Assembly: GCA_963704165.1 (NCBI GenBank)
Contig: CAVPHD010000005.1
Location: 128,001 to 192,000, forward strand
DNA length: 64,000 nt
Reading direction: 5' to 3'
Source: an uncultured delta proteobacterium
GTDB taxonomy: Bacteria > Myxococcota_A > UBA9160 > SZUA-336
Below are positions 1-64,000 of this stretch, in pieces. Position numbers and translations under genes: made by a program. Every line of letters starts with the position of its first letter. The stretch's first letter is position 1. Below the pieces are notes generated by a model. It ran no database searches. It had not been told where the DNA came from and saw only the letters and a program-made list of their open reading frames with translations.

Positions 1-2
1 GC

Positions 3-2792
3 GGTTCGGGCGCGTCCAATGTACCCGAGCTCGTCGCGGGTCTCTCCGGCGGCGAAGCCGACGTCCGCGTGCATGGATCGGTTCTGCTCGCAGCGAACTC
101 GGCAACGGGCGGGGCGAACTCGATCTACGGCGACCACGTGGTCGTGGACGGTGCAGTGAGTCGTGCGGCCGTGCGGGGCGCGGGCGAGACCGCTCTCGTC
201 GTCGTCGCGAAGAGCGCGCTCGCATTCGGCGGCAACCTGTCGGCCGACCGGATCGACCTCGAGCTCGCGACCGGCGATCTCGACCTGGCGGCGACGGGAT
301 CGAGCCAGATCTCGGCGAACACCATTCGCCTCGCCGCGACCGACGGAAACGGCGGCAGCGTCACGAGCGAGGTGATTCTGACCGGACTTCTGCTCGAGAA
401 CGAAGCGGGTACCGCGACGCCGAGCTCCCTGACGATCGAGCAGGACCGCTCGATCGGAAGCGGCGGTTCGCCCCTGCCCGAGATGGGCGGCACAGACCGC
501 GCGATCGCGTTGATCTCCCACGACGGGGCGATCGCGATCCAGGCCGCGGACGTGGCGCCGGGCACGAAGCTGACGCTCGCGGCAAACGGCGTCGCGGGTA
601 CGACGGGCCCCGCGGTCCACGTCGCCGGAGATCTCGACGTCGCCGGGCTCACGATCGGAGCCGTGAGCTCGAACGGTGATCGCGTCGATGGTGACGCGTT
701 CGTCGCCGGTGATCTCGCCGTGGGCGGCACGGGGTTCCTCTCCCATGCAGATCTCGTCGATGTCAGTGGCGGCGCGGCGATCGACGGTCCCGCGAGGTTC
801 GCCGGCGAGGGCGATCAGGTGCTGCGCGTCGGTGCGGGCGAGACACTCGCGCTCGGGGGGCTACTCACGTCCAAGAGCACCGCCGGCAAGCTCACGCTCG
901 ATGCCGATACGATCCGACTCACGGCGCTCGAAAGTCAGACGATCGAGAATCAGGCTGGTCAGCTCGAGATCGGATCGGCGAACCTGGCCGGGATCGTGAA
1001 GGGCGACTTCGACGGCTCGGGGAATCCGGTCCGAGCCGCCTCGCCGGCCGGTCTCACGTTGCGCGGATCGGCGGAGGCCGGTCAGGGTCCCGCGGTCAGG
1101 GTCAACGGCACGCGCGAGATCGACGGTGATCCGCTCGCCGACGGCCGGGACTACGCAATCGCGGTAGCCGACGGCGATTTGACCATCGACGCGCGCCTGA
1201 TCGAAACCGACACCACCCCGGAGGGTGCATTCGCGACGTGGTCGCTCGACGGTGACGTGCTCGCATTCGGCGACGTCACGCTGCTCGGCCGCGGCGAACT
1301 CGAAGCCGGTCGCGAGGACTACGTCCTCACCGCTCGACGCGCGGGTGACACACCTTCGACGTCGCGCGGCGGAGAGCTCCGGGTCATGGGAGTCGCGGCG
1401 ACGGACGGTAATCTCGTGCTTCGCGCCGAGGGCGACCCGCCGAGCGAGCTGCGGCCGAATCCGACCGCGCTCCGCATCGGTGGTGAATTCGACGTCGCGC
1501 ACGACCTGACGCTCGAGGGTACGACGGAAACCGCGTCCGACGCGGTCTTCCGCGTGGGCGGGGACGTGGTCTTCGAATCGCAGGTTCGCGGGCGCGGTGG
1601 TCTCTCGATCGTGAGCGGCGGAGTCACCGATTTCCGCGACGACGTCGCGCTCGACGGGTCCGCTCTGTCGGCCGCCGCCCGGGGTGGGATTCAGTTCGGC
1701 TCTGTCGCGCAAACGCAGACGATCTCGGCCGGCAGCCTCTCCTTCGGATCCGCGGACGTTCCCCCTCCGCCGAGCGGTCAGGCGAGCCTGTTCCGAAACG
1801 GCGATCTCGTTCTCGACGCGACGAACGGCAATCTGGAGTTCGCAAGGGGCGAGCGGCTCATCGTCGCGGGGGATCTCGACATCTCGTCGAGCAAGAAGGT
1901 CGTGCTCGCGGACACCGCCGCGCTCGATCTCGACGTGAACGGCAGTGAGATCCAGGTCCATGGCGGCTCCGTCGTCGCGGCCAATCACATCGACCTGTCC
2001 AGTCGGCCGAGCGTTCGCGGGTCCCCGAGCGCGACGTTCGCCACGCCGACCCGCGAGGAGGTCTCGGGAAACATCGCCAATGCCGACGTGGTCCTGCGCC
2101 AGTTCTCGAATCGGCCGACCCAGCTCACGCAGTCCGACCTGGCCGCTGGGATCTTCCCGACGGTGAACGGCCCTGCGCTCTACGATTTCGCGATCGAGGT
2201 TCCTCGACTCGGCCGCCCGGCATCGATCACGCGGCCGCGTGCGGACGTCGCGAAGCTCGCGAGCGCGCGCGAGGCACGCCCGCTCTGGGCGGACGAGTTC
2301 TTGGTGTATCTCGATGCGCAATCACGCCGCGCGCCGACCGCACGAGAACAGGGCGCGCTTCCGCCCGTGAGCGCAGGGCCGAGTTCGACGATGCGGGACG
2401 CCGGGCGCGAAGTGGCGAACCCGGCTGCGGAGCAGGCGATCGCACCCTATCGCGCGCTTTTCCGCCCCTCGACGGACGTAGACACCGAGTCAGGAATCGT
2501 TCAAGGCCACGACCGCACGCCCGAGATTCGCGAAGCCTTCGCGCGCGCGGTGGAAGCGGCCTCCTCCCGACGAGGCGGCGCCGCACCCACTGCGGCCGAG
2601 GTCGAAGCCGCGATCGAGGCGGATCCGGAGCTCGAAGATGCGCGCACCTACCGTGCCGATCTCGGTGAGCTCGTCGCTGCGGCCAACCGCGTACTCGACG
2701 CCGATCAGCGCGATCGCTTCCGAGCGCTCCTGCTCGCGCGTGTGACTCCGAAGGGAATCACTCCGACGGAGTTCGACGCGCTCATCCCGTGA
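3..2792 (+). CDS. Large Gly/Ala/Leu/Asp-rich beta-helix-like (filamentous haemagglutinin-type) surface protein, 5'-truncated by the window
   Basis: Frame is open from the window start to TGA at 2790-2792. Repetitive beta-strand motifs (GDLTIDA, GNLVLRA, GDLDIS) for about 700 aa, then a helical C-terminal region of about 190 aa. Confidence 0.6.
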   Translation, partial: GSGASNVPELVAGLSGGEADVRVHGSVLLAANSATGGANSIYGDHVVVDGAVSRAAVRGAGETALVVVAKSALAFGGNLSADRIDLELATGDLDLAATGSSQISANTIRLAATDGNGGSVTSEVILTGLLLENEAGTATPSSLTIEQDRSIGSGGSPLPEMGGTDRAIALISHDGAIAIQAADVAPGTKLTLAANGVAGTTGPAVHVAGDLDVAGLTIGAVSSNGDRVDGDAFVAGDLAVGGTGFLSHADLVDVSGGAAIDGPARFAGEGDQVLRVGAGETLALGGLLTSKSTAGKLTLDADTIRLTALESQTIENQAGQLEIGSANLAGIVKGDFDGSGNPVRAASPAGLTLRGSAEAGQGPAVRVNGTREIDGDPLADGRDYAIAVADGDLTIDARLIETDTTPEGAFATWSLDGDVLAFGDVTLLGRGELEAGREDYVLTARRAGDTPSTSRGGELRVMGVAATDGNLVLRAEGDPPSELRPNPTALRIGGEFDVAHDLTLEGTTETASDAVFRVGGDVVFESQVRGRGGLSIVSGGVTDFRDDVALDGSALSAAARGGIQFGSVAQTQTISAGSLSFGSADVPPPPSGQASLFRNGDLVLDATNGNLEFARGERLIVAGDLDISSSKKVVLADTAALDLDVNGSEIQVHGGSVVAANHIDLSSRPSVRGSPSATFATPTREEVSGNIANADVVLRQFSNRPTQLTQSDLAAGIFPTVNGPALYDFAIEVPRLGRPASITRPRADVAKLASAREARPLWADEFLVYLDAQSRRAPTAREQGALPPVSAGPSSTMRDAGREVANPAAEQAIAPYRALFRPSTDVDTESGIVQGHDRTPEIREAFARAVEAASSRRGGAAPTAAEVEAAIEADPELEDARTYRADLGELVAAANRVLDADQRDRFRALLLARVTPKGITPTEFDALIP

Positions 2793-2807
2793 GCGCGAAC
2801 CCGAGCG

Positions 2808-3665
2808 CTACTGGACCTGTTGCGGACACGACGGATTCGGATCCGTCACGCAGCTCTTCGGCAGGACGCGTGGGCCGTACAGGGGCAGATTCGCGAGCTG
2901 ATCGAGCTCGAGCTCCGCGCTGTCGCGAAGCTCCTCCTCGGGTCCGAGCTCGAGAGCGCGGCGCAGCGTGCTCTCCGCTTCGCCGAACCGCTGCAGGCGA
3001 GCTAGCGCGACTCCGAGATGAACCATGGTGCGCGCGCGGTCCCTGTGACTCGGGTACTGCGTGAGGGCCGCCCGGTAGCGGCGCACCGCGGAGTGCCATT
3101 CGTGCTGGGAGAAGTAGAAGTCACCGATGTCGATGGACTGCCGAGCGAGGCGATCCTCGGCCTCGGCGAGGCGCACGCGCGCATCACCGGCCATATCGGA
3201 GCTCGGGAAGCGCTCGAGCAGCGCGCGGAACTGGGCGACGGCCTCGCGCGTCGGCGCCTGGTCGCGATTCGACGTGCGCATCTGGTTGTACGAGCACAAA
3301 CCATTCCGGTAGAGCGCGTACGCCACCTTCGGGTGATTGGGGTGTAGCTCGACGAAGTCGTGGTAGTAGCTCGACGCTTCCTCGTAGGCCTCTCGCTCGA
3401 AGTGGATGTCGGCGATCGCGAGCTCGGAGAGCAGCGAGTATTCGCTGTACGGGTAGTTGTCGATCACTTCCTGAAACGACTCGATCGCCTTTGGGTAGTC
3501 GACGTCGTGGAAGAACAGGAAGACGCGACGTCCCTCGAGGGTTTTCAGGCCGCGTTGGTAGTAGGATTCGGCGGACGGGAGCTCTTCATCGGGCGGCGCA
3601 GTTGCGCAGGCGCAAAGAAGGGCGATCGTCAGGACGGTGATTCCGCGCGCCGCTTTCTCGAGCAC
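2808..3665 (-). CDS. bamD: Outer membrane protein assembly factor BamD (TPR lipoprotein)
   Basis: Lipobox-like LLCAC; motifs FQEVIDNYPYS, FVELHPNHPKVAYALY, RDQAPTREA, IGDFYF...SAVRRY. GTG start at 3665 is inferred. Confidence 0.88.
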   Translation of the reverse strand: MLEKAARGITVLTIALLCACATAPPDEELPSAESYYQRGLKTLEGRRVFLFFHDVDYPKAIESFQEVIDNYPYSEYSLLSELAIADIHFEREAYEEASSYYHDFVELHPNHPKVAYALYRNGLCSYNQMRTSNRDQAPTREAVAQFRALLERFPSSDMAGDARVRLAEAEDRLARQSIDIGDFYFSQHEWHSAVRRYRAALTQYPSHRDRARTMVHLGVALARLQRFGEAESTLRRALELGPEEELRDSAELELDQLANLPLYGPRVLPKSCVTDPNPSCPQQVQ

Positions 3666-3719
3666 CCCGGCTCGAGGCTCGCGGGTTTCTGTAAGTGTCC
3701 GGTTTTTCACGGATTTTGC

Positions 3720-3748
3720 ACAGTAAACGGGGATCCCAGCGCTGTCAA
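3720..3748 (-). promoter_or_regulatory. Sigma70-type promoter for bamD
   Basis: Minus strand TTGACA (3748-3743), 17-nt spacer, TACTGT (3725-3720) in an AT-richer intergenic gap. Confidence 0.65.
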
Positions 3749-3788
3749 CGCAGGCACCCCCCAAGCCGACTCGAGAAGAGGACGAACG

Positions 3789-4061
3789 ATGCCATCCAAG
3801 GATCAGACGACCGACATCCGCCTGGCCGAGCGCCAACTGCGCCGACAGGGCGCGGTCCAGGGCGGCGCGCCCGACCGCTCGGGACTCGCCGACCTGACCG
3901 GCCAGCTCGAGGTTCCGACGCAGGAGGATCTCGACAAGCTGCGAGCCGACCTGATCAGCGAGGGCGAGGCACGCAATCGCCGCATCGAGCGATTCGTCCG
4001 GGAAGGCCCGCTGAAGCCCGTACCTCGTGTGGTGGTGCCCGTTTCGGAGAACGATCTCTAG
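3789..4061 (+). CDS. Hypothetical protein (90 aa)
   Basis: ATG at 3789 preceded by AGAGGA SD; fills the gap ahead of the housekeeping block. Confidence 0.6.
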   Translation: MPSKDQTTDIRLAERQLRRQGAVQGGAPDRSGLADLTGQLEVPTQEDLDKLRADLISEGEARNRRIERFVREGPLKPVPRVVVPVSENDL

Positions 4062-4077
4062 AGCCGGAGACGGCTTC

Positions 4078-4707
4078 GTGATCAAGGAACGCCTCGGATC
4101 GGACGTCGACGCGGTCGTGTACCGCCTCTTTCCGTTCGTCCGCTCGCTGCGCATCCATCCCGACACGCTGACTCTGACGGGAGCCGCGGTCTCGCTGCTC
4201 GCGGCATGGGCCTTCGCGGAGGAGCAGCGCTTCGTCGCAGGTCTCGCGCTGATGGTCGCAGGCTTCTTCGACCTGATCGATGGGGTGGTCGCCCGGCAGC
4301 AGGGTCTCTCGTCGAGCGCGGGGGCCTTCTTCGATTCGTCGATCGATCGCCTCTCCGACCTGGTGGTCTTCGGCGGTATCGCCGTTGCGCGCGCTGCCGC
4401 AGGTGATGCCGCCGGGACGGTTCTCGTGATGTGGGCGATCACGGCGACCGTGATGACGAGCTATACGCGGGCCTCGGCCGAGAAACGCCTGCACACGCTG
4501 AAAGTCGGAATGATGGAGCGTGGCGAGCGCTTCGGCGTACTGATCCTCGGTGCGCTCACCGGCTTCGTGATGACCGCGGTCGTCGTGATCGCGATCGGTG
4601 CGACCATCACCTCGGTGCAGCGGGTGCTTGCCGGACGCCGACTCCTCCATGAGCTCGATGCGACCGGAGTGGACCCGACAAGAGAGGAGGCGGCGAGTGG
4701 CGGGTGA
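4078..4707 (+). CDS. CDP-alcohol phosphatidyltransferase family protein
   Basis: Signature DLIDGVVARQQG...GAFFDSSIDRLSD; PDTLT N-terminal motif; SYTRASAE and ERGER typical of the PI/PIP-synthase-like subgroup. Confidence 0.88.
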   Translation: MIKERLGSDVDAVVYRLFPFVRSLRIHPDTLTLTGAAVSLLAAWAFAEEQRFVAGLALMVAGFFDLIDGVVARQQGLSSSAGAFFDSSIDRLSDLVVFGGIAVARAAAGDAAGTVLVMWAITATVMTSYTRASAEKRLHTLKVGMMERGERFGVLILGALTGFVMTAVVVIAIGATITSVQRVLAGRRLLHELDATGVDPTREEAASGG

Positions 4708-5011
4708 GCAGGGCGGACCGCGTGGATTCAAGCTGGTCGAGGAAGCGGGCGAATCGCCGGCTTCCGAGATGAGCTTCAGCACGCTGGTGATCTCGCTGGC
4801 GAGCTCCGCGCTCGTCCATCTAGGCGTCGCACCCGAGCCCGGTGTCCCCGCGCCCGGGCCCGCGAACCTGCCCCTCGCGCAACAGACGATCGACATCCTC
4901 GAGGTTCTGAAGCAGAAAACGCGCGGGAACCTCGACGCCGACGAATCGAACCTGCTCGAGCAGGCGCTGCACGATCTGCACATGCGGTTTCTGGCTGCGC
5001 GACGGAGCTAG
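4697..5011 (+). CDS. DUF1844 family protein
   Basis: FSTLVISLASSALVHLG...AQQTIDILEVLKQKTRGNL...EQALHDLHMRF pattern; GTG start after GGAGG. Confidence 0.8.
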   Translation: MAGEQGGPRGFKLVEEAGESPASEMSFSTLVISLASSALVHLGVAPEPGVPAPGPANLPLAQQTIDILEVLKQKTRGNLDADESNLLEQALHDLHMRFLAARRS

Positions 5012-5017
5012 TCGCAG

Positions 5018-5968
<951 letters not shown>

Positions 5969-5989
5969 AGCAGCAGACAGGCCAACCCA

Positions 5990-6940
5990 ATGACCAGCAA
6001 CATCACGAAGATCTTCACCGGAAACTCCAGCCCGCATCTGGCGGCCGCGATCTGCGAACACCTCGATCTCGATCTCGGACGAGTCGAGGTCGGCACGTTC
6101 GCCGACGGCGAGACGTCCGTGGACATCGGCGAGAACGTGCGCGGCATGGACGTCTTCGTGATCCAGTCCACGTGCGCGCCCGCGAACAACAACTTGATGG
6201 AGCTGTTGATCCTGCTCGACGCGCTTCGGCGCTCGTCGGTCCGCCGTGTCACTGCCGTGATTCCCTACTACGGCTACGCGCGCCAGGATCGGAAAGTGAA
6301 GCCGCGCACCCCGATCACCGCGAAGCTCGTCGCCGATCTGATCTCCACCGCCGGGGCCGAGAGGCTGCTCTGCCTCGATCTCCACGCCGGCCAGATCCAG
6401 GGTTTCTTCAACATCCCCGTGGACAACATCTACGGCATGCCCGTCCTGCTGCAGCAGATCCGCGCACTCGTACCGTCGCGCGACGAAGTCGTCGTCGTCT
6501 CGCCGGACGCCGGTGGCGTAGAGCGCGCGCGCGCGTTCGCGAAGCGGCTCGATGCGAGCATCGCGATCGGTGACAAGCGGCGCGAGCGCAAGGACATTGC
6601 CGAGGTCACGCGCATCGTCGGCGACGTCGACGACAAGACCGCCGTCATCGTGGACGACATCGTCAGCACCGGCGGATCGATCGTGCAGACTGCCGAGGCG
6701 CTCCGCGAAGCGGGCGCGAAGCGAGTGCTCGCGGCGATCACGCACCCCGTGCTCGCCGGCGAAGCGGTCAAGCGCATCGAGGAATCCTGCATCGAACGTT
6801 TCATCACCACCGACACCATTCCGGTGAAGCAGGAAGTCCGCGACAGCGAGAAGTTCGTCATCACGACGGTCGCACACCTCCTCGGTGAAGCGATCCGACG
6901 CATCCACAATGAAGAGTCCGTGAGCTCGCTCTTCGTCTGA
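5990..6940 (+). CDS. prs: Ribose-phosphate pyrophosphokinase
   Basis: FADGE, PYYGYARQDRK, DLHAGQIQGFF, VSPDAGG, VDDIVSTGGS, C-terminal SVSSLF. Confidence 0.97.
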   Translation: MTSNITKIFTGNSSPHLAAAICEHLDLDLGRVEVGTFADGETSVDIGENVRGMDVFVIQSTCAPANNNLMELLILLDALRRSSVRRVTAVIPYYGYARQDRKVKPRTPITAKLVADLISTAGAERLLCLDLHAGQIQGFFNIPVDNIYGMPVLLQQIRALVPSRDEVVVVSPDAGGVERARAFAKRLDASIAIGDKRRERKDIAEVTRIVGDVDDKTAVIVDDIVSTGGSIVQTAEALREAGAKRVLAAITHPVLAGEAVKRIEESCIERFITTDTIPVKQEVRDSEKFVITTVAHLLGEAIRRIHNEESVSSLFV

Positions 6941-6961
6941 GTTCGAGCGGAGGGAACCGAT

Positions 6962-7636
6962 ATGTCGATCGAAAGACTCGAGCTCGAAGTGAGCCTGCGC
7001 GACGGACGCGGCAAGAGCGTCACCCGGAAGCTGCGTGCCGCCGGCCGGATTCCCGCCGTGGTCTACGGAAGCGGAATCGCACCGACGGCGATCGAGGTCG
7101 AAAGCCAGGCCCTCGCCAAGGTCCTGCGCGGCGGGGTCAACGCGCTCGTCGATCTGAAGGGCGCGAAGGGCATCGAGGGCAAGCCCGTGCTCGTGAAGGA
7201 AGTTCAGCGCGATCCGCTCTCGCGCCGAGTCGTCCATTGCGACCTCTACGCCGTCAATCTGCAAGCGCGTCTCGACGTCGAGGTTCCCCTTCACTTCATC
7301 GGAATTCCGCGCGGCGTCGCGCTCGACGGTGGCGTGCTCGAGCCGGTCATCCGCGCGCTCGAAGTCTCGTGCATGCCGCTCGCGATTCCGGAGTCGATCG
7401 AGATCGATGTCTCGGATCTCGGCATCGGTGACGCGATCCACGTACGGGACCTCGTGCTTCCCGCCGACGTCGTCTGCAAGACCGACCTCGACATGACGGT
7501 CACGCACGTCGTTGCGCCGAGACTCGAAGAGGTCGCCGCTCCCGTCGCCGCCGAGGGCGTGCCCGCCGAAGGCGCGGCCGCTGCGACCCCCGAGGGCGCT
7601 GCGCCGGCCGCAGGCGCCGCGAAGTCCGGGGAGTAA
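6962..7636 (+). CDS. rplY: 50S ribosomal protein L25/Ctc
   Basis: RKLRAAGRIPAVVYG, VKEVQRDP...HCDLY, P-ESIEIDVSDL; lies between prs and pth. Confidence 0.95.
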   Translation: MSIERLELEVSLRDGRGKSVTRKLRAAGRIPAVVYGSGIAPTAIEVESQALAKVLRGGVNALVDLKGAKGIEGKPVLVKEVQRDPLSRRVVHCDLYAVNLQARLDVEVPLHFIGIPRGVALDGGVLEPVIRALEVSCMPLAIPESIEIDVSDLGIGDAIHVRDLVLPADVVCKTDLDMTVTHVVAPRLEEVAAPVAAEGVPAEGAAAATPEGAAPAAGAAKSGE

Positions 7637-7653
7637 GCGCAGGCAGACGCACG

Positions 7654-8247
7654 ATGCTGCTCTTCGTCGGGCTCGGGAATCCCGGGCCTCGTTACGCCGA
7701 GACGCCGCACAATGCCGGATTCGCCGTCTGCGACCGCCTGATTGCGAAGCACCGCTTCCCGTCGGCCAACGAGAAGTTCGAGGGGCTCTTCACGCGCGGA
7801 AAGATGTCCGGACACGACCTCGGCGTCCTGAAGCCGCAGACGTTCATGAATCTCTCGGGGCAGTCCGTCGGCGCAGCCCTTCGCTACTTGCCGGTCGAGC
7901 TCTCGGATCTGGTGGTCGTCGTCGACGAGATGGACATCCCCGGCGGAAAGCTCCGCCTCCGTCGCTCGGGGGGGCACGGCGGCCACAACGGCCTCAGGTC
8001 GATCATCGAGCAGCTCGGATCGTCCGACTTTCCGCGCATTCGCGTCGGGATCGGCCGCCCACCCGCGGGCCGGGAGCCGACCGGTCACCTGCTCTCGAAG
8101 GTCCAGGCCGAGGAGCGCGATCGCTACTCGGCCACGATCGATCTCGCCGTCGCGGCGCTCGAGATGGTGGCGGGTCAGGGCTTCGAGGCGGCGATGAATC
8201 ACTTCAACGGGCTGCCCCCCGTCGGCCCCCCCACCACGCCGCCATGA
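7654..8247 (+). CDS. pth: Peptidyl-tRNA hydrolase
   Basis: VGLGNPG, TPHNAGF, KPQTFMNLSG, GGHNGLRSI, RIRVGIGRP. Confidence 0.96.
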   Translation: MLLFVGLGNPGPRYAETPHNAGFAVCDRLIAKHRFPSANEKFEGLFTRGKMSGHDLGVLKPQTFMNLSGQSVGAALRYLPVELSDLVVVVDEMDIPGGKLRLRRSGGHGGHNGLRSIIEQLGSSDFPRIRVGIGRPPAGREPTGHLLSKVQAEERDRYSATIDLAVAALEMVAGQGFEAAMNHFNGLPPVGPPTTPP

Positions 8248-8356
8248 ACACCGGCGCCGTCCAGCGTGCCGATCGGACGGCCGCCCCGAGGTGCGCCCGA
8301 TGCCCGGTGGCATCGCGGAGCGCATCGGACTAGACTGCGCCCGCCGAACGGCACCT

Positions 8357-8396
8357 TCCTTGGTCCCGGTACCGCCGGGGCCCGACGCCACGAGGA
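8357..8396 (+). promoter_or_regulatory. Putative S6:S18-binding rpsF leader RNA
   Basis: TCCTTG (8357-62) pairs with CGAGGA (8391-96, overlapping the SD); inner hairpin GTCCCGG/CCGGGGC; unpaired CCA (8388-90) at the CCR-motif position; TAGACT -10-like box at 8331-8336. Confidence 0.65.
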
Positions 8397-8402
8397 GAGG
8401 AC

Positions 8403-8882
8403 GTGCGAGAGTACGAGTTCGTCTACGTGATCCAGCCCGACGCGACCCCCGAGCGCGAGGCGGAGATCCACCAGCGCATCGACCAGGTCGTCGCCGACCA
8501 GAATGGGCGCTTCCTGCTGCGCGACGATTGGGGCAAGCGCCGGCTCGCCTACGAGATCAAGAAGTTCCAGAAGGGCCACTACTTCCAGGTGAACTTCCTC
8601 GGAGTCGGGAAGGAGATCGCCGAGATCGAACGCCTCATGCGGATCGACGCCGACATCCTTCGCTACCTGTCCGTGCTCGCGAACGAGGATGTGGCGGACG
8701 TCGAGACGCGCGTGGTCGAGGCCGCGAAGCAGGCTGCCGAACAGGCGCAGCGCCGCGCGGAACGCGAGGCCGAGCGGGCAGCGCGCGAGGAACGGGACAA
8801 GGAGCGCGAGCGCGGCCCTGCCGGCGGCGACGACGACGACGACGAGCCGCGGTATCGCGCCGACGACGAGGACGAGGAGTAA
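8403..8882 (+). CDS. rpsF: 30S ribosomal protein S6 with long charged C-terminal tail
   Basis: MREYEFVYVIQPD, WGKRRLAYEIKK, ILRYL. Confidence 0.96.
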   Translation: MREYEFVYVIQPDATPEREAEIHQRIDQVVADQNGRFLLRDDWGKRRLAYEIKKFQKGHYFQVNFLGVGKEIAEIERLMRIDADILRYLSVLANEDVADVETRVVEAAKQAAEQAQRRAEREAERAAREERDKERERGPAGGDDDDDEPRYRADDEDEE

Positions 8883-8888
8883 GAGATC

Positions 8889-9164
8889 ATGGTCGACATC
8901 ATTGCCAAGAGGCCGGCGAAGAAGCGCCGACGCGCCGGGCGCAAGATGTTCTCGCGCCACAAAGTCTGCCGGTTCTGCGCGGACAAAGAGATCGACATCG
9001 ACTACAAGGATGCGAAGACGCTGCGGATCTTCATCACCGAGCGCTGCAAGATCATTCCCCGCCGGATCAGCGGGAACTGCGCCAAGCACCAGCGCAGGCT
9101 GACCACCGCCGTCAAGCGCGCCCGGCATCTGGCGCTGATTCCGTACACGACGGCGCACGTCTAG
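8889..9164 (+). CDS. rpsR: 30S ribosomal protein S18 (zinc-binding type)
   Basis: [29 protein letters not shown]. Confidence 0.97.
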
Positions 9165-9173
9165 GGAGACGCG

Positions 9174-9704
9174 ATGGCGACCATCGAGGTGATACTGACC
9201 GAGGACATCCACCGGCTCGGAAACGCGGGAGATGTCGTGCGCGTGAAGGCCGGATTCGGGCGCAACTATCTGCTTCCGCAGGGAAAGGCGATGTTGGCCA
9301 CCGCGTCGCGGGTCAAGCAGGTCGAACACCAGCGGCGCGTGATCGACGAGCTGCAGAAGAAGGCGGTCGCCGGATTCCAGGATCTCGCGCGACGCGTCCT
9401 GGCCGTCGACATGACCTTCGAGATGCAGGCGAGCCCGGAGGGAAAGCTCTTCGGCTCGGTCACGAACGCAGACGTCGCCGCGCGCCTGGCGGCCGGAGGG
9501 GTCGAGATCGAGCGTCGCAAGATCGTGATCGCCGAGCCGATCAAGGCCACCGGCGATCATGCCGTCGTCGTCCGGCTCCATCGCGAGGTGCAGACGTCGA
9601 TCGTCGTGAAGGTCGTCGCCAGCGGGGCGTCCACGGAGAGCGAGGAGTCGGAGCCCGAGGGAATGGAGACCGAAGAGCGGCGGGATTTCGGCGACGACGG
9701 CTGA
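9174..9704 (+). CDS. rplI: 50S ribosomal protein L9
   Basis: LGNAGDVVRVKAGFGRNYLLPQGKA, GKLFGSVT, PIKATG. Confidence 0.97.
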   Translation: MATIEVILTEDIHRLGNAGDVVRVKAGFGRNYLLPQGKAMLATASRVKQVEHQRRVIDELQKKAVAGFQDLARRVLAVDMTFEMQASPEGKLFGSVTNADVAARLAAGGVEIERRKIVIAEPIKATGDHAVVVRLHREVQTSIVVKVVASGASTESEESEPEGMETEERRDFGDDG

Positions 9705-9753
9705 TCCGCTCGTGTAAGATCCAAGTCGACTTGCGGCGAGGTAGGGGGGCTAC

Positions 9754-11175
9754 TTGCCGAGATCCGTAGATCCACTTCGCGCGATCCCGACGGATCACGA
9801 CGCCGAGAAGGCCGTGCTCGGCGCGATCCTTCTCGACAGTGACGCGCTCTTCAAGGTCGCGCACCGACTCGATCCGGCGGCCTTCGACCTGCCTCGACAC
9901 CGAATCGTGTACGAAGCGGTGCGCGAGCTCTCGGAGAAGCAGCAGGGCGTGACCTTGATCACGCTTCGCTCGACGCTCGAGGAGCGCGGCATGCTCGAGC
10001 AAGCCGGCGGGGCGGCGTTCCTCTCGCACCTCCTCGACGCGGTGCCCACGGCGGCGCACGTCGAGCACCATGCCGAGATCGTTCACCAGAAGTCGACGGC
10101 GCGCGCGCTGATCCGCACCTGTGAGCGGATCGCGGCGCGCGGATACGACGCGCAGGAGAGCGTCTCGCACCTGCTCGAGGATGCCGAGCGTGAGGTGCTC
10201 TCGATCGCGATGCACGGAGCGCAACGGGACTTCACCTCCATGAAGGAGGAGATGCAGAGCACGTTCGAGTACATCGAGCGCGTCCAGTCGGGGCAGATCG
10301 TCGGCGTGCGAACGGGCTTCGAGGACTTCGACGTGCTCACCGGTGGGCTCAGCGGCGGAGATCTCGCCATCCTCGCCGCGCGCCCGAGCATGGGAAAGAC
10401 CGCGCTTGCACTGAACATCGCGCGAAATCACGCGATCGACTTCAACGGCTGCGTCGCGTTCTTCTCGCTCGAAATGACCAAACGCGAGCTCGTGTTGCGG
10501 CTCCTTCTCGGCGAGGCGCAAGTAGACAACAGCCGCTTTCGGGGCGGCGTGCTCTCGGACAAGGACTGGCGCCGGCTCACGCAGGCCGCGGGCGTGCTCG
10601 AAAACGCGCGCATCATGTTCGACGACAGCATGGCGGTCACCGTTGGCGACCTTGCCGCAAAGGCGCGCAGGCTCGACCGCGAGCAGAAGCTCTCGCTGCT
10701 CGTGATCGACTATATCCAGCTCGTCTCCGGTCGCGGCAACGGCGAACGGCGCGAGCAGCAGGTGGCCGACATCAGTCGATCGCTGAAGCTGCTCGCGAAG
10801 GATCTCGACATTCCGGTGATCGCGCTCTCGCAGCTGAACCGGGGGCCCGAGAACCGCCCGGACAAGCGTCCGCAGCTCGCGGATCTGCGCGAGTCGGGTG
10901 CGATCGAGCAGGACGCGGATCTGGTGATGTTCGTCTACCGAGACGAGGTCTACGATTCCGAGAGTCCCGACGCCGGCAAGGCCGAGCTGATCATCTCCAA
11001 GCAGCGCAACGGCCCGACCGGTGCGGTGAAGCTGTACTTCGACAAGGAGCACGGCCGCTTCCGGTCGCTCTCGCACCGCACCGACGCACCGCCGCCGGAA
11101 GCGGGATTCGACTCCGGTCCGGCGGATGACTGGGGGCCGGCCAGCGGGCGCGGCGACCTGGAGCCTCCGTTCTGA
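9754..11175 (+). CDS. dnaB: Replicative DNA helicase
   Basis: AEKAVLGAIL, AARPSMGKTA, FSLEM, IDYIQL, LSQLNR, DLRESGAIEQDAD, KQRNGPTG; TTG start; no intein. Confidence 0.97.
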   Translation: MPRSVDPLRAIPTDHDAEKAVLGAILLDSDALFKVAHRLDPAAFDLPRHRIVYEAVRELSEKQQGVTLITLRSTLEERGMLEQAGGAAFLSHLLDAVPTAAHVEHHAEIVHQKSTARALIRTCERIAARGYDAQESVSHLLEDAEREVLSIAMHGAQRDFTSMKEEMQSTFEYIERVQSGQIVGVRTGFEDFDVLTGGLSGGDLAILAARPSMGKTALALNIARNHAIDFNGCVAFFSLEMTKRELVLRLLLGEAQVDNSRFRGGVLSDKDWRRLTQAAGVLENARIMFDDSMAVTVGDLAAKARRLDREQKLSLLVIDYIQLVSGRGNGERREQQVADISRSLKLLAKDLDIPVIALSQLNRGPENRPDKRPQLADLRESGAIEQDADLVMFVYRDEVYDSESPDAGKAELIISKQRNGPTGAVKLYFDKEHGRFRSLSHRTDAPPPEAGFDSGPADDWGPASGRGDLEPPF

Positions 11176-12113
11176 AGCGTCGCGGCGGGGCTCTTCAGCT
11201 GCTGAAACCCCGGGCGCTTCGGCCGGGCGATGCGATCGGTGTCTGCGCACCCTCCGGGCCGGTGAATCCCGAGGTCCTCGACGCGTGCCTGGCCTGGCTC
11301 GCCGCGCAGGGGCATCCGCTCGTGCTCGGGAAGCATCTGCGCGCGCGCGCCGGACATCTCGCGGGGAGCGACGCGGAGCGATTGGAGGACTTGCTGGTGC
11401 TCGTCCGGGATCCGCGCGTCGCCGTGATCCTGTGCGCGCGCGGCGGCTACGGCGTAGGGCGCATCCTGCGCGGCATCCCGGCCGCGGAGCTCCGCGCGTC
11501 CAGAAAACTCGTGGTTGGCTACAGCGACGCGACGCTCCTGCTGTCGTTCCTTCACACGTGCGCCGGGCTCACCTCGTTGCACGGCCCCATGCTCGAGCGC
11601 GAGGACGTCACGGCCGAGGCGCGCGCTCGCCAGCTCGCGCTGATGCGTGGCGAGCCCGCGGGCCTGGCAGCGCTCTTCGGCCGTGCGGTGCGTGCGGGCG
11701 TCGTCGAGGCCCCGCTCGTCGGCGGAAACCTGAAACTGCTGCAGGCGAGCATCGGCACGGAGTGGCAGGTGGATCTGCGCGGCGCCGTCGTCTTCCTCGA
11801 GGAGGTTTCCGAGGCGCCGTACGCGCTCGACCGCGCCCTCGTGCACCTGCGCGACGCGGGCGTGCTCGAGGGGGTGCGCGGTGTCGCGCTCGGTCAGCTC
11901 GTGCGTTGCGAGTCGGAGCGTTACCCTGGCTCGTCGGCGGGCGAGACCGTGCGTGAGATCCTGTCGGACTGCATCGACGGCCCCATCGTCGAGGATCTTC
12001 CATTCGGTCACGTCGCGGACAACCACGCGCTCGGTGTGGGTGTTCGATGTCGCCTGGATGGTGCGCGAGGCGAGCTCAGGCTCCTCGAACCCGTGGTGGA
12101 GGTCGATTCGTGA
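11172..12113 (+). CDS. ldcA: LD-carboxypeptidase (peptidase S66)
   Basis: KPRALRPGDAIGVCAPSGP upstream of the called GTG; ARGGYG, GYSDAT, GGNL, FLEEV, FGH. Start uncertain (CTG at 11172, 11199 or 11202). Confidence 0.88.
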   Translation: MKRRGGALQLLKPRALRPGDAIGVCAPSGPVNPEVLDACLAWLAAQGHPLVLGKHLRARAGHLAGSDAERLEDLLVLVRDPRVAVILCARGGYGVGRILRGIPAAELRASRKLVVGYSDATLLLSFLHTCAGLTSLHGPMLEREDVTAEARARQLALMRGEPAGLAALFGRAVRAGVVEAPLVGGNLKLLQASIGTEWQVDLRGAVVFLEEVSEAPYALDRALVHLRDAGVLEGVRGVALGQLVRCESERYPGSSAGETVREILSDCIDGPIVEDLPFGHVADNHALGVGVRCRLDGARGELRLLEPVVEVDS

Positions 12114-13244
12114 AGCTCGCCGAGGTCAAGCGGCGGCTCGGCAAGGTCGAGCGTGCGATCGAGAAGGCGATCGAGGCCGGTGAACTGCCGGGTGCGGTCG
12201 TGATGGCGCAGATGGGTGAGGAACTCGCCTTCACGCACTTCGCGGGTGCCGCGACGCTCGCCCCCGAACGCATCGAAGTTCGCGAGAACACGATCTACGA
12301 CCTGGCCTCGCTCACCAAGGTCATGGCCACGACGGCCGCGCTGATGCTGCTCGTCGCCGAGCGCCGCGTGGATCTCGATTCGCCCGTCGCGAGCTACCTG
12401 CCGTCGTTCGCGGAACGAGGCAAGGAGAAGATCACCGTACGGCATCTGCTCACGCACAGCTCGGGTCTGCGGCCCTGGCGCGCGTATCACGCGGATCTCG
12501 CCGAGCGCGACCGCCGGCGCGGCGAGCACGTCGTGGGAACACGGGACGGCAAGGCGCGAGATCACGAACCGCGTCGTTGCGCAGCTCGCCGGTTCACGAG
12601 CCGGGCGAGGCGTCGGTCTACGGCGATCTCGACTTCATCGTGCTCGGCGCGCTCGTCGAGTCGCTCGCGGGCGAGGATCTCGACGTCTTCTGCGAGCGCC
12701 GGATCTACCAACCGCTGGGACTGGTCGACACGCGCTTCAACCGGCTGCCCTACGGCGGCGAGCGCGCGCGCTACGCCGCCACCGAGCAGTGTAGCTTGTC
12801 GCGAACGCGTGCTCTGGGGCGAGGTCCACGATCCCAACGCCTGGGCGATGGGCGGGGTGGCGGGCCATGCGGGTCTCTTCGGGACCGCTGCGCGACGTGA
12901 TGCGATTCGGCCAGGAGATGCTCGCGGCCGATCGCGGCGAGAGCGCGATCTTCCCGGCCGAAGTCGCGCGCGAGTTCTTCCGTCGTCAGGAGATCGCACC
13001 GGGAAGCGACTGGGCGCTGGGCTGGGATACGCCGACGCGCGGACAATCGACGTCCGGCGAGCACTTCTCGAAGCGCTCGATCGGGCACACCGGATTCACC
13101 GGCACGAGCCTGTGGATCGACCTCGAGCGCGGCATGGTGATCGTGCTCTTGTCGAATCGAATCCACCTCGTCGCGAAGCGCAGCCGATTCGAGCTTCGCC
13201 CGCAGGTCCACGACCTGATCTGGGAGGCGTTCCTTGCGGCTTGA
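12110..13244 (+). CDS. Beta-lactamase-fold serine hydrolase (AmiE/NamA-like), three apparent frameshifts
   Basis: YDLASLTK (SxxK), LLTHSSGL, YGDLDF, GEVHDPNA...GHAGLF, GHTGFTGTSLWID spread over alternating frames, breaks near 12560-12590, 12795 and 12890. Confidence 0.82.
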
Positions 13245-14666
13245 GGTCCCACCGATCGAGAGCATCCGGCACGTGCATCTGGTGGCGATCTGCGGCACGG
13301 CGATGGGTTCGCTCGCCGCGATGCTGGTCGATCGCGGGTTTCGTGTGACCGGTAGCGACAGCGACGCGTATCCGCCGATGAGCGATCAGCTTCGCGCGGC
13401 CGGGATCGAGGTGCAGAAGGGCTTCGCCCCCGAGCACGTCCTGTCGGACCGTCCCGATCTGGTCGTGATCGGCAACGCCGTCCGTCGCGAGAACCCCGAG
13501 GCGCGCGCGGCCATCGACGGCGGCATCCCGTACGTGTCGTTCTGCGACGCGATCCACCACTTCTTCCTGCGCGGGAAGCACAGCGTGGTGATCACCGGCA
13601 CGCACGGCAAGACCACGACGACGAGCATCGTCGCGTGGATGCTGACGCACGCGGGACGCGATCCTTCGGCGCTGATCGGGGGCGTGTTCGCGAACTTCGC
13701 GGGCAGCTTCCGGCTCGGCGAGGGGCCGGAGTTCGTGATCGAGGGCGACGAGTACGACACCGCGTTCTTCGACAAGACGCCGAAGTTCCTCCACTACGAC
13801 GCGCGCACGCTGCTCGTGACGTCGGTCGAGTTCGACCACGCCGACATCTACGGATCGCTCGATCAGATCCAGGACGCGTTCCGCACGCTCGTCGCGCAAA
13901 TTCCCGACGGACGGCGTGATCATCGCGGCGAGCGACGCCGATTCGGTGCGAGAGGTCCTCGTCGGAGCGAAGGCCAGAGTCGAGGGCTACGGCTTCCGCG
14001 ATGGTGCGGTCTGGCGCGTCTCCGACGTCGCATTCGATCCCGAAGGCACGCAGTTCACCGTCTGGCGCCGCGACGAGCGCGTCGCCCGCGTGCGCATGCC
14101 GATGCACGGCCGACACAACGTCGAGAACGTGCTCGGTGCGATCGCGGTGTGCGCGAGCCTCGGCGTGGCACCCGAAGCCGCTTCGCGCGGCGATGGCCGA
14201 GTTTCGCGGCGTGAAGCGGCGGCAGGAGCTGCGCGGCGAGGCCGGAGGCATGGCGGTGATCGACGACTTCGCCCACCACCCGACGGCGGTACGCGAGACG
14301 GTCGCGGCGATCCGCTCACGCTATCCCGATCGCAAGCTCTGGGCGATCTTCGAGCCGCGCACCAACACGAGCCGCAGGCGATTCTTCGAGAACGACTTCG
14401 CCGACGCGCTCGCGGCCGCGGACGAGGTGATTCTCGCGGGCGTGTTCCGCTCGGACGCGTTGGCCGAGGACGAGCGAATGCGCCCCGAGAAGGTGATCGA
14501 ACGCATTCGCGAGGCGGGGAAGAAGGCGAGCTACCTGGCCGAGGTGGATGAAATCATCGAGCACCTCGTCCGCAACAAGACGGGTCGTGACGTCGCGCTC
14601 GTCATGTCGAACGGCGGCTTCGGCGGAATCTGGGATCGGCTGCTCGCGCGCCTGAAGCAGGCCTAG
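13234..14666 (+). CDS. mpl: UDP-MurNAc:L-Ala-gamma-D-Glu-mDAP ligase, two apparent frameshifts
   Basis: ICGTAMGSLA, YPPMSDQL, GTHGKTTT, EGDEYDTAFFDK, DDFAHHPTA, FEPRTNT, MSNGGFGG; breaks near 13910 and 14175. Confidence 0.9.
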
Positions 14667-14673
14667 ATCGCGG

Positions 14674-15105
14674 CTACTCGGCGACCGTGTCGCCCGAACC
14701 TCCGAAGTCCTTCGGGAAGTCCCGGAACTTCGGCAAGCCGTCGCGGACCGCGAGCACCTTCTCGCCGTAGTGCACGTGAAGCGTCGGCTTGAACGTGAAT
14801 CCGGCGATCGTGCCGGCCGGGACGTCCACCAGCCCGATCGCGGGATGCCCGACCAGAACCGGACTCCCACAGGTCTTGCAGAACTGACGGTGGCTGGCCT
14901 CGGTGCGCTTGATCAGACCCAGATTCCCCGCTCCCTTGACCACGCGGACGTTTCCCGCTGGCCAGAGACTGGCCGCGTGGATCGGGGCGCCGAGCCAGCT
15001 GCGGCAGGAGTCGCAGTGGCAGAACGCCTGGACGTTCGGCTCGCCGTCGAGCTCGAGCTCCACCGCGCCGCAGAAGCAGACGCTCTTGTGTCGAATCGGG
15101 GCCAT
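14674..15105 (-). CDS. GFA (glutathione-dependent formaldehyde-activating)/CENP-V family protein
   Basis: CFCG, CHCDSCR, RQFCKTCGS, HVHYGE, DGLPKF. Confidence 0.9.
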   Translation of the reverse strand: MAPIRHKSVCFCGAVELELDGEPNVQAFCHCDSCRSWLGAPIHAASLWPAGNVRVVKGAGNLGLIKRTEASHRQFCKTCGSPVLVGHPAIGLVDVPAGTIAGFTFKPTLHVHYGEKVLAVRDGLPKFRDFPKDFGGSGDTVAE

Positions 15106-15208
15106 CGGACATCTCCACTTCGAATTCAGGTCGAGACAGGCTACACCCGCCAATCCCGGCCTGCTCGGCTATCCTTCGCGCCCCTACATCGGGAGAGACG
15201 ACGCAGCC

Positions 15209-15766
15209 ATGCAAGCCAACGAGCTCCGACGCGGGATGAACGTCATGATCGACGGTCGCCCGTTCCGTGTTCTCGAATCCGAGATCCGCTCGCCCGGAAA
15301 GGGCCGCGCGTTCATCCAGGTGAAGCTGCGAAGCATCCTCGACGGCACGCAGCGAGAGATCAAGTTCTCGACCGCGGATCAGGTCGAGGAAGCCGCGATC
15401 GAGTCACGCGAGATGGACTACCTGTATTCCGATTCCGACGGCGCGAACTTCATGGACACCGAGAGCTACGAGCAGACGAGCTTGTCGGACGAGGTTCTCG
15501 GCGAGGCGAAGCCCTGGCTCGCGGAAGGCATGAAGTGCTGGGTCGAGACCCTCGACGGGAACCCGATCGGGATCACGCTTCCGAAATCGATCGAGGTCAC
15601 GGTGCGCGAGGCCGAGGCGACACTGAAGGGCCAGACCGCGGCGAAGTCCAGCAAGCCGGCGGTTCTCGAGAACGGTGTCGCGATCCAGGTGCCGTCGTTC
15701 ATCGAGTCCGGTCAGCGCATTCGCGTCGACCCGAGCGAGAAGCGCTATCTCGAGCGCGTGAAGTAG
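15209..15766 (+). CDS. efp: Elongation factor P
   Basis: ANELRRGM, PGKG loop, YLYSD, FMDTESYEQ, KPAVLENG...VPSFI...YLER. Confidence 0.93.
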   Translation: MQANELRRGMNVMIDGRPFRVLESEIRSPGKGRAFIQVKLRSILDGTQREIKFSTADQVEEAAIESREMDYLYSDSDGANFMDTESYEQTSLSDEVLGEAKPWLAEGMKCWVETLDGNPIGITLPKSIEVTVREAEATLKGQTAAKSSKPAVLENGVAIQVPSFIESGQRIRVDPSEKRYLERVK

Positions 15767-16539
15767 CCCAGGCCGAGGATCCGTGCGCCGCCGCCGAGCG
15801 GCATCGCGTTCGCGATGGCACTCGCGACGAAATCCTTCGCACCGCGAACGGCATCGAGAAGCGCCTCGCCGCGCGCGAGCCGCGCCGCGATCGCGGCGGA
15901 GAGCGCGCATCCCGTGCCGTGCACGGGAGCCCCGCCGACGCGCTCGCCGTGAAGCCACGTGACGCCTTCGGGTGTCGCGAGCAGGTCGTCGGCGGGGCCG
16001 TCGGCGTGACCTGCCTTCACGAGCACGGCGTGCGCACCCGCTTCGAGCAGCACCTGTGCCGCCCGAAGGGGATCGCTCTCGCCGGTGAGCGCCTCCGCTT
16101 CGGGCAGGTTCGGGGTCACGAGTGCCGCGCCGGCGACGATGCGCTCGACCAGGCTTCGCCATGCCCGGCGTTCGAGGAGAAACGAGCCGTCACTCGCGCG
16201 CAGAATCGGGTCGACGACACGGGGGATGTCGGCGTAGCGGTCGAGAGTGTTCGCGACGGACAAGAGCACGTCGTCCGAGGCGAGCATTCCGAGCTTGATC
16301 GCCTGGGGGCGGATGTCCGAGAGAAGCATTGCGAGCTGCTCGCCCACGATGTTCGGGAAGACCGGGAGCGTCCGGTGCACGCCCTTCGTCGTCTGCACGG
16401 TGAGCGCGGTCGGCACCGCCATCCCGTGCACGTCGTGGCGCGCGAACACCTGCAGATCCATCTGCAACCCGGCGCCACCGGTCGGATCGGAACCGGCGAT
16501 CGAGAGCGCGATCGCAGGCGCGGCTCGCGTCGTCACCAT
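15745..16539 (-). CDS. thiD: Hydroxymethylpyrimidine/phosphomethylpyrimidine kinase
   Basis: IAGSDPTGGAG, TALTVQ, IKLGML, VDPI, TPNLPEA, HGTGCALS. Confidence 0.93.
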   Translation of the reverse strand: MVTTRAAPAIALSIAGSDPTGGAGLQMDLQVFARHDVHGMAVPTALTVQTTKGVHRTLPVFPNIVGEQLAMLLSDIRPQAIKLGMLASDDVLLSVANTLDRYADIPRVVDPILRASDGSFLLERRAWRSLVERIVAGAALVTPNLPEAEALTGESDPLRAAQVLLEAGAHAVLVKAGHADGPADDLLATPEGVTWLHGERVGGAPVHGTGCALSAAIAARLARGEALLDAVRGAKDFVASAIANAMPLGGGARILGLGYFTRSR

Positions 16540-17702
16540 CTCCGCGCACCGATGGGAACGACCGGGATCTGCGGGGACGACGAGAGCTCGAAGGAGTCGA
16601 TCGGGGCACCCGAGAGGTCGTAGGCGTTCCAGACCAGCCGACCGGGCGAGACATCGAGGATCGCGAAGTGGTGCACGGGCTCGGCGACCGTGATGAAGGG
16701 CCAGCCCGGCGGGATCAATACGGTGTCGAGCGCACCACCCGCGCCACCCACGACCGTGTAGGTGATCCCGTTCTGCACGCCGCGTTGGTAGCAGTGCGCG
16801 TGACCGCTGATCACCAGGTCCACCCCGTACTGCTCGAGAATCGGAACCCAGACGTCCCGGACGTGCGGCTCCCCGTTCCAGCCGGGCTGATCCCAGAGAT
16901 TCGTGTAGGGTGGGTTGTGAAGCACGGCGACGCGGAACTCGGCGTTCTGTGAAGCCGGCGACGCGAGCTCGGCGCGCAGGTAGTCGTCCTGAGCCGGCGC
17001 GACGATGTTCGCGAACAGAAAGACGAATCGCACGCGTCCGATCGTCTCTGCGTACCAGAGCCCGTTCTCGGGAAGCCAGTGGTAGGCGAGGGCGGGAGGT
17101 GAGCTGCCGTCGTGGTTTCCGCGCGCGAGGAGAACCGGTGTGCGCTGGCCCAGATTCTGTGCCGCCGCGAACGGATCGAAGTACTGCGTCTGCCACTCCG
17201 AGAGCACCGCCGCGTTCTGCACCGTGTCGCCGGCGTGTCCGATCACGTCGGGCGCGAAGGGCACGATTCGCTCGAGCACCGACAGGAAACTCGTCCCCGC
17301 GGAATTCTGATTGTCGGAGATCCAAGCCATGCGGAAGCTCGAGTCCGCGAGCGGCGCGGTGCGCACCGGGTAGGTTCCGCTCGTCGTCGGCCCGCTGCGC
17401 ACGCGATAGACGTACGGTGTTCCCGGCGCGAGTCCCGTCGCGATCGCGCGATGCACGAATCGATCCGCCGCAAGGACGATCGTCTCATGCGCGAACACCG
17501 AGTTCTCGGCCGGGCTCGAGATCCCGAAGTCGAGCGCGTTCACCGTCCCGCCGGGATTCGCGTCGGTCTCCCACTGCACGCGAAGCTCGTTCGTTCGAAA
17601 GCTCTGCGGCACCGGCAGCTTGCGGAGAGCCTGAGCGGCGGCCGGCAACGCCGGCAGCAGCGCGAGAACGACCCCCAAGAGCCCTCGGGCGAGGCGATGC
17701 AC
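16533..17702 (-). CDS. Secreted metallophosphoesterase with purple-acid-phosphatase-like N-terminal FN3 domain
   Basis: Signal peptide; ATGLAPGTPYVYRV; SD, HAGD, GNHD, LHNPPY and GHAH metal motifs. Confidence 0.85.
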   Translation of the reverse strand: MHRLARGLLGVVLALLPALPAAAQALRKLPVPQSFRTNELRVQWETDANPGGTVNALDFGISSPAENSVFAHETIVLAADRFVHRAIATGLAPGTPYVYRVRSGPTTSGTYPVRTAPLADSSFRMAWISDNQNSAGTSFLSVLERIVPFAPDVIGHAGDTVQNAAVLSEWQTQYFDPFAAAQNLGQRTPVLLARGNHDGSSPPALAYHWLPENGLWYAETIGRVRFVFLFANIVAPAQDDYLRAELASPASQNAEFRVAVLHNPPYTNLWDQPGWNGEPHVRDVWVPILEQYGVDLVISGHAHCYQRGVQNGITYTVVGGAGGALDTVLIPPGWPFITVAEPVHHFAILDVSPGRLVWNAYDLSGAPIDSFELSSSPQIPVVPIGARRW

Positions 17703-17711
17703 GCCTCTATG

Positions 17712-18044
17712 CTACGCGCTCTTCCCCGGCGGAGGGGCCATCAGGGTCAGCACTACCGCACGTTCGTTCGAATCGTTCAGCAAGCCGTGCACCTCGCCCG
17801 ATGGCGCGATCGCCGCCTCGCCCGCCGCGAGTGTCTTCTCCTCGTGGCCGACGCGCACGCGGACCCGGCCGTGCGTCACCAGATAGACCTTGTCGCAACC
17901 GTCGTGCGCGTGCGGGGTCTGCGACTGGCCGGGCTCCAGACAGTACAGGTCGAGGAAGAACCGCTCCGACGCGAAGAGTCCGACCTTCTGGAGCTTCGCG
18001 GTCGAGAACGACCAGGCCGACTCGCTCCAGCGCGCGACCTTCAT
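17712..18044 (-). CDS. Cupin domain protein
   Basis: LEPGQSQTPHAH...DKVYLV, APSGEVHGL; TGATG overlap with the Mrp stop. Confidence 0.85.
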   Translation of the reverse strand: MKVARWSESAWSFSTAKLQKVGLFASERFFLDLYCLEPGQSQTPHAHDGCDKVYLVTHGRVRVRVGHEEKTLAAGEAAIAPSGEVHGLLNDSNERAVVLTLMAPPPGKSA

Positions 18045-19141
18045 CAGGGCGTGTTGACCCACTCGAGGTTTCCGCCGAGCACGGGCGGCGCCTCGACGGC
18101 GAGCAGCGCCAGCTTGCGCGCCACCCGCCCGGCGATTTCCTGGAACTCGCGCGCGGCGGGGGAGTCGGGCGCGGAGGCGACGGTGGGTTTTCCCGCATCG
18201 CCAGCAGTGACCACGTCGGGCTGAAGCGGCAACCGGCCGATCACTTCGGTACCGAGCTCCTTCGCGGCGCGCTCGCCTCCGCCCTCACCGAAAAGTGTAT
18301 GTCGCTTCTCGCAGCCGTCGCAGACGAAGTAGCTCATGTTCTCGATGATCCCGAGCACCGGTACGTTCACGCGCCGGAACATCTGCAGGCCTTTGCGCGC
18401 GTCGATCAGCGACATCTCCTGCGGCGTCGTCACGATCACCGCTCCGGCCAGCGGCGCGGTCTGGCAGATCGTCAGCGCGGCGTCGCCGGTCCCCGGCGGC
18501 AGGTCGAGGATCAGGTAATCGAGCTCGCCCCACTTCACGTCGGCGAGGAACTGGCGGATCACGCCGTGAACCATCGGGCCGCGCCAGATCACCGGGGAGT
18601 CGTCGCCGGCGAGGAATCCGATCGACATCAGCCGCAGGCCGAGCTTCTGCAGCGGCACGATCTTCTTGTCGGGCGTCACCTGTGGGCGACCGCTGATGCC
18701 GAGCATGAGCGGAATCGAGGGGCCGTAGATGTCGCAGTCGAGCAGGCCGACCTTCGCGCCGGTCGTCGCGAGCGCGACGGCGAGATTGACGGCGACGGTC
18801 GATTTGCCGACGCCGCCCTTGCCGCTCGCGACCGCGATCACGTTCTTCACGGACTCGAGGCCCTCGGGTCGCGCGTGGTTCGTCGATCCGCGCGTCTGCG
18901 AGGTCATCGTCACCTCGACCTCGCGGACACCGGGAAGCCGAGCGACCGCCGCACGGGCGTCCGACTGGAACTTCTCCTTCACCGGGCACGCGGGCGTCGT
19001 CAACTCGATCGCGAACGAGACGCGCCCGCCCTCGACGCGGATGTTCTTGACGAAGCCCAGATCGACGATCGAGCGCTTGAAATCTGGATCCTGGATCGGG
19101 CGGAGGGCGTCGAGGATCTCGGACTCGGAGGGGTTGGCCAT
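18044..19141 (-). CDS. apbC: Mrp/NBP35 (ApbC) iron-sulfur cluster carrier ATPase
   Basis: DPD..SIVDLG, LTTPACP, SGKGGVGKST, DCDIYGPS, WRGPM, DLPPGTGD, ENMSYFVC. Confidence 0.94.
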   Translation of the reverse strand: MANPSESEILDALRPIQDPDFKRSIVDLGFVKNIRVEGGRVSFAIELTTPACPVKEKFQSDARAAVARLPGVREVEVTMTSQTRGSTNHARPEGLESVKNVIAVASGKGGVGKSTVAVNLAVALATTGAKVGLLDCDIYGPSIPLMLGISGRPQVTPDKKIVPLQKLGLRLMSIGFLAGDDSPVIWRGPMVHGVIRQFLADVKWGELDYLILDLPPGTGDAALTICQTAPLAGAVIVTTPQEMSLIDARKGLQMFRRVNVPVLGIIENMSYFVCDGCEKRHTLFGEGGGERAAKELGTEVIGRLPLQPDVVTAGDAGKPTVASAPDSPAAREFQEIAGRVARKLALLAVEAPPVLGGNLEWVNTP

Positions 19142-19242
19142 GTCGTACTCCCTGGCGGGCTGCACAGTTACCAAAGCGTACTTCTTCGTCAAGATTCCCG
19201 CCCGGGGCTCGATACGGCTAGAATCGCCCGCGGGGAGAGGAC

Positions 19243-19581
19243 GTGAGCAAGAGCGCGTACGAGCGCATATGGTCGGTGGTGCGCCGCATTCCCCGGGGCC
19301 GCGTGGCGACCTACGGTCAGGTCGCGCGCATGGCCGGTTTGGCGCGGCATGCGCGGATGGTCGGCTACGCGCTGCACGCGTTGGCCGACGAGACTTCGCG
19401 TTCCGTGCCCTGGCAGCGCGTGGTCAACGCGCAGGGCCGGATCTCCGCGAGATCGTTCGCGGGCAGCGAGATCGACCAGCGCCGACTGCTCGAGCGCGAG
19501 GGCGTGGATTTCGATCCGCGCGACCGCGTCGATCTCGCCCGTTTCGGCTGGCGCCGGACCGCTCCGCGCGGGCGGCGCTAG
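19243..19581 (+). CDS. Alkyltransferase-like (ATL/YbaZ-type) MGMT family protein
   Basis: IPRGRVATYGQVA, ARMVGYAL, PWQRVVN (Trp in place of catalytic Cys), QRRLLEREGV. Confidence 0.9.
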   Translation: MSKSAYERIWSVVRRIPRGRVATYGQVARMAGLARHARMVGYALHALADETSRSVPWQRVVNAQGRISARSFAGSEIDQRRLLEREGVDFDPRDRVDLARFGWRRTAPRGRR

Positions 19582-19583
19582 CG

Positions 19584-20006
19584 TTGGCCGATCTCAAGGA
19601 GCGCGAGAAGGCGCTGCTCGGGCGGCTGTCGCGAAGTCAGAAGCCGATGGCGATCGCGGGAGTGGTCATCGCGCTCCTCGGTGCGGCGTACCTCGTCTGG
19701 GCCGTGACACGCTTCGATCCGTTCGTCGATCCGCGCGAGAACCCGGGCTTCGACTGGCCGGTCGCACGCCTCGCGTTCCTGTTCGAGCGCGGGCAGTTCA
19801 TCGTCGAGAACGCGGTGCCCGAGACGGCGGTCGAGGATCGGCTGCTCCGACGACTGGCGCGGAACATGACCTTCTCTTCCGGCGTCATGGTGCTCTTGCT
19901 GAGGATCGCCATCGGCATGCTCGCGGTGGTCATGGGCTTCGCGATGGTGACGGTCGTGGTCGAGCGTGCGCGCCTGCTCGCGATGATTCGCAGTCTCCGG
20001 GAGTGA
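19584..20006 (+). CDS. Hypothetical membrane protein (two TM segments)
   Basis: TTG start inferred 2 nt after the ATL stop; two hydrophobic stretches; ends 2 nt before the LLM start. Confidence 0.6.
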   Translation: MADLKEREKALLGRLSRSQKPMAIAGVVIALLGAAYLVWAVTRFDPFVDPRENPGFDWPVARLAFLFERGQFIVENAVPETAVEDRLLRRLARNMTFSSGVMVLLLRIAIGMLAVVMGFAMVTVVVERARLLAMIRSLRE

Positions 20007-20008
20007 AC

Positions 20009-21032
20009 ATGCCAAGGCGGCTTCGCTTCGGGCTCTGGTACGACTTCCGAAACCCGCCCCGCTGGCGCCAGGATCCATCCCGGCTCTACCGAGGAATCGT
20101 CGACCAGTGCGTGCGGGCCGAAGCACTCGGCTGGGACGACGTCTGGCTCAGCGAGCACCACTTCATCGACGACGGCTACACACCGTCGATGCTTCCGCTC
20201 GCCTGTGCAATCGCGGCGCGCACTCGCACGATCCAGATCGGCACGAGCGTACTCCTGCTCCCTCTTCACGATCCGCTGCGTGTCGCCGAGGATGCCGCCA
20301 CCGTCGACGTGATGAGCGGCGGGAGGTTTCAGCTCGGCGTCGCGGGTGGATATCGAAAGGGCGAGTTCACGGGGTTCGGAGTTCCGTCGAGCGAGCGCGC
20401 CGCGCGCATGAACGAAGCGCTGCCGATCCTGCGCCGGCTCCTCGCGGGCGAGCGCGTAACGACCGGGGATGCGCGCTTCTACCGCTACACCGACGTGGAT
20501 CTCCGCCCCCTGCCGATTCAGAAGCCGATGAAGCTCTGGGTCGGGGGTCTCGGAGCCCGCGGTGCGTCGCGCCGCGCGACTCGGAGACGCGTACATCTCG
20601 ACCGGTCCGATCGCGCAGCTCGCATCGATCTATCACGACGAGCTTCGTCGCCTCGGCCGGGACCCCGAAGAGCACGAAATTGCCTCGGGCCTGACGTGGT
20701 TGCTCGTCTCGCGCGATCCCGAGCGGCGATGGCGCGAGGCCGAGGAGCATTTCCTGTACCAGATCAATCTCTATGCGAAGTGGTTCGGTGAAGCAGGGAT
20801 GCAGATCGCCGCGGTCGCGAAGAGCCGGGCCGATCTCGCGAGCCGCGGCGCGATGATCGTTTCACCCGAGCAAGCCGTCGAGGCGATCCGACGCTACGCA
20901 GCCGAGCAGCCGATCACGCGCTTCTACGGCTGGACGCTGCCGCCGGGGCTCCCCCCCGAATGGGCGGATGAGCACCTCGAACTGTTCGCGCGCGAGGTGA
21001 TCCCGAACTGCCGGGAGGTCCAGCCGTTCTAA
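20009..21032 (+). CDS. LLM class flavin-dependent oxidoreductase, one apparent frameshift
   Basis: WLSEHHF..DGY.PS, LPLHDPLRVAEDAATVD..SGGRFQLG, WVGG / RRAARLGD break near 20555, ELFAREVIP. Confidence 0.88.
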
Positions 21033-21210
21033 CAGCGGATCCGGGAAGTTGCCGGCGGCTGAACCCCGGCGAGCGGAATCTCGTCTGCGAAAGCCGATAC
21101 GGGATCCGAGTGGGAGTTCCCGGGAGTTCGTTCCCTGCGGGTGGCACACGGCTGATAGGATGGGGCTCCACCCCCGTCGGCGCCGATTCCCCGGATCGAT
21201 CCACCTTCCG

Positions 21211-23728
21211 ATGGAGTTCCTCAACCTGATCCCGAGCCGGCTCGCCACAGTCACGCTCTGGGTCGCGAGCGCGTTCGCGCTGTTCGTGCCGGGAGCGATG
21301 CGTTCGGCCGCGGATACGGTCACGTTCGAGTCGGCGGCCGGCTACAACGACCCGAACATCCCCTATCCGGGTGGGCAACAGCATGGCCCCTACGATTGGA
21401 TCGAGGGGGACGTGCGCGTCGTGGGCACCTGGGCGACGAACGTCGCGACTCCCGGCGCCGGCTATCTCCAGGGCCACACCCACATCGTCTCGAGCGGCCC
21501 GGTCTACCTCGGGCAGACCGGCAACTACATCTACTCGCACGCTTGGAACAGCGATCTCCAAGGCCTCTACATCCACTTCGAGGACAACCGGCCGTTCCGG
21601 CTCTCGTCGCTGCGCTACCGGCTCGGGAATCGCGTCTGGGAGGAGTCCTTCCCGAATGGATTGCCGTGGTCCTGGGGCTCGAACGACGGTCAGCTCCTGA
21701 TCGCGGAGACGTTCGACCCGACACTGACTCCGTTCTCCGTCTTCGAAGCGCAGTTCACGCCGTTCCCGGTCGACGACGGCTCGGTGCATCCGACCAATCC
21801 GGACAGCCCGGCCCCCACGAGCCCGTTCCGAACGCTCACGTTCGACCAGTTCAACAACGTGACGGCGGTCTACATCACCAACTCGGTGGCGCGCGTCTTC
21901 GTGGACAGCTTCGTCCTCGATCCACCGATCCAGACGATCTGTTCGAACGGTCTCGACGACGACGGAGACGGCGCGGCCGACTTTCCGGCCGATTCGGGTT
22001 GCGCCAGCGCGAACGACGCGTCCGAGCGCGGGCCCGGTCTGATCTGTGACGACGACATCGACAACGATGCCGATGGCGTGGCGGACTTCCCGGCCGACGC
22101 CGGCTGCACGAGCCCGGCCGACACGTCGGAGCGCGAGTCGACGCTGATCTGTGACGACGGGTTCGACAACGACGGCGACGGCGTCGCCGACTACCCCTTC
22201 GACCTCGGCTGCACGTCGGGTACGGACGATTCGGAGCGGGATGCGGCTCGGGTCTGCGACGACGGGGTCGACAACGACGGCGACGGCGACTCGGACTTCC
22301 CGGCGGACGCCGGCTGCACGAGCGCGGCCGATGACTCGGAGCGCGACGCGACGCGCGTCTGCGACGATGGCCTCGACAACGACGGCGACGGCGACTCGGA
22401 TTTCCCGGCGGACGGCGGGTGCGCTTCGGGCGCGGACGATTCGGAGCGGGACGCCGCACGCGTCTGCGACGACGGTCTCGACAACGACGGCGACGGCGAC
22501 TGCCGACTTCCCGCTCGACGCCGGCTGCACGATCGCGCGCGGACGATTCGGAGCGGGACGCGGCTCGGGTCTGCGACGACGGGCTCGACAACGACGGCGA
22601 CGGCGACTCGGACTTCCCGGCGGACGCCGGCTGCACGAGCGCGGCCGATGACTCGGAGCGCGACGCGACGCGCGTCTGCGACGACGGCCTCGACAACGAC
22701 GGCGACGGCGACTCGGATTTCCCGGCCGACGGCGGCTGCACTTCGGGCGCGGACGATTCGGAGCGGGACGCGGCGCGGATCTGCGACGATGGTCTCGACA
22801 ACGACGGCGACGGCACTGCGGACTTCCCGCTCGACGCCGGCTGCACGAGCGCCGCCGATGACTCGGAGCGCGACGCGACGCGCGTCTGCGACGACGGCCT
22901 CGACAACGACGGCGACGGCGATCGACTTCCCCGCCGACCCCGGCTGCGCGATCGCGGCCGATGACTCCGAGCGCGACGCGACGCGCGTCTGCGACGACGG
23001 CCTCGACAACGACGGCGACAGCGATTCGGACTTCCCCGCCGACGCCGGCTGCATCGAGCGCGGCCGACGATTCGGAGCACGACCAACGCGCGCCTGCGAC
23101 GACGGTCTCGACAACGACGGCGACGGCACTGCGACTTCCCGCTCGACGCCGGTTGCACGAGCGCCGCCGATGATTCGGAGCGCGATGCTGACGCACGTCT
23201 GCGACGATGGCCTCGACAACGACGGCGATGAGCGCTTCCGACTTCCCCGCCGATGCGGGCTGCTCGGGCGGCGCGGACGATTCCGAGCAGGACCCGGCGT
23301 TGCCCTGCGACGACGGTCTCGACAACGACGGGGATTTCGCGACGGACCATCCCGCCGACGAAGGCTGCACCGCCAGCACGGACCCATCCGAACGCGAGCC
23401 GACGCGGATCTGCGACGACGGCCTGGACAACGACGGCGATCTCGCGATCGACTTCCCGGCCGATCACGGCTGCACATCCGGCTCGGACGACTCGGAGCGC
23501 GAGAGCGGCCACGTCTGCGACGACGGTATCGACAACGACGGCGACGTCTTCGTCGACTTCCCGTTCGACTCGGACTGCGCGGACATCGACGGCGGATCCG
23601 AGGGCGAATCCGTCGCGCCCGAGGTGCCCTCGGTGGGTGGGCCGTGGCGTTGGCTGCTCGGCGCGGCGCTTCTGGCCACGCTCCTCGTCGCCTACGCCGG
23701 CAGGCGGGGTGGGCGCACGCTCGGTTGA
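21211..23728 (+). CDS. Secreted surface protein with Asp/Cys-rich tandem repeats and C-terminal sorting signal; apparent frameshifts in the repeats
   Basis: Signal-like N-terminus, about 240-aa unique domain, repeats CxDGxDNDGDGxxDFPxDxGC, end VPSVGGPWRWLLGAALLATLLVAYAGRRGGR. Confidence 0.8.
21937..23600 (+). repeat. 16 tandem 105-nt (35-aa) coding repeats
   Basis: First Cys codon of each unit at 21940, 22045, 22150, 22255, 22360, 22465, 22572, 22677, 22782, 22887, 22990, 23095, 23200, 23306, 23411, 23516. Confidence 0.92.
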
Positions 23729-23742
23729 AGCCGGTGCCGCTT

Positions 23743-25017
23743 CTAGGGAACCTCTGACTTGAAGAACGACGCGAGGTCCTGACCGGAGATCTGCTCCGCG
23801 ATCTCCCGGACGCGCGCCGTCGTGACGGTACCGCCTTCCTGCACGAGCTGGCGCGCGACGTCATCGAGACTGCGGGCTTGATCGGTGACGTCGCGAATGC
23901 GCCCATCGAGTGCGCGCAGCACCGTCACGGCGCGCGCGGTACCGGCGCCCGAAACGGTTCGGCTCCGCAGGTGCGCGGCCTCGGTGCCGCGTTCGGCGAG
24001 GAACTCGTACGCCCTCTGCAACCGCTCGGGCGACACCGTCTCGGATCGGCCGAGCGCCTGAAGCGAGTAGTACTCGGCCATTCCCTCGATCGCCCAGTCG
24101 CCATCGAAACCGGGTTGCAGGCGAAGCGCAGTGTGTATGACCTCGTGCAGGATCGGGCTCGTACCGTCCTCGCTGATCAACGGACGGTGCGCGTGCAGGA
24201 AGAGCGAGCCCGGACCCGAGAGTCCACCGCGCCACATCGGATCCCCCGCCGAAACGATCAGCAGCCGATCGGGGAGCGATCCGAACGCATCGCGCAGCGT
24301 CGGCAGCGTCCAGCGGAGAAGCGCGAGGATGTCCTGGCGATGAACACCGGCGCCGCGCGGACCCGCGATCGAGATGCGAACCCCCGCGACTTCTTCGCGG
24401 ATCACCCCGAGCACTCCCGCGATCATCCAGCCCGTCGGACGATCGAAGCGGCGCCCGGGATGTTCGACGCGATACTCCCCGCCGCGCATCTTTGCGTAGG
24501 GCGTCGCGATGCTCCAGCCCTCGGGAAGGCGAACGCGGAGCCGGGTCCGAGAGCGCGCTCCGTCCGCCGTGGTGCTCACGTGCGCCGGAGGCACGAGATC
24601 CTCACCGCGAAAGATCGCCCAGGTCTTCGCGCAACGAGCATCGTAACGGCGCGGGTCGCGGAGATGGTCGATCCTGAAGACATACTGGAGCCTTCCGCCG
24701 GAGGGCGGCGGCGTCCACGTCACGTGAGCGCCCTCCGTGGCGATCTTGCCGTCGCCACGGAACAGCAGATGTCGCTGCGGATCGATCCGGAAGCGGACCC
24801 ATTCCAGGTTCTTCGAACCGCGGCCGACCGCGAGCGTGACGTGCGCGGCGCGCTCCGTGGGCACGATCCGGGCGGTGACGTCCAAGTCGTAGATCAAGGA
24901 CTTCGGGGTCGGAGCGGGGATCGGCGCGGTCGGCTGCGTCTGCTGCGCCCGGGCGGACGCGACACCGAACTGCGACGAAGCGCAGAACAGCGCGAGCGAT
25001 AGGATTCCTGCTCTCAA
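23743..25017 (-). CDS. Secreted gluzincin-type zinc metallopeptidase-like protein
   Basis: TTG start overlapping the upstream stop (TTGA) after GAGGAG; signal peptide; ILHEVIH...WAIEGMAEYY. Confidence 0.75.
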   Translation of the reverse strand: MRAGILSLALFCASSQFGVASARAQQTQPTAPIPAPTPKSLIYDLDVTARIVPTERAAHVTLAVGRGSKNLEWVRFRIDPQRHLLFRGDGKIATEGAHVTWTPPPSGGRLQYVFRIDHLRDPRRYDARCAKTWAIFRGEDLVPPAHVSTTADGARSRTRLRVRLPEGWSIATPYAKMRGGEYRVEHPGRRFDRPTGWMIAGVLGVIREEVAGVRISIAGPRGAGVHRQDILALLRWTLPTLRDAFGSLPDRLLIVSAGDPMWRGGLSGPGSLFLHAHRPLISEDGTSPILHEVIHTALRLQPGFDGDWAIEGMAEYYSLQALGRSETVSPERLQRAYEFLAERGTEAAHLRSRTVSGAGTARAVTVLRALDGRIRDVTDQARSLDDVARQLVQEGGTVTTARVREIAEQISGQDLASFFKSEVP

Positions 25018-25973
25018 TTCCGTCGCTCCTCTCTCGCCTCGCGCGAGATCTCGGCGCCGAGCGCGATCCGTTCGGGCCAGGTCATTCCCGGTCGGACGCG
25101 CGCGTTCACCGCCTCGAGCCGCGGGGCGAGGCCCATCTGGTTCGCGATCTGGATCGCGAGTCCAGGTCGGGCATTCAGCTCCAAGATCAGCGGGCCGTGA
25201 TGCGCATCGATGACGACGTCCGCTCCGACGTAGCCGAGCTCGGTCTGGTCGCTCGCACGCACGGCGATCTCGAGCGTGCGTTCCCACTCGGGAATCGCCC
25301 GGCCGACCACCGGTTCGTGCGTATCGGGATGCACCGGAACCGGGCGTCCGTCGAGCACCGCATGGTTCGTGCGACCGGTGTCGATCTCGATGCCCGCGCC
25401 CACGGCACCCTGGTGCAGATTCGCGCGGCCGCGCGAGCGCTGTGTCGGCAGTCGCGTCATCGACATCACCGGCACCCCGCGATAGACGACGACGCGTATG
25501 TCGGGCACGCCTTCGGTCGTGATCGTGGCGAACTCCTGGTGAACCTCGAGCCGCTCCTCGGCGAACGCGACGTCGGGCTGTCCACCGAGTGCGTAAGCGC
25601 CCGAGATGATGCTCGCGGAGTGGTAGAAGAGCGCACGGCGTTCGATCCAGCGTCCGCCGGGTCGCCGGAACCATTCCCCGTCACGCTCGAGCACGACGAG
25701 GATTCCGTTTCCCATCGCTCCGTGCGCGGGTTTCAGCACGAACGACGCGTACGCGTCGAGCTCGCGCAGCATCTTGCCCACCTCGGAGTGCACGCGCGCC
25801 ACCGCGAGCACCGGTGCCGTCGGGATGCCCGCGTCGCGCAGCAGGCGCTTGGTCTCGAGCTTGTCGTCCACGCGTGGGTAGAAGCGCCGTGGATTCCAGC
25901 GCATCGTGAATTCACCGTTGCGCCGATTCATGCCGAGAACTCCCGCGGCGCGCAGCCGGCCTGCGAGCGTCAT
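25014..25973 (-). CDS. Alpha-L-glutamate ligase-like ATP-grasp protein (RimK-related)
   Basis: GVLGMNRRN, YPRVDDKLETK, FVLKPAHGAMGNGI, GVPDIRVVV, ANLHQGAVG, LELNARPGLAIQIAN. Confidence 0.92.
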   Translation of the reverse strand: MTLAGRLRAAGVLGMNRRNGEFTMRWNPRRFYPRVDDKLETKRLLRDAGIPTAPVLAVARVHSEVGKMLRELDAYASFVLKPAHGAMGNGILVVLERDGEWFRRPGGRWIERRALFYHSASIISGAYALGGQPDVAFAEERLEVHQEFATITTEGVPDIRVVVYRGVPVMSMTRLPTQRSRGRANLHQGAVGAGIEIDTGRTNHAVLDGRPVPVHPDTHEPVVGRAIPEWERTLEIAVRASDQTELGYVGADVVIDAHHGPLILELNARPGLAIQIANQMGLAPRLEAVNARVRPGMTWPERIALGAEISREAREERRN

Positions 25974-27556
25974 GGCACGCCCTCGTCGATCTGGCGCGCG
26001 AACGAGCGGAATCTCCAGAGTTCGGCCAGTCGGTAGCCGGTGTAGCCACCGATCGCGACCAGCGCCCCCATCGTCGAGATCACGAGCTCGGGAAATCCGA
26101 ACATCACGTGGACGAGGGCATCGAGACGAAAGACCGGATAGATGCAGACCGCGATCAACGTCGATGACGCGAGCCGGCGCACGGCCGCGCCTGGACCCTC
26201 TTCTGCGGACGTGATCGAGTAGCGCTCGATCAGCATCGTCAGGATCACGACCGGGAACAGGATGCTCGCGAACAGATCCTTCACCTCGTAGCTGCGTCCG
26301 AGCAGCGACTGGGCGATGATCGCGAGAACGACGACGCAGAGCAGCACGCCGAGTCGCGGGACGAGCAGGAGCTGCAGCCGATCGAGAAAGAGCCGCGAGA
26401 CGATGCCGAGCGCGATCACGGACCCGACCAGCGAGAGCCCGAGCGACAGGGACAGATCGCGAAGCGCGAGGGCGATCAGGAGCGGCATGAACGTCCCGAA
26501 CGTTCGCAGGCCGACCAGGTTCCGGAAGACCGAAATGATCAGCGCGCCGATCGGAAGCAGCAGGAGGATCCGAACCGCCTCCTGCGAACCGACGGGCAGC
26601 CGGTACAGCGAGACGGCGGCGAGCAGCGGATTCGACGGCACCATGAAGGAGGCGACCTCCTTCGCGTCGAGTGATTCGCGCAGCACGCGGTAGCGCGAGG
26701 AGATCGCTTCGAGCCCCGTTTCCTCGATCAGCGTCGAGCTTCCCGAGCGAAGCAGGAGGATGTTCGCGGGCCGCGAGCCGAAGAACCCGAGCGTCGGCGA
26801 CAGCGGAATCCAACGGCCGCCCACCCACACCTCGACCCAGACCGTTTCTCTCGCGTCGCGCTGCGCGTGCAGCCTCAAGCCCGCCGCGAGGCGCGCCGGG
26901 AATCCGACCGCGCGCAGGAGAGAGACGAGCAGCCGCGACTTCCCGACCTGGCTGCCCTCGCCGGCGGCGAGCGTGAGCAACGCGTCCGAGCTGCCGGTGG
27001 TGGCCGTGAGGATCTCGTCGGTCACGTAGCCGAGCAGCGTCCGCATCTGACCGAGGGGGTCGTTCGGCGCGGGCGGTGCGATGCTCGCGACCAACTCCCG
27101 GATCTCGGGAGCGTCGACCGGGAAGCGCGACGACGCGCGGGTATGGGCCGCGACGATGTCTTTGGTGGGCTTCTGCGCGAGATCGGTCGGAATCGGCAGG
27201 GGAATGTCGGCGAGCTGGACGCGAAATGTGTGCGAGATGCTGTGCACGCCATCGAACTTCCCGCTCCACACTCCGGTTCGTTGGCCGCGCTCGTTTCGGA
27301 TCGTGAACACCAGCCGATCGGAGGTCTGCCGCTCGTCGAAGATCTCCTGCTCGGCATCCGCGGAGGGCAACGCGACCCGTACGCTGCCGCGCTGTCCAGA
27401 TCCGCGCGCCTCGAGCTCGAGCTCGACCCGCCACAGGTTCTCGACGTTCGACGGCAGGATCGGAAGCTGCAGAACGAGCGTCTTCCAGGCGAAAATCGAC
27501 AGACCCAGCGCCGCGAGCACGCTTCCGGTGACCGTCGCTGCTCGATTCACGCGCAA
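25970..27556 (-). CDS. Inactive transglutaminase domain fused to 7TM domain
   Basis: LLRAVGFPAR...WVEVWVGGRWIPLSPT transglutaminase scaffold; SLYRLP, RNLVGLRTFGTFMP, FPVVILTMLIER, GGYTGYRLAELWRF. Confidence 0.88.
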   Translation of the reverse strand: MRVNRAATVTGSVLAALGLSIFAWKTLVLQLPILPSNVENLWRVELELEARGSGQRGSVRVALPSADAEQEIFDERQTSDRLVFTIRNERGQRTGVWSGKFDGVHSISHTFRVQLADIPLPIPTDLAQKPTKDIVAAHTRASSRFPVDAPEIRELVASIAPPAPNDPLGQMRTLLGYVTDEILTATTGSSDALLTLAAGEGSQVGKSRLLVSLLRAVGFPARLAAGLRLHAQRDARETVWVEVWVGGRWIPLSPTLGFFGSRPANILLLRSGSSTLIEETGLEAISSRYRVLRESLDAKEVASFMVPSNPLLAAVSLYRLPVGSQEAVRILLLLPIGALIISVFRNLVGLRTFGTFMPLLIALALRDLSLSLGLSLVGSVIALGIVSRLFLDRLQLLLVPRLGVLLCVVVLAIIAQSLLGRSYEVKDLFASILFPVVILTMLIERYSITSAEEGPGAAVRRLASSTLIAVCIYPVFRLDALVHVMFGFPELVISTMGALVAIGGYTGYRLAELWRFRSFARQIDEGVP

Positions 27557-27565
27557 GCCCCCGTG

Positions 27566-28681
27566 CTAATCCGGCCGCTCCTCGAGCTCGGTGCGTGCGG
27601 CGCTCAGACCTTCGTCCACGGTGGGCAGCAGGGCGGCCGGGACGTTGGCATTGCGATCCATCGGCTCGTCGGTTGCGATGTGGAAGGCGGCGAAGCCCGG
27701 CATCACGAGCTGATCGAGCGCGATGCCGATCACTCGTCCTCGATGGGACGAGCGGATCGTGGACTTCTCGTTCGAGATCGGATCGAAGACGGTGCCTAGC
27801 ACCTGGTTCGCCTTCACCATGTCGCCGAGCTTCGCGCGCGACGCGAGGATTCCGCCGTCGTCCACGCGGATCCAGCGCGCGCGGTAGTAGAGCGCGGGTT
27901 CAGGAGTCTCGGCGCTCTTTGCCGTTCGCATTCCCAGCTGCACCAACATCCGCTCGACGCCGCGCACTCCGCGCTCGATCTCGTCCGACTGGAAGCGCAT
28001 CGGCTCCCCGGCCTCGTAGGTGATCGCGGGGATGCCGGCCTCGCTCGCCGCGCGTCGCAGTGTTCCGAAGCGGCCCTCGTTGTGGATCGCGATCTCGCTG
28101 CCGAAGGCGCGCGCGAGCCTCAGGATCTCGGGCCGGCGCAGATCGCCGCGCACCTGCGGCAGATTCGTGCGGTGGAACGATCCGGAATGCACGTCCACGA
28201 GCGCGTCACAGCTGCGGATCACGCGCTCGAAGAGCGAATGCGCGAGCCGCGCGGCGCTCGAGCCACGCGGCCTGCCGGGAAAGAACCGGTTCAGGTCGCG
28301 CCGATCGGGCATGTACCGCGAGCTGCGTCGGAAGGCGGCGAGGTTCACGATCGGAATCCCGACCAGCGTGCCCTTCAGCTCGTCGGGTTTGGAGCGGTCG
28401 AGTGTACGGCGCACGACCTCGATGCCGTTCAGCTCGTCGCCGTGAATGCCGGCCGTCAGGCAGAGAACCGGCCCCGGGAGCGTGCCTGCGACGACGATCA
28501 CCGGTGTGGTGGCGTCCTCTCCGACGAACGTCTCGGACACCGGGAGCGGCAGGCGACGCTGGTCGCCGGGCGTGATGGGTTGGCCGAGGAGCTCGAGCGA
28601 CTCCGTCCGGGCAGTCCCCGCCCAGAGCGCCAGGGACGCGAGCGCGGCGATTCTCAGGCGACGAATGGACTTCCCGTGCAT
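27566..28681 (-). CDS. Secreted succinylglutamate desuccinylase/aspartoacylase (M14-like) family protein
   Basis: Signal peptide; TAGIHGDELNG, RRDLNRFFPG, VDVHSG, YEAG. Confidence 0.9.
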   Translation of the reverse strand: MHGKSIRRLRIAALASLALWAGTARTESLELLGQPITPGDQRRLPLPVSETFVGEDATTPVIVVAGTLPGPVLCLTAGIHGDELNGIEVVRRTLDRSKPDELKGTLVGIPIVNLAAFRRSSRYMPDRRDLNRFFPGRPRGSSAARLAHSLFERVIRSCDALVDVHSGSFHRTNLPQVRGDLRRPEILRLARAFGSEIAIHNEGRFGTLRRAASEAGIPAITYEAGEPMRFQSDEIERGVRGVERMLVQLGMRTAKSAETPEPALYYRARWIRVDDGGILASRAKLGDMVKANQVLGTVFDPISNEKSTIRSSHRGRVIGIALDQLVMPGFAAFHIATDEPMDRNANVPAALLPTVDEGLSAARTELEERPD

Positions 28682-28754
28682 GCGAGGGGCGGATTCCAGC
28701 CCACTTTTCCCGCCGCCGCCAGATCTGCGCGCCCTCCTCGGGGCTCGAACCGGA

Positions 28755-29366
28755 TCAGGGCTTGAGCAGGAGGCGGATTCCGTTTCGCAAGGTGGCTTCA
28801 CCCAGGTTGACGCCGGTGTCCGCGAGAGACATCGCGCCGATCCCGAGCGCGAGCAGGAGCGCCGCGGTCTGGCCGGGCTCGAGGTCGCGCCGTACCTCGC
28901 CGTTCTCCTGGGCACGCTCGACCAGCTTGCCGAGTCGTACGCCGGCCTCGCGGGAGATCTCCGCGAATCGCTGCATGAGCTTCTCGGAGCGGGCGATCGA
29001 TTCGAAGACCCGGTGCGTGGCGATCGGGAAGCTGCCGACCACAGGCCACTCGCGCCGGGCGATGAAGGCCGTGTACCGGCCGATCGCGGCGTCGAGGTCG
29101 TCACCTCCGTTCAGCCCGACCACGGCATCGAGAATTCCGGAGAGCACCCAGTCGGTCACCGCGACCACGAAGTCGTCGCGGTCCTTGAAATGCACGTAGA
29201 AGGCGCCGCGTGTGAATCCAGCTCGGGCGCAGATCGCATCGAGACTCGGTGTGTCCAGACCGTGTTCGATCAGCTCGAGCAACCCCGCTTGAAGCAGCGC
29301 CTTGCGCGTGACTCCTTTCGACTCGGCGCGGCTGAGCCGCGGCTCGACGACGGGGCTCTCTTGCAT
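28755..29366 (-). CDS. TetR/AcrR family transcriptional regulator
   Basis: TRKALLQAG...SLDAICARAGFTRGAFYVHFKDR. Confidence 0.9.
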   Translation of the reverse strand: MQESPVVEPRLSRAESKGVTRKALLQAGLLELIEHGLDTPSLDAICARAGFTRGAFYVHFKDRDDFVVAVTDWVLSGILDAVVGLNGGDDLDAAIGRYTAFIARREWPVVGSFPIATHRVFESIARSEKLMQRFAEISREAGVRLGKLVERAQENGEVRRDLEPGQTAALLLALGIGAMSLADTGVNLGEATLRNGIRLLLKP

Positions 29367-29473
29367 CTCTTCGCGCTCCTTGCGCACTCCGACGACCTTC
29401 GGTGTTTTTAACACGACTCAAATCCGCGGGTAACGCAAGTCTCCTTGCGCTCCACGGACTCGCGGGTCGGCGG

Positions 29474-31906
29474 CTATCGGGTCGACTTCAGATGGACGTC
29501 GCGCTGGGGGAACGGGATCTCGATTCCCGCTTCGCGCAGCGCGGTGTTCACGCCGACGGCGATCTCGCTTCGCACGCGCGGGAAGATCTCGAAGCGGGTC
29601 CAGAAGCGAAGTGAGAAGTCGAGCGAGCTGTCGCCGAATCCCGTGAAGAGCGCGATCGGCTCGGGAATGTCGAGCACCTCCAGATGGGCGCGCCCCACCG
29701 CGACGAGCAGTTCGATCACTTGCTCGGGATCCGTGCCGTAGGCCACACCGACGGCCAGATCCACGCGCCGCTGGCGATCGGAAAAGGTCCAGTTCACCAC
29801 TCGTTCGGAGATCAGATTGGCGTTGGGCACGATCACGTCCGCACCGTCGATCGTTCGGACGGTGCTCGAGCGAATGCCGATTCGCTTCACGTCGCCGATC
29901 AGGTCCCCGATCTCGATCGTGTCACCGGTCTGAACCGGGCGCTCGAAGAGCAGGATCAGCCCCGACACGAAGTTGTTGACGACATTCTGCAGGCCGAACC
30001 CGATGCCCACGCCGAATGCGCCCGCGAGCAGGCCGAAGCGCGACAGGTCGATTCCGGCGGCGCCGATCGCCAGCGTGAATCCGATCAGCAGAATCACGTA
30101 GTGCACGCCGGTCGAGATCGCGGCCGGAACCCCGCGCGGGAGCGCGATGTGCGGGAGCACGTCCTCGTCGAGCACGAAGCGCAGGAACTTCGACAGCATG
30201 AAGGCCAGCCAGACCGTGACGAAGAACGCCAGCACGTCGCCGATCGAGACCGAGAGCGTTCCGATCTCGAGTTTCGCGAGGACGACACCTGCGAGCGCCG
30301 AGAGGATCTCGTCGTCGATGTCGAAGAACCGCAACGTGGCGAGGACCCACCCGAGAACCGCGGCCCAGTACACGAAGGCCACGATCCGCCGACGAACCAG
30401 TCCCCCGTGATCGCGCACCAGGCGCAGGCGCCGCAGCAGGGTGCTGCGCAGGACCGCCGTCACCGCGCCGCCGAGGATGCGCGCGAGTGCGTAGGCGGCG
30501 ACCGCCACATAGCTCGCGGAGAGCGTGCCGCGCACGAGCAGTCGGGAGGCCGAGATCATCCCCGCGGCGTTTGCGAGCATCGCGCCGACGAGCAGGGCGA
30601 GCGCGATCCGGCACGCCGGTAGGATCATCGGTCCAAAGCGGCCGACGTCCCCGAAGTGGCGTGTGTTGTCCGGGCGCAGCATCCACGCGAAGAGAGCCAC
30701 CCCGCCCAGCGTCTCGAGCAACAGCCGATACCGCTGCAAGATGGGCACGCCCTCGTCGAGCGACGGCAGACTGCCGAGCACGAAGAGCAGCGCGAGGCCG
30801 AAGACGCCGATGCGAAGGCCCCCGTAGAGCTCTCGCGGCAACAAGCGCAGGATCGGCACGAGAAGGACCAGCGCCTCTACGTCCGTGGCTACGGCCGGTG
30901 GCTTCGCCGCCGCGAACTGCGTGCCGAGCGTCGAGACGACGATCGCCGACGAGAACGGCCGGGTGAAGATGCGAGCGGCCGCCGTCAGCGTCGAGTCCTC
31001 GGCAGCCCAGAGCAGGACGCGTGACCGCGCGAGCAACAGGGCGATCAGGACGAGCCCGAAGACCCCGGCCTGCCAGACGTAGCGCGAGTATTCCAACGCC
31101 GCGTAGTCGGTGAACTCGCCGAGCCGATCACCAACGGAGGCGCGCAGTCGCTCGGCCACCGGTGGCGTGTCCGCCGATCTCACGTAGGCGTCTCCGCTCC
31201 ACAGGGGCGGCTGGTCGCGCGTGAACAGTCGCGACTGGAGCTGCTTCTGCCGGTCGGCGACCCGATCGAGCACTCCACTCACGACGAGCTCTTCCTGGGA
31301 AACCTCGTTCTGCAGCGCGAGAACGTCCAACCTTCGGCGTTGCAGCAGCTTCCGGGCGGCTTTGATCGCCTGCAGCGTCTCGGCGACCCGCTCCTTGGCG
31401 GACCCGGGAAGTCCCGCCGCGCCAGCCGAGCTCCGCGTGATCTCCCAGATCTCTCGCGAGAGGTCGAGCTTCTCGATCTCGGTCTCGATCGCGATCGCAC
31501 GTCGGGTCAAGGCCTGGCGCCACACTCCGAGTCGTTCCGAGCGGGCGCCCCACGCGCTCGAGAGATCCGAGAGCGTCTCGCGCGAGGCCACGCCGCCGAG
31601 TACGTCGTTGGCTCGCTCCTGCCGTTCGAGAAGCCTGGCCGCGAACTCGGGCAGCTTCGTGCCGATCTCGATCTCCGTCGCGTCCGGTGCCGCGACCAAC
31701 TCGATCTGCTTCAAGCCGGTCCGCAGCTTCTCCGAACGCTCGAAGATCTCGGGCGCGGGTACGGGTGCCGGGGGTTGGGGAGCTGCGGGCGTGTCCGGCA
31801 CGGTCGGCGCTTCCACGGCTGCGGGCGCTTCCTGCGCGAGAGCCCGTCCGGCCGTCAGCACGAACGCGGTGACGAGCAAGGCCGTTCGAAGCCGGGTCAG
31901 GTGCAT
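29474..31906 (-). CDS. MscS family mechanosensitive channel with large periplasmic helical N-terminal region
   Basis: Signal peptide, coiled-coil region, many TMs, GVGIGFGLQNVVNNFVSGLILLFERP, IPFPQRD. Confidence 0.92.
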   Translation of the reverse strand: MHLTRLRTALLVTAFVLTAGRALAQEAPAAVEAPTVPDTPAAPQPPAPVPAPEIFERSEKLRTGLKQIELVAAPDATEIEIGTKLPEFAARLLERQERANDVLGGVASRETLSDLSSAWGARSERLGVWRQALTRRAIAIETEIEKLDLSREIWEITRSSAGAAGLPGSAKERVAETLQAIKAARKLLQRRRLDVLALQNEVSQEELVVSGVLDRVADRQKQLQSRLFTRDQPPLWSGDAYVRSADTPPVAERLRASVGDRLGEFTDYAALEYSRYVWQAGVFGLVLIALLLARSRVLLWAAEDSTLTAAARIFTRPFSSAIVVSTLGTQFAAAKPPAVATDVEALVLLVPILRLLPRELYGGLRIGVFGLALLFVLGSLPSLDEGVPILQRYRLLLETLGGVALFAWMLRPDNTRHFGDVGRFGPMILPACRIALALLVGAMLANAAGMISASRLLVRGTLSASYVAVAAYALARILGGAVTAVLRSTLLRRLRLVRDHGGLVRRRIVAFVYWAAVLGWVLATLRFFDIDDEILSALAGVVLAKLEIGTLSVSIGDVLAFFVTVWLAFMLSKFLRFVLDEDVLPHIALPRGVPAAISTGVHYVILLIGFTLAIGAAGIDLSRFGLLAGAFGVGIGFGLQNVVNNFVSGLILLFERPVQTGDTIEIGDLIGDVKRIGIRSSTVRTIDGADVIVPNANLISERVVNWTFSDRQRRVDLAVGVAYGTDPEQVIELLVAVGRAHLEVLDIPEPIALFTGFGDSSLDFSLRFWTRFEIFPRVRSEIAVGVNTALREAGIEIPFPQRDVHLKSTR

Positions 31907-31916
31907 CGGAGCCAGT

Positions 31917-33197
31917 CTAGCGCGCGAAGTCGCGGGGCTCGCGCAGCCGGATCGCCACGAGCGCCGCGGCCGCGAGCTTGAAGGCGATCGCGCTGAAGAA
32001 CACCGAGGGGAAATCGAAGACGCTCGCGAGCACGCCGCCCGCGAGCGGAGCGATCACGCCCATCGCCTCCGTCGCGGAATTCGTGACGGCGATGCGCAGC
32101 GGCAGGTCCTCGCGCGCGCCGAACTCGAGTACCAGGTTCTGCTGTCCCATCATGAACCCGCCCGAGCCCGCGCCGAGCGCGACGAAGACGCCGATCAGCG
32201 CGCCGAAGCTGTCCGCGCCGAGCAGCACGAACGTGCCCGCAATCCAGATCGCGAGCGATCCGAGGAACACGATCCGGAAGCCGAGACGGTCCGCGATCGT
32301 GCCCCAGAACAGGTTCAGGGTCGTGGCCGCGAGCAAGAATGCCGCCGTGAGCAGACCGAGTTCGCGTCCGCCGATCGAGAGCGTCTGGTTGGCGTACAGG
32401 ACGTAGTAGGGCATGCCGATCCGCCCGAGCGCTCCGAGAACGCAGGCGAAGAGGAACACGCCGAAGTTCCGATCCGCGCGCAGGAGTCCCGGCAGGTCCG
32501 CGAGCCGCGACGCCACGTCGGTGCGTTCGCGCACGGCGGGTGCCTCGGGCTCGCGGATGAAGAGCAGCATCAAGAGTCCTGCCTCGGTCAGCACGAACGC
32601 GAGAAGGAACGTGGCCGCGTAGCCGTTGCCGAGCGCGTTCGTATCGACCAGCAAGGTCCCGCCGAGATACGCGACGCCGGCGGCGATCACGCCGGCGAGC
32701 GCGTTGCGCAGACCCGAAAGGCGGCCGCGGAACTCGACCGGGATCACCTTCGCGAGCAGCACGTTGAAGATCACGCCCTGCATGCCCATGAAGAACCCGA
32801 ACAGGCCGAGGAAGACGCAGACGACCGCCAGGTTCGACTCGACCGGCAGAAAGAACCCCGCAAGCGCGATCCCGAGCACCTGCAAGCGCAGCAGGGAACC
32901 CGTCCGCATACCCATCGGGAGCACTTTTCGTCGGTGCTCGATCAGCGTGGCGGAGAAGAGCGGTGAGAGACACTGGCCGAGCGCCTGCGCCGCACGCGCG
33001 AGGCCGACGACGAACTCCGATCCCGAGAGCGAGTAGATGTAGGCCGGCACGAACGTCGGGGCTTGAATCAGGCGAAATCCCGTCTGGCCGAAGATGCCGT
33101 GCCCCAGGTGCGCGGCGTAGTTCCGACGCAGGTTGCGGCGCACGGAATCGTCGAACTCGGCCTCGGCCTGCGCTTCGATCTCCTCCACCGCGGCCAC
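31917..33197 (-). CDS. MFS transporter
   Basis: About 12 hydrophobic segments; WGTIADRLGFR motif A; RGRLSGLR. Confidence 0.88.
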   Translation of the reverse strand: MAAVEEIEAQAEAEFDDSVRRNLRRNYAAHLGHGIFGQTGFRLIQAPTFVPAYIYSLSGSEFVVGLARAAQALGQCLSPLFSATLIEHRRKVLPMGMRTGSLLRLQVLGIALAGFFLPVESNLAVVCVFLGLFGFFMGMQGVIFNVLLAKVIPVEFRGRLSGLRNALAGVIAAGVAYLGGTLLVDTNALGNGYAATFLLAFVLTEAGLLMLLFIREPEAPAVRERTDVASRLADLPGLLRADRNFGVFLFACVLGALGRIGMPYYVLYANQTLSIGGRELGLLTAAFLLAATTLNLFWGTIADRLGFRIVFLGSLAIWIAGTFVLLGADSFGALIGVFVALGAGSGGFMMGQQNLVLEFGAREDLPLRIAVTNSATEAMGVIAPLAGGVLASVFDFPSVFFSAIAFKLAAAALVAIRLREPRDFAR

Positions 33198-34199
33198 CTA
33201 TGTGCCCAGCAACGCCGCGCCGAGCTCGAGCGCGCGTTCCGCGCGAGCCGTCGTGCCGAGGACCGGAAGACGTGCTGCACCGATCGCGCGGCGCAGGATC
33301 TCCACGCCGGCGAAGCCGCGCGCGCGGGCGCCGAGCTCGCGATCCGCTCCGGACTTGCGCGCGTAGCCGGCGAGCAGAGCCGCCTCGCACGAAGCGAGCG
33401 GAGTCGAGTCGCGTGCGTGTGCGCGGTGCAGGTGGATGTGAGCGAAGGCCTGGCCCAGATCGAAAGCCGGGTCACCGACGTGCGAGATCTCGGCATCGAT
33501 CAAGCGCGGACGCGACGCCGACACGAGCACGTTCCCCGCCTGTACGTCCCCGTGAACGAGTGCCTCTCCCTTTCCGTAGTAGCACTCGCGCAGGTCCGCG
33601 ATTCGCGTTCGCAGGCCGGGGCGAGCGAGCACGTCGTCGGCCAGCGCGCGGAGCCGGGGCTCGATCGGGAAGTCGTTGCGTTCGTAGGGCAGGGTGAAGA
33701 TGTGCTCGCCGTGGAGAGCGCGCATCTCGTCGTTGGCGAATCGCGATCGGAGTGACTCCGCGTCCGCGCGCGTCGCGGCGTGGATGTCCGCGAGGAACGC
33801 GCCAAGCCGCTCGAGCGTCGCGGGCACGGCCCGCCCCTCGGAGAGCAGCGTGTCGAGGCGCGGCGCGTCGCCGAGATCCTCCATCACGAGCACACGCTCG
33901 ACCTCGTCGAAGAGAATCTGTTTCGGGGGGATGTCCGCGTGAGCGGGGACTCTCTCTCGCACGATCTCGAAGTAGCGCGCCTCGAAGACCATGCGCACGG
34001 TATCGACCCGGTACTCGGGGAAGCGTTCGAGTGAAGCCCGCGCCTGCTTCACGACGAACGATCGACCGTCGGAAGTGCGAACGCGCCGGACCCAGTTGAC
34101 GTTCCCGTCGCCCGCGGGCGAGACGACGACCCCGCGCGTGTCTTCGAGCACCCCGACGCGCGCCAGATACCCGGGCAGCGTCGAGTCGGTCAGAGACAG
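33198..34199 (-). CDS. Methylthioribose kinase-like (APH/choline kinase fold) phosphotransferase
   Basis: GDGNVNWV, FVVKQA, LVMEDL, HGD, IDAE (DxE), GDPAFDLG. Start uncertain (CTG at 34199 or 34193). Confidence 0.8.
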   Translation of the reverse strand: MSLTDSTLPGYLARVGVLEDTRGVVVSPAGDGNVNWVRRVRTSDGRSFVVKQARASLERFPEYRVDTVRMVFEARYFEIVRERVPAHADIPPKQILFDEVERVLVMEDLGDAPRLDTLLSEGRAVPATLERLGAFLADIHAATRADAESLRSRFANDEMRALHGEHIFTLPYERNDFPIEPRLRALADDVLARPGLRTRIADLRECYYGKGEALVHGDVQAGNVLVSASRPRLIDAEISHVGDPAFDLGQAFAHIHLHRAHARDSTPLASCEAALLAGYARKSGADRELGARARGFAGVEILRRAIGAARLPVLGTTARAERALELGAALLGT

Positions 34200-34966
34200 G
34201 TGGATGAGCCCCCATCGACGGGGACGATCGTCCCGGTCACGTACGCGGAGGCGCGTGACGCGAGGTAGATCGCGGTTCCCGCCACGTCCTCCGGCTCGCC
34301 GATGCGCCCGCGTGGATTCTGCTTGCGGATCATCTCGCCAAACCGCTCCAGCGTCGCCTTCATCATCTGGCTCTCGAAGGGGCCGGGCGCGATCGCATTC
34401 ACGTTCACGTTCTCGCTCGCGAGCCGTCGCGCGAGGACGCGCGTCAGGTGGTGCAGTCCGGCCTTGGCGGCGGAGTACGCGTAGGTGTCGAGGATCGGCA
34501 CGTGCAGTCCGTCGATCGAGCCGATGTTGATCACGCGCGCGGGGTCCGCTGCCGTCCCGGCCTTGCGCAGGAGCGGCAGCAGGTCGCGCGTCAGGAAGAA
34601 GACCGACTTCAGGTTCAGATCCATGACCTTGTCCCAGCCCGACTCCGGGAACTCGTCGAGCGGCGCACCCCAGTTCGCGCCGGCGTTGTTCACCAGGATG
34701 TGCAGCTCGGACTCGCGTGACGAGAGCTCCGAAACGAGCTTTGCGATTCCTTCGGGATTTCCGAGGTCCGCGGGGATCGCAATGCACGTTCCGGCTTTCG
34801 AGAGCTCGGCTTCGGCCTTCGCGCAGGCTTCGGCCTTTCGCGAGCAGATGTACGTGCGCACGCCGTTCTCGACGAAGCCCCGCGCGATCATCTCCCCGAT
34901 GCCGCGCGTCCCGCCCGTGACCAGCGCGACTTTCCCCTCGACCGAGAACAGCTCCGGCAGCTTCAT
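34190..34966 (-). CDS. Short-chain dehydrogenase/reductase
   Basis: TGGTRGIG, NNAG, YSAAK, IAPGPF, VDGG. Confidence 0.93.
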   Translation of the reverse strand: MKLPELFSVEGKVALVTGGTRGIGEMIARGFVENGVRTYICSRKAEACAKAEAELSKAGTCIAIPADLGNPEGIAKLVSELSSRESELHILVNNAGANWGAPLDEFPESGWDKVMDLNLKSVFFLTRDLLPLLRKAGTAADPARVINIGSIDGLHVPILDTYAYSAAKAGLHHLTRVLARRLASENVNVNAIAPGPFESQMMKATLERFGEMIRKQNPRGRIGEPEDVAGTAIYLASRASAYVTGTIVPVDGGSSTCL

Positions 34967-35025
34967 CGCGGCGCATCGTACCCGATGCAGCCTGTACAAT
35001 GCCGGCCCAACGTCGGGAGGAGCGC

Positions 35026-35805
35026 ATGGCGGACTTCTGCAAGGTCGAGCGAGACGGACGGATCTGGGTCGTGACGATCAACCGCCCGGAAGTGATGAAC
35101 TCGCTCCACCCGCCGGCGAATCGCGAGCTCGCGAAGATCTGGGACGAGTTCGAAGCCGACCCCGAGGCGTGGGTGGGCATCATCACGGGTGCGGGCGATC
35201 GCGCGTTCTCCGCCGGCAACGACCTGAAGTACCAGGCGACGGGCGGCGACATGCGCGGACAGCCCGCGAGCGGATTCGCGGGGCTGACCGCGCGTTTCGG
35301 CCTGACCAAGCCGCTGATCGCGGCGGTGAACGGCGTTGCGATGGGGGGCGGATTCGAGATCGCGCTCTCCTGCGATCTGATCATCGCGTCGGACAAGGCG
35401 CTCTTCGCGCTGCCCGAGCCGCGCGTCGGTCTCGCGGCTCTCGCCGGTGGACTGCAGCGGCTGCCGCGCATGATCCCGCTGAAGCAGGCGATGGGCATGA
35501 TCCTGACCGGTCGCCGCGTCGGCGCGCAGGAGGGCAAGGAGCTCGGCTTCGTCACCGACGTCGCGTCCCACGATGCCCTGATGAAATCCGCGCGCAGTTG
35601 GGCGGAGCAGATTCTCGAGTGCTCGCCGCTGTCGATCCGGGCCAGCAAGCAGACCGTGCTGCAGAGCCTCTCGATCCCGGACCTGGCGGACTCGATGCAG
35701 AACTCGCTCTACCCCGCGATCGCCGACATGGTGCGCAGCGAGGACTTCGTCGAGGGTCCGAGGGCCTTTGCCGAGAAGCGGAAGCCGAAGTGGAAGGGAC
35801 GCTAG
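35026..35805 (+). CDS. Enoyl-CoA hydratase/crotonase (CaiD-like)
   Basis: INRPEVMNSL, FSAGNDLK, AMGGGFE, LPEPRVG, AFAEKRKPKW; GGAGGA SD; TACAAT at 34995-35000. Confidence 0.92.
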   Translation: MADFCKVERDGRIWVVTINRPEVMNSLHPPANRELAKIWDEFEADPEAWVGIITGAGDRAFSAGNDLKYQATGGDMRGQPASGFAGLTARFGLTKPLIAAVNGVAMGGGFEIALSCDLIIASDKALFALPEPRVGLAALAGGLQRLPRMIPLKQAMGMILTGRRVGAQEGKELGFVTDVASHDALMKSARSWAEQILECSPLSIRASKQTVLQSLSIPDLADSMQNSLYPAIADMVRSEDFVEGPRAFAEKRKPKWKGR

Positions 35806-36419
35806 GCCCGCGCCGCAGAGCCAGCTCGGCTCCCCGCAACGACCGGCGACGAGCGCGCATCGTCGCGGCGCTGCGCGATTGCATGCTGGAGCGCGGATAC
35901 GCGGCGACGAGTCTGTCCGACATCGCGCGAAAAGCGGGAATGACGCCGAGCCATCTGCTCTACTACTTCCAGGGCAAGAGCGAGATCCTGAACGCGTACT
36001 GGGAAGCCACGGCCGCGATCGTGCTCGAGCGACTGCGCGAGATCGAGTCCGAGCCGATCGAGCGCCGCCTCGACCTCTTGGGCGACACGTTCTTCTCCGG
36101 CGTGGTGGCTACACACGCGGATGTCGGCGTCGTGCTCGAGTTCTTCGGCCTCGCCGTGCACGACAAGGACCTGTATCGCACGAAGGCGGATTTCGACCGC
36201 GAGATCAAGATCTGGCTCGCGAAGCTGCTCTCGCAGTGTCCGCGCCCGCTCGGCGCGCTGCTCGATGCCGCGGCCGAAGCGGCGTACTCGCTGCTGGTGG
36301 GCCTGTGCACGGCCGCCTACTTCGACGAGCGTCTCGGCTTTCCGGAAGCGCGCGCGATCTTCCTGATGTCGCTGCGCGGCGTCGCGGGTTTCGAAGAGCC
36401 GCCGGTGACCCAGCGCTGA
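35790..36419 (+). CDS. TetR/AcrR family transcriptional regulator
   Basis: RRARIVAA...GYAATSLSDIARKAGMTPSHLLYYF.GK; GTG start overlapping the upstream gene is inferred. Confidence 0.85.
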   Translation: MEGTLGPRRRASSAPRNDRRRARIVAALRDCMLERGYAATSLSDIARKAGMTPSHLLYYFQGKSEILNAYWEATAAIVLERLREIESEPIERRLDLLGDTFFSGVVATHADVGVVLEFFGLAVHDKDLYRTKADFDREIKIWLAKLLSQCPRPLGALLDAAAEAAYSLLVGLCTAAYFDERLGFPEARAIFLMSLRGVAGFEEPPVTQR

Positions 36420-36485
36420 AGCTCTCGCTCCCGCTTCACGAGCGGGGGGTGGCTCCACGCATGCGGAGCCCTATTCTCGGCCGCG

Positions 36486-39314
36486 GTGAGAGGGGTGGGG
36501 GAACTGGCGTTCTCGGCGGGGCCGACTGCGTGCGCAGTTGCGCGCGTAGGTCGTCTCTTCGCAAGCGGCGCCGCATCGCTCTTGCTCGGAATCGCGCCGG
36601 CGACGCTCGTGATCGCCAATACCGACCCGCCGCCGCGAATCGTGAAGTCGGCGGATTCGCGCGACATGCGCGTCGTGCGAGGCAACCTGCACGGCCTCGC
36701 CAAGCGTGCGCGCGACGAGGGTCGGGTCGAGCCGACGCTCGTGCTCGATCGCGTCGCGCTCGTGTTCAGGCCGTCGGAGAGCCAACAGCGCGACCTCGAC
36801 GCGCTCCTGGCCGAGCAGAGGGATCCGGCCTCGCCGGGTTTCGAGAAGTGGTTGACGCCGGACGAGTACGCCGCGCGTTTCGGCATGAGCGACGCCGATC
36901 TCTCCACGGCGACGGAGTGGCTCGAGTCACAGGATCTCACGGTGCAGAGGACCGCGCGGAGCCGGAACGAGATCTCGTTTCGCGGAACCGCCGCGCAGAT
37001 CGAGAACGCGTTTCGAACCGAGATCCATCGCTACCGCATCGGGAGCGAAGTCCACTTCGCCAACGCGACCGAGCCGTCGGTCCCGAGGTCGTTCGGCGAC
37101 TCGGTGCTCGCGATCCGCAATCTCAGCGACTTCCGTCCACAGCCGAGACTTCGACGCGCGGTCCGCGGACCTCGCTTCACGTCGGGGATCACGGGCAATC
37201 ATTTCCTGGCGCCCGACGACTTCGCCACGATCTACGGTGTACAAGCGCTCTACGATGCCGGCTTCGACGGCACGGGCCAGCGCATCGCCGTGGTCGGGCA
37301 GACGGCCCTCGGCGCCGGCAACAGCCCGGCCGACATCGAGGCGTTCCGGGCGGCCGCGGGGCTGCCCGCTGCCAACCTGCAACAGGTTCTCGTCCCCGGG
37401 ACGGGAAGCTCGACGGTTTGCAGCGACGATCTCGTCGAGGCGCATCTCGACGTCGAGTGGTCGGGCGCGATCGCGAAGAACGCGACGATCGTCTACGTGT
37501 ACACGGGCGTGCGATCCGGACGCAGCTGCGAGAACACGACCGCGAACGTCTGGGACGCACTGCACTACGCGATCACGAACAACCTCGCTCCGATCCTCAG
37601 CACGAGCTACGGCGCGTGCGAGGCCGCGAACGGAGCTGGGTTCGCGCGGACGGTTCGGAGCTGGGTGCAGCAGGCCAACGCGCAGGGTCAGACCGTCACC
37701 GCCGCATCCGGGGACCTCGGCGCCGCGGACTGCGAGCCGCGCGACTCGGTCCTCGCGACGTCCGGCCTCGCGGTCGACGTGCCCGCCAGCATTCCCGAGG
37801 TGACGAGCGTCGGCGGTACCGGGTTCTACGGCGACCTGCTCGATCCCAACGCGTACTGGAGCGACACGAACAACTCGCACGGTGGATCCGCCACGCAATA
37901 CATCCCGGAGGTCGCCTGGGACGACACCGAGCTCAGCATCGCGCTCGGCGGTGGATTCGCCGCGAGCGGTGGCGGCGCGAGTCGCTACTTCTCGAAGCCG
38001 AGCTGGCAGACCGGATTCGGTGTGCCCGCCGATGGACGTCGCGACGTGCCCGACGTCTCGCTCGCCGCCTCGGCGAACCACGACGGCTACCTGATCTGCT
38101 CGCAAGGGAGCTGCGTGAACGGCTTCCGGGACGCGAACCTGTTCCTGACCGTGATCGGAGGGACGTCCGCCTCGTCGCCGAGCCTCGCGGGGATTCTCGC
38201 GCTCATCGTTCACGGTACCGGAGCGACCGGGCTCGGGAACATCAATCCCACCTTGTACGCCTTGTCTCTGAGCACACCTTCGGTGTTTCACGACGTCACG
38301 GCCGGGAGCAACGTCGTTCCGTGTAGCCCGGGTACGCCGAACTGTCCGGCGCAGCCGCCTCGCGAATTCGGGTACAGCGCGGGCGCCGGGTACGATCAGG
38401 TGACGGGCCTCGGCTCGATCGACGCGTTCGCGCTCGCGGACAGCTTCGCCGCGAAGGTCGCGACTTCGACGACGCTCTCGTCTTCGAGCGTGGCGATCGC
38501 CCCCGGCGGGAGCGTCAGCTTCACCGCGACCGTCGCGAAGCTCTCGTCCGGCTTCGGTTCGCCCACGGGCGGTGTCGTGCAGTTCTCGATCGACGGGGTC
38601 GAAGCGGGAGATCCCGTGCCCGTCTCCGTGGTCGGTGGAGCCTACCGAGCGTCGTACACGACGGCACCGCTTGCGAGCGGCACGCGCAGCGCGACGGCGG
38701 CGTACCTCGGAAATCTCGTCCATCTCCCGTCGACCTCTTCCGCCGTGAACGTGAACGTCGCGGACTACTCGCTCACGCCGAGCCCCGCGAGCGTCACCCT
38801 CTCGCCGGGTGGAGTCGGAAGTTCCACCATCACCGTCGAGAGCGCCGACGGCTTCGCGGGCACGGTGACGCTCGGCTGCACGCCCCCGGCTTCGAGCGCT
38901 CGGGTCCGTTGCTCGATCCATCCGGCGTCCGTTGCACTGAGCGGCGGATCGCCGAGTCAGACCGCGATGCTCTCGATCACGACGACCACGACGACCACGG
39001 CGGGTACGGCCACCGCGAACCCCGCGGCGGGCCCGACCGGCGGCTCCGATCCCCGCCTCGCCGTCGGCATCGGATGCGCTCTCGTTGCGGCGCTTCTCGC
39101 CTCGCGTCCGCGGCGGCGCCGGCGTCTTTCGTGGGCGCACGCGCTGGCGCTCCTCGTGATCCTCGGCACGGGCGTCAGCTGTGGGGGCGGGGGTGGTGGC
39201 GGCGGCGGTGCCACTTCGAACTCGGGGACGCCGCTCGGTGACTACACGATCGCGGTCACCGGAACGAGCGGCGCCATCGCGCGCGTGACCAGCGTTTCGC
39301 TCGCAGTCCAGTGA
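36486..39314 (+). CDS. Sedolisin/kumamolisin (S53) serine protease with prodomain, Ig-like domains and C-terminal membrane segments
   Basis: Prodomain KWLTPDEYAARFG; EAHLDVE, AASGD, RDVPDVS, GGTSASSP, GYDQVTGLGS. Start uncertain. Confidence 0.92.
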   Translation: MRGVGELAFSAGPTACAVARVGRLFASGAASLLLGIAPATLVIANTDPPPRIVKSADSRDMRVVRGNLHGLAKRARDEGRVEPTLVLDRVALVFRPSESQQRDLDALLAEQRDPASPGFEKWLTPDEYAARFGMSDADLSTATEWLESQDLTVQRTARSRNEISFRGTAAQIENAFRTEIHRYRIGSEVHFANATEPSVPRSFGDSVLAIRNLSDFRPQPRLRRAVRGPRFTSGITGNHFLAPDDFATIYGVQALYDAGFDGTGQRIAVVGQTALGAGNSPADIEAFRAAAGLPAANLQQVLVPGTGSSTVCSDDLVEAHLDVEWSGAIAKNATIVYVYTGVRSGRSCENTTANVWDALHYAITNNLAPILSTSYGACEAANGAGFARTVRSWVQQANAQGQTVTAASGDLGAADCEPRDSVLATSGLAVDVPASIPEVTSVGGTGFYGDLLDPNAYWSDTNNSHGGSATQYIPEVAWDDTELSIALGGGFAASGGGASRYFSKPSWQTGFGVPADGRRDVPDVSLAASANHDGYLICSQGSCVNGFRDANLFLTVIGGTSASSPSLAGILALIVHGTGATGLGNINPTLYALSLSTPSVFHDVTAGSNVVPCSPGTPNCPAQPPREFGYSAGAGYDQVTGLGSIDAFALADSFAAKVATSTTLSSSSVAIAPGGSVSFTATVAKLSSGFGSPTGGVVQFSIDGVEAGDPVPVSVVGGAYRASYTTAPLASGTRSATAAYLGNLVHLPSTSSAVNVNVADYSLTPSPASVTLSPGGVGSSTITVESADGFAGTVTLGCTPPASSARVRCSIHPASVALSGGSPSQTAMLSITTTTTTTAGTATANPAAGPTGGSDPRLAVGIGCALVAALLASRPRRRRRLSWAHALALLVILGTGVSCGGGGGGGGGATSNSGTPLGDYTIAVTGTSGAIARVTSVSLAVQ

Positions 39315-39376
39315 CCGCTCGCGCTCGAGCGCCGGAGGCTAGCGCGAGCCGGCGAGGTTTCGTACCTGAGCAGCGG

Positions 39377-40921
39377 ATGACGAAACCGCCCGAGAGCGAG
39401 CTGTACGTCGGGCGCGCGCCCGTCAGCGTCGATGATCTGCTCGCATTGGCGCGCTTCGAGCGAACGCCGGTGCTGTGGAGTGATCCGGGGTATCGCGAGC
39501 GCTTGCACAGTGCATTTCATGCCTTCGAGCGGCAGCTGGAACGGGGTCTGCCGGTCTACGGAGTGACCACGGGCGTCGGCGCCGCGGTGACGAACGCCGT
39601 TCCCGCCGAGCACCGGGACGCGATCGCTCCAATCCTCATCGCGTCGCTGGGAGTCGGAACGGGACGGAACCTCGACCCGCGCGAGGCCGCAGCCGTCGTC
39701 GCCGCGCGTCTCGTCTCTCTGGCGTCTGGACACTCGGGAGTGCGTCCACTCGTGCTCGAACGGCTTTGTGATTTCTTGAATGCGCGACTGCTGCCGCGGA
39801 TTCCCGAAGAGGGATCGGTCGGCGCGAGCGGTGACCTCGCGCCGCTCTCCTACCTCGCGGCCGCGCTCATCGGAACGCGCGAGGTCACGCTCGAGGGACG
39901 CACGATTCCGGCGGCCGAGGCGCATGCCGAGCTCGGACTCGAGCCGCTCGTCCTGCTGCCCCGGGAGGCTCTGTCGCTGGTCAACGGAACGAGCGTGATG
40001 ACGGCGCTCGGCTGTCTCGCTCTTCACGACGCTTTTCGCCTCGCTCGACTCGCGTGCGCGTTGACCGCGATTGCGAGCCGCGTCGTACACGGCAACCCCG
40101 CGCATTTCGATGCGCGACTCGCGGCCTGGAAGCCGCACGCGGGTCAAGTACGCGCGACGTCCTTCATCGCGGAGGACCTCGAGTACGATCCGGCCCGGCC
40201 CTTGCCGCGGCCCGCGCGGCTGCAGGATCGCTATTCGATCCGCTGCGCGCCTCACGTGATCGGTGTGCTCTTCGACGCTGCGGAGCTCACGCGTGGGGTG
40301 CTCGAGATCGAGCTGAACTCCGCAAACGACAATCCGCTCGTCGATCCGACGACGGGCGACGTTCTCCACGGCGGGAACTTCTACGGTGGCCACGTCTGCT
40401 TCGCGCTCGACGCGCTCAAGGCCGCCGTGGCGAGCGTCGCGGATCTGCTCGACCGACAGCTCGCGCTGCTGTGCAGTGCCGATGCGACGGATGGGCTGCC
40501 CGCGAACCTGATCGCCGTCGATGGACCCGCGCGGCCGATCCAGAGCGGCTTCAAGGCGATGCAGCTCGCGGCGTCCGCGCTCACGGCCGAGGCTCAGAAG
40601 CTGACACTGCCGGCCGCTGCGTTCAGCCGCAGCACGGAATCGCACAATCAGGACAAAGTGAGTCTGGGCACGATCGCCGCCCGCGACGCGCGCCGAGTGC
40701 TCGAGCTCGCCGAGACCGTCGCCGCGATCCAGCTGATCGCCTGCTGCCAGGCCATCGAGCTGCGACCCGAGGATCGCGCCAGCCGACGCGGGTACGCGTT
40801 GCTCGAGGCTTTGCGAAAGCACGTTCCGATGCTGCGCGAGGACCGACGACAGGATCAGGACATCGCCGGTGTGCTGGGCTTGCTGCGCGGAGATCTTCTC
40901 CCGCTCGGACCGCTCTCCTAG
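39377..40921 (+). CDS. Aromatic amino acid ammonia-lyase (HAL/PAL/TAL, MIO-dependent)
   Basis: YGVTTG, GSVGASGDLAPL, NGT, QDRYSIRC, NDNP, HGGNF, HNQDKVS. Alternative start GTG 39311. Confidence 0.92.
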   Translation: MTKPPESELYVGRAPVSVDDLLALARFERTPVLWSDPGYRERLHSAFHAFERQLERGLPVYGVTTGVGAAVTNAVPAEHRDAIAPILIASLGVGTGRNLDPREAAAVVAARLVSLASGHSGVRPLVLERLCDFLNARLLPRIPEEGSVGASGDLAPLSYLAAALIGTREVTLEGRTIPAAEAHAELGLEPLVLLPREALSLVNGTSVMTALGCLALHDAFRLARLACALTAIASRVVHGNPAHFDARLAAWKPHAGQVRATSFIAEDLEYDPARPLPRPARLQDRYSIRCAPHVIGVLFDAAELTRGVLEIELNSANDNPLVDPTTGDVLHGGNFYGGHVCFALDALKAAVASVADLLDRQLALLCSADATDGLPANLIAVDGPARPIQSGFKAMQLAASALTAEAQKLTLPAAAFSRSTESHNQDKVSLGTIAARDARRVLELAETVAAIQLIACCQAIELRPEDRASRRGYALLEALRKHVPMLREDRRQDQDIAGVLGLLRGDLLPLGPLS

Positions 40922-41017
40922 CTGGGAAACGCCGGCAGCACCGCATCGGGGCACTCCGTCCGCTCGTCCGCCGTGTCAGAATCGCCGAGCGCGGTCACGC
41001 GAGACGAGGAGGCGCTC

Positions 41018-42149
41018 ATGCTATCGAAGTTCGACGACTACCCGATCCACCAGACCGCGGAGCCGATCGCGGTCCCGGCATCGACCGACCGCAATGCCTA
41101 CGACCGCTACTGGTTCAATGGCTACACGGACGACGGGGAGTTCTACTTCGGTGTCGGGGCGGCGCTGTATCCGAACCTGGGGATCATGGACTGCGGATTC
41201 AGCATCGTCCGCGACGGCGAGCAGCACGCGTTTCACGCCTCGCGCCGGGCGCCGCGCGAGCCGAGCCGCGTCGAGGTGGGTCCGTTCCGGATCGAGATCA
41301 TCGAGCCGCTCCGGGCGCTGCGCGTCGTGCTCGACGCCAACGAGACCGGGCCTCTCCGCCGATCTGCTCTGGATCCCGCGCACGTCGAGCTTCTCCGAGG
41401 GCCAGCAGCGTCAGCGCCGCCGGCGCGGCACGATGGACGCGACGCGCTTCAACCAGTTCGGGCGCTGGCGCGGCGAGATCCGCTACGCGGGACGCACGCT
41501 CGCGATCGATCCCGCGCGCGTCTACGGAACGAAGGACCGCTCGTGGGGCGTTCGTCCCGGTCGGCGATCCCGGACCCGGGCGGCGCGCCAGCCGTCGCCG
41601 GGCGAGCCGAGCGGGATCTTCTTCCTCTGGGCGCCGCTGCACTGGAAGCATCGCTGCACCCATGCGGGCATCTTCGAGACCAATGCCGGCGTGCGCTGGC
41701 ACTGGAACGGAGCGACCGTGCCCGTCTACGACGATCCGGAGAAGATCCCGCTCGTCGATGACCCGGGACTCGCGGCCGCTGCTCGCGGTCGATCACAAGC
41801 TCGAGTACGTCCCCGGCACGCGCCGCGCGAGCGCGCGCCGTGATCACGAAGGTCGAGCTCGACGGCACACGCAACGAGATCGAGCTGCTCGCCGCTCACC
41901 TGCTTCCGGATGAAGGGCATCGGCTACCAGCATCCCGTCTGGGGCCACGGCAAGTGGCACGGCGAGCTCGCGATCGGCGGCGAGTCGTGGAAGTGCTCCG
42001 ATCTCGACGAGATCGCCCTCGAGAATCAGCACATCCAGCAGGTCATGCGCGCGCGCTGGGGCAACGACATCGGCGTCGGGGTTCTCGAGCAGATCTGCAT
42101 CGGGCCGTATCCGAAGTACGGGCTCAAGGGCTTGCTCGATCCGGCCTGA
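41018..42149 (+). CDS. Conserved hypothetical beta-rich protein, several apparent frameshifts
   Basis: GAGGAGG SD; DDYPIHQT...YDRYWFNG, KDRSWGVRP, MKGIGYQHPVWGHG...EQICIGP distributed over different frames. Confidence 0.7.
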
Positions 42150-42150
42150 G

Positions 42151-43911
42151 TCAGCGCACCGGGCTGTTCAGCCAGAGTCGTTCCGCGATCGCGTTCTGCC
42201 CGGCGATGCTCGGGTGGAAGCAATCGCTTCCGTTGATCTCGTTCGGCCCGAACGCGATCGTGCCGACCGAGGGCAGGGTTTCTCCGCGGTATTCGGCGAC
42301 CACGCGCAGGCCGCGCGGGTTCTGACCGTTCGCGTTCGAGGCGTACGCCTCCGCCGTCTCGACCAGGATCTCGTTGTAGCGTCGCTGCCGCTCCGCGATC
42401 GCGCCGAGTCGGACGGACTGCGTCTCGGAGTTGGGCGTGCCCGGGTCGGTGGCGACGCGGCAGATGTCGAAGACCTCCCAGGCGAGTTCGCAGTCCACGT
42501 TCGACGACAGGCTCTGCTTCGCGAGGCCGGCGGCCGGCAGATCCTGCACGCGCGGGACGCTGCCGAGGTAGATCGTCGCCCCGTCGGGCAATCCGGCGGT
42601 CAGTGCGCTCAGACCCAGCTCGACGGCATCGCGCCACTCCGTGTCCGTGAACAGTGGCTGTGGACAGGCGCCGGGGATCGCGCAGCCGCGGCTGCAGATG
42701 TCGTTCCCGCCGAGCAGCACGATCGCGAAATCCGGAAGCGGGTTCTGCGCGAGGATCCGGTTCGCCTGGATCGCGAAACTGTCGCTGCCGCCGCGCATGC
42801 GCGCGCCGCTCGCGGCGGCGGACCCGACCGCCAGGATCGTGGGATCGAAGAAACGATAGCGGGTGCGAAGGTCGAAGACGCTCGAAGAGCTGCCGTTGAA
42901 GTAGGAGTACTCTGGCTGCTCTGCGCCGCCGAGCGCGCATTCGAGCAGACACGAGAGGCCGAGGTTGCACTCGCAGCTCGCGGCGAATCCGCGCGTGATG
43001 CTGTCGCCCGCCACGGCCATCCGAACGGGCAACTCGCCCGCGCCGACCGACGCCCGGCAGACGGGTTCGAGCGACGCGCTTCCCGCGAGCGCCGCTCGCA
43101 ATCGCGAAGCATCGAGCACGTCGCAGTCCATCGACCCGCCGGCGACGCTGCACTTCGCGGGATCGAAGACCCCCGGAGCGAGCATCGCGAGCGACCGCCG
43201 GAGGACGACCGCGTCCGCGATGTCGATCCGGCCGTCGTTCTGCGTGTCGCCGCACTCGCACGCGTCACCGATCCCGTTCACGGGCAGGCTCGAGTCGAGC
43301 TGGCTCGGGTTCGAGACGAACGGGCAGTTGTCGAAGAGGTTCGCGAGCCCGTCGCCGTCGAAATCCGAGTTCGACTGCGCGTTCGCCGGGTGGACCCCGA
43401 AGAGCGTCAGCGCGAGGGCGAGCAGGAGAACGAGCTTCTTCGTCGCGAACAGGGTCGGCGCGTGCCAGCCGCCGAAGCCGAACTCGCGGTAGAGCTTCTG
43501 CGCGCCGGTGTTCGTCTGGTGAACCTCGAGCGTCATCTTGCAGCAGCCTCGCGCCCGGGCGCGGCGCTCCGCCTCCTCGAGCAGCGCGCGCCCCACGCCG
43601 CGGCCGCGGTGCGCGGGGAGCACGGCGAGGTCGTGCACGTTCAGGAAGTCGCGGCCGGCGAACGTCGAGAAGCCGAAGAAGCAGACCGCGGCACCCACCG
43701 GGGCGTCGTCGAGGAAGGCGAGCAGTACGAACGTCTGCGGGTGGGCGCGCAGTCCCGGCACGAGCGCGTCCCGGACCCCGTCCGCGAGCGCCGCGTTCTG
43801 TCCGCCGGGCTCGCGCGCGTACGCGTCGAGGATCGCGAAGAGCGCGTCGGCGTCGCTCGCGCTTTCGAGGTCGGCGTCGCGGATCGCGACCGCGCTCGGA
43901 GTCGATTTCAT
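42151..43911 (-). CDS. GNAT acetyltransferase fused to signal/TM segment, TSP3-like repeat, dockerin-like motif and SGNH/GDSL hydrolase (586 aa)
   Basis: No stop between NVHDLAV..RGRGVG..N..A..LY..GF (GNAT) and DFDGDG..DNCP, GDTQNDGRIDIADA, AGDSIT, GGND, DCFHPS. Confidence 0.8.
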   Translation of the reverse strand: MKSTPSAVAIRDADLESASDADALFAILDAYAREPGGQNAALADGVRDALVPGLRAHPQTFVLLAFLDDAPVGAAVCFFGFSTFAGRDFLNVHDLAVLPAHRGRGVGRALLEEAERRARARGCCKMTLEVHQTNTGAQKLYREFGFGGWHAPTLFATKKLVLLLALALTLFGVHPANAQSNSDFDGDGLANLFDNCPFVSNPSQLDSSLPVNGIGDACECGDTQNDGRIDIADAVVLRRSLAMLAPGVFDPAKCSVAGGSMDCDVLDASRLRAALAGSASLEPVCRASVGAGELPVRMAVAGDSITRGFAASCECNLGLSCLLECALGGAEQPEYSYFNGSSSSVFDLRTRYRFFDPTILAVGSAAASGARMRGGSDSFAIQANRILAQNPLPDFAIVLLGGNDICSRGCAIPGACPQPLFTDTEWRDAVELGLSALTAGLPDGATIYLGSVPRVQDLPAAGLAKQSLSSNVDCELAWEVFDICRVATDPGTPNSETQSVRLGAIAERQRRYNEILVETAEAYASNANGQNPRGLRVVAEYRGETLPSVGTIAFGPNEINGSDCFHPSIAGQNAIAERLWLNSPVR

Positions 43912-43992
43912 CTCGGTCTTCCCTTCACTGCTCCGAGCATACGATTCGCAGCGCTGGTCTTCGACGCCGTCGCTGGATAGCATCGATCCGAC

Positions 43993-45174
43993 GTGACTGC
44001 GCACGGGCACGATCACGGTATCGCCGAACCCGAGATCCGGGAGGATCTCCGCACCGCCCATCGGATGGTGCTCGAGTACTTCCGCCGGCCGGGGAACTGG
44101 TTCACCGGCGCGCAGCGCAGCTCCATCGTTGGCGAGGCGAGACTGGCGAAGCGCTGTCCGCTCTGTCGCGCTCGCAAGGCCGGGCCATCGCCGGAGCACG
44201 CGAGTGGCGCCCACGAAACCACGGGTGAGCTTCCCGAGGCGCTCGTCGACCTGGTCCACCGCGTGCGGACGGACCCGGGCCGGCTTTCGCGAACCGTGTT
44301 CGACGCGACGCTCGCGGCCGGTGGCTCGGTCGGCGAGTACGTCGAGGCGGTGGGTATCGTCGCCCTCGCCGCGGGGCTCGACAGCCAGTGCCGCGCGTTG
44401 GGAATCCCGGACTTCCGTCTGCTCGAGCCGCTGCCCGGCGAACCGTCGCGAGTGCTGCCGAGGGGGCTCGAGGCGGGACGAGCCTGGGTGCCGACGCTGC
44501 CGCCCGACGCCGCGACCGGTTCCGAGGCCGACCTCTACGGGGGAGCGAGCTTCGTTCCCAACATCGTGCGCGCGCTCTCCTGCGTGCCGGACCACGTCCG
44601 CGTGCTTCGGACGTGGATCGACGCGCACTACGTCTCGCTCCTGGATCTCGGGGCGAGACGCGCGATCGATCGCATGCAGATCGAGCTCGTCGCCTCGCGC
44701 GTCTCGGCGCTGAACGAGTGTTTCTACTGAACCACCTCGCACGCGACGCTGCTCCGTGCGAGCGGCAAGCTGAATGGGGTCGAGATCGATCTGGCGCAAG
44801 TCAACGATGGAGCGGTGCACGGCGACGGCGGTGTCGCGCACGGCGCGCGATTGACCGCCTTCACGGACGCCGTCATGGCGGACGACGACGAGGAGCTCGT
44901 CGCTCGTCGGAGGGAGCTTTGCGCCGTGCTCTCGGCCGAAGCGTTCGTCGACACCTGCGCGACGATCGGCGCCTTCAACGTCGTCGATCGGATCGCGGAC
45001 GCGACCGGAATCCGGCTCGATGACCGGATGATCGGCATGAGCGCGCAGGTCAGGGACGAGCTCTCGCTCGGACGCTTCGGGTCCTCGGCCAACACGTTCG
45101 GAGCGGACGCCGCTAGCGATACGCGGCGGCCTGAATCCCGTACAGCTCCGAGTAGGTCCCGCGACGGGCCATGA
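43993..45174 (+). CDS. AhpD/carboxymuconolactone decarboxylase-like probable selenoprotein (Sec at codon 246, TGA 44728-44730)
   Basis: QIELVASRVSALNECFY-TGA-TTSH; frame stays open for 147 more codons with an AhpD-like C-terminal part (FNVVDRIADATG); hairpin immediately downstream. Confidence 0.82.
44731..44765 (+). promoter_or_regulatory. Candidate bacterial SECIS element
   Basis: CTCGCACG (44736-43) pairs perfectly with CGTGCGAG (44755-62), starting 5 nt after the TGA. Confidence 0.6.
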
Positions 45175-46894
45175 GCTCCTCGTGCGTTCCGGTCTCGACC
45201 ACGCGTGCGCCATCGAGCACGACGATCCGGTCGGCCATGCGCACGGTGCTGAAGCGGTGTGAGACGAGAACCGTGATCTGTTCGCCGCGCGAGGCCTTCG
45301 CGTAACGCTCGAACAGCGCGTGCTCGGTCTCGGCGTCGAGAGCCGCGGTCGGCTCGTCGAGGATCAGCACGAGCGGTTTCTCGCGCATGAAGCCGCGCGC
45401 GAGCGCGAGCTTCTGCCACTGGCCGAACGAGAGCTCGACGCCCTCGGGCCAGCTCGGACCGAGCTGTGTTTCGAGCCCGGCTTCGAGCCGCGCGACGACA
45501 TCGTCCGCTCCGGCCCGGTCGACGGCCGAGTGAACGGCGGGCTCGTCGTCGAGTCGCGGCAGGTCCCCCACGCCGACGCTGTGCCTCGTCCGGAACTCGA
45601 AGCGGAAGAAGTCCTGGAACGCTCCTGCGAGCCGTGCACGCCACGCGTCGGCCGGCATACGCGACAGGTCCACGCCGTCGACGAGGATTCGGCCGCGTGT
45701 CGGAGAGTAGAGGCGGCACAGGAGCTTCACGAGCGTGCTCTTTCCGGCGCCGTTCTCGCCGACGATCGCGACCACCGAGCCCGGCTCGAGCTCGAGATTC
45801 ACGTCGTCGAGAATCAGGCGTTCCGTGCCGGGATACGCGAACGACACGTGCTCGAACCGGAGGCCGCGTTCGATCCGATCGGGAACGCGCTCGTCCGCAT
45901 CTCGCACGAGCGACTCCGCGTAGTCCTCGAGCCACGCCATGCGCACCGAGCCGTCGAGCCAGATCCCGCGCAGGAAACCGATCTCGCCCACCGTCGCGCC
46001 GATGTACGCCGAGAGGCGCGCGCCCGCCGCGAGCACGAGCAGCACGCTCCCGGGCGAGGTCGGTTGCAGGGACGAGACGAACACGATCGAGCCCACGTAC
46101 CCGAAGCCGAAGATCGCCCAGGCGAGCGCGTGCCACGCGGCGCTCTCGAATCGCGCGCGCGCGACCGGTCGATACCAGCGTTCCCACGCCTCGCGCCTTC
46201 GCGTCACCAGTCGCTCGCCGACCCGCATCACCCGCACTTCCTTTCCCGGCGGCGCGGTCGTTGCGGTGTCGAAGAGATGGCGCGCGAGGCGGTTCGCCGA
46301 GGCGCCGCGTTCCTCGGCCACACGCTCGACACCCGGCCGCCAGCTCGCGGTGAGCACGGTCGGCAGCGCCAGCACGGCGAGCAGCGCCAGCGCGGGGTGG
46401 ATCGAGACGAGCAACGCGAGCGTCACGCCGAGGCGCAGCACCCAGCCGCACGTGGTGAAGAGCGACATGTACATGTGGTCGAGCACGAAGACCTGATTGC
46501 GAAGCACCGCGAGCCGGTCGAGGTAGTCGGGTCGCTCGTGGTGCGCGATCGTGGCCACGCTCGCCTGCAGGTTTGCGACGTGGGACTCGAGCGCGATCGT
46601 CACCTGGTCGCGGAAACGCCGCTGCGTCCGGTCGCTGACCACGCGCAGGAACCAGGTCGCCGCGGCCGAGGCGCCGAGTCCGACGGACGCTGCGAGCACG
46701 AGCGTGCGGTCGCCCGCGACCAGACCGTCGGCCAGGAACTTGAACAGCAGCGCAAGCAGCGCGTCGGGCAGCGCCGCGAGCAGCGACAACCCGAACGAGA
46801 CCGAGAGCAGCAACGGCTCGGCCTGGTAGCCACGCTGGAGCGCCCGCCACATCGACGGCAGTGCCGCGGGAAGCGGGATCTCAGTCGAGGACAT
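45113..46894 (-). CDS. ABC exporter, fused TMD-NBD half transporter
   Basis: GENGAGKS, signature LSFGQ, ILDEPT, SHRFSTV. Confidence 0.92.
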   Translation of the reverse strand: MSSTEIPLPAALPSMWRALQRGYQAEPLLLSVSFGLSLLAALPDALLALLFKFLADGLVAGDRTLVLAASVGLGASAAATWFLRVVSDRTQRRFRDQVTIALESHVANLQASVATIAHHERPDYLDRLAVLRNQVFVLDHMYMSLFTTCGWVLRLGVTLALLVSIHPALALLAVLALPTVLTASWRPGVERVAEERGASANRLARHLFDTATTAPPGKEVRVMRVGERLVTRRREAWERWYRPVARARFESAAWHALAWAIFGFGYVGSIVFVSSLQPTSPGSVLLVLAAGARLSAYIGATVGEIGFLRGIWLDGSVRMAWLEDYAESLVRDADERVPDRIERGLRFEHVSFAYPGTERLILDDVNLELEPGSVVAIVGENGAGKSTLVKLLCRLYSPTRGRILVDGVDLSRMPADAWRARLAGAFQDFFRFEFRTRHSVGVGDLPRLDDEPAVHSAVDRAGADDVVARLEAGLETQLGPSWPEGVELSFGQWQKLALARGFMREKPLVLILDEPTAALDAETEHALFERYAKASRGEQITVLVSHRFSTVRMADRIVVLDGARVVETGTHEELMARRGTYSELYGIQAAAYR

Positions 46895-48677
46895 CGAGCC
46901 CCGCTTCCGCTTCGTCGTCGCCGAAGCGCGACGCCTGCAGGTCGAACATGGTGCGGTAGCGTCCGCCGCGCGCCATCAGCTCGTCGTGCGTGCCGAGTTC
47001 GACGACGGCGCCACGCTCGAGCACGCAGATCCGATCGGCGTGGCGAACGGTCGAGAAGCGGTGCGAGATGAGGATGGTCGTGGTGTGCCGCGTCTCGGCG
47101 AGGATGCGGTCGAAGATCTCGGCTTCGCCGCGCACGTCGAGCTGGGCGGTCGGCTCGTCGAGCAGCACGACGCCGGCGCCGAGCCGCACCGCGCAGAGCG
47201 CGCGTGCGAGCGCAACGCGCTGCCACTGCCCGCCGGAGAGCTCGGTGCCGCCGAAGTAGCCGCGCGCGAGGATCGTGTCGAGATCGGCGAGCCGCGTGGC
47301 GCCGGCGTCTTCGAGCGAAGCACGGATCACGTCGTCGGACGCACCGGCGGGAGCGACGTTGTCGCGAAGCGGCAGCTCGAAGCGCACGAAGTCCTGGAAG
47401 ACCGCGGCCAGGCGCGAGCGCCAGCCGTCGAGGTCGAGCGTGCGAAGGTCGACGCCGTCGATCTCGATCGCTCCCTGCTGCGGGTCGTAGAGCCGGCACA
47501 GGAGCTTCGCGAGCGTCGTCTTGCCCGCACCGTTCTGTCCGACGATCGCGAGCGACGAGCCCGCCGGAATCGTCAGGTCGAAGCCCTCGAGCACCGGCTC
47601 GCCGGTCGTCGGATACGCGAACGTGACGTCGCGGAACCGGATTTCGCGCGCGGGCAAGCCTTCGGCCGAGCGCTCACCGCGCGAGAGCGCTCCGGCTCGC
47701 GCCATCGTGTCCTGAAGTCGGAGCACGGCCGCGGCCGGCGCGGAGGCACCATCGAGCGCCCACGACAGCCCGCCGAACGCGATCATGCTCGCGCCGACCG
47801 CCGCGCTCGCGTAGGTGACGAGCTCCGCGAGCGAGAGGCGCCCGCTCGACGCGTCCGCACCCATCGCGAAGAGCACGACGACGTTCGCCGCGAGCACGAG
47901 CAACAGGCTCCAAAGCACCGGACGCTCGCGGAGCCGGGTCGCCTGCCAGCGAAGCTCGAAGAGCCGACGGCGGCGCGAGCGAAAGCGCTCGATGGTCCAG
48001 TCGGAGAGCCCGAAGAGGCGCAGCTCCTTCGAGGCGGGCGGGTCCACCGCGATCCGATACGCGTAGTCGGCGTGTCGCTGTGCTTCGCGAACCTCGTCGG
48101 TGTTGCGATCGCGCCAGACACCGCTCTCGCGCAGGAGCCAGTGCGTGCCGAGCCAGGCGCCGCCGAGCACGAACGGCGCCCACCACGCATAGCCGAAGAG
48201 GAGGACTGCCGAGGCGAACCCGGCGAGGAACTCGACGAGTCCGCTCGCGATGAAGTCCATCGAGATCGAGAGCGGCGGTCCGCTGATGCCGAGGTCGAAG
48301 TCCCGCGCCATCGCGAGGTCGTTCGTCAGCTCCGAATCCTCCAGATGCCCCATGCCCGGCGGGCGAACACAGGCGATCGCGAGCCGGTCGTAGAGCCAGG
48401 CGGCCGTGCGACTGCCCAGGTTCGTACCCAGAGCCTGGTGGAGCGGAGCGAGGACCTGGAGCCCCACGAAAACGACACCGACGAGTGTCAGAGGAAGTGC
48501 GAGCGAGGCACCGCTCTGGACGGCTCCGACGAGCGCGCCCATCGCCACCGCGAAGAGCGCCGGCAGGAGCCCCCGCAGCGCGAGCACGAGCCACCAGAGG
48601 TAGGCGAGCGCACGATCGGCGTGCGGAAGGACTCCCGCGAACTTCCACTCGTCGCGCTCGCGCAGTCCTTCGATCAC
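46881..48677 (-). CDS. ABC exporter, fused TMD-NBD half transporter
   Basis: GQNGAGKT, LSGGQ, LLDEPT, SHRFSTV. Confidence 0.92.
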   Translation of the reverse strand: MIEGLRERDEWKFAGVLPHADRALAYLWWLVLALRGLLPALFAVAMGALVGAVQSGASLALPLTLVGVVFVGLQVLAPLHQALGTNLGSRTAAWLYDRLAIACVRPPGMGHLEDSELTNDLAMARDFDLGISGPPLSISMDFIASGLVEFLAGFASAVLLFGYAWWAPFVLGGAWLGTHWLLRESGVWRDRNTDEVREAQRHADYAYRIAVDPPASKELRLFGLSDWTIERFRSRRRRLFELRWQATRLRERPVLWSLLLVLAANVVVLFAMGADASSGRLSLAELVTYASAAVGASMIAFGGLSWALDGASAPAAAVLRLQDTMARAGALSRGERSAEGLPAREIRFRDVTFAYPTTGEPVLEGFDLTIPAGSSLAIVGQNGAGKTTLAKLLCRLYDPQQGAIEIDGVDLRTLDLDGWRSRLAAVFQDFVRFELPLRDNVAPAGASDDVIRASLEDAGATRLADLDTILARGYFGGTELSGGQWQRVALARALCAVRLGAGVVLLDEPTAQLDVRGEAEIFDRILAETRHTTTILISHRFSTVRHADRICVLERGAVVELGTHDELMARGGRYRTMFDLQASRFGDDEAEAGLDVLD

Positions 48678-48696
48678 TCGTCGAACTCCAGCGCGC

Positions 48697-49311
48697 TCAG
48701 CTTGGAACGGCCATGCCCTTCACGACCGCGGGGCGCGCGGCGATTCGCTCGAGCCAGGCTACCACGCGCGGCAGCTTGATCAGGTCGGGCATCTTCAGCT
48801 GCAGCGGAAACGAGAGCCACGGGTAGTGCATGATGTCGCCGATCGAGTAATCGCCGGCGAGATACGGACGTCCGTCGGCGAGGATCCGATCGAGCACGCC
48901 GTACAGGCGCGCCATCTCGGCGGAGAAGATCTGGATCATCTCGGAGTTCTTCTCGCCTTCCTTCCGGAGCGCCGCGCCGAGACGACCGAGATTCGGACCG
49001 ACGCCCCCGGTCTGGAAGAACGCGAGCTCGATGGCCTGGCTCCGCTTGCGCGCCTCCTTCGGCAAGATCGACCCCTTCGGATCGTGCTTCTCGCCGAGGT
49101 GCAGCAGGATCGCGCCCGATTCCCAGATCGCGAGCCCGTCGTCCTCGAGCACGGGGATCTTGTGGTTCGGATTCAGCGCGAGGAATTCGGGCTTCATCTG
49201 TTCGTTCGCGCCGAGATCGACCTTGCGCACCTCGTAGGCGAGCCCGAGCTCTTCGAGCGCGATCGAGATCTTGCGGCCGTTCGGCGTCATCCAGGTGTGA
49301 AGGCGGAGCAT
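48697..49311 (-). CDS. Glutathione S-transferase family protein (Nu class, YfcG-like)
   Basis: TPNGRKISIALEE, NPNHKIP, ESGAIL, YSIGDI. Confidence 0.9.
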   Translation of the reverse strand: MLRLHTWMTPNGRKISIALEELGLAYEVRKVDLGANEQMKPEFLALNPNHKIPVLEDDGLAIWESGAILLHLGEKHDPKGSILPKEARKRSQAIELAFFQTGGVGPNLGRLGAALRKEGEKNSEMIQIFSAEMARLYGVLDRILADGRPYLAGDYSIGDIMHYPWLSFPLQLKMPDLIKLPRVVAWLERIAARPAVVKGMAVPS

Positions 49312-49348
49312 CGGATTCTCCTCGGTGGGTTGGCTTATACTGCCGCGC

Positions 49349-50221
49349 GTGAAGCTTGCGACATTCACGCACGCGGGAGCGACGCGAATCGGCGTCGTGG
49401 TTGGGAGCGAAGTGGTCGATCTGGCGGTCGCCGCGCCCGAGCTTCCACGCGAGATGGAGGCCTTCCTCGCCGCAGGCTCGAGCGCGCTCGACCGCGCGCG
49501 GGCGGTGGCGCAAAGCGGAGAGCGAATCGCGCTCGCCGAGGTCCGGCTCGAGGCGCCGTGTCTGCGACCGCGGAAGTTCCTGGCCATCGGGCTCAACTAT
49601 GCCGACCACATCGCTGAGACGGGCCGACCCGCGCCGGAGTTTCCGGTCTTCTTCAACAAGCAGACCTCGTGCGTGAACGGACCCTACGATCCGATCTGGA
49701 TGCCGAGGGTTTCCGACAAGCTCGACTACGAGGGTGAGCTCGCGTTCGTGATCGGGCGGCGTTGTCGCCACGTGCCGAAGAACCGGGCACACGAGGTGAT
49801 CGCCGGCTACCTGATCTGCAACGACGTCTCGGTGCGAGACTGGCAGCACCGGGCGCCGACGATGACGCTCGGCAAGTCCTTCGACACGCACGGGCCGCTC
49901 GGTCCGTTCCTGGTCACTCCCGACGAGCTCGGCGATCCGCACGTCCTCGATCTCGAGACGACGGTCGACGGCGAGCGACGTCAGAAGTCGAACACGCGGC
50001 ACCTCGTCTTCGACTGCTTCGACCAGGTCGAGACGCTCTCGACCGCGTTCACGCTCGAGCCCGGCGACGTGATCAGCACGGGAACCTGCGGGGGGGTCGG
50101 CGTCGCGATGAACCCGCGCGGATACCTGAAGGTCGGTCAACGCGTGCGGGTGACGATCTCTGGCCTCGGTCAGATCGAGAACCAGGTCGTGCCCGAGCCG
50201 GCGGACAGCGCGCGGACATGA
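49349..50221 (+). CDS. Fumarylacetoacetate hydrolase family protein
   Basis: [37 protein letters not shown]. Confidence 0.93.
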
Positions 50222-51764
50222 ACGGCGCCGAGGCTCTGATCCGCAGCGCGATCGCTTCGGGCGTCGAGGTCTGTTTCGCGAACCCCGGCACGACGGAGAT
50301 GCACCTGGTGGCCGCGCTCGACTCGGCGCCCGGGATGCGCGCGGTGCTCGGCCTCTTCGAGGGTGTCGTGACCGGTGCGGCCGACGGCTACGCGCGCATG
50401 GCCGGCAAGCCTGCGCTGACGATCACGCACCTGGGACCCGGCTTCGCGAACGGCATCGCGAACCTTCACAACGCGCGGCGCGCGAATACCCCGGTCGTGA
50501 ACCTGATCGGCGATCAGGCGACCTGGCACCTCGATGCGGACGCGCCACTCACCTCGGATGTCGAGTCACTCGCGAAACCCGTCTCGGTCTGGGTGCGAAA
50601 GACGAAGACGGCGGCCGAGCTCGCCACCGACGTGGTCGAGGCGATCGCGGCGTCGCGGCGTGCGCCTGGCGGAGTGGCCACGCTGATCGTCCCGGCCGAC
50701 TGCGCCTGGGGAGAGGCGCCGGGCATCGCGAGGCCGATCGCCTTCGAAGTCGCACTCGAGGTGCCCCGGCGAGTGGATCGACGAGGCGGCGCGCGCGCTG
50801 CGATCGGGCGAGCCCGCGTCTGATCCTGCTCGGTGCGAACGCGCTCTCGAGGCGTGGATCGCTCGCGGCCGCTCGCGTCGCCGCGAAGTCCGGCGCGCGG
50901 GTCATGTTCGGCACGTTCCCCGCGCGCGTCGAGCGCGGCGCCGGCCTGCCGGCGTTCTCGAAGTTCCCGTATTTCCCGGAGCAGGGCGTCGAGCTGCTTT
51001 CCAAGGTCGGTCGGCTCGTGCTCGCGGGCGCGACGGAGCCGGTCGCATTCTTCGGCTATCCGAACACGCCGAGCCGGCTCACGCCGTCGAGCTGTCGCAT
51101 TTCGGTGTTGGCACGACCGGATCACGATGCGGCGGGCGCGCTCGAAGCGCTGGCCTCCGCGCTCGGTGCGGGGCCGAACGGAGCCGAGCTCGCGACTCGC
51201 GCGTCGATCGAGCCGGCGACCGGCAAGCTCACGCCGGACGCGCTCGGTCGCACGCTCGCCGCGCTTCAGCCCGAGAACGCGATCGTCGTCGACGAAGCCG
51301 CGACCTCGGGTGCGCCGTGGTTCGGCTTCGCGAGCGGCGCGTTGCCGCATTCGTCGCTCGGTCTCACCGGCGGCGCGATCGGTCAGGGGTTGCCGAATGC
51401 CGTCGGCGCCGCGATCGCGTGTCCGGATCGGCGGGTGATCGCGCTTCAGGCCGACGGCAGCGGCATGTACACGCTTCAGGCGCTGTGGACCGCTGCGCGC
51501 GAGTCCCTCGACGTGAAGACGATCATCTGCGCGAATCGCATGTACCGCATCCTGAAGGTCGAGCTCGCACGTGCGGACATCTCGCAGCCCGGCCCCGCCG
51601 CACGCTCGCTCACCGACCTCGGATCGCCGGATCTCGATTGGGTCTCGCTCGCGCGCGGCATGGGTGTTCCCGGGGAGCGCGCCGAAACGGCGGAGGAATT
51701 CGCGGGCGCGCTCGGCCGCGCGTTCGCCGAGCCCGGACCGTATCTCGTCGAAGCGGTGCTCTGA
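50218..51764 (+). CDS. Thiamine diphosphate-dependent enzyme (acetolactate synthase large subunit-like), two apparent frameshifts
   Basis: [35 protein letters not shown]; breaks near 50765 and 50819. Confidence 0.88.
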
Positions 51765-51773
51765 GTCGAACCC

Positions 51774-52488
51774 ATGGCAGGCGTCAAGCTCGACCACGTC
51801 GCGATCGGCCTCCCCACCGCCGGGCTCGCGAAGCCGTTTTTCGAGGACGTGCTCGGCGGCGCTCCGGCGGGTGGGCATTCGGGTGTTCCGTTCGGCTTCA
51901 CGCAGTGGGCGTTCGCGGGTGGCGGAAAGATCGAGGTGATCTACCCGATGGGTCCGCCCGACGGGTTCCTGCACCGCTTCCTCGCGCACGGCGGCCCGCG
52001 CATCCACCACGTGACGTTCAAGGTGCCGAGCCTCGACGAGATCTGCGCGCGCGCGACCGAGCTGGGCTACACCGTCGTGGGTACGGACCGCTCCGACCCG
52101 CACTGGCAGGAGGCGTTCCTGCACCCGAAGCAGGCCCAGGGCATCGTCGTGCAGCTCGTCGAGTCGAAGCCGCGGCCGGGCTGGGACGACGGACCCGCTC
52201 CGAAGCCGCGCGCGGACGCTGCGCGCGTTCGCGGTCTGCGTCTTTCCGCGAAGTCGGCAGACGCTTCGCGAAGGCAGTGGAGCGAGCTGCTCGGCGCAGA
52301 GTGCTCGCGCTCCGGGGAGTCGCTCCGGTTTCGCTGGGCCGACTCGCCGCTCGCGATCTCTCGTCGATGTCGATTCGCGACGCGACGAGGGACCGCTGCA
52401 GATCGAGCTCGACGCCGCGCGGGATCTCGCCTTGCCCGAGGGCCGTCACCCGGAGCTCGGCACGCGCTTCGTGCAGGTGCCCGGGTGA
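51774..52488 (+). CDS. VOC family protein (methylmalonyl-CoA epimerase-like), one apparent frameshift
   Basis: LDHVAIG, IEVI, IHHVTFKV, EAFLHPKQAQGIVVQLVE; coding continues in another frame after about 52365 to TGA 52486-88. Confidence 0.8.
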
Positions 52489-53249
52489 CGCGAAGGGGAA
52501 TCGTCCTTCACCAGTTTCCCTACTCGCACTATGCCGAGAAGGCCCGTTGGGCACTCGACTGGAAGCGAATCCCCCACGAGCGCGTCGACTACCTGCCCGG
52601 TCCGCACGTCCCGCAGATGCTTCGGCTTTCGGGTCAGCAGGAGGTGCCGGTTCTGCAGATCGGCGAACGCGTGATCGCGGGCTCGGCCGCGATCATCGAC
52701 GAGCTCGAGAAGCTCTTTCCCGAGCCCGCGCTCTACCCGGCCGATCCGGAGCAACGCGAGCGCGCGCTCGCGCTCCAGCGGCACTTCGACGTCGAGCTGG
52801 GGCCGCGCATCCGCCGTGCGCTCTTCTCGGTGCTGATCCGCGAGCCGGCCTACATGTGCCGGATCTTCGCCGGGCGTCGCAGCGCGCCGGTGCGCGCCGC
52901 GTACCGCGCGCTCTTTCCAGCGACGAAGCAGGTGATGGGACGCAGCATGGCGCTCTTCGACGCGCGCGCGATCGAGGATTCGTTCCGTGGCACGCGCGAG
53001 GCGCTCGACCGGGTCGCGAAGGAGGTCGCGGGGAGCGGGCAGCTCGTCGGCGATCGCTTCGGCATCGCGGATCTGACGGCCGCCGCGTTCTTCGCGCTGC
53101 TCCTGAAACCCGATCACCCCGACATGGCGCGACCCGAGCCAGTGCCGGAGCGCGTACGAGAGCTGATGTCGGGCTTCGCGCCGCACGCCGGCATGCACTG
53201 GGCTCTCGAGCAGTACCGACTTCACCGCCCGATTCGCACGGGCGGCTGA
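52485..53249 (+). CDS. Glutathione S-transferase family protein
   Basis: GTGA coupling; SHYAEKARWALDWK, VPVL, SAAIIDELE, FGIADLTAA. Confidence 0.86.
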   Translation: MTRRGIVLHQFPYSHYAEKARWALDWKRIPHERVDYLPGPHVPQMLRLSGQQEVPVLQIGERVIAGSAAIIDELEKLFPEPALYPADPEQRERALALQRHFDVELGPRIRRALFSVLIREPAYMCRIFAGRRSAPVRAAYRALFPATKQVMGRSMALFDARAIEDSFRGTREALDRVAKEVAGSGQLVGDRFGIADLTAAAFFALLLKPDHPDMARPEPVPERVRELMSGFAPHAGMHWALEQYRLHRPIRTGG

Positions 53250-53252
53250 CGT

Positions 53253-54017
53253 TCAGAACTTCGGCTCGCGCTTGTTCAGGAACGCCTGGGTTCCCTCGAC
53301 CATCTCCGCGGAACCGCAGAGTTCGCTGAAGATCTGCGCTTCCCGTTCCAGACCTTCGGCGAGCGGGAGATCGAGACCCTCGCCGATCGCGCGAAGCGAC
53401 GCCGCGAGCGCGCGCGGTCCGTTCGCAAGGCACGCCACCAACCACTGTTTCGCGCGCGCGAGCAATTGGTCCGGCTCGGCGAGCTCGTTCACGAGTCCGA
53501 TCGCGAGCGCGCGCTCCGCGGAGATGTGTCCCCCGTGAAGGATCAGCTCGGTCGCGACGCCGCGTCCGACCAGGCGTGTGAGCCGCTGCGTGCCGCCGAA
53601 GCCCGGCAGGATGCCGAGCTTCACCTCGGGCTGGCCGAACTTCGCCTTGGTCGAGGCGACCCGCAGATGACACGCGAGGGCGAGCTCCGTTCCGCCACCG
53701 AGCGCGAAGCCGTTCACCGCTGCGACGACCGGCTTCGAGAGTCCTTCGATGCGCGAGAAGACGGCCTGTCCGCGCCGAGCGAACTCGAGACCCGAACGCG
53801 CGTCGAGGCGAGCGATCTCGTCGATCGCCGCGCCGGCGACGAACGCGCGCCCGGCGCCGGTGACGATCGCGGCGCGAATTCCAGCGTCGCTCGCGACGCG
53901 TTCGACCGCGATGTCGAGCTCTCCGAGCAGCTCGCCGGAGAGCGCGTTCAGCGCTTCGGGGCGATTGATCAAGAGCGTCGCGATTCCGTCCTCGACCGAG
54001 ACCTCGACGAGCGCCAT
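53253..54017 (-). CDS. Enoyl-CoA hydratase
   Basis: NRPEALNAL, AFVAGA, GFALGGGTEL, GQPEVKLG..PGFGGTQRL. Confidence 0.93.
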   Translation of the reverse strand: MALVEVSVEDGIATLLINRPEALNALSGELLGELDIAVERVASDAGIRAAIVTGAGRAFVAGAAIDEIARLDARSGLEFARRGQAVFSRIEGLSKPVVAAVNGFALGGGTELALACHLRVASTKAKFGQPEVKLGILPGFGGTQRLTRLVGRGVATELILHGGHISAERALAIGLVNELAEPDQLLARAKQWLVACLANGPRALAASLRAIGEGLDLPLAEGLEREAQIFSELCGSAEMVEGTQAFLNKREPKF

Positions 54018-54022
54018 CGACT

Positions 54023-55795
54023 CTAGACCTCGACGCCGACGAGCGCGCGCAATCGCTCGGGCGATGTCCGATGCAGGAATTCCCCGGCGGGCAGGCGCTC
54101 GGGATTCGACTCCGCGATCGCGCGCAGAAGACCGATCAGAACGGGCACCATCTGCTCCGACGAGATCTTCTCGTACAGCACCTGCGCGACGCGCGTGCCC
54201 TCTCGCGAGCCTCCGACCACGATCATGTGCGCGTTCTTGCCGAACCCGGTGATGCCGATCTCGGCCGACGGGGGCCGCGAGCAGTGATTCGGGCAGCCGG
54301 CCATGCGCAAAACGACGTCGACGTCGCCGAGCCCGGCGGCTTCGATGGCCTCGCACAGCCCGGGAATCGCGCGCTCGGCTTCGGTCATGGCGAGTCCGCA
54401 GGTTGGCAGCGCCGGACAGCCGAACGCCTGCTTCCGGAACATCGAGATCGTCTCGGCCGCCCGCACGCCGTTCGCAGCGAGCGTGGCGTCGACGAGCGCG
54501 CGCTTCGACGCGGGGACGTGCGTGAGGAGCAGGTCCTGATTTCCGGTGATGCGAACGCAGATCTCCGGGATCTCCGCGAGCACCGACGAGATCGCCGAGC
54601 GCATCCGACACGAATCGGTGTCGAGCACACGTCCGCTCTCGACCGGGATGCCGAGGAAGAGCTTTCCGTCGCCCGCTTCCCGGTGCCAGCCGTGCCAGAA
54701 GCGATTCGGCGGCAGCGGCTGCGGATCGGCGTCCTTCAGCTCGAGCCCGAACCGCCCGCGCAGCTCGGACTTCACGTGTTCGACTCCCAGGCGCCGGATC
54801 GTGTGCTTCCAGCGCGCCAGACGGCGGTCCTTGCGTTCGCCGTGGTCGCGTTGGAGCGTCGCGATCGCGCGCGTCGCCGCCACGACCTGATCTCTCGGCA
54901 CGCGGCCGAGGTAGAGAGCGAGCAGTGCGCGCGTCTGCGACTGGCCGTGCGTCGTACCGAGTCCACCGCCGGCGTAGAGGTCGTATTCCTCGGCGACCGC
55001 ACCGCCATCGACCACCGGCAGGAATGCGACGTCGTTGGTCAGAGCGTCGACCGAGTTGTCGTGCGGGTGGGCGATCGCGACCTTGAATTTGCGAGGCAGA
55101 TACTGGCCGCCGTAGATCGGCTCGTCGCTCTGCATCGGCGTTCCGGTCTCGCTCGCGAGATCGGTCAGGAAGATCTGGTAGTACGCCGACGAGCGCGGGG
55201 AGAGCTCCTTCGCGATCCCGTAGGCGAGCTCGCGCGAGCGCAGCGGCAGCTCGGGAATCAGGTCGTCCACGACGGAGCACATCGTGTTGCGGTTCACGTC
55301 GCCGCAGGCCGCGATCGTCGTCATCTCGTAGCCGTTGTTCGGATAGTCCTGATTCAGGAAGCGAACGAGCGGGCCGAGACTTTGCGCGGGAACGTGGTGG
55401 AACTGGATTGCCTGGCGCGTCGTCAACCGGAGGGAGCCATTGGCGAATCGATCGGACGCGTCGCAGAGCGCGCGGAACTGCGCGCCGGTGAGCTCGCCGC
55501 CACCGGGGACACGCATGCGCACCATGAAGATGTAGTCGTGTGTCTTGCGGCCATCGACGCGCGCCTGCTGCTTGTAGATCCCGAAGTGCTTCGAGATCTC
55601 CTTCGCTTCGCCGGAGAGCGTCTCGGCGCGCCCGCCCGAGAGATCGTCGAGCTCGGAGCGGAAGCTGTGCTTCGTCTTTCCAGAGACCCAGAACAGCCCC
55701 TCGCTCTCGAGCTTGAGCCGCTCGTTCTTCGACATCTCGTCGAGCGTCGAGTCGGCGAGCGTGACGACCTTGGGCGGGGAGGTGTCCTTGGGCAT
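54023..55795 (-). CDS. Assimilatory sulfite reductase hemoprotein-like (siroheme/4Fe-4S)
   Basis: KHFGIY, LRLTTRQAIQFH, ACGDVNRN, YLPRKFK, CPALPTCGLA, GCPNHC. Confidence 0.88.
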   Translation of the reverse strand: MPKDTSPPKVVTLADSTLDEMSKNERLKLESEGLFWVSGKTKHSFRSELDDLSGGRAETLSGEAKEISKHFGIYKQQARVDGRKTHDYIFMVRMRVPGGGELTGAQFRALCDASDRFANGSLRLTTRQAIQFHHVPAQSLGPLVRFLNQDYPNNGYEMTTIAACGDVNRNTMCSVVDDLIPELPLRSRELAYGIAKELSPRSSAYYQIFLTDLASETGTPMQSDEPIYGGQYLPRKFKVAIAHPHDNSVDALTNDVAFLPVVDGGAVAEEYDLYAGGGLGTTHGQSQTRALLALYLGRVPRDQVVAATRAIATLQRDHGERKDRRLARWKHTIRRLGVEHVKSELRGRFGLELKDADPQPLPPNRFWHGWHREAGDGKLFLGIPVESGRVLDTDSCRMRSAISSVLAEIPEICVRITGNQDLLLTHVPASKRALVDATLAANGVRAAETISMFRKQAFGCPALPTCGLAMTEAERAIPGLCEAIEAAGLGDVDVVLRMAGCPNHCSRPPSAEIGITGFGKNAHMIVVGGSREGTRVAQVLYEKISSEQMVPVLIGLLRAIAESNPERLPAGEFLHRTSPERLRALVGVEV

Positions 55796-55852
55796 GGGCG
55801 CGCAACGGTACCTTGCAGGCCAGCACGAGGCAAAGTCCACGGGCCGATGCTT

Positions 55853-57280
55853 CTAGAACGCGTAGCGGAGCGCGACGAACGATCCGTAGCTCCAGCGGCC
55901 CTGATCGTCGCCCAGGGCGGGACCGGGTTGGAAGGCCGCCACGGCGAATTCGAGCTCGAGCTGCTCCCATTCCTCGAGCGCAAGCACCAGGTCGATCTCG
56001 CGGCCGAGCTTGCGTGAATCGCCGGTCAGCTCGAGCTCGAGCTCCGCGTCCCAGAGCGAATCGGCCGGCTGGTGCAGCCGGAACTCGTGGTAGACGAGAT
56101 CGAGCGAGCTCGAGCGAAGCAGCGAGCAGCCTACGCCCGCAGTCCAGACCTGCAGGTTCGAGAGGTCCGGTTGCAGAAGAAAACCGTACTGACCGAATCG
56201 CTCGACCCCGCCGAAGCCCGCCTCGTTTGCGTGCAGTCCCGTCTGGCGGAAGTGCTCCGACGCGAGCGCGTAGCTGGCGAAGATCCGCGGCTCGATCTCG
56301 AGCGGCGGCAGCCAGCTCGCACCGAGATCGAAGGCCCAGCCGTCCACGTCGCGTCGCTCCACGCTCACGACCTCGCTCCGCGTGTCGGAGATCTGCTCGT
56401 ACTCCGTCCAGTGCTCCCGTCCGCGAAGCGCGGCGGTGTCGATCCAGTAGCCGAGCAGTCCGGCCGAGCCGACGGAAAACACGCCGGTGGCGCGCGCGCC
56501 GAACCAGGTGAGCTTCGAGTCGGGCTCGTCCTCGCGCGCGGTGTCGATCACGCTGCCGACGGCACGCGTCGGCGAGCGGTCGTGTTCGCGCAGCGCGAAG
56601 AGCTGGAAGCCGTGGTCCGGCGCATAGTCCCAGGAGAACTCGGCGATCCCTCGCGACACGCGGTCGTGTTGGGGATCGACGAAGCTGACGTCGGAGCGCT
56701 GCGGCCAGATTTCACGCCCGTAGGCGAGCGCGAGCTCGGTCGTCTCGCGCTCCCAGATCACGCGCACGGCATCGAGCTCCTCGTCCCACCACCAACGGCG
56801 ATCGTCTTCGAAGTCGAGGCGGCCGGCCTCGAGGCTGAAGCCGCTCTCGGCGATGTTCTCGCTCGCGATCCACATTTCACCGCGCTCGACGAACTGGTCC
56901 GAGACCTCGTCACGGCTCTCGGGCAAGAGGTCCTCCTCGAGCGCGACCTGGACCTGCGCGAAGAAGGAGAGCGCCTTTCCGATGCTGTAGAACGCCTCGA
57001 GCTCGAGCGCTTGAGAGAGCAATCGCCGGTCCGGCTCGTCGACCTGCTCGCCCGAGATCCAGCGCCGGAGCTCGAGCAGCTCGAATTCCAGCTCGCCGCC
57101 GAGAACGAGGTCGTGGCCGCGGATCTCGATACTGAATGGCCGCGTCGGACGACGCTTGTCCTCGCGCTCCGTCAGTCGCTGCCGGAGCCCTTCGTCGTCC
57201 TCGTCCTCCTCGGCCGGATCCGACGCGAACGACATCGACGCAGCGCTCCCCACGAGAAGCGCGATCGCGAGCCAGAACAC
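55853..57280 (-). CDS. Alginate export (AlgE-like) outer membrane beta-barrel
   Basis: Signal peptide; GRLDFEDDRRWWWDEELDA, FRQTGL..NE, PDLSNL, LGREIDLV, C-terminal YAF. Confidence 0.8.
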   Translation of the reverse strand: MFWLAIALLVGSAASMSFASDPAEEDEDDEGLRQRLTEREDKRRPTRPFSIEIRGHDLVLGGELEFELLELRRWISGEQVDEPDRRLLSQALELEAFYSIGKALSFFAQVQVALEEDLLPESRDEVSDQFVERGEMWIASENIAESGFSLEAGRLDFEDDRRWWWDEELDAVRVIWERETTELALAYGREIWPQRSDVSFVDPQHDRVSRGIAEFSWDYAPDHGFQLFALREHDRSPTRAVGSVIDTAREDEPDSKLTWFGARATGVFSVGSAGLLGYWIDTAALRGREHWTEYEQISDTRSEVVSVERRDVDGWAFDLGASWLPPLEIEPRIFASYALASEHFRQTGLHANEAGFGGVERFGQYGFLLQPDLSNLQVWTAGVGCSLLRSSSLDLVYHEFRLHQPADSLWDAELELELTGDSRKLGREIDLVLALEEWEQLELEFAVAAFQPGPALGDDQGRWSYGSFVALRYAF

Positions 57281-57304
57281 GAGCCTCGCAGCCGCCAGAG
57301 CCAG

Positions 57305-57841
57305 CTACTCCAGGCCTTCGATCGGAGCGAGCAGGTCTTCGAGGAAGAACGCGGACAGGGCCGCGCGTCCCGTCAGGCCCGCCTTCGTGTAGATCGAGCG
57401 AGCTTGCTCGCGGACGGTGCGCTCGCTGACCGCGCGCACCGTCGCGACTTCCTTGTGCGTGAGACCCTTCAGCAGCAAGAGCGCGACCTCGCGCTCCGCC
57501 TCGGTCAGGTTCCAGCGCGAGAACTGGACTTCGATCGCATCGCCCAGACCGTTCAGGAGCGCACGCGACTCGGTGCGCCAACGCTGGCCCTGCACGCGCG
57601 CGAGCTCCAGATCCCGGATCACCCGCAAGTGCTCGTCGCGCTGCCGCTCCGACACGCGGAACAGCAGCGCGACGCCGACGCTCGCGGCGACGACGGGCAC
57701 GATCTCGATCAGCTCGAGGAGAAGCTCGCCGATCGTCAGGTCGGGCTCTTCGATCTTCTCGAGCGCGATGAAGAGCCCGACCCCGCCGATCAGCGCCGCC
57801 AGCGCCCACTTTCTCACTCTGGGTTCGATCAGGTCCGTCAT
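57305..57841 (-). CDS. Membrane-anchored LuxR-family HTH regulator
   Basis: Two N-terminal hydrophobic segments; LTEAEREVALLLLKGLTHKEVA...SERTVREQ..SIYTKAG. Confidence 0.88.
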   Translation of the reverse strand: MTDLIEPRVRKWALAALIGGVGLFIALEKIEEPDLTIGELLLELIEIVPVVAASVGVALLFRVSERQRDEHLRVIRDLELARVQGQRWRTESRALLNGLGDAIEVQFSRWNLTEAEREVALLLLKGLTHKEVATVRAVSERTVREQARSIYTKAGLTGRAALSAFFLEDLLAPIEGLE

Positions 57842-57880
57842 GTTCGGCTCCCAATCCGGTGGCGGCGGCTTCGGACCTGC

Positions 57881-58903
57881 TCAGTCCAGGTCGTCACAGA
57901 CCGCGGCGAAGTTGCACTCGGTCAGCGTAACGACTTCTCCGTCCTCCGGATTGACTTCGAGGAAGAGCCCCACGCCGCGAGCGTAGTACTTTCGCTCGTA
58001 GCCGTCCGGGGAGATCGGCGTGAACTCGCCCGTGACGATGCAGTCGCCGTCCGCGCAGAGCGCCTGGGCGAGTGCCGCGGGAACGAACTCGTCGAGCGCG
58101 GGATCGCTTCCGTACGCGTAGGTCGTCGAGAGCACCTCGGCCGCGTCCTCGGCATCGCCGCGTGCGAGCTCCTGGCGATAGACGTCGCCGACCACCGGCG
58201 TGCCCAGGAACACCAGACCCGGAAGCGCGTCGTCCCGACCCGCCTTCCACGAGCCCTCGACGTCCACGAGCTCCGCCTCGAGCGGGTCGTCGCCGGGAAA
58301 CAGCTCGAAGTTCTTCGAGATCTCGCCGCAGTACGCGACGCTGCCATCGGTCCGCTGCGCGAACCAATCGTCGGTGTCTTCCACTTCCTGGCCATCGCTG
58401 GTGACCACGTCGCGAACGACCACGCAGGTCACGCCTTCGATCTGCTTCGTCTTGGGCAGGACCTCGATCGAGAGCGCCTCGTCGGGCCCTTCGTACGTCC
58501 ACGTGTTCCCGATCGCGAGCGGGAAGTACGGATTGGCATGCTGCAGGTTCGAGAAATCGGTCTCGTAGGTCTCGGGGTCGAAGTCCGGCTCGTAGAGGTC
58601 CTCGCCGAGTGCCGTGCACAGATCTCGCCGTGCGGTGAGCTGTTCCCGACAGAGCGAAGCGGCGTCGCGGCTCTCCTCGCGGGCCTCCGAGGCGCACTCC
58701 GAGCGCTCGCCGGACTCCGCGAGATTCAAGCAGTTCGCCTTGGCGCTGAGATAGTCGTCGACCGTCTCGGCGGTACACGCGGCGAGCTGCACCTTCGCGA
58801 TCTTCTGACAGGTCGTCTCTCTGCCCCGGGCAGACGCGGAGCCGCCGATCAGAAAGCTTGCGGCGAATACGATCGCCAACAGGAGTCGTCGATGGTGCCT
58901 CAT
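57881..58903 (-). CDS. Secreted acidic Cys-rich hypothetical protein
   Basis: GAGGAG SD; signal peptide; Cys-rich helical N-domain; NPYFPL, DWFAQ, GSWKAG, YRQE, KYYARGVG. Confidence 0.8.
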   Translation of the reverse strand: MRHHRRLLLAIVFAASFLIGGSASARGRETTCQKIAKVQLAACTAETVDDYLSAKANCLNLAESGERSECASEAREESRDAASLCREQLTARRDLCTALGEDLYEPDFDPETYETDFSNLQHANPYFPLAIGNTWTYEGPDEALSIEVLPKTKQIEGVTCVVVRDVVTSDGQEVEDTDDWFAQRTDGSVAYCGEISKNFELFPGDDPLEAELVDVEGSWKAGRDDALPGLVFLGTPVVGDVYRQELARGDAEDAAEVLSTTYAYGSDPALDEFVPAALAQALCADGDCIVTGEFTPISPDGYERKYYARGVGLFLEVNPEDGEVVTLTECNFAAVCDDLD

Positions 58904-59047
58904 TGCATTCTCCTCACTTTCGCGCCGGTTCCGTGTCACCCCGACTTCGAGGTCCGCGGCCCGGCTTCATGAGGACGAATGCACCCCGCGCGAGGTCGTT
59001 TCCATTGTCGGAATGACGTACGCGGCTTCTCGCGGCCGGAGAGCGCG

Positions 59048-60478
59048 TTAGCGCGGGTCGGTGTCCCACTCGGCGGCATCGGCGACGCGCACGAGCTTCA
59101 TCCAGGGCACACGCCGCTGATCGCCGGCGATGTGGCCGACGAGAAGCAGGAAGTCCGTACCCGAGAGGCGACCGATCTCGAGTTCGAGTTGGGCGAGGCT
59201 CATCTTGCCGCGAGGACAGAGCACGGGGCGCACGCCGTAGGGCAGCGCGAGCTTGCGCCAGGTTTCCTCGGAGCGAGTCGGCGCGACGATCGGTACGCCC
59301 GGCCGTTGGCGCGAGAGCAGCCGCGCCGCGATCCCTCCCCGCGACCACGTGACGATGGCTCGTGCGCTGCACTCGCGCGCGGTGCGCACGGCCGCCTGCG
59401 AGAAGACCACGAGTTCGCGGAGCTCACCCGAGACCCCCTCGATCGGCGTCTCGACCCGACTCGGGTAGGCGTCCTCGGTCGCATCGATGATCCGGCTCAT
59501 CGCGCGGCACGCGCGGACGGGATCGGCGCCGATCGCGGTCTCGTCGGAGAGCATCACGGCATCGGTGCCGTCGAGTACGGCGTTCGCGACGTCGGTGATC
59601 TCGGCGCGCGTCGGCCGCGACGCGGTCACCATCGATTGCAGCATCTGCGTCGCGGTGATCGTCGGCCGACCCGCGCGGATCGCCGCAAGCACGATCCGCT
59701 TCTGCTCGATCGGTACGCGTTCGTAGGGGATCTCGAGCGAGAGATCGCCTCGCGCGATCATCACCGCGTCGGCGCGCGCGAGGATCGCATCGAGGTTCTC
59801 GAGCGCGAGCTTCGTCTCGATCTTCGCGACCAGCGGCGTCGGCCGCCCGAGGCTCTTGAGCACGCGACGCACGGCCGAGAGGTCGTCCTCGGTGCGCACG
59901 TACGAGACGCCGACGAGGTCGATGCCGAGCTCGACGCCGAGCTCGAGATCGCGCAGGTCCTTCTCCGCCAGGATCGGTCGCGCCGACAATCCGCCCGGTG
60001 CGTTCACACCCTTGCCGCTCGTGATCGTACCGCCCACGACGACGCGGCAGTGGATCTCGCTGCCGTCTACGTCGAGAACCTCGAGCTCGACGGCACCGTC
60101 GCCGAGCAGGATCGGCCCGCCCGGCCGCGCCTCCTGCGCGAGGTACTCGTCCGGCACCGGCAGCGTGCGCGCATCGCCCTTCGACAGGCCGCAACCGAGC
60201 GTGACGAGCGCTCCGGTCTCGAGCACGAGCGTGGAGGGCTCGAGCTCTCCGAGCCGGATCTTCGGACCGGACAGGTCCTGCAAAACCGCCACGGGCTTGC
60301 CGGCTGCGAGCGACGCCTCGCGCAGCCTCGATACGGCCTCGCGATGCTCCGCCTCGGTCCCGTGCGCGAAGTTGATCCTCGCGACGTTCATTCCGGCGTC
60401 GATCAGGCCCCGCAGGGTCGCGTTCGAGCGAGAAGCCGGCCCGATGGTGCATACGATCCGAACGGCACGCGTGCGCAT
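59048..60478 (-). CDS. pyk: Pyruvate kinase
   Basis: IVCTIGPAS, ARINFAHG, DLSGPKIR, AKIE, MIARGDL, ATQMLQSM, PTRAE, DAVMLS. Confidence 0.96.
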   Translation of the reverse strand: MRTRAVRIVCTIGPASRSNATLRGLIDAGMNVARINFAHGTEAEHREAVSRLREASLAAGKPVAVLQDLSGPKIRLGELEPSTLVLETGALVTLGCGLSKGDARTLPVPDEYLAQEARPGGPILLGDGAVELEVLDVDGSEIHCRVVVGGTITSGKGVNAPGGLSARPILAEKDLRDLELGVELGIDLVGVSYVRTEDDLSAVRRVLKSLGRPTPLVAKIETKLALENLDAILARADAVMIARGDLSLEIPYERVPIEQKRIVLAAIRAGRPTITATQMLQSMVTASRPTRAEITDVANAVLDGTDAVMLSDETAIGADPVRACRAMSRIIDATEDAYPSRVETPIEGVSGELRELVVFSQAAVRTARECSARAIVTWSRGGIAARLLSRQRPGVPIVAPTRSEETWRKLALPYGVRPVLCPRGKMSLAQLELEIGRLSGTDFLLLVGHIAGDQRRVPWMKLVRVADAAEWDTDPR

Positions 60479-60496
60479 CTATTTCCCGCTACGGCA

Positions 60497-60512
60497 CGGC
60501 ATGGGCTTTGCT
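60497..60512 (+). promoter_or_regulatory. Possible sigma54 -24/-12 promoter upstream of fbaB
   Basis: CGGCATGGGCTTTGCT = GG-N10-GC with TTGC at -12. Confidence 0.4.
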
Positions 60513-60614
60513 TGACCATTTGCAGAGCGGCGGCCGCATCTGACTTGATGAGATAACATCTCCGAATCCTTCCGGGCGCGAGCCGTGAAGGGATAGGCAA
60601 TTGGAGGCAGAATC

Positions 60615-61537
60615 GTGACGACCAAGCGTGTGAAGGAAATCCTCTCCTGGTACAGCGCCGACAACGCGGGTACCAAGGCGAACCTGGCACGGATGCTGAA
60701 CCACGGACGGCTCGCGGGCACCGGCAAGATGGTGATCCTGCCCGTGGATCAGGGCTTCGAGCACGGCCCCGCGCGAAGCTTCGCGCCCAACTCCGCGGGC
60801 TACGACCCGCGTTACCACTTCGAGCTCGCGATCGACGCCGGCTGCAACGCCTACGCGGCGCCCCTCGGATTCCTCGAGGCGGGCGCCGCTGAATTCGCGG
60901 GCGACGTCCCGATGATCCTGAAGCTGAACAACAACGAGTCGCTCGCGAAGGGCGGCGAGCCGATTCCCGGCGATCACGGGGTCGGTGAACGAGGCGCTTC
61001 GCCTCGGCTGTGCGGCGATCGGCTTCACGATCTACCCGGGCTCGGGCGAGGCCAAGACGATGTACCAGCAGATCGCCGAGCTCACCGAGGAAGCCAAAGC
61101 GCTCGGGCCTTGCGGTCGTCGTCTGGTCCTATCCGCGCGGTGCTGGCGTCTCGAAGGAGGGCGAGACCGCGATCGACGTCGTCGCCTACGCGGCGCAGAT
61201 CGCCTGCCAGCTCGGCGCGCACGTCATCAAGGTGAAGCCGCCGACGGCTCACATCGAGCAGGCCGAGGCGAAGAAGGTCTACGAGAAGGAGAAGATCCCC
61301 GTTGGAACGCTCGCCGAGCGCGTGCGCCACGTGGTGCAGAGCGCCTTCGGCGGCCGACGCATCGTGATCTTCTCGGGCGGTCCCGCGAAGGGAAAGAAGG
61401 AAATCCTCGACGAGATCCGCGGCCTCGCCGACGGCGGCGCATTCGGCTCGATCATGGGCCGGAACTCGTTCCAGCGCCCGAAGACCGAGGCGATCGAGCT
61501 CCTGCACGAGGTGATGGACATCTACGCGAACGCTTGA
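60615..61537 (+). CDS. fbaB: Class I fructose-bisphosphate aldolase (DhnA type), two apparent frameshifts
   Basis: ILPVDQGFEHGP, ALRLGC.AIGFTIYPGS, WSYPRG, IKVK, FSGG, GRNSFQR; breaks near 60970 and 61105. Confidence 0.9.
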
Positions 61538-61562
61538 GGCTTTCCGGCCGTATAATCGGCCG

Positions 61563-62973
61563 ATGAACGACCCCATCCGGCTCTCGCTGGTCGAACTCAC
61601 CGGCGCCCTCCGGGCGCGCAAGCTCTCTCCCGTCGAGCTGATGACGGCGGTCTTCCGCCGCCTCGACGAGCGCAACTCGGAGCTGAACGCGGTCGTCGCC
61701 ATGTACGACCGCGAAGCGCTGCTCGCGCAGGCACGCGACGCCGAGGCGCGAATTGCGCGGGGCACGGCGCGGCCGCTCGAGGGTGTGCCACTCGGTGTGA
61801 AGGACCTCGAGGACTGCGCGGGGTTGATCACCTCGCACGGATCGATCCCGTACCGGGAGAACCTGGCCTCGCACGATTCGGTGCAGGTCTCGCGGCTTCG
61901 CTCGGCCGGCGCGATCCCGATCGGGAAGACGAATGCTCCGGAGTTCGGTCACACCGCGATCACGAAGAACCTGATCTTCGGCGTGACGCGAAACCCGTGG
62001 AATCCCGCGCTCACCCCCGGCGGATCGAGCGGGGGATCGTCGGCCGCGCTCTCGGCCTGCATGCTTCCGCTGGTCACCGCGAGCGACGGCGGCGGCTCGA
62101 CGCGAATTCCCGCGAGCTTCGTGGGTGCGTTCGGCATGAAGCCGACCTACGGCCGGATTCCGAACGAGTCGAAGAACCTCTGGTACTACGGCGACACGGC
62201 GGTGCAGGGACCGCTGACGAAGACCGTCGCCGACAACGCGCTGTATCTCGACGTCACCTCCGGCTACGCGCCGGAGGATCCGAGCTCGCTCCCGCACCCG
62301 GGCTTCTCCTATCTGTCGAAGCTCGCCGACGGTGTGCCGCGCAAGCTCCGAATCGCCTACTCACCGGATCTCGCCTATGCGGTCGTGCAGTCCGACATCG
62401 CGCAGGCCGTGTACGACGCTGCGCGGCTCTTCGAGAAGCTCGGCCACGAGGTCTGCGAGATCAAAGGCGGCCCGCCGAAGATGGGGCAGGCTTGGGGCAT
62501 GTGGGGCGCGTTCGAGATGGCCGCCGCGAACCTCCAGCACCTGCCGGCGCGCGAGGCGGACTTCAGCCGATCGGTGCTCGCCTCGATGAAGCTCGCCTGG
62601 AAGATGACACCGGAGTGGTTCAGGGAGCAGGCGACACGCAGGCTCGAGCTCTCGCGCTGGTGTCAGTCGATCTTCGCCGACTACGACCTCTTGATCACGC
62701 CGACCGTTCCCGTACGATCCGCCGCCCGCCAAAGGACCGTTCCCGCTCGAGACCGAGGGCCGGGAGCAGCTCGACTGGGGCGTGGCCTCGTTCACGATCC
62801 CGTTCAACCTGTCGCTTCACCCGGCCGCGTCGCTGCGCGTCGGGCTGTCGCGCGCGGGGCTTCCGATCGGCATGCAGATCGTCGCCGAGCGCCACCGCGA
62901 CGAGCTCGTCCTGCAGGCTGCGCACGCATTCGAGCGCGAGCGACCGTGGCACCCGCACTGGCCCGTGGCATAG
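61563..62973 (+). CDS. Amidase signature family protein, one apparent frameshift
   Basis: GVKD, GKTNAPEFG, GGSSGGS, SDGGGSTRIPAS; C-terminus FNL..HPA...GLPIGMQIV in another frame after about 62712. Confidence 0.9.
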
Positions 62974-62983
62974 TCCGCCAACC

Positions 62984-63424
62984 ATGAGGATCGCGCTCGC
63001 CTCCGACCACGCGGGTTTCGAGTTCAAGACGCGACTCGCCCGCGAGCTCGGCGAGCTCGGCCACGACGTGAGCGACTACGGCACCGATTCGCGGGAGTCG
63101 TGCGACTACCCGGACTTCGCGATCCCCGCTTCGCGCGCGGTGGCCGAGGGCAAGGCCGACCGCGCGATCCTGGCCTGCACCAACGGGATCGGCATGTCGA
63201 TGACCGCGAACCGGATTCCCGGGATTCGTGCCGCGCTCGTGTACAGCGCACGCGGAGCGACGATGACGCGGCAGCACCACGACTCGAACGTGCTCTGCCT
63301 GGGCGCGGGCGAGTTCCCCGCCGACGAGCTGATCGCCTGGGTGAAGCTCTGGCTCGAGACGAAGTTCGAGGGCGGGCGGCACGCGCGCCGAGTCGGCAAA
63401 TTCGAGGCGCTGGACAAGCCTTGA
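62984..63424 (+). CDS. rpiB: Ribose 5-phosphate isomerase B
   Basis: IALASDHAG, DYPDFA, CTNGIG, HHDSNVL, FEGGRHARRV. Confidence 0.93.
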   Translation: MRIALASDHAGFEFKTRLARELGELGHDVSDYGTDSRESCDYPDFAIPASRAVAEGKADRAILACTNGIGMSMTANRIPGIRAALVYSARGATMTRQHHDSNVLCLGAGEFPADELIAWVKLWLETKFEGGRHARRVGKFEALDKP

Positions 63425-63999
63425 TCGCGGCGCTCGAGGCCGCGGCTTCGCTCGTCCACGAGACCCTTCAGCCGACGCCGCAGCTCGAGTGGCCATTGCT
63501 CTCGGCGCGCTGCTTCGCGCGCGTGATCGTGAAGCACGAGAACCACCTGCCGACCGGCGCCTTCAAGCTCCGCGGCGGGCTCGTGTACATGCACGAGCTC
63601 CGGGCGAGCGAGCCCGGCCTGCGCGGCGTGATCGCGGCCACGCGCGGGAATCACGGCCAGAGCGTCGCTTCGGCCGCGCGCCGTTTCGGGCTGAATGCGA
63701 CGATCGTCGTGCCGCACGGGAACAGCCGCGAGAAGAATGCGGCGATGCGCGCGCAGGGTGCGAACCTGATCGAGCACGGGACGGACTTCCAGGACGCGTT
63801 CGAGCATGCGCAGGCGCTCGCCGCGCGCGACCGGCTTCACTTCGTCGGGTCGTTCCACCCGACGCTGGTTCGCGGCGTGGCCTCGTGCGCGCTCGAGCTC
63901 TTCGCGGCGGTTCCGGATCTGGACCTGCTCTATGTGCCGGTCGGGCTCGGGTCGGGCATCTGCGCGGCGCTCGAGGTGCGCGACGCGCTCGGGCTGCGC
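63421..63999 (+). CDS. PLP-dependent threonine/serine dehydratase family protein, 3'-truncated by the window
   Basis: Not in the ORF track. TTG overlaps the rpiB stop; KHENHLPTGAFKLRGG, ATRGNHGQS, VPVGLGSG. Confidence 0.88.
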   Translation, partial: MIAALEAAASLVHETLQPTPQLEWPLLSARCFARVIVKHENHLPTGAFKLRGGLVYMHELRASEPGLRGVIAATRGNHGQSVASAARRFGLNATIVVPHGNSREKNAAMRAQGANLIEHGTDFQDAFEHAQALAARDRLHFVGSFHPTLVRGVASCALELFAAVPDLDLLYVPVGLGSGICAALEVRDALGLR

Positions 64000-64000
64000 A

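Follow-up and report, generated by a model that had tools for sequence, protein, structure and literature searches.

A probable selenoprotein gene of the AhpD-related NF041238 family in an uncultured delta proteobacterium, with a predicted tandem AhpD fold

The window, a stretch of 64,000 nucleotides from an uncultured delta proteobacterium, contains a gene for a protein of 393 amino acids that is interrupted by one in-frame TGA, and this TGA almost certainly encodes selenocysteine (Sec). By its sequence profile the gene is a plain member of a catalogued family, NCBIfam NF041238 (AhpD_rel_CFYUT). Its product is probably a two-domain oxidoreductase with a predicted AhpD fold, which would reduce organic hydroperoxides at a single C-F-Y-U site. 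The family has been known since 2005 and has been modelled by NCBI, and this gene is one more member; what can be probed further is its predicted architecture, with a single active site that contains Sec, a sister domain with a probable Zn site, and an overall fold like that of Sestrin. The features of the gene are collected in Table 1.

Table 1. Features of the NF041238 gene, in positions of the window
Feature	Position	Strand	Basis or remark
Entire gene for the alkylhydroperoxidase-related selenoprotein (NF041238), 393 aa if the TGA is Sec	43993..45174	+	Profile match, residues 15-363
AhpD-like domain at the N terminus (residues 12-150), a degenerate copy of the C-terminal one	44026..44442	+	hhalign, Foldseek
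C55-P-L-C58 (CPLC)	44155..44166	+	With H74 (44212-44214) and H89 (44257-44259), predicted Cys2His2 metal site
C-terminal AhpD-like catalytic domain (peroxidase-related, TIGR01926-like), residues 160-363	44470..45081	+	Profile matches
Active-site motif E231 ... C243-F-Y245-U246-x3-H250	44683..44742	+	AhpD proton-relay spacing
Inferred selenocysteine codon 246 (in-frame TGA)	44728..44730	+	TGA/Cys conservation in relatives
8-bp stem of the earlier reading, 44736-44743 with 44755-44762	44736..44762	+	Perfect in this copy
Conserved SECIS-like hairpin, 7-bp stem and 5-nt loop CGUGC	44748..44766	+	Loop begins 24 nt past the UGA
30-aa C-terminal tail, non-conserved	45082..45174	+	Outside the NF041238 match

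The open reading frames 43993-44730 and 44815-45174 (plus strand) lie in the same frame with only the TGA at 44728-44730 between them, as had been stated in an earlier reading of this DNA made from the sequence alone (the sequence-only reading). Read through, this single frame is open from the GTG at 43993, the likeliest start codon of the 393-aa gene, to the TGA at 45172-45174, and the context of its one internal TGA is LNECFY*TTSHATLLRASG. The NF041238 match starts before Met25, the first residue of the stored gene call P0002. Third-position GC was 0.86 on the 5' side of the internal TGA and 0.87 on the 3' side, so both sides look coding. The earliest in-frame start 3' of the TGA is the GTG at 44815, 28 codons on and with a GGAG just 2 nt ahead of it, which agrees with the previous remark that there is no SD or canonical start near the junction. 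No promoter or terminator consensus was found in 43800-45300. Third-position GC was 0.63 over 45091-45171, in the C-terminal tail, the final 62 nt of which overlap the 3' end of a convergent gene for an ABC transporter (45113-46894, minus strand).

Against NF041238 the read-through protein scored 413 bits (cut-off 175) and covered profile positions 1-356 of 357. The separate halves scored 264 bits (positions 1-238) and 119 bits (positions 241-356), meeting at the TGA, and the C-F-Y-U/C-T motif of the family was present as NECFY-TGA-TTSH. Pfam CMD (PF02627) was matched at 27.2 bits against a cut-off of 23, which was passed solely in the read-through form, while the scores for AhpD proper (TIGR00777, 16.7 vs 191.95 bits) and for TIGR01926 (35.4 vs 81.8 bits) were below cut-off. 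The whole-length match, the CFYUT motif, the CxxU, and the one Sec are all shared with the family, and the sole difference is the non-conserved tail that overlaps the ABC transporter gene. Within the literature searched, the family was found in a 2026 review alone, in which it corresponds to "hypothetical protein 1" from the Sargasso Sea, 2005; no biochemical study of the family was found in the literature searched.

Matches to NF041238 over its cut-off were found in 24 of the 201 genomes of the phylum. All 24 belong to the class of the window, for which 38 genomes were included, and none were among the 163 genomes outside it. Each of the 32 over-cut-off matches in these 201 genomes contained exactly one TGA, and the TGA was at codon 246 in all 26 close relatives inspected, which came from 24 genomes. 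The host genome (3.87 Mb, 84% complete, 68% GC) contained a second gene of the family (L006, C1:79001-80059; 41% identical, 460.8 bits) with the same TGA and hairpin. Also in the host genome were selA (508.6 bits), selB (281.8 bits), and selD (334.3 bits), each over its cut-off, and the tRNA-Sec gene, selC, on contig C9, so that a search for selABCD proposed earlier found all four. The host selD has an in-frame TGA of its own, in GGG*ARK. selA was present in all 24 genomes carrying NF041238. No selA was found in three genomes of the same family that had no over-cut-off match, nor in that of Pseudomaricurvus alkylphenolicus, the homolog of which has Cys. The carrier genomes are kin within a single class rather than independent samples, so no statistic was attached to this co-occurrence.

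Apparent frameshifts near 50790 and 52330 in the same assembly could be taken to favor the TGA being a true stop, in which case there would be two separate genes or a pseudogene, or the assembly would be in error. This explanation is hardly conceivable given that the same codon is TGA in every relative inspected and that all 24 of their genomes have selA. A stop at this point would also halve the active site, and full-length homologs with Cys exist.

The gene had been expected to be split by gene callers, and protein collections do hold it as two pieces identical to it in sequence, one of 221 aa ending in ECFY (P0002) and a C-terminal one of 99 aa (P0207). Of the 451 homologs in the database, the best 120 were compared at the motif: 118 stop exactly at xCFY and two read through with Cys. 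In other words, 118 of these 120 are stored cut at the Sec codon, which is a lesson for annotation. From 1491 representatives at 50% identity, the best 150 were sorted in the same way: in 107 the sequence stops at the motif, in 27 it continues through it with Cys, and 16 did not fit the motif pattern used. Forms with Cys at codon 246 include P0012, P0022, and L037, and a single-protein locus scan returned one locus, that of the Pseudomaricurvus Cys form. Conservation of codon 246 as TGA or Cys, with homology on both sides, is what the sequence-only reading had anticipated. The natural pair of Sec and Cys orthologs provides a means to gauge what selenium adds to AhpD chemistry.

Single-domain relatives and paralogs were also seen. 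Five distant single-domain hits had TGA (three) or Cys (two) at the motif. The TGA stands at the motif (CVY*, CFY*) in L033, L035, and L036, which are short AhpD-like genes of one domain from other classes of the phylum, and L031 and L034 have Cys in place of the TGA. Several distant single-domain AhpD-like matches also hold a TAG. In one genome (G163:C80:61124-64167; L013 and L041), two NF041238 paralogs lie face to face, about 1 kb apart.

In bacteria the SECIS element is a stem-loop just 3' of the UGA, and its apical loop is small and contains a G (PMC1088965). Across 26 copies of the gene, 97.3% of the cells in the stem of the conserved hairpin (44748-44754 with 44760-44766) were paired, and the small apical loop of 5 nt had two invariant G residues. 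This degree of pairing was reached by none of 500 shuffles and was far above that of slid controls, which are biased in that the hairpin was first spotted in the query sequence. RNAalifold, unprompted, chose six of its seven pairs. Seven double-sided changes were observed, all at one base pair, and this one covarying pair may represent one inherited event. Codon choice was restricted in the same region of 24 genes: the Leu at +8 was encoded by CTC in 24 of 24 (vs 50% CTC elsewhere in the same genes), and the Arg at +9 by CGT or CGG in 24 of 24 and never by CGC (vs 56% CGC elsewhere). The +10 codon always ended in G, and +11 was always AGC, AGT, or GGC. The Pseudomaricurvus Cys form was without the +8/+9 codon pattern.

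A different stem, of 8 bp, had been pointed out in the sequence-only reading. It is perfect in this copy and does start 5 nt past the TGA, and in a 43-nt fold its energy was lower than that of the conserved hairpin, with which it is mutually exclusive. As a SECIS element it was rejected: 82.7% of its cells were paired, vs 82.5% in shuffled alignments, and 279 of 500 shuffles were as high, so that it showed no covariation beyond shuffles. Judging from the aligned copies, this stem is probably not the functional SECIS. The stability of the hairpin in a single sequence was not significant relative to shuffles (z = -0.3, -1.3, and -0.8 for three stretches), and a crude filter for CxxU or UxxC plus a hairpin gave 274 hits genome-wide at 68% GC, mostly noise. 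For these two reasons the case for Sec was built on homology and not on the hairpin.

The C-terminal domain was matched by profile to the PDB entries 6K40, 3C1L, 2PFX, 2OYO, and 2PRR, with E from 3.5e-12 to 7.5e-9. Its E231, C243, Y245, and H250 were invariant in 27 of 27 aligned rows, and in the model the helices 227-240 and 244-260 form a two-helix hairpin around the CxxU. The spacing matches E36/C48/Y50/C51/H55 of Pseudomonas aeruginosa PA0269, for which PMC3141380 gives a measured weak reduction of H2O2. The proteins of the TIGR01926 set (2PRR, 2OYO, 2PFX, 3C1L, and the D. radiodurans AhpD, 6K40) and PA0269 have the same fold as the C-terminal domain and the E...CxYC...H relay. However, these proteins are single-domain and Cys-only, while the protein described here has Sec at the second Cys and a degenerate domain fused in front. 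The AhpD of M. tuberculosis (TIGR00777, 1GU9) has the helix-turn-helix CxxC motif and the relay spacing in common with it, but Tyr is found here at the position of its His132, and no ahpC adjoins the gene or was found in the genome. The initial proposal of an AhpD/CMD-like selenoprotein with UGA in a CxxU is thus supported by the NF041238 score, by TGA/Cys conservation, and by the presence of selABCD.

An AlphaFold2 model, computed from a 27-row alignment with Cys substituted for Sec, had a pLDDT of 94.5 and a pTM of 0.94. In a wide structural search the top match was human Sestrin2 (5CUF; Z 16.7, rmsd 3.7, 245 aligned, 12% identity), followed by the debrominase Bmp8 (Z 12.9, rmsd 3.1, 180 aligned). 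Further matches were 2PFX (Z 12.7), 3LVY (12.4), and 2GMY (10.9), and the M. tuberculosis AhpD was matched at Z 7.8 (rmsd 2.9, 139 aligned). The top eight matches consisted of Sestrin2 and chains of the AhpD/CMD family, with other folds at Z ≤ 3.4. The 393-aa protein is therefore predicted to be a tandem AhpD pseudo-dimer. The double-domain organization that had been suggested for it is backed by this predicted structure and by the profile alignment of the two halves (hhalign, E 6e-4, probability 28%), in which CPLC was placed on CFYU. BLASTP of one half against the other gave no match, and the repeat was visible by profiles and structure only. Folded alone, the N domain had a pLDDT of 94.5, and its top ten Foldseek rows were all AhpD/CMD-family chains; the best was 2PRR (TMq 0.63, E 0.12), and none had an E below 0.001.

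Sestrin2 has two AhpD-like domains per chain, one catalytic and the other diverged (PMC4674687). The best structural match thus has the same two domains in one chain as the protein described here, but in Sestrin2 the N domain is catalytic, with a single Cys125, whereas here the complete relay and the CxxU are in the C domain. Orthology to sestrins had no support from sequence, with no Pfam sestrin match at E 0.1 and no Sestrin2 among PDB profile matches to E 10. Bacterial fused AhpD dimers resembling sestrins have already been described, with YciW and proteins of Rokubacteria and Corynebacterium, but not the NF041238 family, named in PMC11429811. It is therefore likely that the AhpD domain was duplicated here independently of the sestrins. 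In the literature searched, no link of NF041238 to the sestrin fold or to a metal site was found; either addition may already have been noted elsewhere.

The N-terminal CPLC was analyzed in the 136 representatives that cover the N domain (14 of the 150 were dropped for gaps), which were selected with a query that itself bears a CxxC. The CxxC was kept in 126 of the 136, and H74 and H89 were both present in 123 of those 126. Of the ten representatives without CxxC, eight were without H74 and five without both His. The exceptions included two proteins with both His but no CxxC, and three with CxxC but no H74. In a tree built without the region of the candidate metal site, each of the 13 exceptions adjoins intact proteins (support values between 0.01 and 1.0), and because the exceptions are scattered in this way the losses look independent. 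That the CxxC travels and is lost with H74 and H89 suggests that C55, C58, H74, and H89 form a Cys2His2 metal site, as far as can be predicted from sequence. The divergent second subfamily (L026, L028, and L029) has no N-terminal CxxC and neither His, so the candidate metal site would be dispensable.

The alignment of CPLC on CFYU in the internal repeat, together with the frequent conservation of CxxC at its position, might instead point to an additional redox centre, from which electrons would pass to the CxxU, in place of a metal site. In most representatives, however, the relay positions around CPLC are occupied by V/L/I (43) and K/R (62) rather than by Glu and His, and the loss of CPLC together with two distant histidines is better explained by a shared ligand, which makes such a centre extremely unlikely. 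The CPLC noted in the sequence-only reading is present at residues 55-58, then, but probably does not form another active site of the AhpD type. A more speculative proposal, which we regard as doubtful, is that NF041238 proteins are Sestrin-like pseudo-dimers in which a Sec peroxidase domain is joined to a sister domain with an ancestral CxxC converted into a Cys2His2 zinc site, which acts, perhaps, as a switch releasing zinc upon oxidation. If this were true, one half of the chain would serve catalysis and the other sensing, in the order opposite to that of Sestrin2.

In AhpD, the second Cys is the attacking Cys. If the NF041238 protein is a peroxidase, as favored here, the selenolate of Sec246 would by analogy attack the O-O bond, Cys243 would resolve the selenenic acid formed in this step, giving a selenenylsulfide, and the proton relay would consist of His250, Tyr245, and Glu231, as in AhpD. 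Following standard bacterial Sec biology, SelB with Sec-tRNA would bind the conserved hairpin and deliver Sec to the UGA. Once oxidized, the CxxU site would be re-reduced by a cellular dithiol, for example a lipoyl arm or thioredoxin. The N-terminal repeat, which is without the relay residues, would likely bind Zn via C55, C58, H74, and H89 and may be a structural half that replaces the second subunit of the AhpD dimer.

Alternatively, a selenoprotein of the same fold could be a disulfide-reducing adaptor, like the M. tuberculosis AhpD in its action on AhpC. Instead of reducing peroxide directly, it would take electrons from a lipoylated protein and hand them to a partner that is peroxiredoxin-like or otherwise oxidized. 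PMC3141380 assigns this to AhpD as its main role, and the host genome contains sucB-like lipoyl acyltransferase genes (the best at 331.8 bits, under the cut-off of 378.65) as well as two distant AhpC-like frames, each with a TGA. Nevertheless, the search of the host genome gave no AhpC above its cut-off, which favors direct peroxidase action, though weakly because completeness is only 84%. At 21 other loci no partner gene recurred next to the family, and the adaptor role seems unlikely.

The AhpD fold also supports other chemistry, Bmp8 being among the top structural matches, and the selenolate might be used for another reductive reaction, such as reductive dehalogenation like that of Bmp8, or for removal of reactive chlorine or electrophiles. 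Such a function could be read from the second rank of Bmp8 in the structural search and from the two genes with GST domains in the window. On the other hand, the full CxxU with its Glu, Tyr, and His relay fits a peroxidase-type AhpD, the nearest proteins in sequence are peroxidase-related (Bmp8 was absent from the 12 sequence hits), and the GST genes are not conserved neighbors, so that this function appears very unlikely and peroxidase action continues to be preferred.

Upstream of the gene and divergent from it is a GNAT gene, and downstream are two convergent ABC transporter genes and then a GST. Window positions 38001-51100, a stretch that ends before the VOC/GST gene near 52 kb, were compared with 21 other loci of the family with flanks of about 5-6 kb. 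At E 1e-10, no second case of the GNAT, the GDSL protein, or the ABC pair beside the family was seen, and the aromatic amino acid lyase and FAA hydrolase of the window recurred once each. Only one class of neighbor was common, an SDR-like oxidoreductase, at 7 of the 21 loci, with none in the window stretch compared. The GST, ABC, and GNAT neighbors to which the sequence-only reading had drawn attention are present in the window but are not conserved beside the family, and a functional link to them was rejected on the grounds that the GNAT, GDSL, and ABC genes do not recur. There is thus no conserved neighbor from which a substrate could be read.

Several other genes in the host genome and window were observed. 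Distant AhpC/peroxiredoxin-like frames with one in-frame TGA each were found at C9:338398-338763 (minus strand) and C7:167297-167578 (plus strand), the latter with a UxxC, and these are likely further selenoproteins. In the window, the long open frame at 42151-43910 (minus strand) contains a GNAT acetyltransferase and, after it, a secreted protein that has both a TSP3 repeat and a GDSL-lipase domain; these are probably separate genes with a boundary near 43470. At 40973-42150 (plus strand) a protein appears to be broken over three frames (40973-41761, 40869-41843, and 41910-42149), the first piece of which had no Pfam hit. The thiamine-diphosphate enzyme gene at 50218-51764 (plus strand), with TPP_N and TPP_C in separate ORFs, is split near 50790 by a frameshift or an assembly error. 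An apparent VOC/glyoxalase-GST fusion at 51774-53249 (plus strand) probably results from a frameshift near 52330, as another frame has a natural-looking VOC C-terminus that ends where the GST begins. A secreted sedolisin/kumamolisin-like protease with an Ig-like domain is encoded at 36486-39314 (plus strand).
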